Assembly: GCA_965649825.1 (NCBI GenBank)
Contig: OZ287700.1
Span: forward strand, 310,001-374,000
DNA: 64,000 bases
Source: Penicillus capitatus
Taxonomy: Eukaryota; Plantae; Chlorophyta
Direction: 5' to 3'
In this document: piece after piece, positions 1-64,000 of the stretch
Numbering within the stretch: position 1 is the stretch's first letter
How the letters are laid out: every line of letters starts with the position of its first letter
Program-made: the position numbers and the translations under genes
Notes under the pieces: generated by a model
What the model saw: only the letters and a program-made list of their open reading frames with translations
Databases searched by the model: none
What the model was told of the DNA's origin: nothing

Positions 1-17
1 CAGTGTGGCGGCTGTAG

Positions 18-191
18 ATCCATGAGGCCACGAATAACTTCGTCCTGATGGAAGGCAATCGTAGCCTGACGTTCCTCACACCGATGTCAGGAAATGAGCA
101 GCAATGGTTAGTCACACAGGTAAACACGGTTCTTGAGGACATTCGCAATCTCTGCTTGTCGCCTCTGGACACGATGGAAGAGGCCGTATAG
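18..191 (+). CDS. 3'-terminal exon of a gene that starts upstream of the window (unknown product)
   Basis: After an acceptor-like TGTAG (13-17) there is a 58-codon open frame, IHEATNNFVLMEGNRSLTFLTPMSGNEQQWLVTQVNTVLEDIRNLCLSPLDTMEEAV*, ending in TAG at 189-191. Confidence 0.45.
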   Translation: MHEATNNFVLMEGNRSLTFLTPMSGNEQQWLVTQVNTVLEDIRNLCLSPLDTMEEAV

Positions 192-384
192 AACGCTCTC
201 TACTCTGTCACTTGCGTAGAAGCAATGAGAAGTTTTTGAACGTAAGGCACTGCATTTTTCGTTTCGACCTTCTTAGTGAGAATCGTCAGAATTCCATATC
301 CTACCTACATCATACTAGATAGATAGGAACGGGACCGGAACTTGCTTTAGGTGGCCCCTTCTTGGCCACAACCATAACGTACGA

Positions 385-1255
385 TTAGCATTGCCCAGAA
401 ATCTGCAGTGTGTGTTTCGGCATTGCATGAACTTGTTGTAACAATTGATCACTTTGGCTTCGATCTCCGACGATCATTTGATCTTCTTTCCATGGTGGAC
501 GTCGCAGAGATCGGTGAAAAGACCGCTGCGGCATGACGCCCTCGAAGATACCGTCGACGAAACACCTCGCCGAGGACAGAAGCCGTCCAACGGAGAAACG
601 CGGATCCGATCTGAAGTCGTCTCCGCCGGTGTGCGCTGGTTCGCTCCCTGACGCCTCCGAAGATGACATCTGTTCGGGCTGTCGAATGCAGTACGGTCGG
701 TACGGCAACCTGAATTCCTCCGTTTGTACACGTCTTGAACGCACTTGCGAGGAGAACGCCGGTCTTGTGATGTGGTCAATACAGAGTGCGTCCGTGGAGG
801 TGTCGCGATGACGCAAGACAGGTTCCTGTAAACGGTTGGAAGTATTCCACGCAAGGGTCGAGCGGAACCAACTCAAGGCTGTCTTTCGATAACGGTTTCA
901 TAAGCTTCGTCGGTTCGTCGCTATCTCCTATGGGAACGCATTCCGTGGAGGGCGGAACAGAATCGATGGACCTTGACAGCTGACTGTCTTCACACTCTGA
1001 TCCAAACAAACGCGCCCGAATAGAATCGGCAATCGGCAAAACAACGAGGCGGAGAGGAATTCCCAGAGACGCCGTATCAAGTCGTCGGATTGACGGGGAC
1101 GTGGACGCGCGAAATGAATGGCTTGGTGCTTCTTGCAGAACAGCTCGACAGGACTCGCTGCGCTGACGCCGGTTTGGATCCCTTCGGAGACCAAAAGGCC
1201 TCCGTCGCCCGAATGTTGGGTCGTGAGTGTTGCCAGAAACGTCACATCTTCCCAA
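385..1255 (-). CDS. Putative protein of unknown function, probably spliced
   Basis: Overlapping minus-strand ORFs (776..1255, 385..876) with gene-like GC content lie divergent from the coiled-coil gene. No motif recognised. Confidence 0.3.
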
Positions 1256-1356
1256 CGTCAGTCACGTCCACAGCAGAAGACAAATTCCTTCGCGCGCCGT
1301 CGAATCTGTTGTTTGCGGTTTTCTTTTTTCTCTTTGTGATCTTTTGTGAAAAGGGG

Positions 1357-3089
1357 ATGGACAAGATGAACGAACGGATGCAAACGACGCCACTCTGGAC
1401 CGTCTTGCGTGCGGCGTCGTCATGGATGTCGAAGGTAACCGTCCGGACGTTTCGATTTCCCTTCACCGAGCTTGTGTGCATGAAGGCGCCGGACGGCGTG
1501 GCTTCGGTAGGAAGTTCGCCGAGGAACAACGCGGCAGAGAAGGTACGCCCCGTCGCGAATGCGCCCTCGACTGTCGGTGTTCTGCAGTACGACGCGTTCG
1601 ACAGGGTTGGAATAACGGGGCGCGCCGAGCTCGCTGCCGGACATGTCCTGGATGCAACGAAGGACGTTCTCGCGGATCTGCGCGAGAGAATCGCCGAAGC
1701 CAGAGGCGAGCTGGAGGCCATCGAATCAGAGCTGGCAGAAAGGAAGGCCGAACTCGCAGCAAACGTAGGTGACCAGGCGAGAGGGGACCCTTGCTATCTC
1801 CTTGAGACTGTGCAGGAGAAGGAGGTGGCCGACTCGACACTCCAGAGAGAGATCGCATCGGCGGATGCGGAGTTCCTCGTCTGGCGGAGGCAGGAGTTCG
1901 AACCGCAGCTCGAGAGCATGCAATGGGAGTGGGAGGCGCTGCAGCAAAAGGTGATCCATCCATTCACCAGCCGCCTTACCTCTCCATTCCTTTCTTTCTG
2001 TGTGTGAGCAGATCGAGGAATCCAGATTAGAGTGCAAGGCTGCCAAGGCCGAACTCCGCGCGTACAATGAAAAGATGGAAGCAACGGAGGCAGATCTGGC
2101 ATCCAAGCGCATAGAGCTGGCTTCACTTGATCTGGCCATCGATGAAGCGGCGCGGAAGAGAAGGACCGAGCAGAAGGTGCGTGTCTCCGCTGAAACAAAA
2201 TCTCAGCTGACGGCGACTCTGCAGGAGATTGAGATGCTGGTATACGAAAGGGAGAAGACGGAGAGAGGCATCCAGAAGATGGGGAGGAACTACAGAGAGC
2301 TGTCTGCCGACGTGCTGGATATGGAGCTGCAGATCCTCGAGAAGGGAGACGAGCTGGCAGAAATGAAGTCCCGTCACGAGTACCAAAGAAAGAGGCTGAG
2401 GGGAGTGCCGACAGGGCCTTGGGTGTTCGGAGAGCGCACTCACTGCAAGGACGTCTGCTTGGAGAAGGAGAAGACCATCAACGAGTGAGGCACAGGCCTC
2501 TCTTTAATCCCAGGTGCATCCTGATCGAGGACGTGCAGGCTGAAGAAAGATTTGGCCTCGACGGAAGAATCCAACCGTTTGCTGTCGGCGGAGAAGCGCG
2601 ACCTGGAGGCTGCTCTGAGAAAGCGCACCTTTGGACAGGAGACCGAGAGCGGGAAGAAGCTGGCTGCGTATCGTGCTAAAATCGCCGACTGCTGGAAGCA
2701 GCTGGCGGAGCTTCGCAGTTCGGCGGATGCCTTCTTCATCTTTCTTCGCGTCTTTGGCAGACAGATGCACGAGACGGCAGTGGCCTGTCTGTCCGGTGCG
2801 TGCTCGAACTCAGCCGACGATCCTTCGCTTACGCCTGCCGTGTAGAGGAGACGAACGACAAACTCAGGAACTTGCTCGAAGTGATGGCGGCGGAGGTGAA
2901 TAGCTACAAGGAAGCAGTCCACGGCCGCAGCAGTCGACTCACCATGGTAAGATGGACACCTTCCGCCGATTCGAGTGTCCGACGGTCGTGTTCTGAAAGG
3001 GAACCGCCTTCGCCGAAGCGTACAACGGCTGCAAGAATCAGATGGACGTGCTGCACCGAAAGCTGCAGTGCCTGGCAGAGATGGAGTAG
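1357..3089 (+). CDS. Multi-exon coiled-coil protein
   Basis: Successive E/K/R/L/A-rich heptad segments (DLRERIAEARGELEAIESELAERKAEL; RIELASLDLAIDEAARKRR; NRLLSAEKRDLEAALRKR) are separated by about 50-nt GT..AG introns. The last exon reads GTAFAEAYNGCKNQMDVLHRKLQCLAEME* (TAG 3087-3089). Start is approximate. Confidence 0.6.
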
Positions 3090-4293
3090 GACCACGAAGA
3101 CAGATTCCGGGTCGACGACAACTGTACAACATCGACGAAATAGTTTCTTTTTTCTTTGGATTGCTTCGAACGGATCCGGTGACAGACGACAGATTGGCCG
3201 GCGATTAGAGGACTTGGAGCAGGTTTGTGCAAGCGGACATCAATGTTTGGTCCGAGAATGACCGTATGACGAACACTTCGTTGAGTAGAATTCTCGTCGG
3301 TGAATATGGCGAATCGTGTAGAGATGACGGACGATCTTTTCTTAACTGTTCTTTTTCTTTTCTGCAGAGAATGCACGTGGTCGATGATAGCAGCAGTTGC
3401 CTTTTTGCAGTCCGCTGTTCATCCTGCATAACACTTGAGCTGATTGAATGCTCGTCTCACTTGGTGACGGATCCTCTAGACGCCTTCTCTGGCCTTCATT
3501 TGCGAAACGCATGATGCGCGCTCGTCCAACCGCTGCGCAACTTATCTGTGACGTCCTTTGCATAGTTTCCCCAGTGAAACGTCTTTTCATTGTGTTTGCA
3601 TTTGCTTTGAGCATTCGTCGTGGTCGTCATTGCGCACATTTCTCTGATCGCATGTTTCGATTACATTACTTGTCAAGGTAAAGCACTTCCTTTTCTGCTT
3701 CGATACCGAAACAAGGAAAAGAAGTGTGCACACCCTCTAGCAACGTTCAAGGAGTGTGAACAAACCAACGCATTCCTCGACTGGATAGGTCCCTCCTTGT
3801 CATCCAAGTACTTATACACAAACAAAACGAGGAACGAAGAGACGCCCCGTACTTGCAAAAACAGTTCTCTATTCGACAATAGCGCTCTGCAGCTTTATGG
3901 ATGCAATAAAGCCAGTACAAAGTCTCTGTCTGATTTTATACCCCCGTGCTTTCTCTTCAGATACTTAATGAAATGGTTTTGATCACCCGATTAGATTATT
4001 CTGTCCCTTTCTTTCCGATACTGAGAGGATCACTTTTTCTTGACGATCGTGTTTTTGTCTCAAACGACGAAAAAGTGCTAAAAACCTGTCACGTTTCTCG
4101 TCTCTGGTCACTTGATGCTTGAGTGCTTCGCTCGGTGACGTGACATGCACACCATCCGTCTCGCAAACTCTGACGGCCGGAATGCAGTCAATGGTCCATT
4201 CCAGACCGTCTGTTCTCCATCAGAGGCCACCTTATCTCCTCTGCCTCTCTACGTCCCGCCTCGGCGATACATGTCTTGTTGCTCGTTATGCAC

Positions 4294-5253
4294 TCATCGC
4301 ACTCTGACGGCTTCGTATTGTCTCGTTGTCTCTGCGAGACATCGTGCATTCCATGCCTCCACTAACTTCTGTGCAACCTGCGGCTCGTGGTTGCCGTAGC
4401 GAATCTGTCTCCGTGAATCTGGCTCGATCATCATCTCATCTGCCGTATCTGAATCTACGTACTTCAAGAGATTCGAATGGATCAGCCTCAGGTGTCGCTC
4501 TTTGAAATCTAGGTACTCCTTCTCTAGCGGCGTGTCCAGCAAATAAGGCACTTCTGGAAACTGTCTGTCATCCACATACTTCATTATTTTCTCGCCGCAC
4601 AGTCTAAAGATCTGCTCAGTCTTCTGCTTTTCTTCGCAGAACTCAGCGGGGCCAGCCTTGGGATTTTGTAGACAGAAATCGAAAACGGCATCTGGATGTG
4701 CCCTTGGGCAGTGCTGCAGTATCCTCTGGACGCGTGGAAACACGTCCCAGCATTTTCGCAACTCCTCAAAATCTGTCCTCCGTTGCCACGGCCGAAGGCA
4801 ACGTCTAAGGAGAAAAATCATGGGGACTCTTTTGCTTTCGTCCCCGAACTCGGCCTCCGTAATGTTCAGGAAGCTCAGCAGAAGCTGCCGCCTCTTCAAC
4901 AGGACGGGCATCGCCACAGCGCCTCCTCTGAATCGCGACCGCTGTGTCGCTTTTCGCTGCAGTTTGGCAAGGTGTTGCACCTCGGCCAAGAGATAGAGAT
5001 GATAGACGCGCCGCAAAGACTGTCTTCTCTCTTTGCAGTCGAGGAATCTCAGCCACCAGCTGGAGCAACGATACTCACTGGCTGCTCTCCCGGCCGAGAC
5101 AGTGCAAACGCCTTCTGCCGTCGTCGCTTTGGCACAGCAGCGCACGCAACACACACTCAGCAGGATTCCATCGAAGACGCCCTGGACGAAGCCGTCACAT
5201 GTCGCACACTTGACGCGCGGCTCTCGACTTCCAATGCTGTGCATCTGACACAT
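4294..5253 (-). CDS. Intronless Cys-rich protein with an XPA-like Zn-finger/DNA-binding module; paralog of 26432..27874
   Basis: 319-aa uninterrupted ORF with CATC-x15-CCVRCC, then ...AASEY...LRFL...LYLLAEV. The block HPDAVFDFCLQNPKAGPAEF matches NPEAVFDFCLSNPEGGPEEF in the paralog. Confidence 0.7.
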   Translation of the reverse strand: MCQMHSIGSREPRVKCATCDGFVQGVFDGILLSVCCVRCCAKATTAEGVCTVSAGRAASEYRCSSWWLRFLDCKERRQSLRRVYHLYLLAEVQHLAKLQRKATQRSRFRGGAVAMPVLLKRRQLLLSFLNITEAEFGDESKRVPMIFLLRRCLRPWQRRTDFEELRKCWDVFPRVQRILQHCPRAHPDAVFDFCLQNPKAGPAEFCEEKQKTEQIFRLCGEKIMKYVDDRQFPEVPYLLDTPLEKEYLDFKERHLRLIHSNLLKYVDSDTADEMMIEPDSRRQIRYGNHEPQVAQKLVEAWNARCLAETTRQYEAVRVR

Positions 5254-5892
5254 CCTCGGCGTTCACGGAGTGCAAGAGAGTAAACGATGTCGTGTCCTTC
5301 GGACAGCAGTTCTCGTCACATGGAACGGCAGACGGAAAAGGAAGGATTAAATATCTCAACGGATCATCTAATCGATCTGTCATCGTCGATGTCCATTCGC
5401 TGGATGCCTCGTTGCTGAAAAGAGGACCATCCATTCCTGAACAGGCGAACGCATTCGGGTCGAAAATCAGCCATCCGATCTCAAGTCGTCGTTCGGTGCA
5501 GGATTGTTTTGAATCTAGGCGACCATTAGAGTTTATTACATACAAGAGCCATTAAATCAAGATTGTCAAATACACTGTTTGTCTATTCGTCAAACAAAAT
5601 GCTGCAGCAAATACAGGAAACGTGCGTCACATAATGCTGATAGGATTCATAAGAGAATCTTCCAGGTGTGTACATATACATACAGTATCCACTTGTGAAC
5701 TGCCAGAGCTTGGATTCCAAATATCTTGTCACAGCATGACTGGTCTGCAGAAACAGCGACCCGTTCTGCTAAGAACTGTACAAATGCCACCGCTGTGCGT
5801 CGTAAAGAAACAAGAAATAGTACTCGCGAAAAAGAAACAGCAGTTGCAGTACTAACCGATATGTTCATCGAGCGCAACGAGATGAAGGCTGG

Positions 5893-7614
5893 CTAAACTG
5901 GACACTGTCCGGCAGTGTCGTTCTGAGATGCCTCTCTCGTCGATCCAGAAATCCAGGATCCGAGTCTTCGGACGAGCTCCATCGTTTCGGCCCTATGGAC
6001 GGTCGTTTCGTTGTCTCTGCCACTCTGTGACGTAACCAGCATCTCTGCCGCCGTCTTGCCACAGGGCTTCGCTGTCGGCATCGCTGGCATGGACCTGGGA
6101 TGCGTCACCGAGGCTGGATAGATGAAATAGCGAGATAAGCAGCTAAACAAACAGGAGAGCCAGTACAAGGCCATCTCCATCATCCACACCGCCATGAGGG
6201 TCAGCAGCCAGGATACGCCAATCAGCAAAGCCATCGGTTTGTTGAGGAGATGGATGGCGCAGTTGGTGCACTCCATGTCTGCGATATCGCCCCATATGGT
6301 TTCGTTCTCCTTCGTCGAAGGATAGGAGCGCTCAACCCAAGACGTCCCTTCATCGATGACGTCCACATTGAACTCCACTTTGAGAGTGCCGCTGAGATAG
6401 CCGGATCCATCCAGTGCTGCGGCGGACCCCGTAATCTCGCGCTGCTCGACGACAAACGCCACATCCCCCGCCATCCACGTCGCTGATGTGATGTAGCGAA
6501 ACGGCCTCCTCTGGATGGCGCGAAGGGGATCCCACTGGTCTTTGTTGAAGACCATGTTTCCGTACTTGAAGGTGAGATCCGCCTGGATCGTGCCATCTTC
6601 CCGGCGACGCAGGTAGCCGCATTGAATGATCTCCAGCAATGTGTACAAGATGCTTGCTGGCAGATATCTGATCCCGTGACATGGCACGATGCGGTCGCCA
6701 TCGACGATCTTCAGATGTGTCATGTCAACGTCGTCACAGCTTTGGATCTCGAACCTCGGCTGCTGTGCGACGCAGTCTGGCCAACGAAGGATCCCCTCTC
6801 CTGCCGTTTTCCTCTTGGCAATGCGCGCCGCCGAGAACTGACGACTGGCCAGACGCTCGTCCCAGTCACGCGTCCTGCGAAGATCTGGGTCTTCGTTTGC
6901 GACCAGAACGGCGACGCTCAGCAGCGCCTGGCTCCCTGCATCGTTCCCATGGATCATAGATTTGGCGATGTGCTCCGGCACTCTGAGAGGGCGGCTCTCT
7001 TCCACTTCTGTACGCCATTCCTGATAGAAGGCTGCAACGTCATACAGTACACCCTCCCATGTGCTGTTCTCCAGCACCTTGCCGCATTCCACTCCTGTGT
7101 CAAAAAGGAGAGCATTGCGTTCCTTGGGCGTAAACCGCTCCCATCTCTTGTCCTTCAGATGCCGAGTCCAGAGCGCCACAATCGCACTCTCGTTCGCATC
7201 CCAGTAACGCGCACACTCCGTGGCGTTCAATCCGAGTCCTTGTACTAACAGGAACCGCATGCGATTGCGCGTTTGCTCGACGACGCGTTGGATAAGGTCG
7301 CCATTTCCGAAGTACGGTCGCCACAGAGATACGGCGACGAATTCGACGAGCAGGACACCGATGGCGTTGACCCCCTCGCCTGGGTCCTCGGAAAAGAATA
7401 CGAGAACGCCGGTAAGAATTGCGAAGATGCACCACAGTGAGGCGTATCCGAGGGAATTGGACCGCAATACAAATCTCTGCGAGGCGGACTTGCCCTCTTC
7501 GACGTACGAGATATAAGCTCGGCGTCCGAGAAGGATTCCGTTCGATATGAACCAACAGACATTCCACCAAAGTGGATTTTTCAAGGCCAATTTAAAAAGT
7601 GCGCTAATATTCAT
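5893..7614 (-). CDS. Intronless 573-aa membrane protein of unknown function
   Basis: Long uninterrupted ORF starting at ATG. Hydrophobic segments occur near the N-terminus (LWCIFAILTGVLVFF; AIGVLLVEFVAVSLW) and C-terminus (ALLIGVSWLLTLMAVWMMEMALYWLSCLF), with a soluble middle region. Confidence 0.7.
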   Translation of the reverse strand: MNISALFKLALKNPLWWNVCWFISNGILLGRRAYISYVEEGKSASQRFVLRSNSLGYASLWCIFAILTGVLVFFSEDPGEGVNAIGVLLVEFVAVSLWRPYFGNGDLIQRVVEQTRNRMRFLLVQGLGLNATECARYWDANESAIVALWTRHLKDKRWERFTPKERNALLFDTGVECGKVLENSTWEGVLYDVAAFYQEWRTEVEESRPLRVPEHIAKSMIHGNDAGSQALLSVAVLVANEDPDLRRTRDWDERLASRQFSAARIAKRKTAGEGILRWPDCVAQQPRFEIQSCDDVDMTHLKIVDGDRIVPCHGIRYLPASILYTLLEIIQCGYLRRREDGTIQADLTFKYGNMVFNKDQWDPLRAIQRRPFRYITSATWMAGDVAFVVEQREITGSAAALDGSGYLSGTLKVEFNVDVIDEGTSWVERSYPSTKENETIWGDIADMECTNCAIHLLNKPMALLIGVSWLLTLMAVWMMEMALYWLSCLFSCLSRYFIYPASVTHPRSMPAMPTAKPCGKTAAEMLVTSQSGRDNETTVHRAETMELVRRLGSWISGSTREASQNDTAGQCPV

Positions 7615-7878
7615 CGCAAACGCTGAAAATCACCCACACTCTTCCCTTTTATCATCGACTGTGACTCACTGAAAAGACACGCTGTCATTGGGCGTCATTT
7701 AAAAAACAAGGAGAATTCGTCCACGTCCACACAGTGAACGGTATCTTTATGATCAGCAGAAGCGAAACGGTTTGTCCGAAGATTCGCCGCTGACGTCAGT
7801 CGGATGTGCCATCTGCCTAGACGTCGCATCAGAGGTATAAGAGACGTCGCTGTCGGCCGGCATCGGACACGTAAAGCC

Positions 7879-10800
7879 ATGTCTCAGCGCAAAAGACACA
7901 CGACACGCGATCGGCCGTCGAAGCCTGACGCGATCGGATTCTTTCGGAACATTAGTCGACCGACGCCGAGATCGAATGGTCGTCCTCTCTTGGCCCTACG
8001 CGTCACAAGGCTTTCGTTGTGTCAGATGCTGCCCCGAGTCGCTTGCCGATGCGCACAACTACGACGACACGTGTGTGTCGCCAAGAACCTAATCTGGGAT
8101 CGTCCTCTGCAGCAGCCGCTGGTCTCGCTTTGGACCAACTCAAGAAGACCGCCGGTGCGTGGCTCTCGACGGATCTCGGCTTTCGACGCCACCCGATGAT
8201 GCGACTTCAGATCGAGTGGTCGAAGAACAGGAAAACGCGAAGCAATGCATCGCATCCTACGTCAGCCATTCTGTCGTTCCTGGCGACGGAGCATAATCTG
8301 AGCGCTGCTTTCCAGAAACTGCAGCTCGAGGAGAGCCAGAAATCGTTGGTGCACGCTGCGAGCGACCTCTCAAAGGAACGACGAGAGAATGCGGAACTCC
8401 AGGCCAAAGTCAAGGATGGTGATACTCGCCGCATCTCTTCGCCGAGGCCGAGGTTGCGAACGTGGGCTTAGACGAGCGGCAGATCCAGTTCGTTCGGGAC
8501 AAGATGTTGGTCGTGCAAGCCCTGCACGATGGATTGAAGGAAGACGTGGAAAAGACACAGGAGGAGCTGCAAAGAGGTGACGCGAACGGACAATGCCATG
8601 CGTGCCTGTTATAGATTCTCGATTCTGATAGTCCAGAAGATGCGTAATGTCTTGGCCCAGCGCTTTGAGCAGCAACTGCAACATGCCGAAGTGCCTAAAG
8701 AGCACACAAGCCTGGACTTCACGTTCCTCTTCTTCTCATAGGAGTTGGCGGAAAGTCACAGTCATTGGAAGAGTGAGAACTCTGATTTGGTCAGTAGACT
8801 CGGAGAAGGTGAGAAAAGGCAATGCGTGTGGGTGTCGTTTACTAAGTGGCTGGTGCAGCTTCGTCGCTGAATGAGAGGCTCAGGCGAGAGCTCGTCGAGG
8901 CCAATGAGAGTCTGGCACGCCTCCGACGCGCGCAGGATTCGATCGAACAGACACTCGTAAGTGATAGCCGTCAGCACGGCAAACACCATTCGCTGCTGAA
9001 GGAGGCCGAACGGACGGAGCATCAATTAAGAGTCGAAGAACTGATGGACGAGAAGCGTGACGACGTCGAAGCACTGAAAAAGACGAGAGATCGGCTCAGA
9101 GAGACAGAATTGAGGCTTCAGAGAGAGCATACTGACGTAGAAAAGCAAGCGAGAGAGATCCGCAAGGAATCGGAAAAGAAGATCGATCACCTGGGAGAGG
9201 AGTTGAAGATCGCCTTCAAGAAACACGCCACAGACGAGGCCGAACTGAAGCGCCTAAAAGAAGAGCTCGAATCGGCCGGTGTCGAATGCCGTCATTACGA
9301 ATACGAGCACCAAGTCCTCCATGCACCACCATGGAGAGCTTGTTACTGTTCTTGGTGACGCAGGCATCCGTTGCCAAGGTGGGAGAGATGACGAAAAGAC
9401 TGGAGTCTCTCACAAGAGAGCTGACTTGCAAGGCCGAGGAAGTGGAACGTATGGGAGATGAACTGGAAGCAACGAAAGGACAGCTGCAAGAAACGAAGGC
9501 CGAGAGGGACAGAACATCGGCCCTTGTTTTGCAGCTAGAGGAGGATAGGGTTGACTCTGGCTTTTCATGGCCGCGGGCTAAACTAGTTACTCCTTTCTCC
9601 AGGAGGTGGCGGAAGACGAACGCGATCGATCGCATGGAGCTTTGCAAGCGAAGGAGGAGCAACTCTCTTTACTGACACAGGAACTGCAGGCATACAAGGT
9701 ACCGTCATCGACACGCTTGCACTGCACAGGTGCTCTCTTTCATAGGAGGAAGCCCAAAAAAGGATCGCCGTTCTTGAGGCTGAAATTGCAGAGAAGGTCC
9801 GTCAGATCAACGAGAAAGAGGCTCTGGCAGAGACGGCGCGAGCGTTTGGCGAGAAAGAAATGCAAAGCTTCGCAGAGTCCACTGAAAAAGTGGGTCATGT
9901 AGACCACAATTGTTTGAGGAGCTGAATGATCGTCTGATGCAGGAGCTCGCCGCCATCCGAGAGAACAAGAAGAAAGAGATCAAACAGAGGACAGAAGCAG
10001 TATTATACTTTCCGTCCTCAGCTGGCAACTGCAGACTTGTTTGGTGCTAGCTGAACGCCGAAATCGATCGACTGAAAAGCGAGAGGGGGAGTTTCGATTC
10101 GAGGCTGGCGGAGATCGCAGCACAGAAGGAAGAGTACCAGCAGGCTCTAGCCAGTGCTCGACAGGAGAAGGAGAAGTGCGAAAAAGAGAGAGACGAATTG
10201 GAGGACAAGACAAAGGAATTGAAAGCAGCCCATCAGAAACGCATGCAGAAGGAGGAGAAACTTGTGAGACCCAGGCTATCGTCATCGCAGAGAATTCCTG
10301 TGCGATCCTCAGGTGCACGAAGTCGAGAAATTGAGGGGTCAGCTCAAGGAGGCGCTGGCCAGCTCAAGAGATATGGAACGGGAGTACGAAGAAAAATACG
10401 AGAGAGAGCTCGGGGAGATGTGTGACAAACTGAGACACGAGGAAGAGAGCAATGCAATGCTTGCCTCCGAATTGGCCGAAATCAAACAACAGCTGCAGGT
10501 GAGTAACCGCTGCACGATGATCCTCCTGTCACGCTGTGCCGTTCAGACAGTAGAGGCGGATAGGGATGCGTGCAGGACACGTCTGATTGAACTGGAGGCA
10601 GATTTGAAGAAGAGCGCGGTGGATGCTGAGAAGAACGCGCAGTTGATGCAGCAGATCTCTGAGAAGCAGAAGCAGACGATAGCGACGCCAGACCCGCTGT
10701 CAGATCCAACAGCCATTGCTAAGCAGCGGATCATCCAGCACACGTCCGAAATGAACAGCAAACGCGACAGATCTGCCCTGGAGAGCTCGAACTGCGCAGA

Positions 10801-11367
10801 GACCTCCAAAGTGAGCTCCATCGATGACCAGCCAAACGAGAAGATACCACGGAAGCCGAGAAAGTCTGGAAGAATCAAGAAGATGCGCAACGGTCCCAGT
10901 CCATCGGACAGTCAGACCGATAGCATGGAGAGGAGTGCCATTCGGACGCACTGGGTTCCTTCCCGATACTGGTGAAATCAAGTGAACGCACGCACGAAGG
11001 CAGTAGTAACATGGGTAACGTCGAGAACCCAATGGAAGGACGTTTGTTTTGTGCAACGGTTGGCGGATTTGAAACCCCGCCAGCAACGGCAATGTCTAGC
11101 GAAAGACGTTTCACATCGTCTCTCGATCCATCGGATGCATCGATCGAGTTCTCCGATCTCGATGACGGTCCTCTGTCGCGTTTGGTAACACTTCTGACAC
11201 GTGCTTCCAACGCGCGGCTGTGTATGGATGGCGGCAACTGCTTCCAAGCAATCGCTTTGCGAGCAGCAGATGATCACTCATCTGGTCGTCGTCCGACTGC
11301 CGACGCCTCGGATCCGTCTGTGGGATGTGACGTCATCCTAGCGATACGAGAATCACTTCACAGTTAA
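7879..11367 (+). CDS. Large multi-exon coiled-coil protein
   Basis: ATG at 7879 is followed by many E/K/R-rich heptad exons (LRRELVEANESLARLRRAQ; EKLRGQLKEALASSRDMEREYEEKYERELGE) split by short GT..AG introns, then an S/D-rich low-complexity tail. The 3' end is uncertain (10975 or 11367). Confidence 0.6.
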
Positions 11368-11405
11368 GGTCTTTCGTTTCTTGACTGCAGAAGTACTGTT
11401 CGCAA

Positions 11406-12383
11406 ATGTCGAGCTCCACGCGTGGGCTCCGACGGACACGAGGAAAGAGACTTCGTCGCGTCGTGGAGGAAGAACAAGAAGCGGATGACGAGTTCTGGGG
11501 ACAAGAGTTCTTTCAAGAAGACGAAGAGGACGTTCCCTATCTCACCGAGAGCGATCAGGAGTCCGTTGCCGACTCAGATTTCAGCAACTCGGTGTGACGC
11601 TCTCCTCCCTTACCCTTACCTCACGTCTTCACAACACAGGAAGCCGAAGAAGATGACCAGGACGAAGAGACCGAAGTCCAGCGGGAAAGGCCACAGTACG
11701 CTATCCAAAGAGTCGCTGCCGCACAGTGAGATCGATGCTGTGCCAGGAAGAAACGTTTGCTGCCGCCAGGGACGACCAAAAGGCGCCGAAGGCCTGCTGC
11801 GACCAAAAAACAGGCAGAGAATGGCGAACAGGAGAAGCCATCCTTCGAGATCTCGCCTGTGACGTTGCGACAGTCCACACTGCAGCGGAGAACGGCAGCC
11901 GAGGAGGAACGGCGTCTGCAACAGATGCAGCGAGCAAGGAGGCAGAACAAGACAAATGAGAGAGCCCCGACGATGGGACTGGAGGAATTCTTGAAGGAGG
12001 TTGTGGAGGTGGAGCTGACGAACCTGACATCTCTCAACGAACTGGAAGCCTTCGAAGAAGAGTCCAAGAAGCGGGCACTGCAGTCCAAAAGCAAAAAGAA
12101 GGGCGCTCACGTCATTCTTCGCTCGAGACGCGTCGGAGAGACGGAGAGGACCGTTCTGGAGGTCTCCCATTCGAAGCAGCTGCCAGAATGGCTACAGAGG
12201 AAAACAAAGCCGGAGCCCGCGGGGACACAGAAATGTGTGATAACTGGTTTGCCAGCGAAGTACAGAGATCCGCTCACGAAGCTGCCGTACGCAACGATGG
12301 AGGCATTTCGCGAGATTCGTCGTCGTACGAGTCAGCTGTCCGGCAGCGAGATTGTGCCAGGAGATGTGCTGCGATCGAACTAG
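11406..12383 (+). CDS. VPS72: SWR1 complex subunit VPS72/SWC2/YL1
   Basis: N-terminal R-x-TRGKR plus acidic DDEFWGQEFFQEDEED. The C-terminal YL1-C motif is CVITGLPAKYRDPLTKLPYATMEAFREIR. Confidence 0.9.
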
Positions 12384-13210
12384 GGATCCGTTTTGAGTTT
12401 CTGCTCAAGGGCCTGAAGGATGTCTTGTGTGAGCGGTCGCACCAGTCTCTCTCGATTGCTCCGCGTCACGGTGACTAACCGAACATCGGGCCGTTCGCAT
12501 ATCTCATTCACCTAGTAGGGAACCGTTAACAGGGAGACTCACTCTTCAGACGCAGTCTCTTACGAAGGTGCGTCCTCTCGCCTGGGGGGAATCCTTCTAA
12601 AAGGGAAGAGCATCGAAGGCAGTTAGCGAAACAGGATGCGGACCCCTCTGAATGTTTGCACCTCTCGGGAGTAAGGCACAACTCCCAGGACAACGCAGTC
12701 TGCGTTCAGCACTTGGCCGACGGCTTCGATGAAGGACTCGGAGTAGAACTCCATCTTGCCTAAGCACTCAAAGATGACGGCCATGCGGAAGGCAGATATG
12801 CGGACCGATCTCGTCGACGACGAAGAGTTTCACTTCGGGTCGGATGACGAGTTCTGGAAGGGCGATGCTCTCGAAGGAAGGCACGTGGACGAGATAGCGC
12901 CCAACGCGTGGCCTGGGCTGGAAGACAAGGAACCACGGATGCTGCGACGCCTTGAGCATGGTGGACGTGCTTGCTTTAGGAGATGTCTGTACTGAGCCGA
13001 CGCCTCATTGCGCGAGAGCAACGCTCGTCGGCCGTCGAGGGCGACGACGTCAAATCCTTCGCGTCCTTGAGGCCCCAGAACTTCTTCCGTTGTGAAGCCG
13101 GCTGCTATAGAACGCAGGACGTGCACCTTTCCCACTTCCTCGACGACGCGCTGGACTAAAGTCGTTTTGCCGCTCGCAGGCAATCCGGTCACCATGAAGT
13201 GTGGACCCAT
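12380..13210 (-). CDS. NTPCR: Nucleoside-triphosphatase, NTPCR/THEP1 family
   Basis: Walker A VTGLPASGKTT, GFTTEEV..GREGFDVV, VGRYLVHVPSFE, and Walker B FVVDEIG|KME across an intron. The spliced model stays in frame to VNEICERPDVRLVTVTRSNRERL...KLKTDP*. Confidence 0.9.
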
Positions 13211-13399
13211 TCTAACAGACCCAGCGCTGCGCGAAGGTCTGCAACGTGATCTGCCTGTCGTACGAATCGACTGCGCAACGCGACGCGACGTCAAGTGGCC
13301 AGGTTCAGAAATTGTTGCACAGCGCGGTTGTCTTCCTGGAAAATCGTCAGATGTACAGTGGATGAGGTGAGTAGGCAGGTAATCCGTAGTGTTTAAACT

Positions 13400-16000
13400 G
13401 TTCGGTTTGTGCTTTGCAAATATAACACTGACAGCATGCGTGAAGACTACTAGCCTTGCTCGTTGCTTGTATTCTACGCTTCGTCAACTTCTCCCAACAA
13501 CATCGGCGACAACATGTTCATGTTTTTCGCGATCATTGCAACCGTGGCTAACAATGATGTTTCCTTTCTCAGAGAGATTACATGTCTATTTCAACTTTGT
13601 GTCGAAGTCTAAGAATATGACGCCTTGCGTATTATATGACAAGAAAGCCGAAGCTGGAAAGTCCACACAGAGTGCATACATCCTATGGGTTGTTACCGTC
13701 GTTTTGCACCTGCCAGACAAATCCGATAACTCTTTCAATCAAGGTTTTCACTGATGTCGCTGTTCACGGTTTGAGTCTCGGCATGCACTGAACTTCGTCG
13801 AAGTTCTAACTCCTGGATTGGTGCCATTCTATTCTCTTGGCTGTGAGTCACTAATCTGTACCGTCTAGCAAAATTGCAGACACCTATGATTCCCAAAACT
13901 GACTACCCTGTGCAGATACAATCTACTCCAACTTCCCGTTTGCACTTTATCGATTTCTATCGAGGCAGTACTAGTCTCTCATTAGATGACAAGACAACAT
14001 AAACCAAACTTCTGTATTGGTTTCAAACATCTTTTAGCAGGTTTCGCATGCTATACCCGTTGCTTTCTTTAAGCTTCACATCAGTTCAAAGACATGCATG
14101 CATGCCTTCAAATGCCCAAGAAACTCTATGGCGATGTTACAGACGTATTTTCAACGGCACACTTCCGAAGATATTACCTTCCAATAGTTTATCATCATCT
14201 GGTTCTACTTACATTTCAACAAACAATGTCATTGCTTTTCATGTCTTCCAAAATTACATTATCAGTTCTGCAAATAGAGTTTTCGTCGCGGATGCTGCAC
14301 AAAGAACATGCAAGGTATGCATTAAACCTGTTGGACTTTAGCTAACCGTGTGCAACGAACATGTCGCGCACAGCTTGTGCAATGCTCGTAGAACCTCACA
14401 TGGTTCGTTTTATCACCGTAAAGCCTGTTGCTATCATTTAGCATCTCTGTTTCCCAAATCACTAAATACTCATATCGTTGAAATCAGTTACGCCAAACGA
14501 TTAACTTTCCCTGTAAACCTTACTTATTTCCTTAATTAACATCATGTCACAGTATTTTGCCCGATGATCTGCTAAAAGACAGCTTATTGCTAATCGCAAT
14601 GAAAGGTGTGTTCCCAATCGTGACTACGAGAGTCTTTCTGTTAACACAAGAATTACATCTTCTAAAGTCTTGCACCGGATCTTACTCGTTTTCCTTGCTG
14701 CAGATGAAGGTAAGGATGTAATTAAGGCATTGTCAATCTGAAGGCGCTTATTCACGATTACCTCAAGACTTTAGGGAAATTGTCCTCTTCCAGCGAACTA
14801 ATTGTCGGATAATTTAGCCATCAATGATTCTGGACTTCCACGTTAAAAAGGAAGCTGTCATTTCTTCCGTGCGAATTTTGCAATGTCTTAATCGAGCTTC
14901 ACTGGTAACCTTCATTCCCTTTTCTTAACATTTGGTTAAGGCCATACGTAAATCCCCTCGATAAACTTCAATGGATGACGTTTCTCCAGATCGAATGCTT
15001 CAACTGTTGCTGTGTTTGCCGAACCCATGTAAATGTCCGTCTTCTATTTTCAAGGATCAAAAGTCTTTGGTGAATTCTGCGAGCATTTCCGGGTTTCTTA
15101 ATCAGTTTGTTGTTGGAGAGGACTTCCATGAGCGGTTTCGCAGCACATCTCCCCTTCTTTCACAAGTCGACAAGTCGAATAGGAAAAAACTTACTTCTCC
15201 GTTACTCGGTCCCAAGACAAAACCGAGTTCAAACGAATCGCCAAGAATTCGTCGCGAAGTAAAGCAAGTGGAACAAGATCTTCCGCTTAGTTCCATAACC
15301 TGCTAGGCCGTCTGGTGGACCCTCAACTCTTCTTTTTTGACACCGCCGAGACATGTATGTCCTGTTGATTGCACGTGATGTCCCAATCTCGTCTCGTCAC
15401 TTGATATATTGGTTTTGCAATACTCAATCAATGTATCAGAATGTTCTGTCGCAGTAAAGGTAAATCCAACGATCGACCAGTGTTTTCCCTCTAGGCGTGT
15501 ATGAAGTCGTTGTAACTTTTTTGTTCTTCCGCGAGTTAGGAATACCATAATTTCTAGCGGCCGACATACCAGGCACATTGCGATGACATCTGCTCTGTTT
15601 TGTGGCATGAATGAAACCTCACTCGGAACAGTTTTTTTATTGGATACACCGATTCTTGCTCCTATAGAAATGAATCTTGGAACTATTGCTCGTGTTCGTG
15701 TTGTTTGTTTCTTGTAACTGTTTGATTTGCACACGTTCTCACACGTTTTTCTGCATTGCAACCATGAACGCACCGAAGCGTCCAATCCACACACGGTGCG
15801 AAAGCATCCGAGCGGTCTGTTGTAGAGCGAGGGTTATACCATGTTGACGCATTTGTCGAAAGGTAGAGTCGTTAATGAATCCAAATGGGGTCCGTTTACG
15901 CCAAGACAACTCTCTAACATTAATAACAACTCTAAACTTGTGTTTCATTCGTCTGAGAGGGCCCTTGCGTCCACACAGAAGAACTTCAATAAGTTTTGTG
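13400..16000. other. AT-rich, CpG-poor, gene-free stretch (possible decayed transposon or foreign DNA)
   Basis: Visibly lower GC and fewer CpG than the flanking genes. It holds only short ORFs with no recognisable motif. Confidence 0.45.
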
Positions 16001-16049
16001 GTGTGATTTTAGAAGAAACGAAAACAAAAACAAAACAACATGCAAGACT

Positions 16050-17260
16050 CTAATGATCATCGAGATGTTCGAGCATTAAGTTCGCTCTTTCCAAGTAAGG
16101 CGCCGCTTCATTCTCCCTTCCCATTCCTATCAAACAGTTGGCATAGATTCTGATGCAAAGGACGACGCTCGGGTGGGCCGCGTCCCCGTGAAGGCGCTCG
16201 CTCATCTCTAGGGCCCTCTTGTAGAGCGGCAACGCTTCGTCGATTCTCCCCGAATCTTTTAGCACCGCAGCATAGTTGTTGATGCAAAAGACGACACTCG
16301 GGTGGTCTGTGTCGCCGTATAGGCGCTCACTCATCTCCAGAGCTTGCTTGAAGAACGGCAACGCTTCATCAATTCTTCCCGCATATTTTAGCACGGCTGC
16401 ATAGTTGTTGATGCAAAGGACGACGTCCGAGTGGTCCGCGCCGCCGTGAAGGCGCTCGCTCATCTCTAGAGCTTGCTTGAAGAGTGGCAATGCTTCGTCG
16501 ATTCTTCCGGTATTTTGTAGACCAAAGGCATAGTTGTTGATGCAAAAGACGACGTTCGAGTGGTCTGCGTCACCATGAAGGCGTTTGCTCATCTCTAGAG
16601 CTTGCTCGAAGAGCGGCAATGTTTCATCGGTTCTTCCCGCATCTTTTAGCACGGCAGCATAGTTGTTGATGTAAAGGACGACGTTCGGGTGGTCTGCGTC
16701 GCCGTGAAGGCGCTCGCACATCTCTAGAGCCCTCTTGTAGAGCTGCAATGCTTCGTCGATTCTTCCCGTATCTTGTACACATAGGGCATAGTTTCCGATA
16801 GCAGTGACGACGCTCGGGTGGTCCGCGTCCCCGTGAAGGCGCTCGCACATCTCTAGAGCCCTCTTGTAGAGCGGCAGCGCTTCGTCGATTCTTCCAGCCT
16901 CATCTAGCCCAAAAGCATAGTTGTTGATGCAACGTTCGAGAGACGGATGATCTGAGTCGCCGTGAAGGCGCTCGCTCATCTCCAGAGCCCTCTTGTAGAG
17001 CTGCAATGCTTCGTCGATTCTTCCAGCATCTTGTAGACATAGGGCATAGTTCCCGATGTAAATGACGACGTCCGAGTGGTCCGCACCGCCGTGACGGCGT
17101 TCGCACATCTCTAGAGTCCGCTTGAAGAGCGGCAATGCTTCGTCGATTCTTCCCGCATCTTGTAGACTTAAGGCATAGTTGTTGTTACAGCGTTCGAGGG
17201 ACGGATGGTCCGCGTCGCCGTGAAGGCGTTCGCTTATCTCGAGGGCTCTTTGAGCGTAGG
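16050..17260 (-). repeat. Coding tandem array of 129-bp (43-aa) TPR repeats, 9 variable cassettes
   Basis: Consensus GRIDEALPL(Y/F)K(R/Q)ALEM(C/S)ERLHGDADH(P/S)xxxxxI(N/G)NYAxxLxxx, of the kinesin-light-chain/TPR_12 type. Confidence 0.95.
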
Positions 17261-20200
17261 AGATCGATTCTCGGGACATGCATATCTCTTTGTAGCCCTT
17301 TGACATATGTTTGAGTAACTCCAGTTCCACGCCGCTGTCCTTGCACTTTTCGCAGTTTTCAATGAGCGATAACCCGTTTCGTGCGAGCAAGGTCCATAGC
17401 TCTCTGTTCGAACGATCCGTTCTGAACTCGTTAGTATATTGGCCAATTGAATGCACTATGGTGTTGATGTGATCTTCAATCACACTCTTGTTTTGGTCGT
17501 CGGATTCTTGACTCCGGCCAGAACTCCTCTCATCGATGTCCAAGAGGAGGTGTTTCACAAGAAGTTGTGTATCTGCGTGCATGTAAATCTGGTTTGTTTG
17601 CTTGTTCCACGAGACATGAGAGAAACGCTCAAGGAGCCTCATGGAGTTCTCCGTTTTTGTCCGGGAGAGTTCATTCCCGGGTTCGTGCCACTTGTACACC
17701 CAATCGACGGGCACTCCGTTTGGATCGAGTAGCGCCAGCTTGGCGAGGAGATCGAGCGAGCACGGGCCTAAGTCATTGGGTTCTTTCGAGATCTTTTGCA
17801 CGCTCGAGTTGAATACGAAGACCATTCCAGTTGCGACTTCGCCGCTTCGCGTCGCGGAGAGCTTCGCTATCGTTTCGGCTTCCCGCGGTGTGAGTTTGTA
17901 CCGCAGCATACGTTGCACCCATTCGCCGGGGTTCCACACATCTTCGTCCCTCATCACGGAGAAGAACTGCGCGAGGGCCAGCGGAGTGCGAGGCAGCAGA
18001 TCCATCAAATCGTCCAGATCCTTCGACCGCAGTGACTTGGCACACTCAAATTTCTCGGCCAGAATCCGCGCTTCGATCTCGTCGAGCGGCTCGAGTCGAA
18101 CTGCGTTTCTTGCCCACTCGCTCGCTCCGCACTCTCTCGTCGCGACAATGACGTGTGCGCCTGCCAACGGAACGTACTCGCGAATCAGCTCGAGGTTCGG
18201 TGCGTCGTCGAAGACGTACAGACAGCGCGATCTTCCGAGCTTCTCTTGAACCCGTTTGACCAACTCTGGTGTGTCGTCGTCCGTGGGGATTTGAAGGTAT
18301 TCTGCGATCTGCAAGAACGCGAAAGTGATGCTCTCCCTTGAACTTGAAGGAATCCAGAACTCGTCGTCGTAGCTGCGTTTGCTTCTGAAGTAATCGAACA
18401 TCTTGATCGCTAGCTGGGTCTTTCCGATGCCTCCTGGGCCGACGATGGCCTTCACGACAACTGACTCGGAGCTCTCTGCGAAGGCTTCAACGATTTCTTT
18501 CAGCTTATCCTTCCTCCCGGCGAAGTAGCGGACAATGTCAGGCGAGGCCAAAGAGTGTTTCTTCTTCGGACTCAATCGAACTCCAGTAGTCGGAGTGGAC
18601 AGTTCGCCTTCGAGGCCCTTCCAGACTCGAAGAAACAGCTTGTCGCCGGATGTCTTGTCTTCGCCGGACGAAACCGAATCGATCTCTTGTTCGACTTTCT
18701 TCTCCCTCCGCCACTCGGACAGGGCTTCTTCGCAGGCTGCATTGTGCACGTTCGAAAGCAGTCTTTCCATAGCGTCGTGTGCTAGACGCTTTTCGTCTTC
18801 AAAACCTCGAGCGCATAACTCTTCAAGGTTATCGAGAAGCTCCAAAAACAGATCGGGGTCGCTAGACCAGTCCCATTCGTCCGTGCGCTCGACGAGGCTT
18901 GCTAGAGTCTCGGCGCTCGCTCTGCGGACATCTCCGTCCTCCCCATGGATAGCGAGCATGTTCAACATCTCTACCACGCCGAACCTCAGAGCCTTGCAGT
19001 GTTCGGAGCCGGACGCTCTTCCTTCCAGCACGAGAGAGGAGAAGATCCCGCTGAATACTTCGATAGCAGACGGATCTTCCATGGCTGCGAAGTGTGCGGC
19101 GTTGAGCGCATGGAGGCACTTACGCCACTGATCTTCACAAACGATTTCGCCGCGCCTCGCTTGTTGCATCGCTTGTAGCAGGGCCCGTTGCAGCGCCCTC
19201 GCCACGGACTCTACATTTCCGAGATCAAAGTCGAGATGCACCGCTTTTCTCAGCGCTCGATGGATGCCCGCCGTGCCGTAGAAAAGCTCGGCAACACGCC
19301 TAGCGCCACTCACATTGTGAGCGCCTCGCTTGGAGAACTGAGAAGAGGTCACGCTGTGTCGAACCAGCATCGCTTCGTACTTCATCGGATAGTACCCTGC
19401 GACGTCGATCACCTTCCGGCAATAGTCTAAGAGCTTAACTTCCAGTAGTCCTTCAGGCTCGTTAGGATCCAAATCGGCCGACCTGACCTCTCGAAGGATC
19501 CTCAAGCACTCGTGTGCAGCGTGCAGGGCGCTGCATTGTGCGGAAAACGTCTTTCTCGAGAAGCTTGCCTTTTCCGAATCGAGCTCATCTAGTAGGAAGT
19601 CGGCGAGCCGAACAAGACAGCTAGGATCGTCTTTGAAGATTTCGGCGTCGACCGTCAGAAGCGTAAGCTCAATCGCTTCCGTGAGATATCTGTTGCTCGG
19701 AGCCTCGGTGCACAGTTTGTCGCGGATGCTGTCGAAGAAGTCTTTGAGAAAGGGCAGATGTTCGCCGATAGCGCTGTCGAGTCTGCACAGGGCAAGGCAC
19801 TCACGGACCGCCGCTCCTCGATCGTCCGTCGCTTCTCCGACGTGCATGTCTCCGAAGGCACTGATGACCCTCCTTATCACTACTGCCAGTGCGAGTCTCT
19901 GCTCAGCGCCGTCCGCCTCGTTGAACGCTTTCACCACTTGTTCTAGGTTCTGGTACGATCCTTCGTGAAGAATCTTCCGGACGAGAGATCTCTCCATTGG
20001 AGTCAGAGCTCTTCCAGTCGCCGAACGAGAGACGCTGCTTTCGGCGGGAGTCTGGTTCCCGAGTGCATCGCTGCTGGATGAGGGTTCCCCGTTTCCGCCA
20101 CCCCAAAGTCCAAGATCTCCCAAGAAGATGAACCTCCCCGTGCCGCGAGTTGGATTGGACAGAATATGAATGCGGCGACGTGCAGCACTCCACGGCAGAC

Positions 20201-21196
20201 GGGCCAGACGGCGAATCGCTTCCTCAGGGTCTGAAAAACCCTTGCAGAAAAGCGGAACCGTTGTAGTCTTGGAGAACGGTCCCACTCGCTCCACAATCCT
20301 CCCGGCGAAATTCTCTCCTTTTCGAAAGATCTGGACGAGGCCAGTACCCTCGATCTCAAGCTCGCAGACTTCCTCAGAGTCCCCCTGAGTTAACAGTTGA
20401 AAGCTAGAACAGGAAGAAGAAGAGAGCACTTGTGTGCATGTGCGAGGCGTCTGAGAACGAGACAGTTCTGCACGATAGAAAGACGATCGAGGCATGTGAA
20501 CCGAAGAGAGGTTCCTAGCTGTCCTTCCCGTATGCACGCGCGATTTGCCGCGGTGAGTCAGTTCACGGTCGGGTCCTATAACGAAGACGCCTGATGAGGC
20601 TTCCCCGCGGCGGCGATGGCGAGGCACGATCGAAGGAAACGTCCTGGCGACACTGACAGGATCCCACATCTATCGAATGTGACATTGAAACACGAGACTT
20701 TGGCAGAGAGGTCGTCACCTTTGAAGCTGGGTAGACTCTGAACTGTTCAAGACCCGATGCGCATTCCCTGTTCCATGGGCCCTGATGGACATCATGCAAC
20801 TCGGATGAGGAAGTCTAGAAACGGATGGCACTCACCTCGACACGATGATACGGTTTGCGGTGCTCGCCGTCGACCACTTTTGCCCCCTCGAATCTTTTCT
20901 TCTGATAAAACGTGAAGTCCGCGTCTGCGACCGTCGCCGTCGTACGGATTCGGGTCGACACGCCTCCATCGGTAGCCGGCGAACGCACACACTGGAAACG
21001 CGAATCGTTGCAGTGCATGCGAATGTGTCAGGGAGGGCCTTACCGTCTCGACAAGTCGGCAGCAGTCTCCTTTTCTGCCTTGCTGTTTTGAGGGATGCGT
21101 ACAGGTGAAAGAACCGTCGCGCATTTCGACGATGCGCGGCGACGTGCCGTTGCTCTCGGCGACGTTCTGCTTACGGCGAGTGGTACGATTTTTCAT
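16050..21196 (-). CDS. NLR-like STAND NTPase, copy 1 (N-terminal beta/ARM-like domains, NB-ARC, TPR array), about 1,570 aa
   Basis: Walker A GPGGIGKT (about 18414-18443), Walker B CLYVFDDA, HVIVATRE, LPRTPLAL, QIYMHAD, and a 43-aa TPR array. The 4-exon model has phase-0 GT-AG introns: exons 21196-21044, 20991-20836, 20781-20719, 20384-16050. Intron positions are conserved in copy 2. Confidence 0.92.
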
Positions 21197-22124
21197 GATA
21201 AAAGGTTTCAGTTTGAAGCGACGAATGCGTTGCAGTGTTCTTAAAAATGAAACACGTAAACAGACAAACTCGGGTGGAAGACACGGATCTTCTGATGGCA
21301 GGATGATTGTCCAATCGGCGCAATGGGCCTAATGAAGCAAATTGGAGGTGTTGATGCACGCCTGGCTGCCGAGCGATCGTCGAGGACGTCGACGATGAGC
21401 CTGTGTGCTATAAAAGTACTGCGGCTGGCTGGATGGCTGGCATCGGTTTAGTGTATCAGTCACTGCCGAAGCGGATACGTTCAGGAAGGCTTCGCAGAAT
21501 TAGGAATGGTCTGCGAAGTCTTCGGGAATCCTCGGAATTGAGAATGATGTGTTGCTCCAGCACCGGCGAATGAGCAGTCTGGCGTGCAGAGCAACGAAGT
21601 CGAGTGTGGATACTTCGCTGCAGCGCATGATGAGGTCGATTAGTGTGGACGAAGGACGAGAGCGCAGAAGGATCCGAGTCATCCTGCGCTTACGATACGT
21701 CGAAGAGCTCGCCAATTATTACACCGTCATCCGATGGCGAACGCGGCAAAGAGGCAATGAAGAAAAATCTAGGGGACGCTGTGAAGGTGAATGGAACCAA
21801 GTCTGCGTCGATCACTTCAGTCTCGATGAAATCAGTGACGTTGAAAGATGAGACTATGAACAGTCAGTCGTTTTTAATCGACCCATTGCGGGAATCGATC
21901 CTACAACCTCAGCACGGTTTCAATGCGCGAGTCACGAGGAACCTCAAGACAGATGAATGCCATACAGATGGAAGATAAAAAACTAACAGATTGCTTTATT
22001 ATTCACCTTTCGACCGGATGGGCTCGATGTTGTCAGACCATTGGACATTGCAGTGAGACGATTTCTGGTGTCTGCGAAGTTGTTTCTCGCTCTTTTGCTG
22101 TGGAGAAGACAGCAACCTGACACA

Positions 22125-24320
22125 ATGACTTCTTATGGGCTCAGCGATCTTCAAAAGCTGGCCTGGACAAGAAAGCAGACAAGACTCAAACTGAATGTGA
22201 CACCGAGTCCAGAGACATCCCATCCAGACGTGCGTGTGTTCATTTAAGTTCATCTAGTTCATAAGCATTGACGTTTCTTTGTGGCTGAGACGACGCGTCG
22301 TGGCTTTCTAAGTCTTTTCAACCATGCAGCTGTGCCGGCCCTCTTCTCGGCTAGCAGCAGGAGTGCGTTTCTCTCCCATTCGGCGCGATTCGACGGCCAC
22401 TCCTGGACGAACGCAGACGAAGCGTCAGATTGACGTTGTTCGTGTTGTCGGGACGAGAGATGCGCTGTCCTTATATCGTCAGAGTCTGGCAACAGATGAG
22501 GTTCCTTTCGAAGACACTAGCTTCGAAACGGAACAACGAAACGTGTACTTCTCCAACAATGCTCCCGAGTGGACCGAACTCAAAACGCTGATGGAGAGAG
22601 AAGGCGAGCTCCTCGGAGATCCATCCCTTACACAAGTCAGGCAGAGCGCGTGATTCGTTGAATGACTCTGATATTCTCAGAGCGATTATTTGGAGACGGG
22701 TCCTCCGAACGCTCTTTCTCTGAAGAGGACGTTCGGCAAGTCGGATCCGATCCGAGTTAAACTCTACCGTGATTATGCCGCGTGGTGCCCTTTCTGTCAG
22801 AAGGTACATCGACAACCACCCACTGTGTGTTTTGATATGATCATTTGAGGGCAGATTTGGATACAACTGGAAGAAAAACAGATTCCTTATACTGTCGAGA
22901 AGATCAACTTAGGATGCTACGGGGAAAAATCGGAAAGTTTCCTTGAGAAGGCGCCTTCTGGTCTTGTGCCAGTGATAGAGCTTGACGGGAAGGTTCGGTT
23001 GGTGTGCACAGCCTTTTTCCGTGTTCAATGACCCTGGATCAGGTGATAACGGATTCGACGGATATCGCTCAGGCACTGGAAGACGAGTTCCCTGAAAACC
23101 CCCTTCTCCCACCAAAAGGTGTTTTTTTTTCTCTCAGTGAACAAAGCGTGACCGTTCGAACAGGAACGGCCGAACGCGACCAATGTGAAGAGATGCTTCG
23201 CCTACAGACAATGGTATCACAGGCATGGTGGCAGTGGATCCGTCATTCGTCAGATCCCAAGCAGGAACAAGATAACTTCGAGAAGGCGGTAGAGAAGATC
23301 GAAGAGGCACTGGCATCTCGTGATGGTCCCTTTTTCCTCGGAAAACAATTCTCCCTGGTGGATATCTCTGCTGTACTCCTTGAACGCATAGATGCAGCTC
23401 TCGTCTTTAACAAAGGAGTTCGAATCCGAGGAGAAGGTAAGGAAGACCCATCCGCCTCTGGTCACATTTTACCGTCTTTGAAGGAAAGTACCCGCATGTG
23501 GAAGCATGGTTCGCCGCCATGGAAGCCAGACCAACATACATAGCCACCAAGTCCGACTACTACACGCTTGCTTTTACTGTGCTGCCTCTTCTCAAAGATA
23601 GTTCCATCGCGGATGAAGGTGAGAGTGGTTGTTGGAAGAAGTCGGGTATAGTTCTGATAGTGATCATCACAGGCGAGAAGTTTGCGGAGACCATCTTTGG
23701 AAAGAACGGCGCATGGAGTCTGCCTTTGGAGCCTCTCTCTGCCAATTCTTTCGAGCCCTATTCTCCAGGAGACAATCCAAGGAGCGACAGATACCATGCC
23801 GGTCTGTCCTTGCGCTTTTCTTTCCCTTCTGCATCGATCTGTTGATCAGCTAAGAGACTGATCTCGAATCACGAAGCCATTGTGAAATTTGCTCTGAGGG
23901 CATGCGGAAAAGAAATCGATCGCAAGGTGACGGCACCCCTTGCGAATCCGACAGCACAACCTGGAATGCACGCTTTTACGGAGACGGATACAGCTATCAG
24001 GTGATCAAAGGGATCCGCCTTACGTCTGAGACCAGACGCTTTCTGCAGACACATTGCCCACGCGCTGCTTGTTGGAGTGGATGACAAACAGACACAGTCT
24101 TCAAAGATCGTCACACAGGCAGAACCCGAAAACAGCATGCTGCCCAGTGCCGATGCCGTCCTTTCATTGAGGTAATGCGTCAGATCCTTCGCCTTTAGAG
24201 ACGGGAGTCGTGTGCGTCAGGTATCTGAGAGATCGCATCGGCGTGCCCCGAGATCTGAAGTTCCCTGAAGCTCGACAACTGCGTGCACATGTGAACTGGA
24301 TGATCGATCTGATCAGCTAG
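22125..24320 (+). CDS. Glutathione S-transferase with a CPFC active-site motif (algal/cyanobacterial Cys-GST type), multi-exon
   Basis: VKLYRDYAAWCPFCQK|IWIQLEEKQIPYTVEKINL..APSGLVPVIELDG; ITDSTDIAQALEDEFP; GPFFLGKQFSLVDI; C-terminus YLRDRIGVPRDLKFPEARQLRAHVNW, with TAG at 24318-24320. Start is approximate. Confidence 0.88.
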
Positions 24321-24725
24321 ACCACCGATTTCCCGATACTCTGCTGTTTTTTTACATAGACACTGACTGTCTTGATAAGACGACTTTTGTCTAAGACGCT
24401 TTGCCTATGCATCTAGCGATGTGGATTATCGCGACAGTAACGGTGTCGCCTCGGATAACTTAATGAACTGTCCTCTGTCTCGACTTCGTGTTGCGATAGC
24501 CGTCTGTCGCGGATGCCATAATATGACTGACCATGCCAAACAGACAATCCATGTCTCGGGATGGGACCATGTGTCCGACATGAGTGCTTGGAGATGTCAG
24601 ACATGGATTTCTGGAGAGAGACGCTCCACCGCATTTCAATTCCGTTTCATCTAGTTCGACATCTTCTAGAACTCTTTCGTTCAAACGCCGTTCCCTTTAC
24701 CGCGAGGCTTTCGGTTTCTTATTCG

Positions 24726-25886
24726 ATGTCAGAGAACGGCAACAGTCTTCCTTCTTACGAGGGCGTGTACAATCGCATGATAAAATTCTTTGTGCCTCAA
24801 CGCATGGAGGAAGGACTCGCCGTCGAACTCGCCCATGAAGACATCGTTCTCGCCTCTGGACCGAAATCCGGAACGACGTGGACGCAGCAGGTCGTATCTT
24901 CTGCTGATGTCCTTCTCATTGCTTAGTGACACTGCCGTTAAACATTCGCAGATTCTCCACTCACTTCGATCTCGCGGACATCTCGACTACGAAGACATAC
25001 ACGATGTCATTCCGGTGATCGAATTCGTTGCATACGGAGGCAGAGGAATCATGCAAGAGTTCTATCCACCAGTATATAAGACGCACAGTTGCTACGAAGA
25101 GTGTCCAGCTGCAAAGAAAACGATCGTGGTGACAAGGCAAGTCGTCTTTTATCCCAAGAACATCTCGGATGGTAGGTGCATCCGATAGGAATCCGAATGA
25201 CGCCGCACTGTCTCTTCATTACTACTTTCGCGATTGGCTGTTTCGGCCGGACGAGTTGGATCTCGACGGATTCATTGAGTGTTTCTACAAGTGCAAGTTC
25301 CCGACGAACTGCTTTGGCATGGATGCACATCAGATGCGACACCTAGGTGAACGCCTGTTGCTCTTGCGAGATCGGCGTCGTATGCAGACTCTGTCTTGCA
25401 GTCAGTTGGTATCCTCTGAGAAAGGAGAAGAATATTCTGTGGTTGCACTATGAGGATCTGAAGGCTGATCTGCCCAAGTGCGTTCGAATGATAGCCGACT
25501 TCATTGGCGTCACGCTGGATGAGTCGTTGCTGGACATCGTTATGCACCAGGTTTGCTTTTTCTATCTGCTCTACTGCACTCGCTACTCTCTTTAGGCGAG
25601 CATCGACTTTATGAAGAAACATATCACGAAGTTCAATTCTCATAAACTGAAAATCGTTTTGAATGAGTTGGCAGGACTCGAAAGGGATGCCGGCTTAAAG
25701 GAACACAATGCTCAGAAAGTTAGAGCCGGTCATGTGAACGAGTCCAAGGAGGCATTTTCCGAGAGGGCGGAGAAGATGATGCGCGAGAAATGGATGGAAG
25801 TGGCGAAACCTGTCACGGGATGTGACAGTTATGAAGAGATGCGAGCCTCGGTGAACGCCGAACTTGGGAGGCAGTTTCCAATGTGA
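24726..25886 (+). CDS. Cytosolic PAPS-dependent sulfotransferase (Sulfotransfer_1)
   Basis: 5'-PSB motif DIVLASGPKSGTTWTQQ, YKTH, 3'-PB motif VVTR|NPNDAALS (split by a GC-AG intron), LWLHYEDLKADL, and KVRAG. Confidence 0.9.
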
Positions 25887-26431
25887 CGCGTTCCTCCGAT
25901 GGGATCTCTTGGCCCATCATACAGGAAAGCACGAGTTGATGGCTTCTGACATTGCACATGACATCGTGCTTCTTGTTGTTTCCACAAGATGGGACGTCAC
26001 ACAACTTGGCAGGGGGTATGAAGTCGCGTTGCATCAAAATGACCACACAAACAAACAAAAATTAAGAATCTGTTCACAAGTCTTTAGGACAATAAACGTT
26101 TCCACGATAGAACTTCGTGCCGACATCGGATGTGTTCTGTTCAGTATGTTACGATTGCAACGTCATATCATCGAAAGAAGGCGTCAAACGCCAACTAGCT
26201 CTTCATTTATCTGCGTGCGAGCTGTCTCCGTACTTCGAAGTCTACGAGGTAAGAAGGATTTGGCGTCATTGTTGAATTCACAGGTTATAGAAATTGAGTG
26301 TCTGTTACGCTTGAACTTTTCGTCACATTCGGACGAACCGCAGCCCACTCACAGTGTAATTCACGCTGACAGGTCATCGAAGATTCTTGACGACGCGTTA
26401 ATTGCTATATTTTGGAACGAACGACGATGCA

Positions 26432-27874
26432 ATGATTACCCATATCGTCAAGACGTGTGTCGTTTGCCGCAGAGCTGTTCTCGGGTCTTACCACGGAGTT
26501 CAATTGACCATCTGCTGCGCACAATGCTGTGAAAGCGCTCGTAAAGGCGACCAGCCAATGCCGGTTTTGCTGTCGGCGTCGTACATCGTGTTCGCCTCGT
26601 GCTGCAATGAATCAGACCTGCAGCACTTGCACTTCAAACTGAGAGACAGTTTGTCTGACGCAGAAGACCCCGGCCAGCGCCTCTACCTTACTCTAGAAGT
26701 CAGTTATGTGTCCCAAGTCGTCAAAATAGAGGAAAAGAAGAGGCAACAGAAGGAATTGCAGCAGCAACTGCTGAAAAGAAAACCGGAACGTCGAATGGAA
26801 TGTGTCGTCTGCAGCAGAGCTGTTCTCGGGTCCTACTACGGAGTTCAATTGACTATCTGCTGCGCACAGTGCTGTGAAAGCACGCGGAAAGGAGTTCGGC
26901 CAATGCCAGCTTTGCTGCCCGCGTCGTACATCACCTTTGCATCGTGCTATAATGAATCAGACTTGCAGCACTTGCACTTCAAACTGAGAGACAGTTTGTC
27001 TGACGCAGAAGACCCAGACCAGCGCCTCTACCTTGCCGCAGAGGTGCGTTATGTGTCCCAAGTCGTCAGAACGGAGGAACTGCATGAGAAAATGCTCAGA
27101 AGGAAGCAAGAGCTTCTGACGCAGCTGCACATCACAAATGATCAGCTCGCTGGTGGAAACAGAGTCTTGTGGAATGTCCTTCTCGGCGATTACTTGAAGC
27201 GCAAAGCACCACAGACAGAGCTCGCTTCTGTTCTTGAGCGTTTCGCCGAATTGAACCGTGCGACAGAGATTCTGAAGGCCAATCCCTGTGCGAATCCTGA
27301 AGCTGTGTTTGACTTCTGCTTGAGCAACCCCGAAGGCGGTCCAGAAGAATTCAGAGAACTGAAGACGAAAGTCTGTTCGGTTTTCCGACTGGAGGGTCCG
27401 AGAATCTTCCAGCATCTGACAGATCTGGAGATCGCGCGGTTGATCGGCACGCCGCTCGAAGAAGAGGCACGAAGACTAGGAGGGGATGCGGTTTCTCGGC
27501 ACCTCGTCCTACGTCATCTTCGCAAACAGGTCGGATACCTGTTGGCCGAGGAGATCATGGCAGATCCTCTCTGTCAACGGTACTTCAAGGCAGGCAAGGA
27601 CGAATCCAAGATTGCCTACGAGATGCTGGAATGCTGGGGATGGATCCTTAAACGGAATGAGAGGAGAGTGAAGATGGAGAAGGCCTTTTTCTCCAGACGG
27701 CTTCCTACGCCTAGGAATTCTATTCGTTGCACTTGGTATGTTGAACACAAAATGGACTACGATCCTGACGAACTCGTTTCTCTGCACTACCCCTTGAACC
27801 TCTTAGGACTCTTGGATGGACAGGACAGAGGTCTGGCAAGAGAACCAGCCCTGCTGTTACCTTTGCTCGGTTGA
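26432..27874 (+). CDS. Intronless Cys-rich protein with two tandem XPA-like Zn-finger modules; paralog of 4294..5253
   Basis: About 480-aa uninterrupted ORF from ATG 26432. It has two CVVC-x15-CCAQCC...QRLYL..EV.YVSQV modules, and its C-terminal half aligns with the 319-aa paralog. Confidence 0.78.
   Translation: MITHIVKTCVVCRRAVLGSYHGVQLTICCAQCCESARKGDQPMPVLLSASYIVFASCCNESDLQHLHFKLRDSLSDAEDPGQRLYLTLEVSYVSQVVKIEEKKRQQKELQQQLLKRKPERRMECVVCSRAVLGSYYGVQLTICCAQCCESTRKGVRPMPALLPASYITFASCYNESDLQHLHFKLRDSLSDAEDPDQRLYLAAEVRYVSQVVRTEELHEKMLRRKQELLTQLHITNDQLAGGNRVLWNVLLGDYLKRKAPQTELASVLERFAELNRATEILKANPCANPEAVFDFCLSNPEGGPEEFRELKTKVCSVFRLEGPRIFQHLTDLEIARLIGTPLEEEARRLGGDAVSRHLVLRHLRKQVGYLLAEEIMADPLCQRYFKAGKDESKIAYEMLECWGWILKRNERRVKMEKAFFSRRLPTPRNSIRCTWYVEHKMDYDPDELVSLHYPLNLLGLLDGQDRGLAREPALLLPLLG
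26456..27075 (+). repeat. Internal tandem duplication (period 345 bp) of the Zn-finger module
   Basis: Copies start at 26456 (TGTGTCGTTTGCCGCAGAGCTGTTCTCGGGTC) and 26801 (TGTGTCGTCTGCAGCAGAGCTGTTCTCGGGTC), with long identical runs such as CAGCACTTGCACTTCAAACTGAGAGACAGTTTGTCTGACGCAGAAGACCC. Confidence 0.92.
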
Positions 27875-28137
27875 CATGAATTGAAAGGACCCGTTGTTAT
27901 GCAGCTCACTGAATCCGATAGAAATCGGCAGTGACAAGTTGAATGTAGTCTGTCCCTTACGCACAATGACTCCGAGAGACGCCTTATTTCTCGGGGCGCA
28001 CGCGCCGCACTCTGCGTCGGGAGGGACCGCGGTAATCATAAAACATTTTCTGCTTCTTGACGCCCATTGTGCTTTCGTTCGTTCTTCTTGACAGATAGGC
28101 TTCCGTTGTCATCGGATACTTGCACATCGTTCCTTGA

Positions 28138-28524
28138 AAACTTGATCGCTCGATCGTCAACGGGGAATATGAAAGAACCCGAAAGAGAGACAGAGAGGAG
28201 AAACAGTCTCGGGATTGCACAATACCGTTTGATGCTTACGCGGAAAACGGCCGAGCCTGGCTTGGCACTTACTACTGTGGTCACATCGGACGGCAGATCG
28301 ATACGTATACAAATGAAGCGAGAAAAGCACCAGATCGGACGGTGCCATCGTTTAAAATGAGATCCGACGGGAAGGCTTATGGCCGACGTCCTGTTTACAA
28401 CATCGCTGAAAAGGGCGACAAGTATAAATGTCTCTCCGCCTTCGAAGTCGAACTTCTTGTGTTCGACCAGTGTCTGGAGGAGAGGTGGGTATCGGCCATC
28501 GAACAGCAAACCTTATGCGTCTAG
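28138..28524 (+). pseudogene. 129-codon open frame without an upstream ATG (orphan exon or gene fragment)
   Basis: The frame ...SRDCTIPFDAYAENGRAWLGTYYCGHIGRQIDTY...KYKCLSAFEVELLVFDQCLEERWVSAIEQQTLCV* reads protein-like but is closed upstream by TGA at 28135-28137. Confidence 0.3.
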
Positions 28525-29067
28525 CACCGTTCGTGGCCATGGTCTTGAGAATATATGCCGTTCACGTCTCTGTACATTTCTCGTGTGTGATAAGAAGGAC
28601 GCGATCAGAAGATAGTGCACGGCGACACAGACGACTTGCCACATTGCTTACTTTCCTGCGGTCTCCCAAACGGACATCGCTTAACTTCATAAACAACAGT
28701 CCGACGCTGTCGAAGATACAATACCTGGCTGAGTGAGGGAAACACCGGTTATGCAATATCTTTATACTGCCATCAGTTGACTCGAATCGTCGCTAAAATG
28801 TGGTCTTCGACACTGGAGAGCGTAAGTCTTAAGTTTTGGACAACATGGAGTGTTTTGTCAAATAGTGTTTATTCGGCTGCGACTTGAAAAACAACTTGAC
28901 ATCGGAGATCTCATGTGATCCATGAAAACCAGATTACTCGGCATCTTTAAACGGAGGCTATATATTCCAGCCCCCTTGCGTTTGAATGTCGTTGGATGTT
29001 GTTCATGCTAACACAAGCAGATAATAATAGAATTGAAAATCTAGTGGCAGAAGAGCAGAATAAAGGA

Positions 29068-30770
29068 TCAAGGCTTTAGCAAACTGGCAAGAGTGTCCCG
29101 AGTCTGTTTGGAACAGGAAGGATTCGAGCGACACACGCAGTTCATCGGGGTATGCCCCCATTTTGTTTTCTTCGTCTTCGACCTTGATCCTCCATGGGCT
29201 AACAGTATCTGAACCGGAACGTCAGAAACGGAACTGAAATCGTGATTACCTGGACAACTGCGACGCTTCCTTTTTGCGAAGCGTAACGAAGAGGTGTATA
29301 GCCATTGTGGGTAACGGCATTGACATTTGCGCCGCCATGTTCCACGAGAACCTGCGAAATGGCCGCGTAAGCACGGACGTGCTTAGTTTCGGCGTCACTT
29401 GAACGACATCGGAATACCCGTGTATTGCAGCCCAGTGCAGTGCTGTCAATCCATTTTTGTTGTAGGCATTCACATGGGCTCCGTTGTCCAGCAGCATCTA
29501 CAGATCACCACGTGGGAATGATATCAAAAGAGAAGACGGAAGTCACGCTTACCCTGGTAATAAAAAGGCGGTTGTGACTTGCAGTAGACATCAGCAAAGT
29601 GGCGCCATTCTTCTTAACCGCATGGACAGCTGCGCCATAGTCCAAAAGAACCTGTAAATCGATTGATTAGACAGGCAAAGAAAACAGGTTCTAGCGTCAC
29701 CTGGACAGCATCGGCATATCCCTGGGTTGCTGCTTCGTGTAGAGGTGTGGCCCCTGTCAAATCGGTAACATTTATATTAGCTCCGCCATCCAGGAGAACC
29801 TCCATTTAGCCGCGTAGGAGACGATTTCGGAGGAACTAAGTAACAGTTACCTTGACGATATCTGCGCGCCCAACGTGTGCCGCCACAAAAAGAATGGGCG
29901 ATAAGGACTCTCCGCCCGATGTATTCACGTCATTTCCAGCGTCAATGAGAATCTGCGAATGAGTCTTACGCAGCTTGAACGCACAATAGACTCCATCATT
30001 GCCTTCACAGCTTCGAGATGTCTGTTGACTATAGTACCATTAAGCAGCTCCCACTCCATGATGTGTATGTCGGCTCCGTTGTCGATGAGAATCTGTTGCT
30101 CGGATCGTCACGTCATTAGCACAAGAAACGATTAACGAGTTATTTACCTTCAGAGCTTCAACATGTCCATGACAGGCTGTGAGATGAATCGGCGTCCTTC
30201 CATCCAACTGTCGAGCGTTGACGTTACCGCCGGCTTTGGAGAGGATCTGACGAGTGATGATCTGTGAGATGTTTGTCTCCAGACGCAACAGACTTCACCT
30301 CAATGATGTCGGTGTGTCCAACAAACGCCGCAACGTGAATGGCCGTCTGTACGTTGACGGCGGCCGCGTCGACAAACGCACCATACATAGTCAACAAGCA
30401 CCTTGATCGAACAAATGCAAACAGGATCGAACGAATGACTTGATCTGGAACACCAACGCGTCTCAATCTAAGGTCGCAACGTACATCCGCGTGCGAGAAC
30501 GCAGTATACGTCTAACCGCTAGACGCGACAGGTGCTCCGACAGAGTACGACTTTTTTGTTCTCACGATACGCACCTTAGCGCAGTGAGGAGCGTAGTAGA
30601 CAGCAGCCCAGTGCAGAAGAGTCTAGCCTTTCTGCATCTGGTAACCCCTGACTTCGACACCGTCTTCGTACTCACTGTCGGGATACAATCCTGCCGCAAG
30701 AAGTGCCTCTGCGTTGATCGCATCGTCCACTTGAATAGCAGATATCATTTTCTGGACGTCACACGAAGCC
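29068..30770 (-). pseudogene. Ankyrin-repeat gene, one repeat per exon, apparently disrupted
   Basis: About 10 phase-0 exons, each about one ankyrin repeat (e.g. VLLDGGANINVTDLTGATPLHEAATQGYADAVQ; MLLDNGAHVNAYNKNGLTALHWAAIHGYSDVVQ). There is an in-frame TAG in G*TLLHWAA (30623-30625) and a 4-bp duplication at 30382-30389 that shifts VLVDY/GAFVDA. Confidence 0.75.
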
Positions 30771-30940
30771 TATGCAATGGAATCGTGCACCAGCCATGCT
30801 CACCGTGACCATCTCAGTTTGAGACAGCTTTGCGTATTGTTTGCGTCTTTTGCATATCTTCCTTTCTGTCTTCTTATCCGTCTTACATTCCGTTTCCTTG
30901 ACTCGATGCTATACTCGAATGATCAGCGTTCTGTTAAGTG

Positions 30941-32764
30941 TCATCGGCTAGATCTTGCCTTAGAACGACGCTGAGTTATCTCTCTGATCCAATCCAGATA
31001 ATGGTCAACACTCGTGTAAACAGCCGGTTCACATATACTGCACTGTCCGGCCGGTGTTGATCCGCATGACGCAACTCCAACAATCATATCAAACTTCGGG
31101 TTTCCTGCAGTGATGTCTCGGTTTGGAGCATCCGCCAGCAACAAAGGCCCGTCCGTATCGCCTACTACATTGTCTCTTGTTCGGGCAGACGATATGCAAA
31201 GCAGAAAAGCGGGGACACCGTTACCTTCGCACGCGTCCTCTCTGAGACTCTTGATGCAGATCCAACTGCTGTTGTCCAGCGTTTTAGATGTATTCTTGCA
31301 GCTCTCCTGCTCGGCGATGATCAGTTTGTCATTGATGTGAATATCTCTGACACTCTCGGCGGCCTCCGTCTTCCCCCATCCCGTTGCTGTCATCGAGTCG
31401 CCAAACGTGATTGGAACACCGCCGGATCCGAGAAGCGGCAGTGTAAGATTCGTCGCTCTTCTGTCGAGCTTCAGCACTGCAATGTCGTGTCCGTCTGCGA
31501 AATCGCCCGTCCAACCATCCGCTACGTATCCCTTGACCGCTTCAAACACCTGTGACGAAAGACGAAGACGCGATTTCGGCAAGAGCGCCCTGTCTGCTGA
31601 CCTTGCCGGGGTCTGATTCATCGAGTTGGCGAATTCCGCAGTAGACAATAGGCGACAGACCGACGGACACAAGAATTCTCGTATCGACGCAATGCGCCGC
31701 CGTCACCACCCAGTCGCGTCGGAAGAGAGTTGCAGCGCAGACGTGAGCCCGACTGCCGCGCTCCCGCAGGCTGCACATGTACGGAAAGCGCAGCGAAGCC
31801 TTTTTCGTGTTCTGTTAGACATCGCTGTCCCATAAGGAAACGGAAAAAAAGCTCGACGCGCAGCTTACCGCGGTGTTCGGATAGGTGACGGCTTCCCGAA
31901 AAACATCTTCATTGTATTCTGCAGCACACGGATGTTAAGAACGAGGTTTTGTATTCTTCGCACCTTGACTGCCATGAGACGCGCGAATCGCAAACAGCAA
32001 CATGCACAGCAACGACAAACGTAGTAGCGCCGACATCGGATTATTCCGATGGCACGGTCGGCTTTTCTGATGCGGAATGCACAAACATCTTTCTCTGCGA
32101 ATTGCGTCTTTGATGACCGAAGCATCGTTTGGATGACGATTGATGAGCATAACACCACCATTCTCCGTTGCTTCGTCGTTTGCGAACAGCGGGTTTTCTA
32201 TCGTGGTAATGTCGCCAATGGACACGTCGCCGTACCAAGCCTTGTTCTGGACAAATGTGCTTGATTTGATGCTTCCATCTGTGGACTGGATGTAGATCGC
32301 ACCGTCGCTAAGCCCGGAGCTGTCGTTCTGGAATGTGCACTTCCCTGATATTCTGAAGGAACTGACACGCACCACGCTGACAGGCGCCCCTCGTTCGGCT
32401 CAATTCCTAAAGAAGGTGTTATGGTGAAGGATGACGTTCACAAGCTTGCCAGTGACGTGTAGAGTCCCTTCCAAGGTATCCGTTCTGGTATTCTCAAAAG
32501 TGAAGCGAAAGAACGTGAAATTCACTTGCTTCTTAACCTACACCTGCCCCTGAAACAAGTATGGTGCTTGAAACCAATGTGGTATCTGGTTGTCCACTGC
32601 ATCTATCTCGTCTACGGTGAGGCGACATTCTCCACCTACGCAACAAAGTTTTGACGGACACAAATCATCGTCGGGTGCTTTTATAGACCAGGGGTCGAAA
32701 CATAAAAAACAGCAATGAAGAAAAGCAAGAAACATAGCGCAAAGCGAAATAAATGCTTTCTCAT
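30941..32764 (-). pseudogene. Secreted parallel beta-helix (POMP/pectin-lyase-like) + trypsin-like protease gene, decayed
   Basis: The signal peptide MRKHLFRFALCFLLFFIAVF is out of frame with the mature region. Beta-helix motifs FQND..DGAIYI and FANDEATENGG. In-frame stops at 32538-32540 (TAG) and 32400-32402 (TGA). Trypsin motifs RFPYMCSLR, VVTAAHC, HDIAVLKL, TATGWG, YTSVDHYLDWI; the catalytic GDSGGP has become GDTDGP. Confidence 0.82.
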
Positions 32765-33455
32765 GAAGGCCAGGTGTTGGGAATCTTTAACGACTTGACG
32801 AAAATACCGAGTAAAACTGAAAGTTAAACAACGGCGAAACAACACGAGCGAATACAGCACGAGAACACAAGATGATTTACAAGGGAAAGCTGTTTTAAAG
32901 GGCCCCGGATAATTATGGAAACGTAACCTTAGTTTCTAACAGACAAGAATTACACACCGAGTCTCAAACGACCGTCCCACCGTTATCTGGAAGTCGAGAG
33001 AACGCAATAAGTAGCCTTTCTCGACGGCTTGGGGACGTCTTGGTTGTTACCTGATCCGGCGGTTGTTGCGGTTGTTGCGCGCCGGCGTTTGCTAAACTAT
33101 CCTTATGTGGGAAGAATGCGTGATTTCGGCTGTTTCACGTTACGCCTGCATCTAGTTCACAGACAGCCGAAAGGGAGAGGGAAACCGGGATTAGTAGTGC
33201 CGTAGCAAGGGCGAGCCCATTAATCTGACACAGACAAGGGAACAGACAGCAATCGGTGTGCCGGGAGGTGTGGAAACCATAGGTTCTTCAGTTCAAAAGA
33301 CCCCGTTTAGAAATTGTGTAGATTCAAGCTGACATTGTATCGCTTTATAAGCGACATCTACGTTGCGAACGGTCTCGTTGACGAGACGAAATTAGCGAAT
33401 CAACGAAAACAAGACTTTCTCCTCCATGTTTCGTTAAAGAGCATCAAGCACTATG

Positions 33456-33536
33456 GCGACATTATTTAGGAACACGACTGATGCGACATTATTTAGGAAC
33501 ACGACTGATGCGACATTATTTAGGAACACGACTGAT
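33456..33536. repeat. Perfect 27-bp tandem repeat x3
   Basis: GCGACATTATTTAGGAACACGACTGAT at 33456, 33483 and 33510, with no spacers. Confidence 0.97.
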
Positions 33537-33739
33537 CAAGAAACCAAGCTAGACAAACAGCCGCGCATCGAAAAAAGCTCGCAACCCAAAACACTGATGA
33601 CGAGCACGCAATAGACACTGATGCGTTGTAGTGTGATGTCCAACAGAAAAGGTAAACCCTCCATTCGACGAGTAAATGCAGACTTAGCGACACGTAGAGC
33701 TAAGGATATCTTCATTTGGCTGGTAAGCTCCATCGTTTA

Positions 33740-34760
33740 AGACGGCCGACGATGCGGCTCCTTCATCGATTAAAGGCGGCCAGGGTAAGCTTTGTTTCCT
33801 CGCATTCCGGATCCACCTTCCATTGGCGCGATTTCGCCAGTTTGATAGGCAGCACATTAACGGAGCTGTCAGTATCAAGCACGACCTCCTCCTGAGCGTC
33901 CCCAAGGCGAGCACGCACGTGAAGCAAATGATGACTACTGGACCCTGGCCCATCGACCTGGTGATGCTAGCCTCCAATAGAGGTCTCAGTTTCGTGCCTT
34001 CCTCGGCTAACAACGCCCCAGTGGCCTCAGTTAGCTGAATTTGCTCTCAGACGTCGATGACAGTCCTTTGCAAGGTGGTCTTCCCGGTGGCAATACAGAC
34101 ATCGCTTCGGTTGCGGACAGGTCCATAAGGTGTGTCCATGCTGCCCGCAATTCGGACAAGGTTTCTGGGTCGCCTTCCCGGGGGCCTTACCGGGGGACTG
34201 CACTCGATATACCGCCATCTGAGCCTGTGTCTGTTGTCGTGCTTGTCGCTGAAACGCGCTAACGACGAAGGCGTATTGGTTACAAAGACTGTTGTAACAA
34301 TCAATGTTCAGATTTTATACGCATCAAATGTCACATCAACGCGTCTCCGTGGCAGCTGCACGAAGGTGGACAGCTGTTCACTGACACTGTGCAATCACCA
34401 ACCGATCCAAAGCGCTTTCAAGTTGGTTAATCTCGCATTACTCTTCTGACGAGTGACATCATTCATTCGCATCGGGTATGCATTCTTGACCCGCTAGACA
34501 AGCCAGAGCAACACCCACATTGCACTGCCCACCAGCAGTCCCCATAACGCGAATCCTGAAGCTTCGAGCTCTACTTCATGCAAACGATAAAGGAGCTCGT
34601 GAAATTCCTCACTCAGCCCCGCCGTCCACCACGTCGGCGTACTCAAGAAAATCCAACAACGCAGAAGGACGAATAGAACAATTTGTCCCAAACGGTACCC
34701 AACGGCTGAGAGACATCCCCAGCACAAGCACGCCGGCTCAATAAGATCCATATTCTCCAA
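33740..34760 (-). mobile_element. Degenerate LTR-retrotransposon gag-protease relic (Ty3/gypsy-like order)
   Basis: Two CX2CX4HX4C knuckles (CPNCGQHGHTLWTC, CLYCHREDHLAKDC). In the same frame, past TGA and TAG stops, is a retropepsin-like VVLDTDSSVNVLP (LDTG motif, Gly to Asp). No RT or integrase motifs were found. Confidence 0.75.
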
Positions 34761-36090
34761 AAGAGGCAGAGGGGTGCGTGTTACAACGCGTCAGAGCCAG
34801 GCAAGCCACATGGATTCGCTAACATGTTCACCCTCCCTAGCTCCGGAGTCGGTTTCGCATTCGAAGCCGCCAAACCCTCGGGAGAAGGATACGTGTGACG
34901 CCGCGTCGAGATGGCAGCGAGGCCAGACGGCCACAAAAGTAAAAGTAGCACCACGGTCATTCGGAATAGGCCACCAACCGTCCACGGTGACCGCACCATG
35001 TTGTAACGCCATTGAGAATATGCGCCGTCAAACGCTACAGCAGAATGATTACAAAAAAAGTCGGTAATAATGACGATGTCCTGACAAGGGACAGCTGTTC
35101 GCTTCGCCGTCGTACTCTTTGGACAGCTGTCCCCTTCCGGGTCCCATCAACATCTGGATACTTAAACACGTCCTTGTAGTAATTCTCCCTCGTCTGTAAT
35201 CGATTCGTGTTCGTAGCAGTCTACCTCGGCGTGTCCAAATCTAAATTTTCCATCTTAACACCGTCTTCCTCGGCGGTGTTTTCGATTTCTTCAGCAGTGA
35301 CGCGAACCCTTATCCTGGCTTGACTATAGTTAGAGACTCGGTCACGAAGATAAAGGGTGAGGAATGGACAAGCTTGTCTCCCGATTTGCTCATTTCACAG
35401 GCGCAGCGAATGTCCTCAGGTAAGATGAAGACAACCGAGAGAGAATAACGAACACCAGATCGAAGATACAGTCAATGGACGGCTTGTTACAACAACTATA
35501 GACAACAAATGCTTCTGATAACAGAGTGTATTAAGCAGGCAAACACAGCTGTAAACGCCAAAGGGAATCGGAAGATGTTTTATGTGTCCAGCCATCGCTT
35601 GTGTTCTATTAGTAATAGGACCGGAAGGACAAAGTAGAACAAACTCAAAAAATCTCCGAGTGAGTTAGTTCCCTGGAAAGCTCACAACGAGACCAGGAGA
35701 TTCAATACAAAATTATAGAAGCTCTCGAGGAACTTCAACACGAAACTCAGAGAGTTCATAATCCTTGTCACCCTAACTTCCCTGCAGCTGTCGCAACCAA
35801 AGGCGCAAAAGTGATGAGCGACGAATAAATGCTCGCTAATTACAACGATACCCCAACATCGTTCCGTCAGAATTGTGCTGTTCTTTCACAGTATCCAACA
35901 AGAGAGTAATAAGTGAATGCAAATGGGAGTCTGTTCACTTCAAGACAGCCTTTTCACATTAAAAATAACGCCTAACATGAATTGCCTTTGTCCAAGACAT
36001 ACATTGCGTTCACACTGAGGAATTTCGAGAATGTTTCTGATGCGACTTTAAATGAAACATACGATGAAATACAAGACAACATGCAAGACT

Positions 36091-37430
36091 TTAATTTTCA
36101 CTAAGACGTTCGAGCATTTCGTTCGATCTTTGCAAGTAAGGCGATGCTTCGTTGATTCTTCCTGCTTTTCCTAGCGCATCAGCATAGTTGTTGATGCAAC
36201 GGTAGAGCGACGGGTGGTCCACATTGCCGTAAAGGCGCTCGCACATATCAAGAGCCCGCTTGTGGAGCGGCAGTGCTTCGTTGATTCTTCCCGCAGCTTG
36301 TAGCCCAAAGGCATAATTGTTGATGCGAATAACGAGGTCTGGATGGTCCGCGTCGCCGTGGATGCGCTCGCTCATATCAAGAGCCCGCTTGTAGAGCGGC
36401 AGTGCTTCGTTGATTCTTCCCGCAGCTTGTAGCCCAAAGGCATAATTGTTGATGCAACGTTCGATGTCCGGATGATCCGCGTTGCCGTGAAGGCGCTCGC
36501 ACATATCAAGAGCCCGCTTGTGGAAAGGCAGTGCTTCGCTGATTCTTCCCATGTCGTTTAACATTCCAGCATAGTTCCCAATGCGAATGACGATGGACGG
36601 GTGGTCTGCGTCGCCGCGAAGGCGCTCGCACATATCAAAAGCCCGCTTGTAGAGCGGCAGTGCTTCGTTGATTCTTCCCGCGTCGTGTAGCACAAGAGCA
36701 TAGTTGTTGATGCAACGTTCGATGTCCGGATGATCCGTGTCGCCATGGAGGCGCTCGCACATATCCAGAGCCCGCTTGTAGAGCGGCAGTGCTTCGTTGA
36801 TTCTTCCCGCCTCTTTTAGCCCAAAGGCAAAGCTCCCGATGCGAGTGACGAGGGACGGATGGTCCGCGTCACCGTGAAGGCGCTCGCACATATCCAGAGC
36901 CCGCTTGTAGAGGGGCAATACTTCTTTGATTCTTCCCGCAACGTGTAGCCCAAGGGCATAGTTATTGATGCAACGTTCGCTGTCGGGATGGTCCGCGTCG
37001 CCGTGGAGACGCTCGCACATATCAAGAGCCCGCTTGTAGAGCGGCAGTGCTTCGTTGATTCTTCCCGCGTCTTGTAACACAAGAGCATAGTTGTTGATGC
37101 AACGTTCGATGTCCGGATGATCCGCGTCGCCGTGGAGGCGCTCGCACATATCCAGAGCCCGCTTGTAGAGCGGCAGTGCTTCGTTGATTCTTCCCGCCTC
37201 TTTTAGCCCAAAGGCATAGTTGTTGATGCAACGTTCGATGTCCGGATGATCCGCGTCGCCGTGGAGGCGCTCGCACATATCCAGAGCCCGCTTGTAGAGC
37301 GGCAGTGCTTCGTTGATTTTTCCCGTGTCTTGTAGCACAAGCGCATAGTTGTTTATGCTATTGGCGAGGGACGGATGGTCCGCGTCGCCATGAAGGCGTT
37401 CGCACAGCTCGAGGGCTCTTTGAGCGTAGG
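36091..37430 (-). repeat. Coding tandem array of 129-bp (43-aa) TPR repeats, 10 variable cassettes
   Basis: Consensus GRINEALPLYKRALDMCERLHGDADHP(D/S)xxxxINNYAxxLxxA. Confidence 0.95.
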
Positions 37431-40400
37431 AGACCGCCTCTCGAAACATGCATATCTCTTTGTAGGCCTCTGACATATATTTGAGTAACTCCAGTTCCAC
37501 GCTGTTGTCCTTGCACTTTTCGCAGTTTTCTAGGAGCGATAACCCGTTTCGTGCGAGCAAGGTCCATAGCTCTCTGTTCGAACGATCCGTTCTGAACTCG
37601 TTAGTATATTGGCCAATTGAATGCACTATGGTGTTGATGTGATCTCCAATTGCATTCTTGTTTTGTTCTTCGGATTGTTGAGTCTGGCTGGAACTGCTTT
37701 CATCGATGTCTATGAGGAGGTGCTTGGCTAAAAGTTGTGTATCTGCGTGCATGTAGATCTGGTTCGTTTCCTTGTCCCACGAGACATGAGCCAAGCGTTC
37801 AAGAAGCCTCATGGAATTCTCCGTTTTTGTCTTGGAAGATTCATCTTCGAGTTCGTGCCACTTGTACACCCAATTGGCGGGTACTCCATTTGGATCGAGA
37901 AGAGCCAGCTTGGCGAGAACATCGAGCGAGCGCGGGCCTAGGTTGTTTGGTTCTTCCGAGATCCTTTGCACGCTCGAGTTGAATACGAACACCATTCCAG
38001 TTGCGTCTTCGCCGCTTCGCCTCTCGGAAAGCTTTGCTATCGCTTCTTCTTCCCGCCTTGTGGCTTTATACTGTAGCATACGTTGCGCCCATTCACCGGG
38101 TCTCCACAGATCTTCGTCCCTCATCACGGAGAAGAACTGCACGAGGGCGAGTGGAGTTCGAGGCAGCAATTCTATCAAGTCGTCCAAATCCCCCGACTGT
38201 AGTGCTTTGGTACATTCAAATTTCTTCGCTAGAATCAGCGCTTCGACTTCGTCGAATGGCTTGAGTCGAATCGCACTGCTTTCCCACTCACTCTCTCCGC
38301 ACTCTCTCGTCGTGACGATGACATGTGCCCCTGCCGGCGCAACGTACTCGCGAATCAGCTCGAGGTTCGGTGCGTCGTCGAAGACGTACAAACAGTGCGA
38401 TCTTCCGAGCTTTTCTCGAACCCGTTTGACTAACTCCGGTGTGTCGACGTCGACGGGAACTCTGAGATATTCCGCGATTTGCACGAACGCGGCGGTGATG
38501 CTTTCCCTCAAGCTCGAGGGAATCCAGAACTCGTTGTCGTAGCTGTGTTTGCTCCTGAAGTAATCGAACGCCTTTATCGCGAGCTGCGTTTTGCCGATGC
38601 CGCCCGGGCCTACGATAGCTTTCACGACAACTGAGTCGACGTTCGCTGCGAAGGCATCGACGATTTCGCTAAACTCCTCCTTCCTCCCGGCGAAGTAGCG
38701 GACAATGTCAGGCGAGGCCAAAGAGTGTTTCTTCTTCGGCCGCGGGAGAACTCCAGTCGTCGGAGTGGACAGTTCTCCCTCGAGGCTCTTCCAGACTCGA
38801 AGAAACAGCTTGTCGCCGAATGTCTTGTCTTCGCCGGGCGAGGCCGAATCGATATCTTCCTCCTCTTTCTTCTTCCTCCGCCACTCGGACAGTGCTTCTT
38901 CACATGCCGGGTTATGCACGTTTGAAAGCAGTCTTTCCATGGCGTCGTGTGATGCACTCTTTTCGTCTTGAAAACCTCGAGCGCATAACTCTTCAAGGTT
39001 ATCGAGAAGCTCCAAAAACAGATCGGGGTCGCTAGACCAGTCCCACTCGTCAGTGCGCTCGACGAGGCTTGCTAGAGTCTCGGCGCTCGCTCTTCGGACA
39101 TCTCCGTCCTTCGCGTGGATGGAGAGCATGGTCAACATCTCCACCACGCCGAACCTCAGAACCTTGCAGTGTTCGGAGTCGGACGCCCTTCCTTCGAGCA
39201 CGAGATAGGACAGGATCTCGCTGAACACTTCAAACGCAGACGGATCTTCCATGACCGCGAAGTGTGCGGTGTTGAGCGCATGGAGGCACTTACGCCACTG
39301 ATCTTCACAAACGATTTCGCCGCGCCTCGCTTGTCGCATCGCTTGTAGCAGGGCCTGTTGCAGCGCCCTCGCCACGGACTCCGCATTTCCGAGATCGAAG
39401 TCGAGATGCACCGCTTTTCTCAGCGCTCGATGGATGCCCGCCGTGCCGTAGAAGAGCCCGACAAAGTGTTTTGCGTTGCTCACATTGTGGGCGCCTCGCT
39501 TGGAGAACTGAGAAGAGGTCACGCTGTGTCGAACCAGCATCGCTTCGTACTTCATCGGGTAGTACCCCGCGACGTCGATCACCTTCCGGCAATAGTCTAA
39601 GAGCTTAACTTCCAGTAGTCCTTCAGGCTCGTTAGGATCCAAATCGGCCGACCTGACCTCTCGAAGGATCCTCAGGCACTCGTGTGCAGCGTGCAGGGCG
39701 CTGCATTGTGCGGGAAACGTCTTTCTCGAGAAGCTTGCCTTTTCCGGATCGAGCTCATCTAGTAGGAAGTCGGCGAGCCGAACAAGACAGCTAGGATCGT
39801 CTTTGAAGATTTCGGCGTCGACCGTCAGAAGCGTAAGCTCAATCGCTTCCGTGAGATATCTGTTCTCGGGAGCGTCGGTGCACAGTTTGTCGCGGATGCT
39901 GTCGAAGAACTCTTTGAGAAAGGGCAGATGTTCGCCGGTAGCTCTGTCGAGTCTGCACAGGGCAAGGCACTCACGGACCGCCGCCCCTCGATCGTCCGTC
40001 GCTTCTCCGACGTTCATGTCTCCGAAGGCACTGAGGACCCTCCTTATCACTACTGCCAGTGCGAGTCTCTGCTCAGCGCCGTCCGCCTCGTTGAACGCTT
40101 TCACCACTTGTTCCAGGTTCTGGTACGATCCTTCGTGAAGAATCTTCCGGACGAGAGATCTCTCCATTGGAGTCAGAGCTCTTCCAGTCGCCGAACGAGA
40201 GACGCTGCCTTCGGCGGGAGTCTGGTTCCCGAGTGCATCGCTGCTGGATGAGGGTTCCCCGTTTCCGCCACCCCAAAGTCCAAGATCTCCCAAGAAGATG
40301 AACCTCCCCGTGCCGCGAGTTGGATTGGACAGAATATGAATGCGGCGACGTGCAGCACTCCACGGCAGGCGGGCCAGACGGCGAATCGCTTCCTCAGGGT

Positions 40401-41363
40401 CTGAGAAACCCTTGCAAAAAAGCGGAACCGTCGTAATCTTCGAGAACGGTCCCATTCGCTCCAAAATCCTCCCCGCGAACTTCTCCCCTGCTCGAAAGAT
40501 CTGGACAAGACCATTGCCCTCGACCTCAATCTCACAGATTTCCTCGCAATCTCCCTGAGTAAAAAGGTAAAGGTAGAACGAGAACAAGAAGAGAGCATTT
40601 GTGTGCATACCCGAGGAATCTCGGTGCGAGGTAGTTCTACTCGACGGAAAGACTGTCGAGGCGAGTGAATCGAGGACAGGTTCCAAGCTGTCGTACCTCG
40701 CGACCGCGCACGAAATTTTCCTCTGGGAGTCAGTTCACAGTCGAGTCCTTTGAAGAAGACGCCTGGTGTGGCATTCCATCGGCGGCGATAGTGAGACGCG
40801 AGTAAGGGAAACGTCCTCGCGACGCTAACAGAATCCCACATCTGTCGAACGCGGCACTGAAACACGAGTCTTCGGCAGAGAGTTCGTTACCTTTGAAGCT
40901 GTGTAGAAGCTGAATTGGCTCGAACCCGGTGTGCACTCCCTGTGGCGAAGGCCCTGATGGACAGCATGCAACTATGATGGCAGGTTTCGAACAGTCGGCG
41001 ATTACCTGGACCAGACGAGGCGGTTTGCGGCGCTCGTCGTCAATCACCTTTGTCCCCTCGGAGATTTTCATCCGGTAAGGCTTCCAGTCCGCGCCGGCTA
41101 CCGGTCCCGTCGTACGGATTCCAGTCGACACGCCTCTATCAGTAGTCGGCGAACGTACGCACTGGAGACGCGAATCGTTGCAGAGCGTGTGAATATGTCA
41201 GGGGCCTTACCGTTTTCGCAAGTCTGCAGTAGTCTCCTTCTTTGCCTGGCCATTCGGAAGTTTTCCCGGAGGAGAGAGAACCGTCGCACATCTCCCCGAT
41301 GCGCGGCGACGCGCCGTTGCTTTCGGCGACGTTGCGAAGACGACGATATGCACAATTCTTCAT
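36091..41363 (-). CDS. NLR-like STAND NTPase, copy 2 (same architecture, one more TPR), about 1,610 aa
   Basis: Walker A GPGGIGKT, CLYVFDDA, HVIVTTRE, LPRTPLAL, QIYMHAD. ATG at 41363; three phase-0 introns at the same positions as copy 1; large exon 40554-36091. Confidence 0.92.
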
Positions 41364-42894
41364 GGCAAGAGGTTCGGAATTGACTGCGGCGAATATATCG
41401 TGGTGTTTTGGGAAACAACACAGGTAGACAGACAAACTCAGATAGACGGCGGTATGGATATTCTGATGCCAGGATGATTGCGTAATCCGCACAAATGCGC
41501 CTAATGAAGCAAATCGAAGTTGCTGATGCGCAATTAGCTGCGGAACAGTCTTCGACGGAGGTCAGCGATGAATCTGTGGGCCGTGGAGGGGTATTACACA
41601 CCTGACATCGGTTCAGAAGGCCGTCACTGCCGAAACGCGGATCCTTTCCACATTGAGGAAGCTTCGGGAAATTGGGAACTAATTGTCTGAGATGTGTGGG
41701 AGTCCTTGTAATGGTGAAGGATGTGTTGCTCCACCCACCAGCGACTGGCCAGTCTCGAACGCAAACCGACTAACCAAGCATAGACGCTTTGCCGCAGCAC
41801 ATGATGCATATTGTCGCGTCGTGCAGCGATGGGATAACATCTGATCACCAGGATCTCTTCAGAGTGCGCAGGTCGTTGGCTCGAGGCCGCGTCACATATC
41901 CAATGTCTCTCATTCATCCAGCGACAGAATCGACCATAGATCTGGTCTGCGGGCAGACAATGGACACCACATCCGATTCGGAGCAAAAGTCTATCTTCCA
42001 TGAAAGAGATTACACTGCGACAGAGACACAACATGATTAAAGAACTGATGATCGCATAAGACAGCGAATCATCACCTGCAATGTCTGTCTGTCGGTCTCC
42101 ACTGTCATTCACTAAACTGGATGTCCAACACCGTGAAGGTAAGATGTGACATGTTGAAGGTGCTAGGTATTCTGCGCACCGACGCGTTGTACCCTGATGA
42201 GCGGGCAATGAAGAGAATCGGCATTGTTCCGAAACTGCTTTTCCAGCAGAAGCAACTAACGTCACACTTTCTTCCTTGCCATGGAGGCTGAATCGTCTAA
42301 TTGCCTACACGTGACAGTGGTGTCTTCGCCATGCATCTCAACACCGCAGTCCAGAAGACCTGCTAAGCACACCAATGCTCTGTGCTTGTCACAGCAGTAA
42401 AACACTTTCTCTTACTTAGACTTTTGAAAGAAAAGAGCGAAATAGCTATCTAGATGTGGTGTGGGTATTGACGCATCGTATACATCGCTTTGGCGATTTT
42501 CCTGTCCGAATTCTGACAAGCATCACCTTTAGATCCACTAAGGCTAATCGAATCCTCCTCCGTCTGTGACAAATCACGTATCGTTTTCGGATTGACGAAC
42601 GGAAAAATCTGAAAAGGTGACGTAGAGCTTCGAGGTCGTCCGATAGATGCAGCCACCGCGTACTTCAGCATTCTTGCGTTTCGCAGTTTTCTTGACAAAC
42701 TCTCATCGACTCTTCGGAACTCGAGACGCTTCCCTTCACAATCTCACATAGACGAGCAGCAAAAGGATGCACTCCTTTATGAACAGACGCTTCATGCATT
42801 GATAGCACAGAAGGACGAACTTAATCTCTGGCACTTTGCTTTCATTGTCTTCCATTTGACGACGATTCGTGTCATTCACAAACTCCGAGTGCCT

Positions 42895-44694
42895 ATGTCT
42901 TCGTCGCGTCGATATGAACGCGAGCGTCATGAGTATCACGAGCGGCGCCGCCATTCAGAGCGCTACAGAGAATCGAGACAGTAAGCCTAGGCCCAAACCA
43001 CTCTCTGGTACTCGTTTCCCGGTCCCCGAGAGCGCTAATGTCGCCTCCGCCCATCTGATAATCTGTATCTTCTAGCGAACGATACGAAGACGACACGAGG
43101 GGCGATGCGCGAAGGAGAGAACGTTTCCAGAGAAGACACTCTCGAGAACGCCATCGCAGTCGCAGTCGCTCTCCTCGGCGTCCCATCGAGGAGAGAAGGC
43201 ATTCCAATCCCGCGACCAGAAAAATGCAGGACCCTGCTTTTCGGTCTATGGTCATGGAGGCATTGAAAGAGCGAAACCTGCTAACGCAGCTCGGCCACTC
43301 CACAGCAGAGGATGACGTCATGGAGCCCGGTCAGCATCGGAGCCCGAATTCAAAGGCGTCCACTGAGGAAATCGCCACGGCGAAGACGGAAGAGACCGAT
43401 GCAGACAACGACTCCATGGCCGGTAGCAGAATTCGCTGTCTGGCAGCAGAGGGCAGCCGCAGCTGTTCTCTTAGATGTACCGGTGGAAGAGACGCGTGAC
43501 TTGGAAGAGCGCGTGGTCGCTGCAGACGCGCCGTTGCGCAGTCCTTCGCCAGAAGAGCCCTCCACTGTACAAGACATCCACCCGCCAGGGTGCTGCACCA
43601 TCTACTGCTTGGCCTCCCTCTGATCTCACGACAACGCGTGCGCAGATTGCACGAAGCCCGGATGATCGATCATTACGAGTTCATGTCCAACATCTCCCAG
43701 GGAACCTATGGCATCGTCTACATGTAGCCCGTCATCCCTACCCGTTCGGATGCACCGAGCATCGACGGTGTGTTCTCTCAGGGGCAAGTGTTTGAAGACG
43801 GATACCTACAAGGCCTTCAAACGCGTCAAGAAGCAGAAGAAGGATGGACGTCCCGAAGCGTTCCCCCTCACCTCTCTCCGCGAGATCAACATCCTCACGA
43901 GCCTGCGCCATCCCAACATCGTAGGACTGCAGGAGGTGTGCCTGAGCAGAGGCAGAGGGATTCTCAAAGTGATGGACTACGCCGAATACGATCTCAAACG
44001 CGTGCTGGAGATGAAGAAGGACTCGTTCTCTGCGTCTGAGTGCAAGTGCATCGTCAAGCAGATCCTCCAAGCCCTGCACTTCCTGCACGACCATTGGATC
44101 ATGCATCGGGATCTGAAGCCGTCGAACATTCTGTACGATGGCAGGGGTAACATCAAACTGTGCGACTTCGGACTGGCTCGGCATTTCGGTGAACCGCTGG
44201 GGCGCTACACACCACTTGTGGTCACGCTTTTCTACAGAGCACCAGAACTGCTGCTGGGAGCCGAGACCTATTCCCCTGCCATCGACATGTGGTCACTCGG
44301 CTGCATCTTCGCCGAAGTGCTGTTGGGACATCCGCTCTTCCGGGAGACAACCGAGATCGCCATGCTGTCAAAGATTCTGAGCACCGTCGGCGAACCGACG
44401 GCCGAGTCGTGGCCGGAATTCGAATCCCTGCCCAACGCCAAGAGCATTCAGTTGACGGGCGAGACCGAGAACACACTGCCACGGATGTTCTCCTCTGGCT
44501 ACGCCGTATCCGGTCCTGAACTGCTGACCCGACAGGGGGTCCAGTTTCTCTGTGGACTCCTTGCACTCAACCCAGCAAAGCGACTGACAGCGGCGGAGGC
44601 ATTGGATCATGAGTATTTTCGAGAGTTTCCTCCTCCCTGTCACCGACGTCTCTTGCCGACATTCGTCGATCCCCAGCGGAACAAATTTCATTAA
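42895..44694 (+). CDS. CDKG: Cyclin-dependent kinase G / CDK11 (PITSLRE) family
   Basis: RS/RE-rich N-terminus; ISQGTYGIVY; FPLTSLREINIL; HRDLKPSNIL; DFGLAR; VVTLFYRAPELLLG; DMWSLGCIF. Confidence 0.92.
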
Positions 44695-44792
44695 GACGTC
44701 TGTCACATCAACGTCGACGACGCTGCCGCGAATTCTCGAAGTTCTGACGTCGCCATCCGTTTCTCCGCGCTGATTCTCGCCGACGAGGACTC

Positions 44793-46426
44793 ATGCATTC
44801 GACTTCCGAGCGTCCAAGTCGCCGAGTTGACGGTGGTCACGAGGGACGCGCACCGACGCCACGTTTTCGTCCCCGGCTCGAGGCCGTAGGCAAAGCCAAA
44901 TGCCGTTTTCTCAAGGACCACTACGAGGTGAGGGGCAAAATTGGAGAAGGGACGTATGGGCAGGTACGTGACGTCACTCTTGCGACTGGACCCTTGTGGG
45001 AACTTATGAAGAGCAGGTCTTTACTGCTATACACAATGAAAGCGGCGAGGAAGTTGCACTCAAGCGTATTCGAATGGACAGCGAGAAGGATGGGTTTCCC
45101 ATTACCGCCGTACGCGAGATCAAGATACTCAAATCGGCGGATCATGAGAATGTCATCCGCCTGCGTGAGATCGTTCGCTCTTCCCGTAAGAGTCAACACG
45201 ACAGCACCTCGATGATGTGATTGATGTGACGTTGTAGCCGAGGGGAACGCACCCGCTGGGTCAAAATGCGGCGTTTACATGGTCTTCGATTTCATGGAAC
45301 ATGATTTGACGGGATACTGCGAACAGATGAAGTTTAATCTGCCGACAGGAGAAGTGAGAGAAGCTGTGTCCAGAAGAGTGAGATGTGTGAGCGGTTGGAT
45401 CTTGCTGTTAGGTCAAGTTCTTCATGGAGCAGCTCTTAAAAGGCCTCAATGCCTGTCACCAAAACGGCATCCTGCATCGCGATCTGAAACTGTCCAACCT
45501 CCTGATCAGCAGAACTGGCAAGCTGAAGATTGCAGATTTCGGTCTGGCAAGACCCTATCAAGAATTTCCAGACTCGAAGATGACAAACAGAGTCATCACA
45601 TTGTGGTACAGGTACAGTTCTCACTCTTTCTCACACCTGTCTTTCGAAGTGGACGTATTGTAGACCGCCTGAGTTGCTGTTGGGTGCCGAAAGCTACGGA
45701 ACGGCGATTGACATGTGGAGCGTGGGATGCATCTTCGCGGAGCTCTTGGCTGGAAAAGCGATCTTCCCAGGGAACGGAGAACTGGATCAGCTCGAAAAGA
45801 TCTGTCAGATGTTGGGACCTCCGACAGAACGGACGATGCCAGGGTGCAGTCGATATGCAGGGCATGACCACTCTCTCCACCATCGGCCGATCGCAGACGA
45901 TGTTTGTTCGTGCAGGACAGCCCGTGTGGCCGTCGATCGATACACTTCGCCTAAGATTGCCGATTGGTGTCGCTCTCACAAAATCGATGGCCATGCCAAG
46001 GCACTTCTCCTCAGTCTGCTCAGTCTAGACCCCAACAAACGTCCCACAGCAGCAGATGCTCTGAAGGTATGCCTCGTGTAGGGCGCATCCAACATCCTTC
46101 ATCGTGGTTGTGTGCCATACCAGCATGCGTTCTTTCGTACGCCCCCAAGAGCATGTCATCCGGCCCGACTCGAATACATGGACCCTTCACACGAATACAC
46201 GGTGAAGATCAAGAAGAACGGTGGAAATCAACATCCGCCGCAGCAACCGCCGCAGCAGTCTGCACAGAACGTAGATCGACGTCATCATCACGGAAATCAT
46301 CATAACGATCGTGGATACAAGAGATACCATACCTACGGCCACGAGCAGCGAAAGTATCAAAGAAGGGTACGTGCGATCTCTTGCGATCTGATCACGCACA
46401 TCATGCATCTGTCTGTACAGAACTGA
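44793..46426 (+). CDS. CDKC: Cyclin-dependent kinase C (CDK9/12-like CTD kinase)
   Basis: IGEGTYGQV; [26 protein letters not shown]; [10 protein letters not shown]; DFGLAR; TNRVITLWY|RPPELLLG; Q/H-rich tail. The 3' end is approximate. Confidence 0.9.
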
Positions 46427-46499
46427 AGTCTGATATGTCTGATCGATGGATGTGATCGGACGACTTGCGCGTGTGTTTGGAGACATGGAGATAGATTGT

Positions 46500-47130
46500 A
46501 AGAAGCGCGTTTTGGATCGATCGATCGATCGATCGGATCTCATCAGCTAAACACCAATAGATTACACGTATGTGTTGTCTGTTATTTATCAACGACTATC
46601 TTGCCCAGCATGTGTCCGTTCATTCGTAGAATCCGGTCCTTGAAAAAGTAAGTCAATGTACGGAAGATGGTAGGTGGGAGTTTCATAGGGTTTAATGCAT
46701 CAGACATAGAAGATCTAACAGCTGTCAATGTATCATGTTAAGTGACTGACTGCAAACGAACGGACGAACGAACGGACGAGCAAACGAACAAACAAACAAA
46801 CAGACACTCATCTACATCGAAGACGACGACGATGACGACGATGACGACACCCACCCACCACTAAAACCACCCACCAAGAGAAATCAAGAGATCTAGACTT
46901 GGACGAAAATGCAGACGGATGATTTTGGGACGTGTCCAGCCACCTCTCTTCAGTTAATGCCTCTATTGCGCTATGTATGTAAGATCGATCAGTACGCACA
47001 CAGTAAGCAAGAAGACACAGATTTCAGTCAATCAACAGCAGAGAAAAGGCAAGAATTGGAATTGCATGTGTTTGTGTTGGCGTTGTATTGGCGTTGGCGT
47101 TGGCGTTGTTGTTGTCGTTGTTGGCGTCAT
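46500..47130. repeat. Cluster of simple-sequence repeats between convergent 3' ends
   Basis: (GATC)n at about 46516-46540, (AACG/AAAC)n at about 46755-46800, (GAC/GAT)n at about 46820-46848, and (TTGGCG)n(TTG)n at about 47085-47128. Confidence 0.8.
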
Positions 47131-47735
47131 GGCACAGAATGGGATGTCGTGAGATGTGTCAGTGCGCTCGCTGCTTGAACAGACTGAGCACGAAAGAGCA
47201 ACTCCTCTGCCATCTTCTTCCTCAAACGGATTGCGTATGTATGTGTTGTGTGTTCGATCGACGAGACACTGAACAAAACATGCGGCGCTCAGGTGTCCAG
47301 AAATAAGGAATAAAATAGGAAAAAATAGTATCCATGCAAAGCGATGATGATGAACCTATCATCTGAGCCTGCTGTTGTTGCTGATGCTTCTGTAGAACAG
47401 TGGAGTTGTCATGTGCTTCGTGTGAACTCAAGTGCTCGTAGTTGTGAACAAAATGATCAAAGCGCATGAAATACTCGTCTACTACTTTCCGAGAGATTGA
47501 TGATGATCATAATAAAATAGAAGGCAAAGGCAACCCACACATAACCACCGCCACCACAATCACACTTAGAAACGGAGCACAGCAATATCAAAAACACATC
47601 CCTTGATCTGGATACTGCACAGAAACGAGGCCAAAAGCATTTTTCCAATACTAAGGGAAGTCAAAGATGGTGCACGCTACATACATACAACAGATTCGAT
47701 ACGGTTGCAGCGAGGTAAGGAGGGAGATATGGGCT

Positions 47736-48895
47736 TTAAGGTTGGGCCGTTGCTTTGAAATGCTTCATGATGAAGCTCTCCAGCTCCAAGCGTGCCTCCA
47801 AGTACTTAGACCTCTTGCGAGCCGTCTCCTCCGAACATTCAGCCAGAATCTCAGCAACAGTTTGAGTTCCAATCTCGGCAGCCTGTACCTCCCACTGTGC
47901 CGTGACCAACTCAGACTGAATCCTCTTAAAGTCCGGAGCAGAACTCAGAGGCAATGCCTCAGAACACGCCAACAGATCTTGATCCGATACGCCCACTTCA
48001 CTCCTCAGACACTCGTAGCGATCCTGCAGCTTATTCAAGCTTTTTCCGATGAGCCTGTAACGTTCCTTGGAGAGGGACATCAAGTCGATCGCAGCTGTGA
48101 AATCCTCACAGCGAAAAGACTTTGCACGAGGCAACCCAGCAGTCTGCTTCTTCTTCAAAGCATTCTCTGCTATCCGGCGACTCCGTACTCTCTTAGCTGT
48201 GCCATTTGTCTGCGAGGATCGGGGTCGAACAGACAAGGGAGACGTCTTTCTTCGGGTTCGGCGATCTAAGTAGACTACGTCTGTACCATGTGCATTGTTG
48301 AGTGTATCATGATCCATTCGGCAGCCGCCGCCTCCGCCGCCGTCACGCTTTAAATAATGCGACACGGGTATCGAAAAGGAAGCTGGAGGCAACGGCCTGG
48401 AAACTCGCGTCGTCTACATCCATACACAGATGTCACACATTGCCTAATAGATTTCTCACTCTTTCTCACCTTCTTGCGTCGTCTTGGTGTTGTTCCCATT
48501 TTGGTCTTGTTGAGTCGTCGATGCAGACGAATGCCACAAGCATTGCACAGCGTTCGCGGTCCTCTGGGTCCATTCCTCCACTGCGGAGTTTGTGTCGTTC
48601 CACATTGAGCACAGCGTCGAATCTGCATTTTCACACCTGTCACATCATCGGCAGAGAACATCCAAGTGGACGTACATCGGCAGTAGCCATGGGCTCAGCT
48701 GGCTGCAAAGTCGGCACCAAACGTGCAGAATCGTCTTCTTCCTTGACAGGGAGTGAAGAACTGACGGAATGGTGATCTTCACAGACCTCCATCTGCACAA
48801 ACCAACAATTTCACGCGGAACTTCGCACCCTCTGCATTTAGCTATACCTCGTGATCGTTCTCTTGCTCAAGAGGGACGGTCGTCTGGACCTCCAT
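47736..48895 (-). CDS. GATA-type zinc-finger transcription factor
   Basis: [30 protein letters not shown] (CX2CX18CX2C, plant/fungal type) followed by a basic region. The spliced model starts [10 protein letters not shown] at 48895. Confidence 0.9.
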
Positions 48896-49576
48896 CGTAC
48901 GAACAGCGAACAAGCGCGGCTTTTTTGGTAACAAGTCAGAAATGGATGGATGGATTGGATGGCTCCACGTGCAGCTGCGAAATATGACCGCAAATACAGA
49001 TGGACACCTAACCACAGCAGTAAACACAACAAAAACGAATAACGTTCGAAATCCGCGCGCGTTCGACACTGCGAAGTTCAGTCGATGAATTTAGCAACGC
49101 AACGGGGAAGATACGTCACACCGATATGACGGCGTACTGGAGCGCGCCTGTAGAACAATGCACAACGACGCGACACCGGCCAACGCAGAGATACGTGACC
49201 GTTACGTCACCGATACACAACCACTTCCACTCCCAAAGAAACAGAAATACGCACTGCCCGCCCATGCCACCAGCACCCGAACACGCGCTCGAACGCACGT
49301 ACGCACGCACGTGACCGTTGCCGTACCTCAAGAAGTCGAAACGGCCGCAATGTACAGAAACGTTGATACAGAAGGCAAAGGGCAGACGCGGATGAAAACT
49401 GCCAAGTGTTTTTGCAGAATGGATCGTGCGATGAAAGATCGACCGCCTACGCGTATTTAGAGAATAAGCATACGATGACGTGGGCGGTGGTGAAGCTGCT
49501 GGGGTCATATAGTGATGTGACAGCTGTACACCGTCATTTCACATCTGGCGACGGGGATCGATCGATCGCAGGGAAG

Positions 49577-50333
49577 TCACTCTTTCTTTTCAACAGAGTG
49601 GAGCAGTCTTGACAAAGTTTGGGAGAGGACGTGATCTGCCAAGGTGCCATCCGAATAGAAGTACCTTCCGACGCTCTCGGTTACCTCCACGCGGTTTCTA
49701 CAGCACGGCATCGTCACACTCTCATACTTCCTGATGTGACAGGTCATACATTTCGGACTGGTGCGCGGAATGCGCCGCTTCGATGGTGATGGTGTAGTTC
49801 TCGGAGAATCTTGGCAGGACCGAGGAGATGCGCAGCGGGACCGTTCCCTTCTAGAAAACACTCTGTCCAAGAGCGATGGGACGTGACGCATCTCACCCTT
49901 CCTTTTTTCGTCACGAGTATAGCATCGCGCTGTTTCAGTTGAGCAAAGAGTGTCAACACAGCAGAGAGAATGATGTAGCCGGCGACGCAGACCAAAACCA
50001 GATACCAGTTCTGTTGCAATGATCCGGGATAGAACTGAGCGAGCAGAGCCAGGGCAATGCTACGGGGTATATCGTGTATAGATGTGTGGATATGGATCGA
50101 CGGCATCTTACGACAAAAAGCTCAGCAGGAGACGCACGTTCGAGAAGGAGTGATCCTCTTCATAACCCCATTCCACAAAACACTGCAAAAGAGTGAGAGT
50201 GTGAGATGGGGAGAGACGAGACCTCAGTCACGGCAGTGTCTAAGGCATGCTTCATGGCGGCGGTGTCGCCAAGAGCGACCTTCATGTCTTTCGCCGCCGA
50301 GCGCTTCGGTACCTTGGGTTTGCGCGGAGCCAT
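49577..50333 (-). CDS. SPCS2: Signal peptidase complex subunit 2 (SPC25)
   Basis: KVALGDTAAMKHALDTAVTE|..GYEEDHSFSNVRLLL; two TM segments; LRISSVLPRFSENYTITI; ESVGRYFYSDGTL. Confidence 0.85.
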
Positions 50334-50434
50334 GTGCTGTCGGTTGAGTGCGAGAGCGACGCGAGACGCGATTGACGTGGTGCGTTCGTGCGACGATCGA
50401 TCGCGTGTGCGTTCGTTCGCTTGGGTTGGTCGTC
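50334..50434. promoter_or_regulatory. Probable bidirectional promoter between SPCS2 and PSMB5
   Basis: Only 101 bp separate the divergent ATGs. The gap is CpG-rich and contains TGACGTGG (ACGT/bZIP-type core). Confidence 0.55.
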
Positions 50435-51497
50435 ATGAAAGCGCCGTTGGACCTTTCTATCCTCGATGCCTCTCGACAGCGCCATAAGGCGAAGCGCGCC
50501 TGTGGCAGTGTCGCCTCCGAACTCAAGCTCCAACGTTTTCCGCTGCCCAGTGTGACGAACGTACACACACGCCGTTCTCGACGCTTGCCGATCTTCGAGT
50601 GTCGATTGGCAGTATGACGATTTTCAGCATTCGGCGATGGAGCGTTTTAAGCCGGAGCACGGCACAACGACGTTAGGATTTATCTTTGCGGGTGGCGTGC
50701 TGCTCGCAGCGGATTCGCGTGCGACCCAAGGGAGCTATATTGGTAAGAGGGCACAGATGCACGTACCAACATTCTCGTGTGCCGAACTGTTCGTGTCTGA
50801 TCGAGGACAGCATCGCACATGACACAGAAAGTGATCGAGATCAATTCGTTCCTCCTGGGAACAATGGCTGGGACAGCAGGCGACTGTATATTCTGGGAGC
50901 GCTATCTCGGAATGCACGTACGTGTCGGCCTCATCGTTCTCTTGGACAAGGGAGGTGCACAGGCACGGCTTTATGAATTGGATAACGGCAAGCGTATTAC
51001 TGTGAGGGCGGCATCAAAGATGTTGTCCGATATTACCTTCAGATATCGCGGTTATGGTCTTGGCATGGTGCGTCAGGTCACTCTTCTGGACACTTGGTAA
51101 AAAGAGTGACTAGGGGACAATGATTGGAGGGTGGGATTTGAACGGGCCGAGTCTGTTCTACGTGGACAGCGACGGGAATCGAACACAGGGCCAAGTGTTT
51201 TCCGTCGGATCTGGATCGCTCTACGCATACGGCGTCCTCGATGCCGGCTACCGATGGTGCGATCGATGCTTTGCTGAATGTGTGACCTAAAGTGTGACCA
51301 GGGATCTGACAAATGCAGAAGCAGCTGAACTGGGCAAGCGCTCTATCTTCCACGCAACTTATCGAGATACGGCATCGGGTGGAACCGTCAGCGTCTATCT
51401 CATCACGGAGAACGGCTGGACGAAGATCTCGGGTACAGATGTCGATGATTTATACGAACAGTACACGACCGATCGACCAGAAGCATCTTTTGAATGA
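50435..51497 (+). CDS. PSMB5: 20S proteasome subunit beta5
   Basis: A spliced propeptide of about 59 aa ends KPEHG|TTTLGF; DSRAT; KVIEIN; GTMAG; YVDSDG; [15 protein letters not shown]; [11 protein letters not shown]. Confidence 0.95.
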
Positions 51498-51632
51498 CAC
51501 AGTCCATCTCTTTCAAATCCATTTCCGTTTCTCTGAGTCCTTCGTTGAGAAAGAAGTCGACAACGTGGCCTGCCATTGACAGCGATATCCAAACGGCCGT
51601 GACCGGTGGATCGTGTGTGATACGAATAAGGC

Positions 51633-52968
51633 TCACGGTGCTGCAGAGAGGCAGAATCTGAAATCGGGTTTGGCCATCGTTATGGCATAGGGTGAATGAA
51701 AGGTGCACGATACAATGGCTCGCCGCACGCCGGCAGGGTATCCTTCGATGATGACCTCTACGATCTCCTCTCGCATTGGCAAGGATGGAAACGTCACCTC
51801 CTGGATGTGGAGGGCCTCGCGTGTGTAGGCAGTGAAGGTTGTATTTTGGTAAGGAGCCAAGAGAGGCGTCCCATCATCCAAGGCGACGGTTACTGTCCAT
51901 CCACCCTCAGCAATGCCTTCCACTCTGGAAGAACATCTTTGTTAAGACGTCACATCAGATATGCTCCATCGGTACGGCGGTTCTGTGGATGGCTTCGATG
52001 CGACAATGCTGCAGAATCGAAGCATAGGTGAATGATCCAGAAATGTCTGAGCAGCCTCTTGAGACAGCCCTGCATCTGTCAGTTTCTCCACGAGGCATAC
52101 CGTTTGCGTCACCTGTCCACTGATGCCTGCGCGTCGCAACTGAACACACATACCCATTCTTAGAGACACATCGAGAAGCGGATATGCATCACTGGCTGAA
52201 AGGCAAATCGGATTGTCTTCTGGTCTACTGCCGCATCCTGATCTGGGTCTGCTGCCAAAGTGCCCATACCATCTGCCTCGACATCGAACGGCATCATGTG
52301 ACCTTTGTACATGCCTCTGGCAAGAGACCTGCTGCGTCTTCTTCGATGAACGCCGACAGGTTCCAGTTACCCGCTTTGGTCATCCACCAGTCCTTGAAGA
52401 GCTTTCTCTGCAGTGGCCGATCCTCGGCATTGAAATCGCACAGCAGATGGCATTCGACGATGGCATGGTAGCGCCGCAGAGGCGAGTTCTGTGCCGATGC
52501 CCCATGGGTCAGTATCTGAAAAAACGCCGTCGGCATGCGGCGATGCTGACCGAACAGCACAACGTCTCTCCATTGACGACAGACAAGCACAGCACTGTGT
52601 ATCAACTCCTCGACACTCAGGTGCTGAAACACACGCGTCAACACATCTTCATTCATCGCAACGAACGCCTCCATCAAACACATAGACCCATTGCGTCCAA
52701 TCCGACGGATACTGGAGAGGGTCACTGCCATGAAAGCTGTCGTCCTTATCGGTCCCTCACGCGTCCCGCTTAGCCACTGCCCTTTACCGATCCGACGGAC
52801 GCAGCACCGTCGACCCGTACACAAGACACGCCGCTGCCGAGCAGAGGAGCCCGAAAGAGAGGAGATCATTTCTGAATCCTCCGAAGCGCGTCCGACGGAA
52901 ACGTCGATTGAAGATTCCCCGAGCGGATCGCTGTCCTTGCTGAGCAATGTCATCACCTGGGGCTTCAT
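51633..52968 (-). CDS. F-box protein with a C-terminal FBA-like (FBXO2/6-type) domain
   Basis: F-box NEDVLTRVFQHLSVEELIHSAVLVCRQWRDVV. The C-terminal QTVCLVEKL..FLDHSPML and IEGYPAGVRRAIV resemble FBA-domain motifs. Start is approximate. Confidence 0.7.
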
Positions 52969-53213
52969 TGTGGTGCGCTTATGCGTCCATCCAGGAGGGG
53001 ATTCCACACCGTGTCGCTCTGTTGTAGTTGCTGTTCGCCGGGTCGATCTTCTTCACCGTTTCGCGTCAGTTTCTGCCAGATATGGAGCCATTGGATATGT
53101 CCAATCCGCCTACGGCACTGACATTCCGTTCCTAAAATCGCTGACATGCCATTGTGCTGCTGTTCTGTACATGGATTGGATGGTGACGCCACTCAAAAAC
53201 AGTCAAGTCCATC

Positions 53214-55737
53214 TCATGTCAAAGATTGCTTCTCAAACGGTCTCCGAACGATTCGGCGAAATGAAAGACGAATCAAATGCATCGCATTCCACGTGATTCG
53301 AAGGCAGTCCAAAATGATAAGAAATAACACAGATGGCCCGTTTTCGTTATGCTCTGAGAAAAGGGCACAGATGAGAAATACGATTTCGAGTCCTTCGTGA
53401 ACAGAAGGCGCTGCTCTCCTGAAACGGGAACCACAAGAGAGTGTATGAATTCGATGATGAGAGATGCAAGAAAAGACGCATAGGACTCCAGAAAAGATGA
53501 GAAGGAACCACAGGGGCAAGCCGGTAGCGGCAACGATCGCCGTGGCACACGCACGGAGGATCTGTCGGACGGGTGGCTTGGGTCGACGAAGAGGACGCAG
53601 AGACAATGGCGTTTCGATCTGGAAGCTCGTCATGACGATGGGATCCTGAGAGTCTACTGGCGGCGGCTCCCTCGATCGCACGGCCATTTCGATGCTGTCA
53701 ACGGGGAAAGGTGTTCGGCGAGCAGGGGATGTCTGCCAGTGTTGACAGTGATCCTTCCATCCAGCGTAGAACGCTGAAGCATCGTGCAGGCAGAGACAGA
53801 GGGCGGAGATGGCGGCCGTTGTCAGGCGGCGCATCTCCTGTTTGAGAGGCAGGAGGAAGGTCCACAACAGAAGTGGCGTCCAGATGGCGTGCAGCATCCA
53901 CACGCCCAAGAGCGCTCCACCTAGACACACAAAAGCCATCCACGATCTGTCGTCTGTCTCAAATCTGACGGACCTCTCTGTCCACGAAATTGCAGCAAAC
54001 AACAGAAGAGAAGAGAAGGTAGTGCCGTCAGGGCTGTTGTCTGCCAGATTCCGACGCTGGTCATGAACATGATAGGTTTTCTGAAAGAAGCCGTCTGGAT
54101 GAAAATCGCGGCGCCCATCAGCAACGAGATGCCAACGAGAATCGACGGAACCCAGACGAAGGCGCGTTGCGTGCAGCTGTGCACAAGATGCGCGCGATCC
54201 ACCGATATGGACTACTAGTAGAAATCACTCAATGGTTGACAGCGAGTGTCAAAGAACACATGCGCTTACGGTGCATGCGTGGTCTCCCCATGGCAGCGAT
54301 AGGTGAAACAGAAGCCACTGGAATGGACGGGCGAACTCCCTGAAGCAAGGAGCATGGTGAACGAGCCATCCGTGCAGTGGGACGAACTGAAAGAGGAAGA
54401 CAGAAGGAATCACTTGATCCAGCATCTCGTAACAGACACTCATGTGATCGACCCTCTCTCCCCCACTGCCTTAAAGAACAGATGCTCATGGAGGAAAGCG
54501 TCGAGGCGTTCTTGCTTCTGGCACTCGTCAGGAAGGCAGAGATCATGGATGCTGCGGCCAGAGACGCAAACACGGTTCCCGTTCTGCGACAGGGAGACAG
54601 ATCGGATGACGGTTCTTCGGGGAATGGCTCTGGGGGTTTCTGGGGCTCGTGTTTGTGTCGTGGCTTCTGCGGTATGACGGTCGTTGGTTCGTAACGCAGG
54701 AACTGTTGACGATCTTCTTGGAGGAGATTCCCTGCATAGTCCGCAACGGCTCCTTTCTGCATAAAGATGCCGATGGTCGATGCTGTGTGGGGAAACGGAA
54801 AGACGTCCAGCAGAACACGGGGTATCCCATCGCTGACGATGGGGTGCACGTGATGGGACTGCGCTCCGGTCACTCGAATGGCGGCATCGAACGATCGAGA
54901 TGACAGGTCTTGGCCACAGACACGACTGGAATCGCGAACCATCTCCAATGCTGAGTATTCGCTCGACAGCAACGACAGGGATGCTGTGCAGAAGAGTGTG
55001 CTGGATACAGCAAACACAGGCTCTGAGAATTCAATCAGGACCTGTCCCATCGGCACGTCTCCCTCCGTAAAGCCGCCGATCTGCCGAACGGAAACGACGG
55101 TTGGAGGAACGGTATCTTGCTCCACGGTGATATTCCTCGTCCAGTTTCCGATCACGGCCGACAATAGGATGGGCACAGCGATCTCGGTGAAGTCCATTTG
55201 GATGTCCATCGATGTGTTCAGGCGCTGAATCTGAATGTCCATCTCTGCCAAGGACCGAACGGCGAATTCTGTTGATGCCTCTTCATCCAGAGCCAGCATC
55301 TTTACACAAGACGCTGGATCGATGGTGCTGTTTGATGTGACAGGCGATGCACCTTGATGTCTCCATGAAGATCCTCCGGTGCAGATTTCGGCCGGCCATC
55401 GTTTCCAATGTACGCGATGGAGAGGGGCAGCAGAGGAGAGGAGAGATGCAGTATCCAGTTTTCTGGACAGGTGAATCGCCGTTTCGTATCTGGCTGTTGA
55501 AAGAGATCACAGAAGAACCACGAAAACGCTCCCTGAACCGACACCAATGTCCCCGTCTCCTACACCGCCACCATGACGGCCGTTTTGCTGCCAGTCGATT
55601 ACCGGATCTTCGATGAACCCACGACAGAAATCGGAAGATGTCATCAAGACAGGTCCCTCCGCCAACGATTTCAGCACAAGACAGCTCAGACAGACCTGCA
55701 GCCAGCACAGGATCCTTACGACGACCCCTTTCCTCAC
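53214..55737 (-). CDS. Secreted-ectodomain multi-pass membrane protein with a bacterial Ig-like (Big) domain
   Basis: Signal-like start MRKGVVVRILCWLQVCLSCLVLKSLA; DTVPPTVVSV..VLIEFSEPV..AVADYAGN (Big-type motifs); Pro/Glu-rich stalk; several downstream TM exons. Ends are approximate. Confidence 0.6.
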
Positions 55738-56186
55738 TCTTTAGCACTCTAACCGTTGCAATGAATGGCAGGGACACTTTGCCGCAGAGCTTTGGCAACA
55801 GGCCCTGCCAGCACATGCTTGACAGCGCTCTCGAGCAGAAAGGTGTGCGTGGTCGACGACACAGACGCGTCTTGATGAGGATGATGACGATGATAGGATG
55901 AGAGAAGATGATGAAGCACGTTGTTCATCATATTAAGACACATTCGATTCACTTCTTCTACGTCTTTTCCTCAGTTCTCATCCGAAGGTGTCTTTGCGCG
56001 GCAGTTGCCGTCCGTCTCCTCAAGACGACGCCTTCCAGTTCCGAACGCGCCGCTGCGAATCGTCAACAGTCGTGCGACGCAAACAAAGAGCACCGTTATC
56101 GCTGGTCCTGCGGCGGCTGGTTTGAAGCGAGTGGTATTTACACCCTCTTCGAAGCGGTGTCCAATTGTCTCAATTCGACGTACTCC

Positions 56187-58757
56187 ATGAATGGCAAAAA
56201 GAATCACGCCCTGTCAGAATTGCTGGACGGAAACGACGACAGCACCAGTCCCCTGACGGCCAATGGCATTGTTGAGAATGGCAACCTGAATGACCGAACA
56301 GCAAAGGCCGTCTACGAAGAGCACCTGGGACGATTGAAGGCGGAGGCCGAAGCAGAAGACAGCTCCAGAAGACTGGCTGTGGCACAGACCCAACTCACGG
56401 AATACTCACTGCAGAAGTCCGAAGACGTGTCCGAGCTGGAGAAGGAGGCCGAAACGATGGCGGTGCTGTTTGGGCAGTTTGGCTCGAATGTATCCGATCC
56501 GGCGCTGCTAAAGCAGTTATCGGAACAGATGGAAACACTCAAGGCCAAGATCCGTGAGATCTCTGGCGAGGCACGTGCCTTTGCCATGCAACAGAAGGCA
56601 GATCTTCAACGATCGCAAGGAGTCATCACACAAATCTCGGCCCTTCCTGCAGAAGAGACAGAAAGCGATCAGTTGGAAGAGCTCAGCTCTGATATGGACA
56701 CCAGTCCTGTAGGGAAGCTGTCGCCATTGTGAGGGATGCTTATCTGAACACGGGGCGTTTGGTGCAGGAGGAGAGCGACAGCGATGATGAATCGGAGACG
56801 GATGCGTTGTTGCCGAACGGAGATGTTGGGCAGATGACGGTGAACGGCATGACGACCGCCGTCGCCACACCGCATCGACCCAATAGCTTTCTGGAACGCA
56901 GCAAATATATCCCCCTGCGATTGAGCTACGAAGAAAGGAACTATCTGAGACTGTTGGAAGCTGCGTTGAATGTCAGCGAGTATACAGACAAAGTGAAAAG
57001 GCGGAATGGTGGGAGAAACGGAAGCATGGGTGATGTGACAGGTGGATATTCTTTCGTGGAAGAGCAAGGCTTTCAGGGTGGAGACACAGATCAAACGCAT
57101 CTGCTCTGTTCTGTCAGGACTGGTCGTGGCGCAAGACTACAAAAGAGGACAGCAACTGATACAGAGTCGTGACTTTAGTGACAATGCCACCTTCTTTCAA
57201 GTCTTTAGCAAAGCACGAGGTGCATGACGTGACGTATATCTGTAGGATATCTTCGAAATTGGACGTCGTTTCAAGATCATGAATCCAGACAAGATGCGAT
57301 CGGAGTATGGAAAACTGGTCTACATGTTGATGGACTCTTCGGATCTGCAAATTCAAGAGCTGCTCGAATTCAAATGCGTTCGTCCACTCAAGACGGTTTA
57401 CAGCACGCTGAAGGAGCACGATCTGCTGGCGGTGTTGGAAGATCCCCTTCTGGAAACGGCCACGGCAGAAGTGATCGCGGGAGATCGGCCACGATACGAA
57501 GTGCCACTCCACGTCTCTGCCAATCTCTTTTCGCTCAAGATATCTGTCAGGTGCAACGGTCTATTCGATCAAAGGAACGCGCGCGGGAAGCTATTGCCAA
57601 GAAGTATGCCACCAGGAGTGTCCCCGAGGTGATGCCTTTCGTCTGACAGATTCCGTGTGCATTCTGTGCTCTTGTGTAGGAGACGCTTCTACACTGTATG
57701 TATTCGATCGGCGATAATAATTCCTTCCTTCTTTACAACAGAGATCCGATTGATCAGATGATTGGTTACCTGAAAAAGTATTTTGATCCAAAATCCAATG
57801 TCACTCAGTTGAGTAACTTGGCGATCTCGATGGGATGTGGCGGCGCACGGTTAACGCACAGTCATGAACGGCAGTATCAGTATGTCCTGCAGACGCTGAC
57901 TCTCTGGAGAGAAATCAGCAATGACATGTTCAAGCTTTGGTATGGCATGGGCAATGTGTGATGTCCTCTGCAAAGAGTGAGATGTCACGTCAGGTACTTG
58001 GCGGAGAATGATCTACTGGCTCAGAGAAATCCTTATCGACTGCAGGACACGGGACAAGGACTCAACCGTGTGCAGCAAGCGCCTCAGGTATGGAGGCAGC
58101 GATAATGATGTGACCCGTCTCACAGTTGAGGGCATTGCAGATTCGTCGAGCCGTGTTTGATATCATTCAGAGATGTCAGACGAAGATTGGCCACTGGGTT
58201 GGCTCCTCCGTTGTCCACTTGGGAGATCATAATGTGCCAAACGCCCTTATGTTCATCGACAAATACACTCAGGCACTCTTCTCTGAGAGAAAGAGCGCTG
58301 ATGTGACAGCAGGCGCATGTCGTAGGTTCCCCGGATTCTGAATCCGATTGTGCTTGTACTGGAGGAGCTGCCGAAACTTAATCAAGATCGCAGCATCCGA
58401 CTCTACATTGAGAGAGCCTTCGGTACAAACCTGCCTTAGAGAGCCAGGAGCATATCGCAAACACCGTTGTGTGTGCGTTCAGGAAATGTGGAGGCATTGC
58501 AGAAGGAGATTCTGCGTGATTTCTTCCGCCATGCGTTCGATGGAAGTGGCGCTGATAACTTCTTTGATGCGGGATCCTGCATCGACGGACGGTAACTGCG
58601 AGCATTGTATGGAGGGGCAGGGAGACAACATGGGTCTCGTGTGTGCTGTAGACTGACATCCGCATGGAATTGGTGCAGTCAGATTGAAAAGAAGTCGTAT
58701 TACCATGTGTTCAAAATGGCCGGCTTTGTTGGCTTCGATGGCGATTTTCAAAAGTGA
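56187..58757 (+). CDS. UPF0652 / DUF2009 family protein with an N-terminal coiled coil
   Basis: YIPLRLSYEERNYLRLLEAALNVSEYTDKVD; FEIGRRFKIMNPDKMRSEYGKLVYMLMDS; GARLTHSHERQYQYVLQTL; HLGDHNVPNALMFIDKYTQ|VPRIL; AWNWCSQIEKK..FVGFDGDF. Confidence 0.88.
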
Positions 58758-58885
58758 TAGAACGTTCTGTGACCTATACCAAGAAGGCAGGCACCATTCT
58801 CTAGCTTATCTACGATGATGCTGCACGCTGACCATTGTTATTGGGCCTCTCGCTCTAGTGCCATCGCTGAACTCACGCTAATCAT

Positions 58886-61225
58886 ATGCCAGCTTTAAAA
58901 GCTCAATTCTATTTTTCTGTCTCGACTCCGAGTAAAGACGACCGTCTGGAGACTGAGGGAAACGTCGCTGTCAAATCGGGATCGATGGCGTGCATTGGAC
59001 AGAACGACGCTGGACAGCTCGGGCGACGTCTCGGCGATGCGCATCCGCGTCATGTAACTGAGAAGACGATGGATGTTCCTCTGTCAGATCCCGTCGCTGG
59101 CAGCTGGCCCAATGGCATCGTAGGCATCGCGATCGATCGGATGGATGTGGTGGTATCGATAGTACGATTGTTGATAAGGAGGGCGCCAACGGAACGAGTG
59201 CAGTAAGGGAACGGCGAAACCAAACGCGCGCAAAGACGCTGCAACAAACGCCCTATCCCATCCTCGTCCAACGCCTTCGACTTCTGCTCGACAGAATTGC
59301 GCAGCACAACATACATTGCGTTCCAGACGATTCGCCGGCGGCGGCGCATCGATCATCAAATCTTCGTTTGACAATACCGACAGTTGCGTCGCTCCGAACT
59401 GTGGAGGCATTTGCCACGAGTGATTTTTGAAGGAAAGTGCCGAGCGCGCTCGTGAGAAAGGATCTCCGCGCGAGACCTGGCGATCGCCACGATCGGATCG
59501 TTCGTCCAGTCCGAGGTCTTTCTACAATTCCGACATCGACGAGGCGTCGTCCCTTCTGGCCCACGTTTCGAGTTTTTTGCAGAACATTCCAGACAACCTT
59601 CGCCGTGCGCTTTGTCCCGTGAGCCGCATCGAAGAGACGGAGCACGACGAGACGATCTTCAACGTCGGCGATCCGCCCGAGAAATTCTACGTGATCCTGA
59701 CGGGATCAGTCGAAGTTAAGGAGAAGCTGGTGACAAAAGATCGTCGAGAGACGTGCGTGATTGCACATCTGAAGAAAGGTCAGGCCTTTGGCGAGTCGTC
59801 TATTCTCAACGACAACCGACGGAACGCGACATGCGTCTCCGTCACACCCTGTGTCCTGCTCACCGTGTCGAAGGAAGATTTCTTGGCCGCCGTCGGATCG
59901 CATTTCGCTGAGCAGAAACGCGAGACCATGTCGTTCTTGACGCATCGCGTGGTGCCGTTTCGCAACGTCACCCGCGACAGCTGTCTGGCTCTTTTGCGGT
60001 TTTCTATGCGAATGGAGTACCCTGCCGACAAAGAGTGGGATATCTACCGCGAAAAGCACGTCTACTTTGTGCGATCAGGCACGCATGCGCCGCCGTGGCA
60101 AGGCTAACCGTCTGTCACATCAGGCACTGCTATCCTCTACCTTGCGGATGGGACGTCGCAAGAGAGGTCGAAGAAAGGGAAAGCAATTGCGAAGCAAAGC
60201 GACACAGAGGACGTTTTCTTTATAAACGGACGGCCTTTTGGCACGTTGAGCAGAGAAAGCGAAAAAAGAGCGAGTGGCAGGAGGGCACATGGTCGGCGCG
60301 AACTGGCCCTGTTGACAGAGGGAGATTACTTCGGCGGCGGATGGCATCTGTTGGGCGACAGCAAGGAGGTGCGATCGCTTCGCGTCTGTTCCACGACGCC
60401 CATCGAAGCAATGGTTTTTCGAATCGACGATCTCGTCACCTATGCTGATTCCGAGACTCTTCGGTAGAATCCGCGCCGAATCAGCACGCTGAGTTTTCCT
60501 TGTGCGATATCCAGGAGTCTACGCGAAGATGCCGCCTTTCGTTTTACTTACTATTTCGGTCGATGCGGTTTGCTCGATGCGCAGGCAGTCGTTGGTCATC
60601 CTTCGACAGCTATGCTCTGCCGATCCATCCCTTCTCAGAATCGCCGAAACGAAAAGCGTCGTCTGGCACTTGACCGACAACTCCAACTGGACAACGTCGC
60701 CAGCTCGGACACCTTTCGACACCAAATGGCGGCGCTGTAGGAGGACGGACATGGTGCATTCAGTGACAAGACCGAAGCGGCGCTGCGCCATTTTCGTCAA
60801 CTGCTGCAGAGCAATGCCCTGGATATCGCAGAAGCGCGATACGATCTGGGAACGCCGACAGAGAGGTGACATCCCTATTGAGGACATGGCTTTGGATACG
60901 AATGGAGTTTCTCAGCAGGTATCTCTCGGATCCGAACCTAACGAGAGGATTAGCAGCGCATCGGCTACTGGATCCTCTGCTCCAGCAAATCTTCCCGCGT
61001 GGATTCGAGGCCCTGTGCAGTGACCCGATCCATCGCCGGCCCCGAACGGCGGCTATCCCCTCTCGATCACACGAGAAGGCCGAAGCTGAAAACGAGCGTA
61101 GTAGGCGTGAGAGAGATGCGCTAGCTGCTGCAGTGATGTGGGAACGAAAAGCGCGACCCTTGACGGCAACGCGCCAATGTTTGACATATGCCGAGATCGT
61201 CCGGCGGAATACGATGATGTTCTAG
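58886..61225 (+). CDS. Cyclic-nucleotide-binding domain protein (two CNB domains)
   Basis: IFNVGDPPEKFYVILTGSVEV..LKKGQAFGESSILNDNRRNATCV; second domain YFVRSG..LLTEGDYFGG. Multi-exon; termini are approximate. Confidence 0.8.
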
Positions 61226-61242
61226 CATTCGATCGATCGGTG

Positions 61243-63128
61243 CTAGATCTCATGTCTCTGGAATTCGCCCCGATCATATCTCTTCTTCTTTCTCGGATCT
61301 TTCAGAACTTCATACGCTTCACGCAACGACTGAAATCGCGCCCTCGTGTCTTCGACCTTCTTTCTCTCTCCGTTCGCCGCCGTCCTCTTTGCCGCCGGGT
61401 GATGATCGGGATGCCACAGCAGCGCCTGTTTCTGAAACGCCTCCTTGATTTCTTTCTCTGTCCACGTTCCTGCAAACCGCGACCCGTGTGATATCGATCG
61501 CTATCGTCGACTTCGATGCACTTGTGGGGTCGAGGCTGAGAATGGCATAGTAGCCAAAAGCATCTCTATTCCCGCCGCCATTCAAATGCCACGCGAATTC
61601 TCCCACGCCGTGATGATGATAATGCTCAGATTTACCATACCTCCTCCACCGTCGCTCCTCTCTTCTCTCTTCTTGAGCTCTCTGCATTCTGCACGACAAG
61701 GAGAGATCGAATGGGCTGATATGGGTTAAGAGGCAGCATCTTGCCGCGCTTGTTCCATCTGCTGCTTGAAATGGATGTTGTCTCGACGTCGCTTGTGTTG
61801 TTCTTTCCACAGCGTCTCTCCCCACTTGTGCCGCTCCTCTTCTTTCCAGTTCCATTTCTGTATCTCTTCCCAATGACGCCATTCGTTTTCGCATCTCATA
61901 CAGTCCTATCCAAACCATATCCGTTGTTAAAGCACGACCGTCCAAGCAGGAATGCCCACAGCATCACTTGATAGTCGGTAAACGCCTGGTCTCTATCTTT
62001 CTGGAAGCTATTGAAATATTTCTGAGCATACTGCTGGTGCTCCCAGTCGAGGTGATGCATCTGGTGCCAACGATCTATGATCGCACTGTATCTGGCATAG
62101 AGTCCTGACATCAAAGATAGAGCTCAGATGTGGACGTCTCTGCAGGTAAGGAGTGCCTGATAAGGTCGCTGCCAGAAAGGTCCAGAAACACGTTTCGGCG
62201 GCACAGATCGAGAAAGATGTGCCTGTTATGGCTCCTATGCTCGCTCCAAGTCCACCTCCCAATAGAGATGCCGCCAGACGCGTCTTCTGTGGACTGTAAT
62301 GCCTTTCTCCGAGAACGCGCCCGTCTGCCGTTCCTCCGATCATCGTCTGAAACTTGATCTCTGTCAGCTCGCCTCCTGTTGTGTACGATCGCGAGAAGGT
62401 ATAGTCCAGGAGATAGGAAGGAAAGAAATAAAGGCGTGCCTTCCTGGACAACACCTAGACATCGGGATTCAGGCCAAGGCATCGATCGTGGCATCCACCT
62501 GAACAGTAAGATGCAGTCCATCGATACTCGAAGCGCCCGTTGTGCTTTTGAGGTGATCCTCTATCTGCTGCTCCTTGAGCTTTCGAATATTCCTCAGTGC
62601 AAGTTCCCATGCCATGCCTTGGCGCATCTTGGGAGCATCGATCGGTGTTCCGTGGAAAGAATGGTGGAGCGGGCGAATCTGACCGCACGTTTCCGGGATG
62701 GTCTGGGTTTTGATGGCGTCCGGAAAATCACGCCGATGCTTAAACGAGGCATAGACTTGCATTTCGGGATGCTGAAAGGAAAAGCGTTCCTTCGGCAGTG
62801 TTCCTTCGAAAAGGGTGGCTTTCTGATCATTCTGATTCTCTGCTGAGTGCGAAGATGTGGCAGCATAGGAGAAACTCAAATCCGCCTCAAAGCACCAGAA
62901 AGGAAAGTAGACCGAGCGCAGGACCAGATTCTCTGAGTCTGCGAGATTCGAGGGAGCCAACCACGCCGTACGGTGCCATGCATTGAACTTGTCTTTCGCC
63001 TCTCGCTCCGTCAGGCCGAACGGAACGACGGAGGCCGTTCCGCGGTAGACCGAATCGCCAGAACGCGAGGAATAGAGACGCGTGCGCAACAGACATTCCA
63101 AGACGCGCCGCGTCTGTGCCGGACGCAT
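61243..63128 (-). CDS. DnaJ-family protein with a C-terminal J domain, probably organelle-targeted
   Basis: YYAILSLD..EKEIKEAFQKQALLWHPD..FQSLREAYEVLKDPRKKKRYD. The R/S-rich N-terminus MRPAQTRRVLECLLRTRLYSSRS looks like a presequence. Confidence 0.82.
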
Positions 63129-63189
63129 GGCCAGTGAACACAGTGAAGCGACCACATTACAGGAGCTCGTCGATGTGACGTGCGACACT

Positions 63190-64000
63190 TCATTGGCGAA
63201 TGCGTCCGCTACGCGCAAACGCGTTGCGCTTCGCCTTGCGTCGCAGAGTCTCGCAGCGTCGTCCATAGAAATCACGCTCCCCTTGCAGCAGCTTCACGGT
63301 CCTTTCGAATTGCTGAGTCTCTTGCTGTGATTGCTCCAAGGCCGCGTGCACATAACGCACTTCCGAATACAGATCCTCCACGTTCTGTTCCAAACGTGCC
63401 TTGACGTGCAACGCCGAACGGAGACGGATTTCGGCCTCTTTCGCCGCGTTTTTCCATTTCTCCGTCGCTTTCTCGAGAGAGCCGACAGTCAAGTGGAGAT
63501 TGCCGTTTTCAGACGCCAGATGCGTGACGTGTTCCTTATAGTCCTTTGTCTCTTGCTGATGCTGAGATGCAATACACTCAAGGCGACGGGCAATGTTGAC
63601 GATCTCGTCTCTTCTCTTGTACTGAAGCGTCTCTTTCTCTTCGACGACAGTCATCGCCTCTCCCACCCGTTGTTGCATCGACTCGAATGCTTTGGCAACG
63701 CGTGTGTCCATTTCTGCCAATCGCTTGCGGTGTTTGTCAACCAACGACGTTATTTGGTGCTGGAGCTTCCCCACCCGTACGGCGTGACTCGCGCGTTCGC
63801 CCTCGACTCCATCTCTGAAGGTCGAGATCTCGTGCTCCAAACGTCTGGCCTCCATCTCCGTTTTCTGTCTCTCCCGTTGGTTCTCGCCGAGCTGACGTTT
63901 CAAATCCTCTATCTCACCCTGACGGCACTTTTTAGTATGGTGTGCGTTGAAAAGAAGACAGACATTGCACTGCACCATACTGTCGTCCATCGATCTCTTC
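63190..64000 (-). CDS. Coiled-coil protein, 5' end outside the window
   Basis: Continuous heptad-rich frame (EIEDLKRQLGENQRERQKTEMEARRLEHEIS...) running to the window edge. Confidence 0.65.
   Translation of the reverse strand, partial: KRSMDDSMVQCNVCLLFNAHHTKKCRQGEIEDLKRQLGENQRERQKTEMEARRLEHEISTFRDGVEGERASHAVRVGKLQHQITSLVDKHRKRLAEMDTRVAKAFESMQQRVGEAMTVVEEKETLQYKRRDEIVNIARRLECIASQHQQETKDYKEHVTHLASENGNLHLTVGSLEKATEKWKNAAKEAEIRLRSALHVKARLEQNVEDLYSEVRYVHAALEQSQQETQQFERTVKLLQGERDFYGRRCETLRRKAKRNAFARSGRIRQ

Follow-up and report, generated by a model that had tools for sequence, protein, structure and literature searches.

Old mosaic TPR units in an NB-ARC gene of a bryopsidalean green alga

Gene G1 and its surroundings

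The window (the whole stretch of DNA analysed, 64 kb) holds on its minus strand two tandem genes of NB-ARC-TPR type, G1 and G2, which lie about 20.17 kb apart (Table 1). The tandem repeats of G1, here called array 1, are encoded by 1161 nt of a single ORF free of interruptions. In Pfam, G1 was matched by NB-ARC at aa 720-912 (39.1 bits, cutoff 23.5), by TPR_12 (269 bits, E 1.2e-81) and TPR_10 (215 bits, E 3.5e-65) with at least eight repeats, and also by TPR_NPHP3. Walker A (GPGGIGKT), Walker B (LYVFDD), sensor-1 (VIVATR; VIVTTR in relatives) and a GLPL-like motif (LPRTPLAL) are all present, and the NB-ARC motif residues are nearly invariant across the 17-sequence family alignment. The histidine of IYMHAD/E is likewise nearly invariant and was equated with the MHD histidine by position alone. 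Judged from these motifs, the STAND ATPase of G1 appears intact (P-loop, Walker B, sensor-1-like, GLPL-like and MHD-like).

Table 1 Features of G1, its paralog and the repeat unit. Positions are those of the window unless given as unit positions. AF2, read from the AF2 model.
Feature	Position	Strand	Basis
G1, NB-ARC-TPR (NLR-like STAND) gene	16050..20669	-	uninterrupted 1539-aa ORF (ORF list)
C-terminal capping half-unit AAPYLERANLMLEHLDDH, 18 aa, then stop codon	16053..16106	-	in-register translation; final helix in AF2
Array 1, nine tandem 129-bp / 43-aa TPR units A1.0 to A1.8 (G1 aa 1135-1521, running 17267 down to 16107)	16107..17267	-	TRF + register
Helices N-terminal to the array and capping it (aa 1100-1134)	17268..17372	-	AF2 helices H2-10, H13-29, start of H33-51
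NB-ARC ATPase + winged-helix region	17565..18512	-	Pfam match + motif positions
MHD-like IYMHADTQ	17565-17588	-	motif position
GLPL-like LPRTPLALAQ	17967-17996	-	motif position
Sensor-1-like HVIVATRE	18132-18155	-	motif position
Walker B CLYVFDDAP	18198-18224	-	motif position
P-loop GPGGIGKTQLA	18408-18440	-	motif position
N-terminal region: small beta-rich domain, disordered linker, ARM/HEAT-like helical region	18525..20387	-	AF2
G2, tandem paralog, 1531 aa	36091..40686	-	ORF list
G2 array, ten 43-aa units	36148-37437	-	TRF + unit register
CDK-like kinase, neighbour	43708-44694		Pfam
Helix A	unit positions 22-37		AF2
Loop A to B	unit positions 38-40		AF2
Helix B	unit positions 41-43, then 1-16 of next unit		AF2
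Loop B to A	unit positions 17-21		AF2

The N-terminal region of G1 (about 600 aa) is conserved and was modelled by AF2 with a pLDDT of 59.8. No Pfam match was obtained for the first 700 residues and no PDB sequence match for the N-terminal region; Foldseek returned for its model weak alpha-solenoid (ARM/HEAT-like) matches alone, none at E<=0.001. PADLOC reported nothing beyond generic TPR models.

The G1 locus is flanked by CDK-like kinase, YL1 and NTPase_1 genes. Among the ten other large ORFs of the window, Pfam recognised the CDK-like kinase alone, and Rfam and tRNA scans of the window gave no matches. The locus of the ortholog P0003, in the roughly 170x genome of ERZ26696514, is syntenic with the window (order: kinase, NLR, NTPase_1, YL1, 573-aa ORF) and contains one NLR gene, where the window contains two.

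The duplicated segment around G1 and G2 extends to about 21207 and 41374, respectively. Outside their arrays the two genes are 86% identical in amino acids and 90% in nucleotides (dN/dS 0.32), with a mean dS of 0.22. This value is uneven along the genes (0.03 over aligned codons 100-300; 0.59 over 600-700), which points to a recent conversion tract between the paralogs, and G2 is a possible exchange partner for array 1.

Units, mosaic structure and constraint in array 1

TRF delimited array 1 at 16151-17240 (129-bp period, 8.4 copies, 78% matches, score 1185) and the G2 array at 36145-37406 (9.8 copies, 82% matches). The units of array 1 are pairwise 62-88% identical in nucleotides, with a mean amino acid identity of 0.66-0.69. 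An HMM built from the units found a strict 43-residue period in all family members (17/17); the extra residue relative to the 42-residue repeat of kinesin light chain (KLC) sits in the loop after helix B.

Two variable blocks are present in each unit, left at positions 23-27 and right at positions 32-38, separated by a conserved I-N-N-Y-A core. Left blocks are SLERC (in two units), DVVIY, SVVTA, NVVLY, NVVFC, DVVLC and SVVFC; right blocks are ALSLQDA, ALCLQDA, AFGLDEA, ALCVQDT, AAVLKDA, AFGLQNT, AAVLKYA and AAVLKDS. All block strings listed in the original prediction were found in the translation of array 1, together with a ninth unit (SVVLC / ANCLIGM) absent from that list; the scaffold GRIDEALPLxKxALEMxERLHG is nearly constant, as had been claimed. 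The pairings from which free reshuffling had been argued, AAVLK with three left blocks and AFGL with two, are also there. The left partners of AAVLK (NVVLY, DVVLC and SVVFC) differ from one another at just one to three variable residues, so these pairings are weak evidence of recombination; the informative ones are AFGL with SLERC and AFGL with NVVFC.

The AF2 model of G1 aa 1100-1539 (pLDDT 91.7, pTM 0.85) consists of 21 alternating helices. KLC TPR domains are the best solved relatives by both sequence and fold (E 2.6e-27; Foldseek TM 0.77-0.78 to KLC1, normalised to the target). The left and right blocks form the two ends of helix A, and most of the variability falls on one side of this helix, as shown by the variability moment in G1 (p=0.014) and across the family (p=0.003): positions 22/23, 26, 29/30, 33 and 37 make up the variable face, positions 24, 28, 31, 32 and 35 the conserved one. 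No such one-sided pattern was found when helix B was tested. In our mapping, the family-wide variable positions 26, 29, 30, 33, 36 and 37 correspond to canonical TPR positions 2, 5, 6, 9, 12 and 13. In TPRs of the KLC type it is helices A that line the concave groove, with helices B on the convex face (PMC5642895). The placement of the variable sites on a groove-lining helix, as originally proposed, thus holds for helix A and for one face of it in the model; helix identity and KLC homology suggest that this is the predicted ligand-groove face.

Recombination within the array was detected by the PHI test (p=0.001), also with same-codon pairs excluded (p=0.0002-0.003). Among codon simulations without recombination on the fitted tree, 0/150 reached the observed PHI ratio, and PHI was significant in just 3-4% of them; purely synonymous columns contributed 3-4 informative sites, too few for this test. 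The units of array 1 are mosaics: the farther apart two sites lie, the less compatible they are, a pattern expected from unequal crossing-over or gene conversion between misaligned units, and the intra-array recombination proposed at the outset is borne out.

The further proposal, free assortment of half-modules, stands in part. Nucleotide distances of left and right blocks gave a Mantel r of -0.21 for the nine units, under 150/150 simulations (simulation mean 0.37), but this result depends on the edge units: the seven internal units gave r=0.20, within the no-recombination null. Across eight arrays, the right block was correlated with the C-terminal scaffold that follows it and the first 22 codons of the next unit, that is helix B (r=0.45-0.57, p=0.001); left and right blocks were correlated at r=0.27, and the preceding scaffold and left block at r=0.16. 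Linkage is therefore lowest across the helix-A core and the B-to-A loop, with which the idea of two blocks partly fits; assortment is not free. With units this old (dS about 0.5), nothing suggests that shuffling is still under way; the cassettes of array 1 are old mosaic units that have not recently been homogenised.

Selection among the units was measured by the Nei-Gojobori method (NG86) per site class and by M0/M1a/M2a codon likelihoods from our own code. The scaffold has a dN/dS of about 0.23-0.30, with 0.23-0.26 by NG86 within array 1, and its residues (helix B, loops and the buried helix-A face) are under purifying selection. For both variable blocks together dN/dS was 0.8-0.95 (NG86), with 1.2-1.6 for the left block, which comprises 5 codons only, and 0.64-0.67 for the right block; overall dS among the units is about 0.5-0.6. 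A conservative minimal-change count at a-priori groove codons versus synonymous changes gave a rate ratio of 0.86 (p=0.72). Two classes suffice in the best codon model, omega 0.14 for 58% of codons and omega 1 for 42%, and M2a brought no gain over M1a for the nine units (LRT 0.0, p=1) or the seven internal units (LRT 1.07, p=0.58). Heterogeneity of constraint across the codons of array 1 is strongly supported. Positive selection on array 1, which had been expected from the fungal parallel, is not supported, as dN/dS at the variable sites is about 1 and not above it; relaxed constraint on the exposed face explains the variation equally well. The statement on fungi itself is right: the groove face of fungal NLR TPR repeats is under positive selection (PMC4986451). 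Fungi are nevertheless the wrong frame for G1, whose host is a bryopsidalean green alga.

Sister arrays, family and host

Internal units of array 1 have no 1:1 positional counterparts in G2, and none in the syntenic ortholog P0003, where matches exist for the two end units alone (first 0.75, last 0.81). Unequal exchange within an array usually leaves such a footprint of internal turnover. Units of the xxERC + AFGL type are found in G2 as well (A1.2 is 87% identical to A2.1), so such units predate the G1/G2 duplication.

When the part of G1 outside the TPRs was searched against 5.8 billion proteins, 15 relatives were recovered, all of them on long metagenome contigs, plus one weak actinobacterial match. 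The window itself is part of contig ctg340500 of ENA ERZ25074695 (1.17 Mb, 39x), the sole contig with G1. The family is present in at least three related genomes (39x and 344x in ERZ25074695, about 170x in ERZ26696514), with arrays of 7-21 units. P0008 and P0017, a pair of tandem paralogs, share 97.6% identity beyond their arrays, yet have 15 and 21 units; internal repeats of P0008, P0011 and P0017 are 0.86-0.94 identical in amino acids. G1 and its relatives form a multigene family that includes tandem duplicates and in which unit number changes and repeats are exchanged. In a HMMER scan with the NB-ARC region, few relatives exceeded 50% identity and a second tier followed at 31-38%; some of the latter are labelled Bacteroidota MAG and lie on contigs of 1.6-4.6 kb.

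Selection in the sister arrays was compared by M2a against M1a: P0008, p 2.6e-4 (sites 5 and 36; dS 0.010); P0003, p 5e-4 (site 26); P0014, p 0.009 (sites 5 and 26; dS 0.036; 38-39x coverage, as the contig of the window); G2, p 0.15 (sites 26, 33, 36 and 37), suggestive only; P0005 and P0006, not significant. The counts behind these tests are small, with minimal changes in P0008 of 8 nonsynonymous versus 0 synonymous. In P0008 and P0017 the nucleotide sequence of the scaffold codons hardly varies, and codons 5, 26, 30, 33 and 36 occur in 3-7 states each, with multi-nucleotide differences among them; position 5, which varies most in the young arrays, lies in helix B. Tree-based codon tests can give false positives under recombination, and the results for the sister arrays are for this reason supportive and not decisive. 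To that extent, the full pattern of a near-identical scaffold with omega >1 at a few multi-state codons is seen in sister arrays of the same and related genomes and is absent from array 1.

Among named proteins of fungi, plants and algae, the best matches to the kinase of the window reach about 49% identity; with cluster P0021, which holds Caulerpa lentillifera g7896.t1, identity is 75%. For FEN1 from a sister genome, identity is highest with Caulerpa lentillifera (68%), followed by Bryopsis (61%), other green algae (58-60%) and land plants (57%). From these kinase and FEN1 identities the host is placed in the Bryopsidales, nearer to Caulerpa than to Bryopsis or Ostreobium. A fungal origin was considered and rejected, as the fungal kinase matches reach about 47-51% versus 75% for the cluster with Caulerpa. 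HSP90 fragments in L006 are too broken by introns or frameshifts to serve as a marker, and FEN1 took their place.

Possible function and comparison with known systems

By analogy with known NLRs, array 1 is probably the ligand-sensing TPR superhelix of an NLR-like STAND protein in a bryopsidalean alga. If G1 works as other NLRs do, a ligand in the TPR groove would release NB-ARC autoinhibition, and the NB-ARC switch would lead to oligomerisation and signalling through the N-terminal module. The family may thus serve in non-self or altered-self recognition; an immune or recognition role is suggested by analogy only.

The chief alternative, to which we give clearly lower though still appreciable credence, is a passive old array, in which ancient unit duplications followed by ordinary substitution, with relaxed helix-A sites on the exposed side, left the cassettes as surviving unit lineages that hold no binding code. 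The age of the units, whose dS exceeds that of the G1/G2 duplication, speaks for it, as do the xxERC + AFGL units shared with G2 and older than that duplication, the two-class codon model, the groove-position ratio below 1 and the left partners of AAVLK, which are separated by point changes alone. Against it stand the PHI signal, not reproduced in the simulations, the internal units that lack positional orthologs, and the sister arrays, which evolve concertedly and show omega >1 at the same positions.

A TPR scaffold of fixed function like that of kinesin light chain or nephrocystin-3, in which differences between repeats reflect position-specific roles, is improbable. The KLC fold, the TPR_NPHP3 match and the first and last units conserved between species would agree with it, but the internal units are without counterparts in paralog or ortholog, unit number varies within the family and even between near-identical paralogs, and the array is fused to an NB-ARC ATPase. 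Less probable again is programmed or somatic diversification, in which cassettes would be reshuffled between the nuclei of the coenocyte or during development, much as proposed for Ectocarpus TPR exons, or as in lamprey VLRs. In its favour are a multinucleate, siphonous host, the mosaic units and a suggestion of this kind for brown-algal NB-ARC-TPR genes (PMC3341825); however, the unit dS implies slow turnover on a germline scale, the array is one continuous ORF with neither flanking donor cassettes nor intron-delimited units, TRF found no 129-bp-period array in the 64-kb window other than array 1 and that of G2, and a single 39x HiFi contig was assembled cleanly across the array. A collapsed or chimeric repeat is hardly credible even for a metagenome assembly (as the metaMDBG-style contig name indicates), as the units differ by 12-38% in nucleotides, far beyond the HiFi error rate, the reading frame is intact across 4.6 kb, and the same architecture recurs in independent assemblies.

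For the favoured reading, a ligand-sensing superhelix, the closest known system is that of the fungal HIC NLRs with TPR, ANK or WD repeats (Podospora Pa_2_10340, HET-Z/PaPLP1, HNWD; PMC4986451, PMC13449251), whose TPR repeats show a hypervariable concave face, repeat-number polymorphism and positive selection (PMC4986451). Shared with these are the domain order, in which a NOD ATPase precedes near-identical repeats that build a superstructure at the C-terminus; hypervariability at a few positions of the predicted binding face; the KLC-type flavour of the TPRs; changes in repeat number, here across the family; exchange of repeats within and between paralogs; and positive selection, here in sister arrays. 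Unlike them, G1 has a green algal host, a 43-residue unit, no known RIP context and an N-terminal module that is not among the known fungal effector domains, and the units of array 1 are 66-69% identical with no omega >1. By the HIC definition of Dyrka 2014, repeats share >=85% internal identity across >=100 aa; array 1 lies below this value and the sister arrays P0008, P0011 and P0017 reach it. For Psim, with a HIC threshold of >=0.7 (PMC13449251), the consensus identity of array 1 gives 0.78 (a proxy and not a T-REKS value); the corresponding value of P0014 was left out of the comparison as doubtful. Diversifying selection at the binding face, the remaining HIC trait, was not detected in array 1 (p=1 and p=0.58 as above).

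Ectocarpus NB-ARC-TPR genes contain shuffled 42-aa TPR units, each a phase-0 exon, for which exon shuffling has been proposed (PMC3341825). They resemble G1 as an algal NB-ARC-TPR family with obscured paralogy of repetitive TPR units, weak or limited positive selection on these units and a proposed role as pathogen receptors (PMC3341825); in G1, by contrast, the array is one ORF and not one exon per unit, the unit has 43 aa and not 42, and the host is a chlorophyte and not a stramenopile. With the TPR domains of KLC (PDB 3NF1, 6FUZ, 3ZFW) array 1 shares the motif logic HP-x-[VL]-A...LNNLA...G-[KR]-x-x-EA...AL-x-I and a helix-turn-helix superhelix (Pfam, AF2, Foldseek). KLC itself, whose cargo groove is lined by helices A, lacks an ATPase, and its six repeats are fixed and conserved among orthologs; it does not belong to the G1 family, which departs from the 42-residue period. 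The TPR protein of the bacterial FxSxx-COOH system (NF040586) also has NB-ARC followed by TPR_10/TPR_12 repeats, and G1 scores 312 bits against this NCBIfam model (cutoff 300), with the best stretch in the TPR region; the P-loop region of G1 is 30% identical to a Dactylosporangium protein. G1 is not assigned to that system here, as the score is carried mainly by the TPRs, the locus is eukaryotic and NOD identity is low.

In sum of the likenesses above, G1 carries an NB-ARC-TPR array of the known HIC-like type that is apparently undescribed in this green algal lineage. More tentatively, and with odds that we put well below even, siphonous green seaweeds may carry undescribed, lineage-restricted NB-ARC-43PR receptors with a novel N-terminal module, diversified by concerted evolution and diversifying selection; such receptors would be convergent with the fungal HIC NLR / het-gene system and may serve non-self recognition upon wounding or fusion of the cytoplasm, or upon its invasion by endophytes or viruses.

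NLRs with self-similar hypervariable repeats are most familiar from filamentous fungi, and some of them govern incompatibility in cell fusion. In 2026 a survey reported HIC-type NLRs from all domains of life. Their presence as a dispersed and tandemly duplicated family in giant single-celled, multinucleate green algae offers a second syncytial lineage for study, and raises the questions of whether such receptors police cytoplasmic mixing or infection and whether a conserved scaffold with a shuffled hypervariable face is convergent. Further additions are a naturally occurring TPR of 43 residues and an N-terminal module with no assigned fold. Array 1 in addition teaches caution, as its visible cassette shuffling is real, old mosaicism that carries no measurable signature of positive selection. 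Within the library that was searched, no paper ties NB-ARC-TPR genes to the Bryopsidales; the one paper found on green-algal NB-ARC covers APAF1_C/WD40 and NBS-LRR genes.

Variation at unit position 5 and probable array-specific homogenisation

In young sister arrays, the most variable codon is that of unit position 5, which also gives the strongest 'selected' signal; it sits in helix B, the partner of helix A, which is predicted to line the groove, and helix B, position 5 included, should lie on the convex side. G1, the NB-ARC-TPR gene, has Y or F at this position in 8 units and A in unit 0. The family members P0008 and P0017 (L003 6001-11166 and L008 3001-8970; tandem paralogs on one contig, with about 21 kb between them) are 97.6% identical at the nucleotide level outside the array and have 15 and 21 TPR units, respectively. 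At unit position 18, one array has D in most of its units and the other has G throughout, a difference that indicates separate homogenisation of each array.

Divergence of G1 from its tandem paralog G2

Over the non-repeat region, dS between G1 and G2 averages 0.22 and reaches 0.59 in codons 600-700; it is 0.03 at aligned codons 100-300, where the two tandem paralogs seem to have undergone gene conversion recently. At the 5' end, a leader peptide-like sequence (MWDxVSVARTFP...) shares the frame of the main ORF in G1; the matching sequence of G2 is out of the main-ORF frame, and the G2 5' end may involve a start further downstream, an intron, or a 5' frameshift.

Relatives outside the family and a split FEN1 copy

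The closest NB-ARC relatives beyond the family (P0142, P0145, P0148, and P0163; 31-38% identity in a representative search) carry the annotation Bacteroidota MAG, but the contigs that encode them measure only 1.6-4.6 kb; true bacterial homologues and mis-binned algal DNA are both possible readings. In the sister genome, a copy of the taxon marker FEN1 (L005 15837-22320; ERZ26696514 ctg303693) is interrupted: about 5.2 kb of inserted sequence separates XPG_N from XPG_I and holds ORFs of 660 aa and 880 aa, the latter a LINE-like endonuclease/reverse-transcriptase; 'ECQRLL' is encoded at each edge of the insertion. An intact FEN1 (P0289), 99% identical to the split copy, lies on another contig.

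Other repeats and composition in the window

The 490-aa ORF had no match in Pfam, and its product looks like an internally repeated protein. Directly downstream of G1, GC falls to 0.417, compared with about 0.52 elsewhere; one further segment has an unusually strong AT skew of +0.21 to +0.24.

Features of the window and their coordinates
Feature	Window position	Strand	Details
G1 position-5 codon	17253-17255	-	fifth codon of each unit; unit 0 as example
G1 part of low-dS stretch	19488-20087	-	
G2 segment with leader peptide-like sequence	40173-40865		
G2 main ORF	36091-40686	-	
27-bp tandem repeat	33456-33536		3.0 copies, perfect; GCGACATTATTTAGGAACACGACTGAT; spacer between G1 and G2
Direct copies	26456-27079		2 x 279-nt, 87% identical, 345 nt apart; inside 490-aa ORF
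490-aa ORF	26402-27874	+	
Low-GC segment	14001-16000		
AT-skewed segment	8001-12000
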